Origin: Candidatus Nanohalobium sp.
Lineage (GTDB): Archaea > Nanohalarchaeota > Nanosalinia > Nanosalinales > Nanosalinaceae
Direction: 5' to 3'
Length of the DNA: 11,337 nucleotides
NCBI GenBank assembly: GCA_042216335.1
Contig: JBDGTY010000026.1
Location: 1-11,337 of the forward strand
Part shown: one piece after another, positions 1 through 11,337 of the stretch
How positions within the stretch are numbered: position 1 is the first letter of the stretch
Layout of the letters: every line of letters begins with the position of its first letter
Notes under the pieces: model-generated
Database searches by the model: none
Told to the model about the DNA's origin: nothing
What the model saw: the letters and a program-made list of their open reading frames with translations, nothing else
Made by a program: the position numbers and the translations under genes

Positions 1-146
1 GTGTAGCCGCATTTGCCGCAGCTCATGCGGTCTTCGTGGTCTGCGAGGAAGCTGCCGCATCTTGGGCATTGTGAGTGGTTCTTACTTCCGTCGTCCTCGT
101 ATTTCTCCCAGATCTGGGATTTCTCGTGCTTTCCGATAGTGACCAC
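1..146 (-). CDS. rps27ae: 30S ribosomal protein S27ae (eS31), 3' end runs off the window
   Basis: Not in the ORF track. Manual translation gives [49 protein letters not shown], with the CPRCG..FLADH..R..CGKCGYT zinc-ribbon signature, directly after rps24e as in the conserved cluster. Start is GTG at 146 or ATC at 137. Confidence 0.95.
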
Positions 147-149
147 CTG

Positions 150-584
150 TTATTTCTGGCTCTCCAGCCAGTCGATGAGTGTTGTACGGTTTTTGTTATC
201 TTTCTCTGCTTCGATCGCTGCGTCCCAGTCGACGTCGTCCATGTCCCCAAGCGCGTCTTTGGCATCGGTGATGGTTCCGGAGACTGCTTCCTCAAGTTCA
301 GGCGTTACTTCGGCAGGTTCTTCTTCGATGGTGTCTTCCTGTAGGTCTTCGTCGTACTCGAATTCCTGGAAGATCTTGAGGTAGGCCTTGGATGTGTTTC
401 TTCCGAAGCCGGTGTAGATCGAGTCGATCTGGACTTCTTCCTCGTCCAATCCGTTTTCTGCTGCTACCCTGCTTTTGACGTCTTCTGTCGAAGGAGTGCT
501 TTCTCCTTCGTGGTTGATTGAGACCTCTGCCTCTCTTCTGTCGAGAAGCGGGTTCTCCTTAACTGCTGTAATTTGAGCTTCCAT
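150..584 (-). CDS. rps24e: 30S ribosomal protein S24e (eS24) with acidic C-terminal extension
   Basis: KENPLLDRRE, HEGESTPS..DVK and IYTGFG....AYLKIF motifs of eS24. SD AAGGTGA at 594-600 (minus strand). Conserved gene order. Confidence 0.95.
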   Translation of the reverse strand: MEAQITAVKENPLLDRREAEVSINHEGESTPSTEDVKSRVAAENGLDEEEVQIDSIYTGFGRNTSKAYLKIFQEFEYDEDLQEDTIEEEPAEVTPELEEAVSGTITDAKDALGDMDDVDWDAAIEAEKDNKNRTTLIDWLESQK

Positions 585-600
585 AGTATAGTTTCACCTT

Positions 601-789
601 TTATTTGACTCTGATGGCGTATCTGCCAGGAGTGCTTATTCCAAGTTTTTCAGCCATCTCAGAATCCTCTGGATCGTAGATAACGACCAGTCCACTCCAT
701 GAACCGGAGAGATCGTTGTTCCTGCATACAGGACATTCCGAGGAATCCTCTACAATTCTATTACAGTTCTTGCAAGCTTGCTCGGCCAC
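601..789 (-). CDS. spt4: Transcription elongation factor Spt4 (RpoE'')
   Basis: ACKNC...CPVC zinc finger, WSGLVVIYDPEDSEMA and PGRYAIRV. GTG start with SD GAAGGTGA embedded in the end of rpoE1. Confidence 0.96.
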   Translation of the reverse strand: MAEQACKNCNRIVEDSSECPVCRNNDLSGSWSGLVVIYDPEDSEMAEKLGISTPGRYAIRVK

Positions 790-791
790 GA

Positions 792-1370
792 CTACTCGTC
801 ACCTTCATCATCTTCCTCTTCTTCGGCTTTTTCTTCCTCATACATCTCGATCCATTCACTCTTTCCGAGTCCTGGCTGCCTCATCGTCAAGTTAATCTTG
901 TTGGTATCCTGCTTTCCAAGGCTGACAGCGATAATACGAGAAGTAACTGTATCTCCGACCTCGAGGGCTCTGTCCTGGTCCTCGGAGATCAGCATGGATG
1001 CCTCATCGTCAAGATTGACGTACTCGTCCATGATCTGTGAAACGTGGCAGAGACCGTCGAAAGCACCGATACGGATAAACGCCCCGAACTCTGTGATATC
1101 GACGACTTCACCATTGATAACCTCGTGAAGTTCCGGTTCAAAGACCAGTGCTTCGTACTCTACCTGGTAGTGAATACCTGCGTCCTCAGGCTCGATATCG
1201 CCTCCCTCAACTGAATTAACACCTTCAACACCGAGTACGACGCCGACGTCCTCAACGATCTCACCTTCAACCTCATCACGAAGGCCATCGCGGACGCTCT
1301 CATCTACGTTTTCTCCAAGGTGTTGCGGCGGGACACGAACCGAATCCTGAATTGTCAATCTTTTGTACAT
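792..1370 (-). CDS. rpoE1: DNA-directed RNA polymerase subunit E' (Rpo7)
   Basis: VRVPP, S1-domain EFGAFIRIGAFDGLCHVSQIMD and the LTMRQPGLGKSEWI signature. Confidence 0.97.
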   Translation of the reverse strand: MYKRLTIQDSVRVPPQHLGENVDESVRDGLRDEVEGEIVEDVGVVLGVEGVNSVEGGDIEPEDAGIHYQVEYEALVFEPELHEVINGEVVDITEFGAFIRIGAFDGLCHVSQIMDEYVNLDDEASMLISEDQDRALEVGDTVTSRIIAVSLGKQDTNKINLTMRQPGLGKSEWIEMYEEEKAEEEEDDEGDE

Positions 1371-1415
1371 ACAGTTCCTCTACCTCTGCAAGACAAAAAA
1401 GAAATCGAAGACAAG

Positions 1416-1422
1416 TTTTAAA
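1416..1422 (-). promoter_or_regulatory. Putative TATA box for the rpoE1-spt4-rps24e-rps27ae operon
   Basis: TTTAAAA on the minus strand 46-52 nt upstream of the rpoE1 ATG; an SD-like GAGGTAGAGG lies in the predicted leader. Confidence 0.5.
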
Positions 1423-1463
1423 TGGCATTCCCAATAATCAAGCTAATCCTAAAAGTAGGAGTT

Positions 1464-1480
1464 CCGAGAAAGTTCTTAAC
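1464..1480 (+). promoter_or_regulatory. Putative BRE/TATA promoter for the 1504 ORF (leaderless)
   Basis: CCGAGAAAG followed by TTCTTAAC (1473-1480), 24-31 nt upstream of the ATG at 1504; no SD visible. Confidence 0.45.
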
Positions 1481-1503
1481 ATTTATCTGGGAAAAATTAG
1501 TAT

Positions 1504-2148
1504 ATGCCTTCTAAACAGGAGACACTGTCAGCAATCGAATTGATAGAAGAGCAATTAACGAAACTTAACTGTGAAGTAGAAGAAGAGATCGAACTTGATT
1601 CTGAAAATGGAAAAGTGAGAGGACTATCCTGTAGAAGAGAATATTCAGGACATCCCTTCCAAATATTAACCCTAATCGATGAAGAGGTTCCTTTTTTCGA
1701 AGTGAGGTATGTATTTGACGCCCAGAGTACTATAGCTTCCGAACTTAAGAAAAGAAGTTTAGATACAGAAGAGGTAGAACTAGATAGAGAAGAAGACGAA
1801 GAATACTTTAAGGAGGCTAGAACAAGATTAGTAAGCCTCAACAAATCTGAATTCAGGAAGACACAGAAAGGCCTAATAGAGCGACTTGCCTCAACAGAAG
1901 CTAACTATAGCGTAGAAACCATAGATGATTATGGAATAGAATCTTTCCACTTACAGAAGAAAATATTCCCATTAGAGGAATTCTATAATATCTCAAAATT
2001 AAATAAAGCTATACGGGCAGTTATTAATAAAGGAGTACTAGGCGGAACTTTCGTTGCACATTCATATGAAATAGAAGATTTCTTCTATGAGGAATTAGAT
2101 CAAAAAGAAGAAGTTGAAGATAAGAATGATCTCGGTTATATCGGATAA
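1504..2148 (+). CDS. Hypothetical acidic protein, possibly DUF2299/YbjN-like (type III chaperone fold)
   Basis: 214-aa acidic ORF with a plausible promoter. The beta-strand to helix pattern FHLQKKIFPLEEFYNISKLNKAIRAVIN is reminiscent of DUF2299/YbjN proteins. CDS is well supported, family assignment is weak. Confidence 0.7.
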   Translation: MPSKQETLSAIELIEEQLTKLNCEVEEEIELDSENGKVRGLSCRREYSGHPFQILTLIDEEVPFFEVRYVFDAQSTIASELKKRSLDTEEVELDREEDEEYFKEARTRLVSLNKSEFRKTQKGLIERLASTEANYSVETIDDYGIESFHLQKKIFPLEEFYNISKLNKAIRAVINKGVLGGTFVAHSYEIEDFFYEELDQKEEVEDKNDLGYIG

Positions 2149-2159
2149 TTGTAGAGGAA

Positions 2160-2178
2160 AGACAAAAATGTTTTATAT
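2160..2178 (+). promoter_or_regulatory. Putative BRE/TATA promoter for the small ORF at 2202
   Basis: Purine-rich AGACAAAAATG then TTTTATAT (2171-2178), 24-31 nt upstream of the ATG at 2202. Confidence 0.55.
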
Positions 2179-2201
2179 GATTTGCTCACCAATAGTAGAT
2201 T

Positions 2202-2345
2202 ATGAGCTTTATTCCAGACAAGATGGTAGATACCTCTTGGAGAGACGAAGAGCGAGAGATAGAAGTATCTGATGAATTCAAAGGGAAGTCTGGCGATGAA
2301 ATTGTGGATGAGATTAGAGAGAAAAATACCATTAAATTAGATTAA
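2202..2345 (+). CDS. Small acidic protein (47 aa), putative VapB-like antitoxin
   Basis: Not in the ORF track. Translation: MSFIPDKMVDTSWRDEEREIEVSDEFKGKSGDEIVDEIREKNTIKLD*. It has a well-placed TATA box, fills the intergenic gap, and KSGDEIVDEIRE resembles the toxin-binding C-terminal helix of archaeal VapB proteins. Confidence 0.6.
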   Translation: MSFIPDKMVDTSWRDEEREIEVSDEFKGKSGDEIVDEIREKNTIKLD

Positions 2346-2784
2346 CTTTGATACTTTTCTCTTTTAGATTCCAACTATCTGTCGTGTGAATTTTATCTAT
2401 TTGTCCTGACGATATAGCTAGTCCTACTATAAGCGAGTCATTGAATTCTGAAGCTATTCTTCCTTTTTCATCGCGGATAAATTCTAGAGCTTCTATAAAA
2501 TCAGAGAGATCTAAATCAACATATACGAACCCATCAAGCAGGTTTTCAAATTCCTCTTTAGCCATATTTCTAGTAACTTCATCATCAAAAGAATAATCTG
2601 ATGTTAAGAAGTCCTTAACTTCTCCAATAATTACCTGATGAGCAACAGGAATCCTATTGTCTGCTGTCTTAACAGAGTTAATTACTTTCTTTGCCTCTTT
2701 ACCTTTGCCAGAAGTATCTGCAACTGCTTCAACAAAAACCGAGGAATCAAAAATTTCTAAAGTACAATCATTCCTATCAGGCAT
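2332..2784 (-). CDS. PIN-domain ribonuclease, VapC-like toxin
   Basis: PIN acidic tetrad pattern: IFDSSVFV, VIIGEV, FNDSLIVGLA, IHTTD. Confidence 0.82.
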   Translation of the reverse strand: MPDRNDCTLEIFDSSVFVEAVADTSGKGKEAKKVINSVKTADNRIPVAHQVIIGEVKDFLTSDYSFDDEVTRNMAKEEFENLLDGFVYVDLDLSDFIEALEFIRDEKGRIASEFNDSLIVGLAISSGQIDKIHTTDSWNLKEKSIKVNLI

Positions 2785-2818
2785 AATAAATAATTCTGGA
2801 TAACCCTTAACTATATTT

Positions 2819-3205
2819 TCAGAATCCAGGATCTTTCCTGTTCAGTACTTCCAGATAACTCTCATTCCGGATGTGGATGACTTCAGCGTTGACTTCTATC
2901 AACCTCTCCTTCAGCTCCTTATCATTCGTAGCAATCACATAGTCTCGGGAAATTTCGACCAAGAGGTCGTCCACTGAGCCCTCTCCTTCTGTTTCAAGAA
3001 CCTCAATATCTTTTTTGTCGACGAGTTTTTCGACTAGGTCGCCGTATTTGCCGTCTTCGATTGACTTGGCTTCCTGTACTGCGTCGTCGATTGTGTATAC
3101 CTTGCTGTGAGGGAAGATTCTTTCGAGTTCCTGGAATATGTCGATTGAGTCGAGCTGGAAAGGCGCTGTAAGGAAGTTGGTGTCGAGTATGATTTCGCGG
3201 GTCAT
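2819..3205 (-). CDS. Conserved archaeal PIN-domain protein, Fcf1/Utp24-like
   Basis: IILDTNFL..PFQ...DIF.EL, VDDLLVE and VIATNDKELKERL motifs. This family usually lies between aIF2-gamma and rpoE1. Confidence 0.9.
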   Translation of the reverse strand: MTREIILDTNFLTAPFQLDSIDIFQELERIFPHSKVYTIDDAVQEAKSIEDGKYGDLVEKLVDKKDIEVLETEGEGSVDDLLVEISRDYVIATNDKELKERLIEVNAEVIHIRNESYLEVLNRKDPGF

Positions 3206-3226
3206 GTTTTCTGTTGTTTGAGTTAG

Positions 3227-3234
3227 TTCTAAAA
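3227..3234. promoter_or_regulatory. Putative shared TATA element for the divergent PIN and ATP-grasp genes
   Basis: TTCTAAAA (+) / TTTTAGAA (-) in the middle of a 52-bp intergenic gap, 22 nt from the ATG at 3205 and 24 nt from the ATG at 3258. Confidence 0.45.
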
Positions 3235-3257
3235 CTCTCCGCCGTGAGTTGCATGTT

Positions 3258-4175
3258 ATGAAGAGTATCGGTGTTCTGTGGGATGACGAGGTTGAGTGGG
3301 ATAGAGAGAAACCTTTTGATGGTCAGTCAAATGAGTCCTACGGTTATTTTTCTGAAAGGGCTGAAGACCGAGAAGTAAGACTGGTTCAGGCCCAGTATCA
3401 CTGGTATAATGATGGATCTCTGTCTCAGGGCTGGGTTTGCGAGAAAGGTGAATGGAAGAAAGTAGAGGATATTGAACTTGATGGGGTATTCGATAAGTTC
3501 CACTTTGATGAGGATACAAAAGCTCTCAAGAATGAGATTAGTGAGACGATCGGGATACTGAATGACCCGGAGCTGGAAGAGCTGTGCAAGGATAAACTCC
3601 TAACTTATGAGCGATTTCCTGAGAAAATGCCGGAGACAAGGATTTTCTCCGATGACAATGCTCAGGAAATGCTGGAGAAGCACGGCAAGATTGTCTTGAA
3701 GCCTCGTTACGCTTTCGGTGGCAAAGGTATCCACATTGTAGAGAGTGAAGAAGAGATACCGGAAATAGAAGACGAATATATCATTCAGGAGTTTATTGAC
3801 AGCAGCGGAGGCATCGAGGGCATAGTTGAAGAAACGCATGATCTAAGAGGCATAGTAGTAAACGGCGAACTAGAGGCAGGTTATGTCAGGTATAGCGATG
3901 GCGAGATAAGTAATGTAGCGCAGGGAGGCTCACAGGATCCAGTTAGCCCAGAAGAATTCCCTGAGAAGGCTCTGGATCTCATTGAATCTGTTAACGACGA
4001 ACTAGAGTTCAGGCCATGTCTTTTCTCCGTCGACCTTTTCTTCGATGGACAAGGAAATCCTTGGATAGTTGAGCTGAACTCAAAGCCTGGAATAGGTTTC
4101 TACGGTGATGAAGAAATGAAGAAGCAGCTCGTACCGGTGATGGATGGACTAGTAGAGGCCTTCAAACAGCTCTAA
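3258..4175 (+). CDS. ATP-grasp peptide ligase (YheC/D- or RimK-like)
   Basis: DKLLTY, IVLKPRYAFGGKGI, YIIQEFID, HDLRGIVVNG, SNVAQGG and FSVDLFFD...WIVELNSKPG; catalytic motifs intact. ATG at 3258 preferred over TTG at 3249. Confidence 0.9.
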   Translation: MKSIGVLWDDEVEWDREKPFDGQSNESYGYFSERAEDREVRLVQAQYHWYNDGSLSQGWVCEKGEWKKVEDIELDGVFDKFHFDEDTKALKNEISETIGILNDPELEELCKDKLLTYERFPEKMPETRIFSDDNAQEMLEKHGKIVLKPRYAFGGKGIHIVESEEEIPEIEDEYIIQEFIDSSGGIEGIVEETHDLRGIVVNGELEAGYVRYSDGEISNVAQGGSQDPVSPEEFPEKALDLIESVNDELEFRPCLFSVDLFFDGQGNPWIVELNSKPGIGFYGDEEMKKQLVPVMDGLVEAFKQL

Positions 4176-5203
4176 TTTATCATTTCTTTTGCTTCTTCTA
4201 GGTCTTCCGTAAGTCTCTCGGCAATATTCAATCTTATCTCCTTTGCTTTCTCTCTACTAACTTCTTCAGGTATATCCAGGTTCTGTGAGACAGGTGAGAA
4301 TTCTGAAGGGTTAATGCCCATTTCCTCAATGTATTCTCTGACTTCTTCTGACTCAAGGCCTTGCTCTATCGCTTTTTCTGATGCTTTCTTCACTTTCTGG
4401 AATTCTGGCAGTTCTGATCTCTTCTTTTTCTGAACTATCGGTTTGACAGCTTTCACAATTTTGATTACCTCGGTAAGAAGTGTTGTATCTGGGGCTCGCC
4501 ATTCAACTGTCGGGTAGTCCTCCCTCAGTTTTACAGGCGTCCAGACTGCGTTCTCCGGCTGGAAGAACCTCTCAAATCTTTCTGGTTCTATGCCTTTCTT
4601 CTCTGCCTCATTCTCAAATTCTTCGAATAGTTCCTCTCTTTTTTCACGCCATTCAGTGATTGAATCCATGTAGGGCCAGAGCTCTCTCTGTTTGGGGAAT
4701 GCTCCGCAGGCTTTGTGCCTGTAAATTTTGTTTCTGCATCCGTCTGCCAGGTGCTTTCCCTGATATCTTGGCGATGAGTTCATCAGTGCAGAGAGAGGAT
4801 CCATGGCTGTCAAGGTGTTGAGCTGTCTGAGAGAGCCCTCCTTTTCAAAATGGATGTGGAGGCCAGCAGTCCTGCCAGCATGTTTTACTTCAGGACCTAT
4901 TACCTCTTGCTCTATCTGGAATCTTTCAGACTCATATACTTCGACCTCTCCGGAGTTTAGAGGTGTTCCGAGAGGCACAATTCTCTTTCCGTCTTTCTTG
5001 GCGAGTTCTACAAGGATCTCTGTTTTTGATATGGCTTCTTTCAGAAGTTCATCCATGTCTTCGTGCGGTTCTGTCTGTATTTCTATCATCGACCGTGAGA
5101 ATTCCTGTGATGCAAAGTAGACTCTTTCTGCTACCGGCTTGGCGTAGTCAAGTTTTCCTTCTTCGTTTATGACCCAGAACTCCAGTTCGAGGCCCGTCTT
5201 CAA
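4172..5203 (-). CDS. Glutamate--cysteine ligase family 2 (GCS2/YbdK-like carboxylate-amine ligase)
   Basis: GLELEFWVI, EFSRSMIEIQTEP, LGTPL, AGLHIHF, NSSP and PTVEWRAPD motifs. TTG start overlaps the upstream TGA (TTGA) and is preceded by SD AAGGAGG. Confidence 0.9.
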   Translation of the reverse strand: MKTGLELEFWVINEEGKLDYAKPVAERVYFASQEFSRSMIEIQTEPHEDMDELLKEAISKTEILVELAKKDGKRIVPLGTPLNSGEVEVYESERFQIEQEVIGPEVKHAGRTAGLHIHFEKEGSLRQLNTLTAMDPLSALMNSSPRYQGKHLADGCRNKIYRHKACGAFPKQRELWPYMDSITEWREKREELFEEFENEAEKKGIEPERFERFFQPENAVWTPVKLREDYPTVEWRAPDTTLLTEVIKIVKAVKPIVQKKKRSELPEFQKVKKASEKAIEQGLESEEVREYIEEMGINPSEFSPVSQNLDIPEEVSREKAKEIRLNIAERLTEDLEEAKEMIN

Positions 5204-6084
5204 TTTTTATCTTCCTCCTTCATTGCTCGTTCGTGCATTCTCTCTACCAGTCGAAGTATGATGTTTTCTCCTACTGTTTCGTTTATCGCTTTGTAGAGGC
5301 CGAAGGCGCTGTTCAGTTCGAGGACGTAGACGTCTTCTTCAGTTTCTATGACGTCGACACCGCATATGTCGAAGCCTGATGCTTTAACAGCTCTCTTGGC
5401 GGCTTCTTCCATTTCTTCTGTTATCTCGACTTCCTTTCTCTCCCCTCCTTCTGACACGTTGGAGCGCCATTCGTCACCGCTACTGGATCTCTGGTATGCA
5501 TAGACTTCATCCCCGATGACTATCACCCTGTTATCTGTTCCGCCGTGTTCCTTGTATTCCTGAAGGCAGATATCCTGTTTGAAGGCCTTCATAGTATCCA
5601 TAACAGGTTTCAGCTCGTTTTCTGAACTGGCTCTCATCACTCCCTGGCCTCCTGCTCCTCCGATTGTTTTCATTATTATGGGGTATCCTAGATCTTCAGC
5701 GGCATCTACGGCAGTCTCAGGTGAGATGGTGTAGAAGCTGTCCGGGACGTTAACATGGTTCTCTGCCAGAATTTTCATGCTGTAGAACTTGTTATTGGAG
5801 TATGAGAATGACTCATCATCGGACTGTGTCACGACACCGGATTCGTTCAGTACTTCAACAAGGTGTTCCGAAAACAATCTGTCCTGGTCGTTGGTTCTGA
5901 CATACGCGGCATCAAATTCCGTTAGATCAGTGCCCTTGTACAGAACCTTGCTTCCCTCATCACCATGAATGAACTTCAGTCCTTCTACTGGTGCTGCGAG
6001 AACGGAGTCGAAGATTTCATCAGCTTCCTCTATTATTAGCTGGTGAGTGGTAGAGACATCGCCGTATATTATCGCCAGCTTCAT
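5200..6084 (-). CDS. RimK/LysX-family ATP-grasp alpha-L-glutamate ligase
   Basis: NNKFYS, LGYPIIMKTIGGAGGQGV, LQEY, DNRVIVIG, WRSNVSEGG, ICGVDVI and VLELNS. Start moved to ATG 6084 because the track's GTG at 6093 lies inside the SD GAAGGTG. Confidence 0.92.
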   Translation of the reverse strand: MKLAIIYGDVSTTHQLIIEEADEIFDSVLAAPVEGLKFIHGDEGSKVLYKGTDLTEFDAAYVRTNDQDRLFSEHLVEVLNESGVVTQSDDESFSYSNNKFYSMKILAENHVNVPDSFYTISPETAVDAAEDLGYPIIMKTIGGAGGQGVMRASSENELKPVMDTMKAFKQDICLQEYKEHGGTDNRVIVIGDEVYAYQRSSSGDEWRSNVSEGGERKEVEITEEMEEAAKRAVKASGFDICGVDVIETEEDVYVLELNSAFGLYKAINETVGENIILRLVERMHERAMKEEDKN

Positions 6085-6085
6085 C

Positions 6086-6901
6086 TTAGACACCTTCTTC
6101 CTGCTTCAGGGCAGATGACAGGTTTTTGTACACATCCTTACCCGAAACATCGGAGTAAAGCTCCAAGTCAGGATTAGGGTTCAAATCCACTATTTCCTGA
6201 TCTCTTACGAGGACTTCCGCGACACGTGCGCCTAAAGCATTCTTTGCATCCAGAACCATCTCCTTTACATCTCCCGGCACATTGGCATACCTGAGGTTCT
6301 CATCGCTCAGCTCCCAGCCTTCAGAGATATCTTCTAGAGATATTACTTCATCACCTGCAACCAGACATCTGTACTTGCCCCCTTCCGAGTATTCCTGGAA
6401 AAGAAGGAAGTTCTCCCCATAGTCAACCCCTTCAGTGAATGCACCGATACCCTCGACAGTATCTATCTTTTTCTTCTCCACCTCTGCCAGGTCCTCAAAC
6501 TTCCTCGCTATCAAAGGCCCCTTAATATGGTTCTCCAAGTTTCTGGCCGCCTTTTCGTCCGCTACAACGGCCGTCTTGGCCGCTGAAACATTTTTCTCAT
6601 GTAGAACATAGTAGAGATAATTCTTCTTCGCCATAGCAAAGAAAGAAGTTGAGGAATAGTTCACAGGAATCGCTTTCTCCTCAATCATCTCCAGCAAAAC
6701 CCTGCCGAACACAGCATTTTCAACCGGTATCTCAGCGTATACAGTATCAAAACTCTCTTCAAGACCGTTTATCTTCAAGTCCGGTTGCCCATCAATCACC
6801 TGGGGAGAGATTTTCTCCAAGTCAACAGTCTGAACACTCTCGAAGTGCTGATCAAGCTCCTCAGCACACTCGCCACCGTCAGTTATCTTCAGAAGCCTCA
6901 T
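6086..6901 (-). CDS. Divergent RimK-like ATP-grasp protein (probably catalytically impaired)
   Basis: Colinear with the RimK fold (AKKNYLYYVL, AKTAVV, LLFQEY, YRCLVAGDEVI, IVDLNPNP) but key motifs are altered. Start ATG 6901 (or 6907) after SD GGAGG; the track start at 6958 is probably too long. Confidence 0.78.
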   Translation of the reverse strand: MRLLKITDGGECAEELDQHFESVQTVDLEKISPQVIDGQPDLKINGLEESFDTVYAEIPVENAVFGRVLLEMIEEKAIPVNYSSTSFFAMAKKNYLYYVLHEKNVSAAKTAVVADEKAARNLENHIKGPLIARKFEDLAEVEKKKIDTVEGIGAFTEGVDYGENFLLFQEYSEGGKYRCLVAGDEVISLEDISEGWELSDENLRYANVPGDVKEMVLDAKNALGARVAEVLVRDQEIVDLNPNPDLELYSDVSGKDVYKNLSSALKQEEGV

Positions 6902-8450
6902 CTTCATCCCCCTCCGGTTTTTCCTTTTCCCCCGAGAAGCCTTCCGGCTTCCATACACGCGTCAGCTTCTCCTCGGCCGTCCACTCCTCCATGTAGTTCT
7001 CCATGGATTCCGGCGTCGAGTTCTTCAGTATCCTTCCCTTTCTCAGTATCTTTCTCAGCCTGGACTCCAGCGTCTTTGAAAGCTCGTCGTACAGGCTCTT
7101 GTCGCCGTAGATAAGATCGTTCTTGATCCTCCAGTACGCAGTCGTTCCCTTCGGCGCCACGACGATATAACCTCTTTCATGTCCAAAGTCTGCCATCGCA
7201 TCGTAGAGAGTATCATTGTTAACGTAGTATACTCCGCCGTTCGTCCCTGACGGATCGAGGTTGAGTATCTCCTCTCCCTCCACTCCGACTGAGAGCACGA
7301 AGTGGCCTGCGGATGCATCCGGGAATATCTCCGGTTTGTAGAAGTTCGATACTATCAGCGCACCGTCGTTGAACCATGACTTGTATTCATCCTCAAGATC
7401 GGTTATCTTGTCGTATCCTACCCAGGCTGTCCTGACCTCGTTGTTGGTCAACTCCTCGATAGCTTCCATCAGATCTTCCTCTTCGACTCCCTCGCCTTCC
7501 TGGACGTCAGCTTTCTCTCCTATCTCGTGCTGGTCGTGGCGGTAGCCGAAGATCTCCAGCGCCATCTCGGCCGAGGCCGGCCCGCAGTAGGAAGGATCCT
7601 GTGCGACGAAGTAGCTGGTTATGTCCTCCAGGGTTTCAAGGTCGCTCTGCGTCCTCTTCACCCTCATAGGCGACTCCATAAGCTGGCTGTTCGGAGTAAG
7701 GAGGGTGTAGCCAGAATCCGTGTTGACTGAGGTGGAGAAGAGCGATATCTCCTTGATCTCCCCTGTTTCGCCGTCAACCTTGACCTCCTCTCCCTGGCGC
7801 ACCAGGTGCGAGTTCTTCAGGTAGAAGCCGGCGGCTATGTTGTGGAACAGATCCTTCAGCGAGTAGAACGTCAGGGCTGCGACCATGAAGGCGAAGGCCC
7901 ATGTAGCCGCATTCAGGAGCTGGTTCAGGAAAGTGTAGCCTATCTGCAGCTGAGCCAGAACTACCTGGAAAAGTATTACGTACATCAGTGCCTTGGCCGC
8001 CGCTGCTATAAGGTTGGAGGCACTTCTTGAAAGCCCGAGCTCCCTCAAGTAGTTGTTGACGCCGACAGTGCTGAGGAAGTCCCTGAAAACCCTTGTGACT
8101 ATCCTGATAAGCACTACACCGAGCACGCCCAGAAGTAGAGCAGATGCTATCCTTGGGCTGCTACTGACCAGGTTGCTGAAGAAGCTCTGGCCTATCCCGG
8201 CATTAAGATACAGTATAGCTCCGGAGATGACTGCTCCATCCAGGATGTAGCCCGCAAGTCGTATGTTCTCCTCCCTTCTCTCGATGTCCTTCTTGGTAAC
8301 ATCCTCAGCACCCCGGATCCAGAAACGTCGTATGAAGACTTTGACCAGCTTCACCAGCAGGTGGCCGAACACCAGAATAAGCAGAGCGCCGAGTACGCGG
8401 AGCATCGGCCCTGAAGACAGTCCTGGCAGCAGTTGGGATAGAAATGTCAT
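6879..8450 (-). CDS. MscS-family channel fused to a C-terminal papain-like cysteine peptidase (C39/phytochelatin-synthase-like)
   Basis: N-terminal hydrophobic helices with two repeated 'R(V/I)..ALL' TM units and MscS core motifs (SLKDLFHNIAAGFYL, GEEVKVDGETGEIKEISLFST, TPNSQL). C-terminal domain has Q284-DPSY-C289GPAS, G-H383-F and NL-D399-P. Confidence 0.87.
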   Translation of the reverse strand: MTFLSQLLPGLSSGPMLRVLGALLILVFGHLLVKLVKVFIRRFWIRGAEDVTKKDIERREENIRLAGYILDGAVISGAILYLNAGIGQSFFSNLVSSSPRIASALLLGVLGVVLIRIVTRVFRDFLSTVGVNNYLRELGLSRSASNLIAAAAKALMYVILFQVVLAQLQIGYTFLNQLLNAATWAFAFMVAALTFYSLKDLFHNIAAGFYLKNSHLVRQGEEVKVDGETGEIKEISLFSTSVNTDSGYTLLTPNSQLMESPMRVKRTQSDLETLEDITSYFVAQDPSYCGPASAEMALEIFGYRHDQHEIGEKADVQEGEGVEEEDLMEAIEELTNNEVRTAWVGYDKITDLEDEYKSWFNDGALIVSNFYKPEIFPDASAGHFVLSVGVEGEEILNLDPSGTNGGVYYVNNDTLYDAMADFGHERGYIVVAPKGTTAYWRIKNDLIYGDKSLYDELSKTLESRLRKILRKGRILKNSTPESMENYMEEWTAEEKLTRVWKPEGFSGEKEKPEGDEDEASEDN

Positions 8451-8475
8451 TATGTTTTACCTAGACCCATCTTTG

Positions 8476-8491
8476 TTTAAAAACTCTGCGC
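8476..8491 (-). promoter_or_regulatory. Putative promoter of the MscS-peptidase/ligase operon (leaderless or short leader)
   Basis: TTTTTAAA on the minus strand (8476-8483), 26-33 nt upstream of the ATG at 8450. Confidence 0.55.
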
Positions 8492-8494
8492 TTT

Positions 8495-11337
8495 TCATTC
8501 CGTCGAGTTTATGCTGCCGTGGCCGATTAGCCGCCATCGACTGCCTACCTGCCGTGAAATAGCCACTCGATCGCCTTCCTCCACGCAGACCGGCATCTTC
8601 AGGTCAAGCCTCACATGCTTGCCTGCCTGTGTTACGACTCCTGCTGTCTTCGTGGTACCCAGGTTAAGCATCAATGGTTCGTGCTCCTTGATGTTGTCGA
8701 TCTCCTCATCGCCCTCAGAGCCGACAAGGCTGTCCATCAGTTCTGCCTCGATCTCGACAGTATCAGTGACCTCCGGAAGCTCACCCTCGAGGCCCAGAAC
8801 GTTGCCTCCAAGGCCGTCGGACTTCACAATCGAAGGATCAAGGTCTGTCTCGACTCCGAGAAGTCCTCCAGGCCTTCCCTTCTCAACAGGAGAGTCTCCC
8901 TGGATGATGCTCTGAATCTCCGTAGTAACCTTCTCGAACTTTTCACCATCCTTCCTGATACCCGGCTTCATCTCGACCCTGTCGCCGGGCTCAAGCTCCC
9001 CTCTTACGAGGCTTCCACCGACAACTCCACCGTTCAGATCTTCCGGCGAAGTTCCCGGCTTATTGGTGTCGAAGGAGCGTGCGACAAGCATCCTCGGATC
9101 CGACTCAAGGTCTCTATCTGGCGTTGGAATTTCTTCATCGATCGCCTCAAGAAGTGCGTCGATATTGACCTCGTGCTGAGCACTGATAGGGATAATCGGT
9201 GCGTCCTCAGCAACCGTGCCTTCAACGAACTCCTTGATCTGCTCGTAGTTCTCCTTCGCCTCTTCCTCGGAGACCAGGTCGATCTTGTTCTGTGCTATTA
9301 CGATGTTTTCGATGCCGACGATGTCAAGTGCTGCGAGGTGTTCCCTTGTCTGGGGTTGTGGGACTTCCTCGTCAGCTGCGACCAGAAGTACTGCACCGTC
9401 CATGATGGCTGCTCCGGAAAGGACGTTTGCCATCAGTGTTTCGTGGCCCGGAGCGTCGACCAGTGAGACAGTTCTCTCCTCTTCACCGTCTCCTTCGACG
9501 TTCAGTTCCCCGTCTTTGCTGTAGTATGTGATGTCGGCGTATCCAATCCTGATAGTAATCCCTCTCTCCAGTTCCTCGCTGTGCTGGTCAGTCCATTCAC
9601 CGGAGAGCGCCTGTGTTAATGTAGTGTTGTGGCATAGTATTCCTCCATATCCTGCGAAGAAGTTATGGTTGTCAGGGACAGTAAGGTCTACTATTGGCCC
9701 TTTATTTCTCTTTCTAGTTTTTTCTGTGACTTCTTCAAAAGTGATAGCCGAATTAAAAATCCATGAGATTTCTTCAAGTGCTTCGATGCTTTTCTCTATC
9801 TTCTCTTCCGAAATTCTCTTGCATGCTTTGAAAGCAGCAGCCCTCTTCTTACTTCCTTTTTCCCCATCTATGTATCTCTGTGCCTGAGAAGTACTAACCC
9901 CCATTTGATCCGCAATTTGCTCTGAGGTTATACTGGCCATATCCATTAGATACTTGATATCATCCGAATCGTTAGTGGATGATATTTTATCTCTCTCAGT
10001 TTTGATAGCGTTTTCTATCTTGTTGAACATCTGGGGCGTGATCCGGCCTTTTTGCCGGGCTTCTTCAAGTCCTTTGTACCAAGATCTTTCTTTTAGGCCA
10101 TTTTTTGACCCTGTGTTGTTCCTCTTGGATCGGAGCAGTTGAAGTGCTTCATCCAGTTTCTCAAAGTCTATGGGTATTGAGCCGTTAGATGAGCAGCCAG
10201 ATTCTCTGATAGTTTTCTCCAGTTTGGATTTCTTTTCTTGAGGAGTAGCACCTATTTCTTTCTGGAACCTTTCCAGGTTCTGACTGCCCGAAATAGTGAG
10301 AGTGTAATACGTTCTCTCTTTAGGTGATGCAGAATTGGTTGCTTTGGAAACTGTTTGGCCTAGTTTAGGCCTTATTCCAAATTCCTGTAGGAGGTAGGAT
10401 ATCCTGTTGATATTCTCACTGTTGGCCTGTGTTAAAGCCACCTGGCCTGATTTAGGGTTTATATCGGCCTCAAAGCTGAAGAACCAGTTCAAGAACGTCT
10501 TTTTTAGATTTTTTGGAAGCGAGTGGACTATGGATGGTATACCAGCTTCCCTACTATTTCCTGTCTTTAGACCAAACTTAGCTTGTAAGTACTGTGAAAA
10601 GCCACGCGAGTTAATTCTGTAGTCTTTATCACTTATCTTCTGCACATCTAGAGAAATTCCTTCAAGGTATTCGAAAACCTGATCCCTCATCTCTACATGA
10701 TCTCTCTGGCATATCTCAACACGGTTCTGCTTAAGCACTCCTTCAGCAGTTAAAATAGCCAAGAACTTTACAAAATCCTCATCTGCCTCAATCTTCTCGA
10801 AACGTGACTGTCTATAGTCCTTTCCACTTTCAAAAACAATAATAATTTCATCTTCCCTTATTTCGGGACAGTTATCCTCCAGATAGTTTTCAATCTTTTT
10901 CGCTGCAGCTTCACTGAACTCTCTGTCTGCAGATATGCTCTTGAGATACGTATCATAGGATATGCCGATTTCATCAGCAAACTGTCTCTTTGAAAGCCCC
11001 AGTATTTTTCTTGCCAGTTCATACTGCTCATAGCTGCTGAAGTCGCTGAAATTATCTGTCTGATCTTTAAGACTTCTTAAATCCTGATGTTCTATTACTT
11101 GGTTCTCCTCTTCTAGTTTATTCCTCCAGTCTTCTTCTGCCTCCACGCCTCTATCTTCCAGAGGTATTTCTTGAGGAACTGCTACAAAATCTCCTTCCTT
11201 AACGTCACTGCTCTGTACCCATTCAATAGAGCCATCTCTATTTACAAGCAGAGGATGCGACCTTGTCAAGGTGACTTCCCTGCCATTGGAAGTTTCTATT
11301 TTATTCAAATCTCCATCGTAGTCCTGTACATAAACTT
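8495..11337 (-). CDS. eif2g: Translation initiation factor 2 subunit gamma (aIF2-gamma) precursor containing an intein; 5' end outside the window
   Basis: C-extein TTLTQALSGEWTDQHSEELERGITIRIGYA, DAPGHETLM, PQPQTREH, QNKIDL, GGVVGGSL and RVAISRQVGSRWRLIGHG. The frame stays open to the window edge (...VYVQDYDGDLNKIE), so the TTG at 11308 is not the start. Confidence 0.97.
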   Translation of the reverse strand, partial: VYVQDYDGDLNKIETSNGREVTLTRSHPLLVNRDGSIEWVQSSDVKEGDFVAVPQEIPLEDRGVEAEEDWRNKLEEENQVIEHQDLRSLKDQTDNFSDFSSYEQYELARKILGLSKRQFADEIGISYDTYLKSISADREFSEAAAKKIENYLEDNCPEIREDEIIIVFESGKDYRQSRFEKIEADEDFVKFLAILTAEGVLKQNRVEICQRDHVEMRDQVFEYLEGISLDVQKISDKDYRINSRGFSQYLQAKFGLKTGNSREAGIPSIVHSLPKNLKKTFLNWFFSFEADINPKSGQVALTQANSENINRISYLLQEFGIRPKLGQTVSKATNSASPKERTYYTLTISGSQNLERFQKEIGATPQEKKSKLEKTIRESGCSSNGSIPIDFEKLDEALQLLRSKRNNTGSKNGLKERSWYKGLEEARQKGRITPQMFNKIENAIKTERDKISSTNDSDDIKYLMDMASITSEQIADQMGVSTSQAQRYIDGEKGSKKRAAAFKACKRISEEKIEKSIEALEEISWIFNSAITFEEVTEKTRKRNKGPIVDLTVPDNHNFFAGYGGILCHNTTLTQALSGEWTDQHSEELERGITIRIGYADITYYSKDGELNVEGDGEEERTVSLVDAPGHETLMANVLSGAAIMDGAVLLVAADEEVPQPQTREHLAALDIVGIENIVIAQNKIDLVSEEEAKENYEQIKEFVEGTVAEDAPIIPISAQHEVNIDALLEAIDEEIPTPDRDLESDPRMLVARSFDTNKPGTSPEDLNGGVVGGSLVRGELEPGDRVEMKPGIRKDGEKFEKVTTEIQSIIQGDSPVEKGRPGGLLGVETDLDPSIVKSDGLGGNVLGLEGELPEVTDTVEIEAELMDSLVGSEGDEEIDNIKEHEPLMLNLGTTKTAGVVTQAGKHVRLDLKMPVCVEEGDRVAISRQVGSRWRLIGHGSINSTE
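9626..11337 (-). mobile_element. Intein with LAGLIDADG homing endonuclease (N-terminus outside the window)
   Basis: Block B TRSHPLLV, block F IVDLTVPDNHNFFA, block G LCHN followed by +1 Thr (Asn codon 9626-9628). LAGLIDADG-like helices FLAILTAEG and FLNWFFSFEAD. More AT-rich than the extein. Confidence 0.95.

What the first reader, a model, noticed from the sequence alone, without database searches (positions are those of the whole stretch)
6879..7625. Peptidase domain fused to MscS resembles phytochelatin synthase more than a standard C39 leader peptidase
Seen: YFVAQDPSYCGPASAEMAL, then LIVSNFYKPEIF..SAGHF, ILNLD, YYV...TLYDAM and ERGYIVV. From memory of the family, phytochelatin synthases have F.TQ.EPAYCG.ASL, a strand ending Y.R..F.QTG.GHF, LILD, WV...L.EAM and RG(F/Y). 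Triad C289/H383/D399 and oxyanion Q284 are intact. The Cys-His spacing of 94 lies between typical C39 and plant PCS spacings. PCS enzymes are gamma-Glu-Cys dipeptidyl transpeptidases, which fits a GCS2 ligase in the same operon (inference).
Basis: partly seen in the sequence, partly recalled or inferred. Interest (0 to 1): 0.78.

Follow-up and report, generated by a model that had tools for sequence, protein, structure and literature searches.

The report
Channel-tethered cysteine peptidase, between C39 and PCS
A tiny salt-loving archaeon has a pressure-valve membrane channel whose inner end is an intact cysteine peptidase; this peptidase resembles both phytochelatin synthase and bacteriocin-leader (C39) peptidases without belonging to either, and it probably cuts a small acidic peptide made by the ligase genes that follow it.

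Summary
Bases 6879-7625 (minus strand) encode residues 276-523 of a 523-aa protein: an MscS-type membrane part followed by a papain-fold domain with Q284, C289, H383 and D399.

The phytochelatin synthase (PCS) resemblance is real but not exclusive.
- For PCS: family profiles hit only Nostoc PCS (Alr0975) among solved chains (E 0.0017). Foldseek ranks it first (8e-8).

So this is a separate, narrow family lying between C39-like peptidases and PCS.

Context: the gene is near-universal and single-copy in its phylum (64 of 70 genomes). It is followed by a dead and a live RimK-type ligase. There are two cassette types:
- intact Q/C/H plus R426, with GCS2 adjacent in 13-14 of 32 genomes;
- all four residues lost, with a MATCAP metallopeptidase adjacent in 20 of 32.

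Best reading: a channel-anchored hydrolase for the ligases' small peptide. A true PCS reaction is unlikely but not excluded. This scan has already noted the system on other genomes. My literature searches found no paper describing it.

The parts
6879..8450 (-). Whole gene: 523-aa MscS-type channel fused to a papain-fold peptidase (P0001)
   Evidence: ORF and translation. Pfam PF00924, PF05552 and PF13529. Homologues of 47-88% identity with the same architecture.
7812..8408 (-). Membrane part, residues 15-213: five long helices, the last being the MscS pore helix
   Evidence: Full-length AlphaFold model has helices 15-44, 53-82, 84-129, 143-168 and 172-213 (mean pLDDT 69.5). PF05552 covers 88-133. 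MscS chains align to 110-258.
7668..7853 (-). MscS beta-domain, residues 200-261
   Evidence: PF00924, 33.9 bits, residues 200-261. Strands 222-253 in the model. No match to the usual C-terminal alpha/beta domain of MscS was listed.
7614..7667 (-). Conserved linker, residues 262-279 (K265, D270, T273, L274 kept in both cassette types)
   Evidence: Conservation in A1, A2 and the split analysis. pLDDT is low in both models.
7152..7613 (-). Papain-fold peptidase domain, residues 280-433
7599..7601 (-). Gln284, oxyanion-hole position
   Evidence: Aligns with Gln64 of Alr0975. Conserved only in the active type.
7584..7586 (-). Cys289, nucleophile
   Evidence: Present in the 29 rows of 50 that carry the full Q-C-H-D-R-G-Y signature, and in 4 further rows that have lost His383.
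7302..7304 (-). His383, general base
   Evidence: His-x15-Asp-Pro.
7254..7256 (-). Asp399 (invariant, followed by near-invariant Pro400)
7173..7175 (-). Arg426 of the 'ERGY' motif. Present in 29 of 29 active rows and 1 of 21 inactive rows. Candidate substrate-carboxylate binder.
   Evidence: Aligns with the Arg of 'TRGF' in Alr0975.
6936..7151 (-). Conserved C-terminal extension, residues 434-505 (W440, R441, Y448, K459, R470 and others): two helices
   Evidence: Invariant columns. Helices 459-474 and 481-491, with pLDDT about 80-85 in the domain model. Kept in both cassette types.
6882..6935 (-). Variable acidic tail, residues 506-523
   Evidence: Alignment A1, last block. pLDDT < 50.
6086..6907 (-). 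Degenerate (dead) RimK-like ATP-grasp gene. Its likely ATG at 6905-6907 overlaps the end of the channel gene by 29 bases.
   Evidence: Translation. TIGR00768 only 26.5 bits. None of the ATP-grasp motifs is kept at >= 90% across 46 pairs.
5200..6093 (-). Intact RimK-family alpha-L-glutamate-ligase-type ATP-grasp gene
   Evidence: PF08443 at 1.4e-35. TIGR00768 at 152.9 bits against a cut-off of 143.4. Lys, G.GG.GVM, RSN..GG.R, D and E.N are kept at >= 90% in 46 loci.
4172..5203 (-). GCS2/YbdK-type carboxylate-amine ligase, an accessory of the type-A cassette
   Evidence: PF04107 at 51.1 bits. TIGR02050 at 60.1 bits, below its cut-off of 176.4. Adjacent to the channel gene in 13-14 of 32 type-A genomes and 0 of 32 type-B genomes.
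3249..4175 (+). Third ATP-grasp gene (YheC/D-like), convergent with GCS2
   Evidence: PF14398 at 5.6e-14 and PF02655 at 2.7e-10. An ATP-grasp ORF sits on the opposite strand at this position in L001-L004, L006 and L007.

Best explanation
The stretch encodes the cytoplasmic end of a membrane protein. The protein has five helices, the MscS pore helix and the MscS beta-domain, but the usual MscS alpha/beta vestibule domain is replaced. In its place are an intact papain-fold cysteine peptidase (Gln284, Cys289, His383, Asp399) and a conserved two-helix tail.

The peptidase belongs to the C39-like/PCS assemblage of clan CA. It passes only the Peptidase_C39_2 model and forms its own narrow family, found almost only in this fusion.

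I propose that it is the hydrolase (possibly a transpeptidase) of a small amidoligase cassette. The co-transcribed live RimK-type ligase works with a dead paralogue and, in this genome, with a GCS2 ligase and a third ATP-grasp enzyme. Together they build a short acidic, glutamate-containing peptide or peptidyl tail, which the channel-tethered peptidase cleaves.

Arg426 and Glu/Asp421 disappear together with the catalytic residues. They probably hold a free carboxylate and a free amine of a small substrate, which would be the PCS-like aspect of the domain.

Shown here: architecture, fold, catalytic residues, gene linkage and the two cassette types. Inferred: the substrate, the direction of the reaction, the cytoplasmic location (from MscS topology) and any coupling to channel gating or glutamate release.
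For: - Architecture and fold.
- Narrow family: 63 clusters at E <= 0.001 among 1.84 billion representatives, nearly all about 500 aa.
- Near-universal and single-copy: 64 of 70 genomes of the phylum, 27 of 28 high-quality ones; one copy in the window's own genome.
- Linkage: a RimK-type hit lies downstream in 51 of 53 loci. The order channel, dead grasp, RimK holds in 49 of 53 loci, including Iainarchaeum-, Aenigmatarchaeota- and Asbonarchaeaceae-labelled MAGs. Genes overlap or abut in the window.
- The live ligase keeps all ATP-grasp motifs; its neighbour keeps none.
- The Q-C-H-D-R-G-Y signature is intact in 29 of 50 rows. In the other 21, C and/or H are lost, mostly together with Q and R.
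- The dead form comes with a MATCAP-family HExxH peptidase. In the fetched loci it is present in 10 of 21 inactive and 0 of 29 active. In the phylum survey it is adjacent in 20 of 32 type-B and 0 of 32 type-A genomes.
- Both types occur within seven genera. The window's congener G047 is type B with MATCAP and without GCS2.
- Precedent for a RimK-type ligase working with a trimming protease: RimK/RimB and RloABC (passages of PMC10092738; PMC12239564).
- C39-like DUF3335 domains have been linked to peptide-ligase-type partners (passage of PMC10318531).
Against: - No substrate is known and nothing was assayed.
- On the domain tree the active/inactive split is a single change, so the MATCAP and GCS2 associations may reflect two cassettes inherited or moved as blocks, not repeated co-evolution.
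- In the phylum survey, types were assigned from bit scores of two models, not from residues. Four genomes (G033, G034, G043, G061) differ by only 8-15 bits.
- Five type-B genomes show no MATCAP, one of them 99% complete (G063). Nine type-A genomes carry a strongly matching MATCAP-family gene elsewhere in the genome.
- The domain is strongly acidic (13 K+R against 38 D+E), which does not favour long poly-glutamate as substrate.
- The dead type keeps the domain well conserved, so the domain also has a non-catalytic role that this explanation does not specify.
Confidence: 0.55

Rival explanations
1. One reading: the domain is a true PCS-type enzyme. It takes a gamma-Glu-Cys-X peptide such as glutathione, made with the help of the GCS2 ligase and an ATP-grasp enzyme. 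It forms a gamma-Glu-Cys acyl-enzyme and then either hydrolyses it (like Nostoc PCS) or transfers it (phytochelatin synthesis).
For: - Alr0975 is the only solved chain hit by the family profiles and is first in Foldseek.
- 152-156 residues align structurally with Alr0975, against 135-137 for ComA.
- The motif 'AM..RG[YF]' is shared.
- R426 and E/D421 are conserved only when the triad is intact.
- GCS2 is adjacent only to the intact form: 13-14 of 32 against 0 of 32.
- The RimK copy and the third ATP-grasp gene also pass PF02955, the glutathione-synthetase ATP-grasp model.
- Recalled, not verified here: in Alr0975 the RGF arginine and a nearby aspartate hold the gamma-Glu head group (Vivares et al. 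2005, which I could not open).
Against: - PF05023 is below its cut-off and is the weakest of three clan models across 50 members.
- The acceptor-site Lys-Tyr is absent, and the Arg173 position is Lys. R152K abolishes AtPCS1 activity according to the abstract of PMC3855540.
- GCS2 is missing from at least 18 of 32 type-A cassettes, which carry a P-loop protein with or without an AstE/AspA hydrolase instead.
- The GCS2 here is far below every glutamate-cysteine-ligase model cut-off.
- The constant partner is a RimK-family ligase that passes TIGR00768.
- The nearest non-family relatives are C39_2/C70 proteins.
Confidence: 0.12
2. A C39-type leader peptidase. The domain cleaves a double-glycine-type leader from a ribosomal peptide and hands the cargo to the channel for export, as the peptidase domains of PCAT/ComA transporters do.
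For: - C39 (PF03412) matches 40 of 50 members, best E 4.4e-09.
- His-x15-Asp-Pro matches C39-scoring proteins P0180 and P0181.
Against: - In the window protein PF03412 is below its cut-off (14.8 and 16.3 bits against 22).
- No ABC transporter is in the cassette.
- The genes overlap or abut, so there is no room for a precursor-peptide gene inside the cassette. I did not search elsewhere in the genome for double-glycine leaders.
- The constant partners are non-ribosomal amino-acid ligases.
- An MscS pore is not known to pass peptides (general knowledge).
Confidence: 0.08
3. Mainly a non-catalytic module. The papain-fold domain replaces the MscS vestibule as a structural, ligand-binding or docking domain (for example for the ligase pair). 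Catalysis is dispensable or vestigial.
For: - 21 of 50 rows, and about half of the phylum's genomes, carry a version without Cys and/or His. These versions still keep about 50 positions conserved, including D399, P400, G427, Y428, W359, F360 and the C-terminal helices.
- RloB of Pseudomonas is a membrane protein with an inactive transglutaminase-like domain in an ATP-grasp operon (PMC12239564).
Against: In the window, and in 29 of 50 rows, Q, C, H, D and R are all strictly kept, which argues for selection on catalysis in this type. The dead type has a different peptidase next door.
Confidence: 0.1

Closest known systems
Nostoc sp. PCC 7120 Alr0975 (NsPCS), the prokaryotic 'half' phytochelatin synthase (MEROPS C83, Pfam PF05023; PDB 2BTW, 2BU3, 6TH5)
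   Same: - Papain fold with Gln/Cys/His/Asp.
- Only solved chain found by the family profile (E 0.0017, whole domain).
- First in Foldseek (8.4e-08, about 20% identity).
- Shared 'Y-C-G', 'N-[FY]-x-[KR]-x-E-I' and 'AM...RG[FY]' strings.
- Both are cytoplasmic enzymes suited to a small peptide.
   Different: - PF05023 is below its cut-off.
- His-Asp spacing is 16 rather than 18, and Asp-Pro rather than Asp-Val.
- Cys-His spacing is 94 rather than 113.
- Acceptor-site Lys206/Tyr207 are replaced by Asn/Gly, and Arg173 by Lys.
- It is fused to a channel, has a conserved helical tail, and is partnered with RimK-type ligases.
Peptidase_C39_2 (PF13529) and small C39/C70-type stand-alone peptidases
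   Same: - The only Pfam model passed (26.9 and 29.8 bits against 24). It matches 45 of 50 members.
- The nearest proteins outside the family carry PF13529 with PF03412, and in most cases PF12385.
- His-x15-Asp-Pro is shared.
- The stand-alone proteins P0166, P0168 and P0186 also share 'RG[YFI]'.
C39 double-glycine leader peptidase domains of ABC transporters (ComA, PCAT1, LahT)
   Different: No sequence-profile hit at E <= 10. PF03412 is below its cut-off in the window protein. The domain here is about 20 residues larger. There is no ABC transporter and no precursor-peptide gene in the cassette.
Pseudomurein endoisopeptidase PeiR (C71; PDB 8Z4H, 8Z4N)
   Different: No sequence-level match was listed. 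It is a lytic cell-wall enzyme, and these archaea are not known to have pseudomurein (general knowledge).
RimK/RimB(/RimA) and RloABC systems of Pseudomonas
   Same: A RimK-type ATP-grasp ligase is paired with a peptidase that trims glutamate chains. RloB is a membrane protein with a dead transglutaminase-type domain. The rlo genes matter under hypo-osmotic stress (passages of PMC10092738 and PMC12239564).
   Different: The peptidases there are retropepsin-like aspartic enzymes. There is no channel fusion, no dead ligase paralogue, and the systems are bacterial.
MscS family of mechanosensitive channels
   Same: The pore helix and beta-domain are matched (PF05552, PF00924; E. coli MscS chains at E 2.4e-10 with the profile).
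   Different: The C-terminal alpha/beta domain that builds the cytoplasmic cage is replaced by the peptidase and helical tail. Gating and conductance are untested.

Membership tests
Phytochelatin synthase (PF05023 / MEROPS C83) | Score at or above the curated Pfam cut-off (24.9 bits) | tested here: not met
   14.3 bits for the whole protein and 16.6 bits for the domain. 24 of 50 family members match at E <= 0.1, best 1.7e-06. A six-frame scan of the window's own genome gives 11.3 bits, at this gene only.
Phytochelatin synthase (PF05023 / MEROPS C83) | Catalytic Cys-His-Asp with oxyanion Gln | tested here: met
   Q284, C289, H383 and D399 align to the Alr0975 motifs. HMMER places His one column off because the spacing differs. 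This feature is common to the whole clan.
Phytochelatin synthase (PF05023 / MEROPS C83) | Second-substrate (acceptor) site residues strictly conserved in PCS: NsPCS Arg173, Lys206, Tyr207 (AtPCS1 Arg152, Lys185, Tyr186) | tested here: not met
   The residues are named in PMC3855540. By the alignment the window has Lys372, Asn404 and Gly405. The type-A consensus has no Lys-Tyr at that place.
Phytochelatin synthase (PF05023 / MEROPS C83) | C-terminal 'RG[FY]' strand with the conserved Arg | tested here: met
   'ERGY' 425-428 aligns to 'TRGF'. R426 is present in 29 of 29 active rows and 1 of 21 inactive rows. That this Arg contacts gamma-Glu in Alr0975 is recalled, not verified.
Phytochelatin synthase (PF05023 / MEROPS C83) | Deglycylation or transpeptidation of glutathione | not testable with these tools
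   Needs an enzyme assay.
Peptidase C39 (PF03412), double-glycine leader peptidase | Score at or above the curated cut-off (22 bits) | tested here: not met
   14.8 and 16.3 bits in the window protein. 40 of 50 members match at E <= 0.1, best 4.4e-09.
Peptidase C39 (PF03412), double-glycine leader peptidase | N-terminal domain of an ABC exporter, with double-glycine precursor genes nearby | tested here: not met
   The domain is the C-terminal part of an MscS-type protein. The cassette genes overlap or abut, leaving no small ORF. The rest of the genome was not searched for leader peptides.
Peptidase C39 (PF03412), double-glycine leader peptidase | Fold of the C39 peptidase domain | tested here: met
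Peptidase_C39_2 (PF13529) | Score at or above the curated cut-off (24 bits) | tested here: met
   26.9 bits (whole protein) and 29.8 bits (domain). 45 of 50 members match, best 9.5e-13.
MscS channel family | Pore-lining TM helix and beta-domain | tested here: met
   PF05552 at 29 bits and PF00924 at 33.9 bits. MscS chains at E 2.4e-10.
MscS channel family | C-terminal alpha/beta domain forming the cytoplasmic vestibule | tested here: not met
   No such Pfam match at E <= 0.1. MscS chains align only up to residues 258-271. The peptidase occupies that position.
RimK/RimB-type ligase-plus-trimming-peptidase system | RimK-family alpha-L-glutamate ligase | tested here: met
   TIGR00768 at 152.9 bits against a cut-off of 143.4. 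PF08443 at 1.4e-35. Motifs conserved in 46 loci.
RimK/RimB-type ligase-plus-trimming-peptidase system | Retropepsin-like RimB protease; ribosomal protein bS6 as target | tested here: not met
   No aspartic peptidase is in the cassette. Archaea lack bS6 (general knowledge). The eS6 gene seen upstream in related loci is unrelated to bS6.
Pseudomurein endoisopeptidase C71 | Sequence membership in the family | tested here: inconclusive

The most novel reading that the evidence does not exclude
The seven peptidase domains hanging under a tension-sensitive MscS pore would form a PCS-like acyl-enzyme machine for small gamma- or alpha-glutamyl peptides made by the cassette's ligases (RimK type, GCS2, a third ATP-grasp). 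By making and breaking, or transferring, these peptides at the channel mouth, the cell would convert osmotically active potassium glutamate into silent oligomers and back, or vent the products through the pore. That would be an enzymatic osmotic buffer wired directly to a pressure valve. Lineages that lost the thiol active site would have a MATCAP-type metallopeptidase take over the cutting step. This parallels the two unrelated tubulin detyrosinases (vasohibin and MATCAP) that reverse the ATP-grasp ligase TTL; that parallel is recalled knowledge.
Probability: 0.12. Interest if true: 0.85.

Novelty: new variant of a known kind. Interest (0 to 1): 0.55.

Why it matters
- The gene is one of the few near-universal, single-copy, lineage-typical genes of Nanohaloarchaeota, which have genomes of about 1 Mb and depend on hosts. 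It also occurs in other DPANN archaea. No function is known for it.
- Fusing a peptidase to a mechanosensitive channel is an architecture I found in no paper. My searches were made, and they cover only the held library.
- Placing the domain between C39-like peptidases and PCS points the first experiments at small non-ribosomal peptides and a thioester intermediate, not at leader peptides.
- The two cassette types give a natural complementation test: intact thiol peptidase with GCS2 or a P-loop protein, against dead domain with MATCAP.
- If the link to glutamate peptides and channel gating holds, it would be a new way of tying osmotic relief to metabolism. It would also give a prokaryotic context for MATCAP-family enzymes.

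Tried and rejected
The queue was full each time and the job never ran, so nothing can be said about binding.
- No RNA holder was listed for window 4172-8450.
- The search for related loci in metagenome contigs for the stand-alone relatives P0168 and P0166 found nothing. Their gene neighbours remain unknown.
- Papers not held: Vivares et al. 2005 on the Alr0975 structure and Iyer et al. 2009 on amidoligases. What I say about their content is recalled.
- Searches for the gamma-Glu contacts of Alr0975 gave nothing usable.
- I could not obtain PCS family sequences through the tools. The PF05023 control genomes gave no hit over the cut-off. So no profile-profile comparison of this family against PCS, C39, C39_2 and DUF3335 profiles was run.
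- The hypothesis that the 344-aa protein of cluster c10 is a divergent GCS2 was rejected: hhalign probability 0.2. It is a P-loop NTPase of the MobB/CbiA type.
- His-Asp spacing is not a clean discriminator between C39 and PCS. The C39-scoring protein P0184 has His-x17-Asp-Pro.
- CDC123-like ATP-grasp link to the upstream aIF2-gamma gene (PMC4431377): I found no support. The aIF2-gamma neighbourhood is absent from the distant loci L048, L050 and L053.
- The idea that the channel's own acidic C-terminus is the RimK target was dropped, because the last residues are not conserved.
- ESM Atlas scores were below 0.9 and count only as leads.


Full report
**What is there.** Window 6879-8450 (minus strand) is one open frame of 523 codons. 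The finding's coordinates, 6879-7625, cover residues 276-523 and the stop codon.

The N-terminal half is MscS-like. It matches PF05552 (29 bits, residues 88-133) and PF00924 (33.9 bits, residues 200-261). A profile of 32 homologues hits E. coli MscS chains at E 2.4e-10. A full-length AlphaFold model (mean pLDDT 69.5, pTM 0.40) shows five long helices up to residue 213, a beta-domain at 222-253, a poorly predicted linker, and then the peptidase domain at about 280-433.

MscS chains align only as far as residues 258-271. So the usual C-terminal alpha/beta vestibule domain of MscS is replaced. By MscS topology the peptidase should be cytoplasmic; this is an inference.

**Organism and spread.** Named homologues are from Nanohaloarchaea (Ca. 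Nanohalobium and relatives). With the peptidase domain alone (residues 263-445), an exhaustive HMMER pass over 1.84 billion representatives finds only 63 clusters at E <= 0.001, and nearly all are about 500 aa, meaning the same fusion. In the held genomes of the phylum, 64 of 70 have the gene, and 27 of 28 high-quality ones do. It is generally single-copy: the second matches listed lie at contig ends and look like split pieces. The window's own genome (1.02 Mb, 96.2% complete) has one copy. One-per-species loci also include MAGs labelled Asbonarchaeaceae, Iainarchaeum and Aenigmatarchaeota.

**Is it PCS-like or C39-like?** I built a domain alignment (A2) of 50 sequences covering residues 263-505, and a model from it (mean pLDDT 80.6, pTM 0.82).

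*For PCS*
- Profiles A1 and A2 hit only one non-MscS protein among 177,635 distinct PDB sequences: Alr0975, the Nostoc PCS-like enzyme. The E-values are 0.011-0.018 and 0.0017-0.0028, and the match spans the whole domain from the Gln/Cys motif to 'RG[FY]'. No ComA, PCAT1, LahT or HlyB chain appears even at E <= 10.
- Foldseek's first eight rows are Alr0975 entries (8.4e-08 to 1.2e-06, 19-22% identity). PeiR follows at 1.8e-06, ComA at 9.1e-06 and PCAT1 at about 4e-05.
- 152-156 residues superpose on Alr0975, against 135-137 on ComA.

*Against*
- Pfam passes only Peptidase_C39_2 (26.9 and 29.8 bits against 24). Phytochelatin (14.3 and 16.6 against 24.9) and Peptidase_C39 (14.8 and 16.3 against 22) both fail.
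- Over the 50 members, C39_2 matches 45 (best 9.5e-13), C39 matches 40 (4.4e-09), Phytochelatin 24 (1.7e-06) and DUF3335 13.
- The nearest proteins outside the family are 150-240-aa proteins carrying PF13529 with PF03412, and in most cases PF12385. None carries PF05023 alone. The second of these searches is limited to proteins that share short exact words with the query.
- The ESM Atlas lists only C39-type clusters. All scores are under 0.9, so these are leads only.

**Motif by motif, the domain is a mosaic.**
- The Cys motif fits both families.
- The His motif is His-x15-Asp-Pro. This matches C39-scoring proteins P0180 and P0181 and the stand-alone relatives P0166, P0168 and P0186. Alr0975 has His-x17-Asp-Val. 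P0184, also C39-scoring, has x17, so spacing alone does not decide the question.
- The end motif 'L..AM...RG[YF]-strand' is as in Alr0975. P0180 and P0181 have 'F..RW' there instead.
- The residues that PMC3855540 names as strictly conserved around the PCS acceptor site are NsPCS Arg173, Lys206 and Tyr207. R152K and K185R abolish AtPCS1 activity (abstract and passages). Here those positions are Lys372, Asn404 and Gly405, by the alignment.
- The 2023 classification of papain-like enzymes places C39, C39_2, DUF3335, BtrH_N, C70 and PCS side by side in one cluster (passages of PMC10318531).

My verdict is that this is its own narrow family between C39-like peptidases and PCS. It is formally a Peptidase_C39_2 member, not a PCS and not a double-glycine C39.

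**Gene context.** In the window the genes overlap or abut. The channel gene's stop is at 6879-6881 and the next ATG is at 6905-6907. After that, stop and start codons overlap down to a GCS2 gene (4172-5203), whose 3' end overlaps a convergent third ATP-grasp gene (3249-4175).

Across 53 loci, a RimK-type hit follows the channel gene in 51. The order channel, ATP-grasp, ATP-grasp holds in 49. The exceptions are two contig ends, one locus where my ORF caller found no intact channel frame, and L042, which has none.

The second ATP-grasp passes the RimK family model (TIGR00768, 152.9 bits against 143.4). It keeps the Lys, Gly-rich loop, RSN..GG.R, Asp and E.N motifs at >= 90% in 46 loci. The first ATP-grasp keeps none of them, so it is a dead paralogue.

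**Two cassette types.**
- In A2, 29 of 50 rows read exactly Q-C-H-D-R-G-Y at positions 284, 289, 383, 399, 426, 427 and 428. The other 21 have lost Cys and/or His, mostly also Gln (to Glu/Asp), and Arg426 in 20 of 21. D399, G427 and Y428 never change.
- Residues conserved only in the intact type are Q284, P286, C289, G321, N369, P373, H383, S401, E/D421, R426 and E494.
- About 50 positions, including the helical tail, are conserved in both types.
- On a tree of the domain, built with the trait's own columns removed, the split is a single change.
- In the fetched loci the accessory genes sort with the type. GCS2 is in 12 loci, all intact. A P-loop MobB/CbiA-like protein is in 14 of the typed loci (a fifteenth, L052, was too short to type), all intact, some also with an AstE/AspA hydrolase. 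A MATCAP-family HExxH protein (PF08014 in 9 of 10 members, best 3.7e-25) is in 10 loci, all inactive.

**Phylum-wide survey.** This gave 32 type A and 32 type B. Four calls rest on margins of only 8-15 bits, and I did not inspect residues in these genomes.

| Gene | Type A (32) | Type B (32) |
|---|---|---|
| MATCAP within about 6 kb on the same contig | 0 | 20 |
| MATCAP anywhere in the genome | 9 (strong matches, on another contig or more than 100 kb away) | 27 |
| GCS2 adjacent | 13 (14 counting G057) | 0 |

Both types occur within seven genera. G047 is in the window's own genus, with aIF2-gamma 89% identical. It has a type-B domain that is only 42% identical to the window's, a MATCAP gene 4 kb away, and no GCS2. 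Because cassettes may move as blocks, these are linkages, not independent evolutionary trials.

**How it most likely works.** The constant core is a channel-tethered papain-fold domain, a dead RimK-like protein and a live RimK-like ligase. The variable slot always adds either more ligases or another hydrolase.

When the thiol active site is dead, a different peptidase sits beside it. MATCAP is a carboxypeptidase family by its Pfam name. When the thiol site is intact, no such gene is adjacent. This argues that cutting the ligases' product is an essential step, and that in the window's type the fused domain does it.

RimK enzymes add alpha-linked glutamates to a C-terminus or make poly-alpha-glutamate, and RimB trims them (PMC10092738). 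The Pseudomonas rlo operon combines an ATP-grasp enzyme, a membrane protein with a dead transglutaminase-type domain and glutamate-chain-cutting proteases, and it affects survival under hypo-osmotic stress (PMC12239564).

The PCS-like traits suggest a small substrate with free termini rather than a long poly-glutamate or a ribosomal leader. Those traits are the single Arg426 and acidic 421 that travel with the triad, and a strongly acidic domain (13 K+R against 38 D+E). This is inference. That the RGF arginine and a nearby aspartate bind the gamma-glutamyl head group in Alr0975 is my recollection of Vivares et al. 2005, which I could not open. Coupling to channel gating or glutamate efflux is speculation.

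**Novelty and prior notes.** Searches of the held library found no description of an MscS-peptidase fusion. The searches were made, plus passages of 10.1101/2023.07.03.547478 and PMC6393860. Subscription journals and bioRxiv supplements were not searchable.

This scan has already noted the same system on at least eight other genomes. Those notes name RimK/RimB and RloABC as closest known. They are AI notes, and I formed my reading before seeing them. The RloABC paper was a lead taken from them.

- a test of the PCS claim;
- the all-or-none Q/C/H/R signature;
- the type-A/GCS2 against type-B/MATCAP linkage across the phylum.

**Verdict.** The domain is a new variant within a known kind of enzyme, in an undescribed architecture. 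A true PCS reaction on glutathione-type peptides remains possible, at about 0.12 by my estimate, but it is not the best-supported reading.

Noticed in passing
window 8495-11335 (minus strand, runs off the window): The aIF2-gamma gene is interrupted by a large intein carrying a LAGLIDADG homing-endonuclease domain and helix-turn-helix domains (PF14890, PF14528, PF01381). In L001-L004 the tblastn match to this protein spans only about 1.15 kb, suggesting those relatives lack the intein.
   Followed up: partly
window 2819-3205 and 2332-2784 (minus strand): Two PIN-domain genes (PIN_9 and PIN) lie between the cassette and the RNA polymerase Rpb7-like/S24e genes. The PIN_9 gene recurs at this position in many related loci (cluster c7).
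   Followed up: no
window 1504-2148 (plus strand): A 214-aa ORF with no Pfam family at E <= 0.01. Not examined further.
   Followed up: no
L011:9275-10306 and 14 other loci (alignment A4): A conserved 340-370-aa protein on the opposite strand, found only beside the intact-peptidase cassettes that lack GCS2. It has an N-terminal TRAM/S1-like part and a P-loop NTPase of the MobB/CbiA/DUF1611 type, with 63 invariant columns. Its function is unknown. It is often paired with an AstE/AspA-type hydrolase.
   Followed up: partly
Genomes G003, G004, G005, G023, G024, G055, G056, G058, G059: A second, strongly Pfam-matching kind of MATCAP-family gene (E 1e-46 to 1e-53; G059's copy, on a small contig, 2.9e-19). 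It lies far from the channel gene in type-A genomes and differs from the weakly matching cassette-linked kind in type-B genomes.
   Followed up: no
G037:C63:4743-5381: The channel-peptidase gene of this genome has an in-frame TAA and a low score, so it may be a pseudogene or an assembly error.
   Followed up: no
L001-L039, upstream of the channel gene: Conserved upstream order in Nanohaloarchaea: photolyase, TrkA, TrkH (opposite strand), ribosomal protein S6e, aIF2-gamma. The K+ uptake genes lying next to a mechanosensitive-channel cassette may be meaningful or may just be shared gene order. This order is absent from the distant loci L048, L050 and L053.
   Followed up: partly
L017, L022, L029, L037, L046, L051: A second, ordinary-length (284-296 aa) MscS-type gene lies on the opposite strand a few kb upstream of the fusion gene (cluster c1, minus strand).
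   Followed up: no
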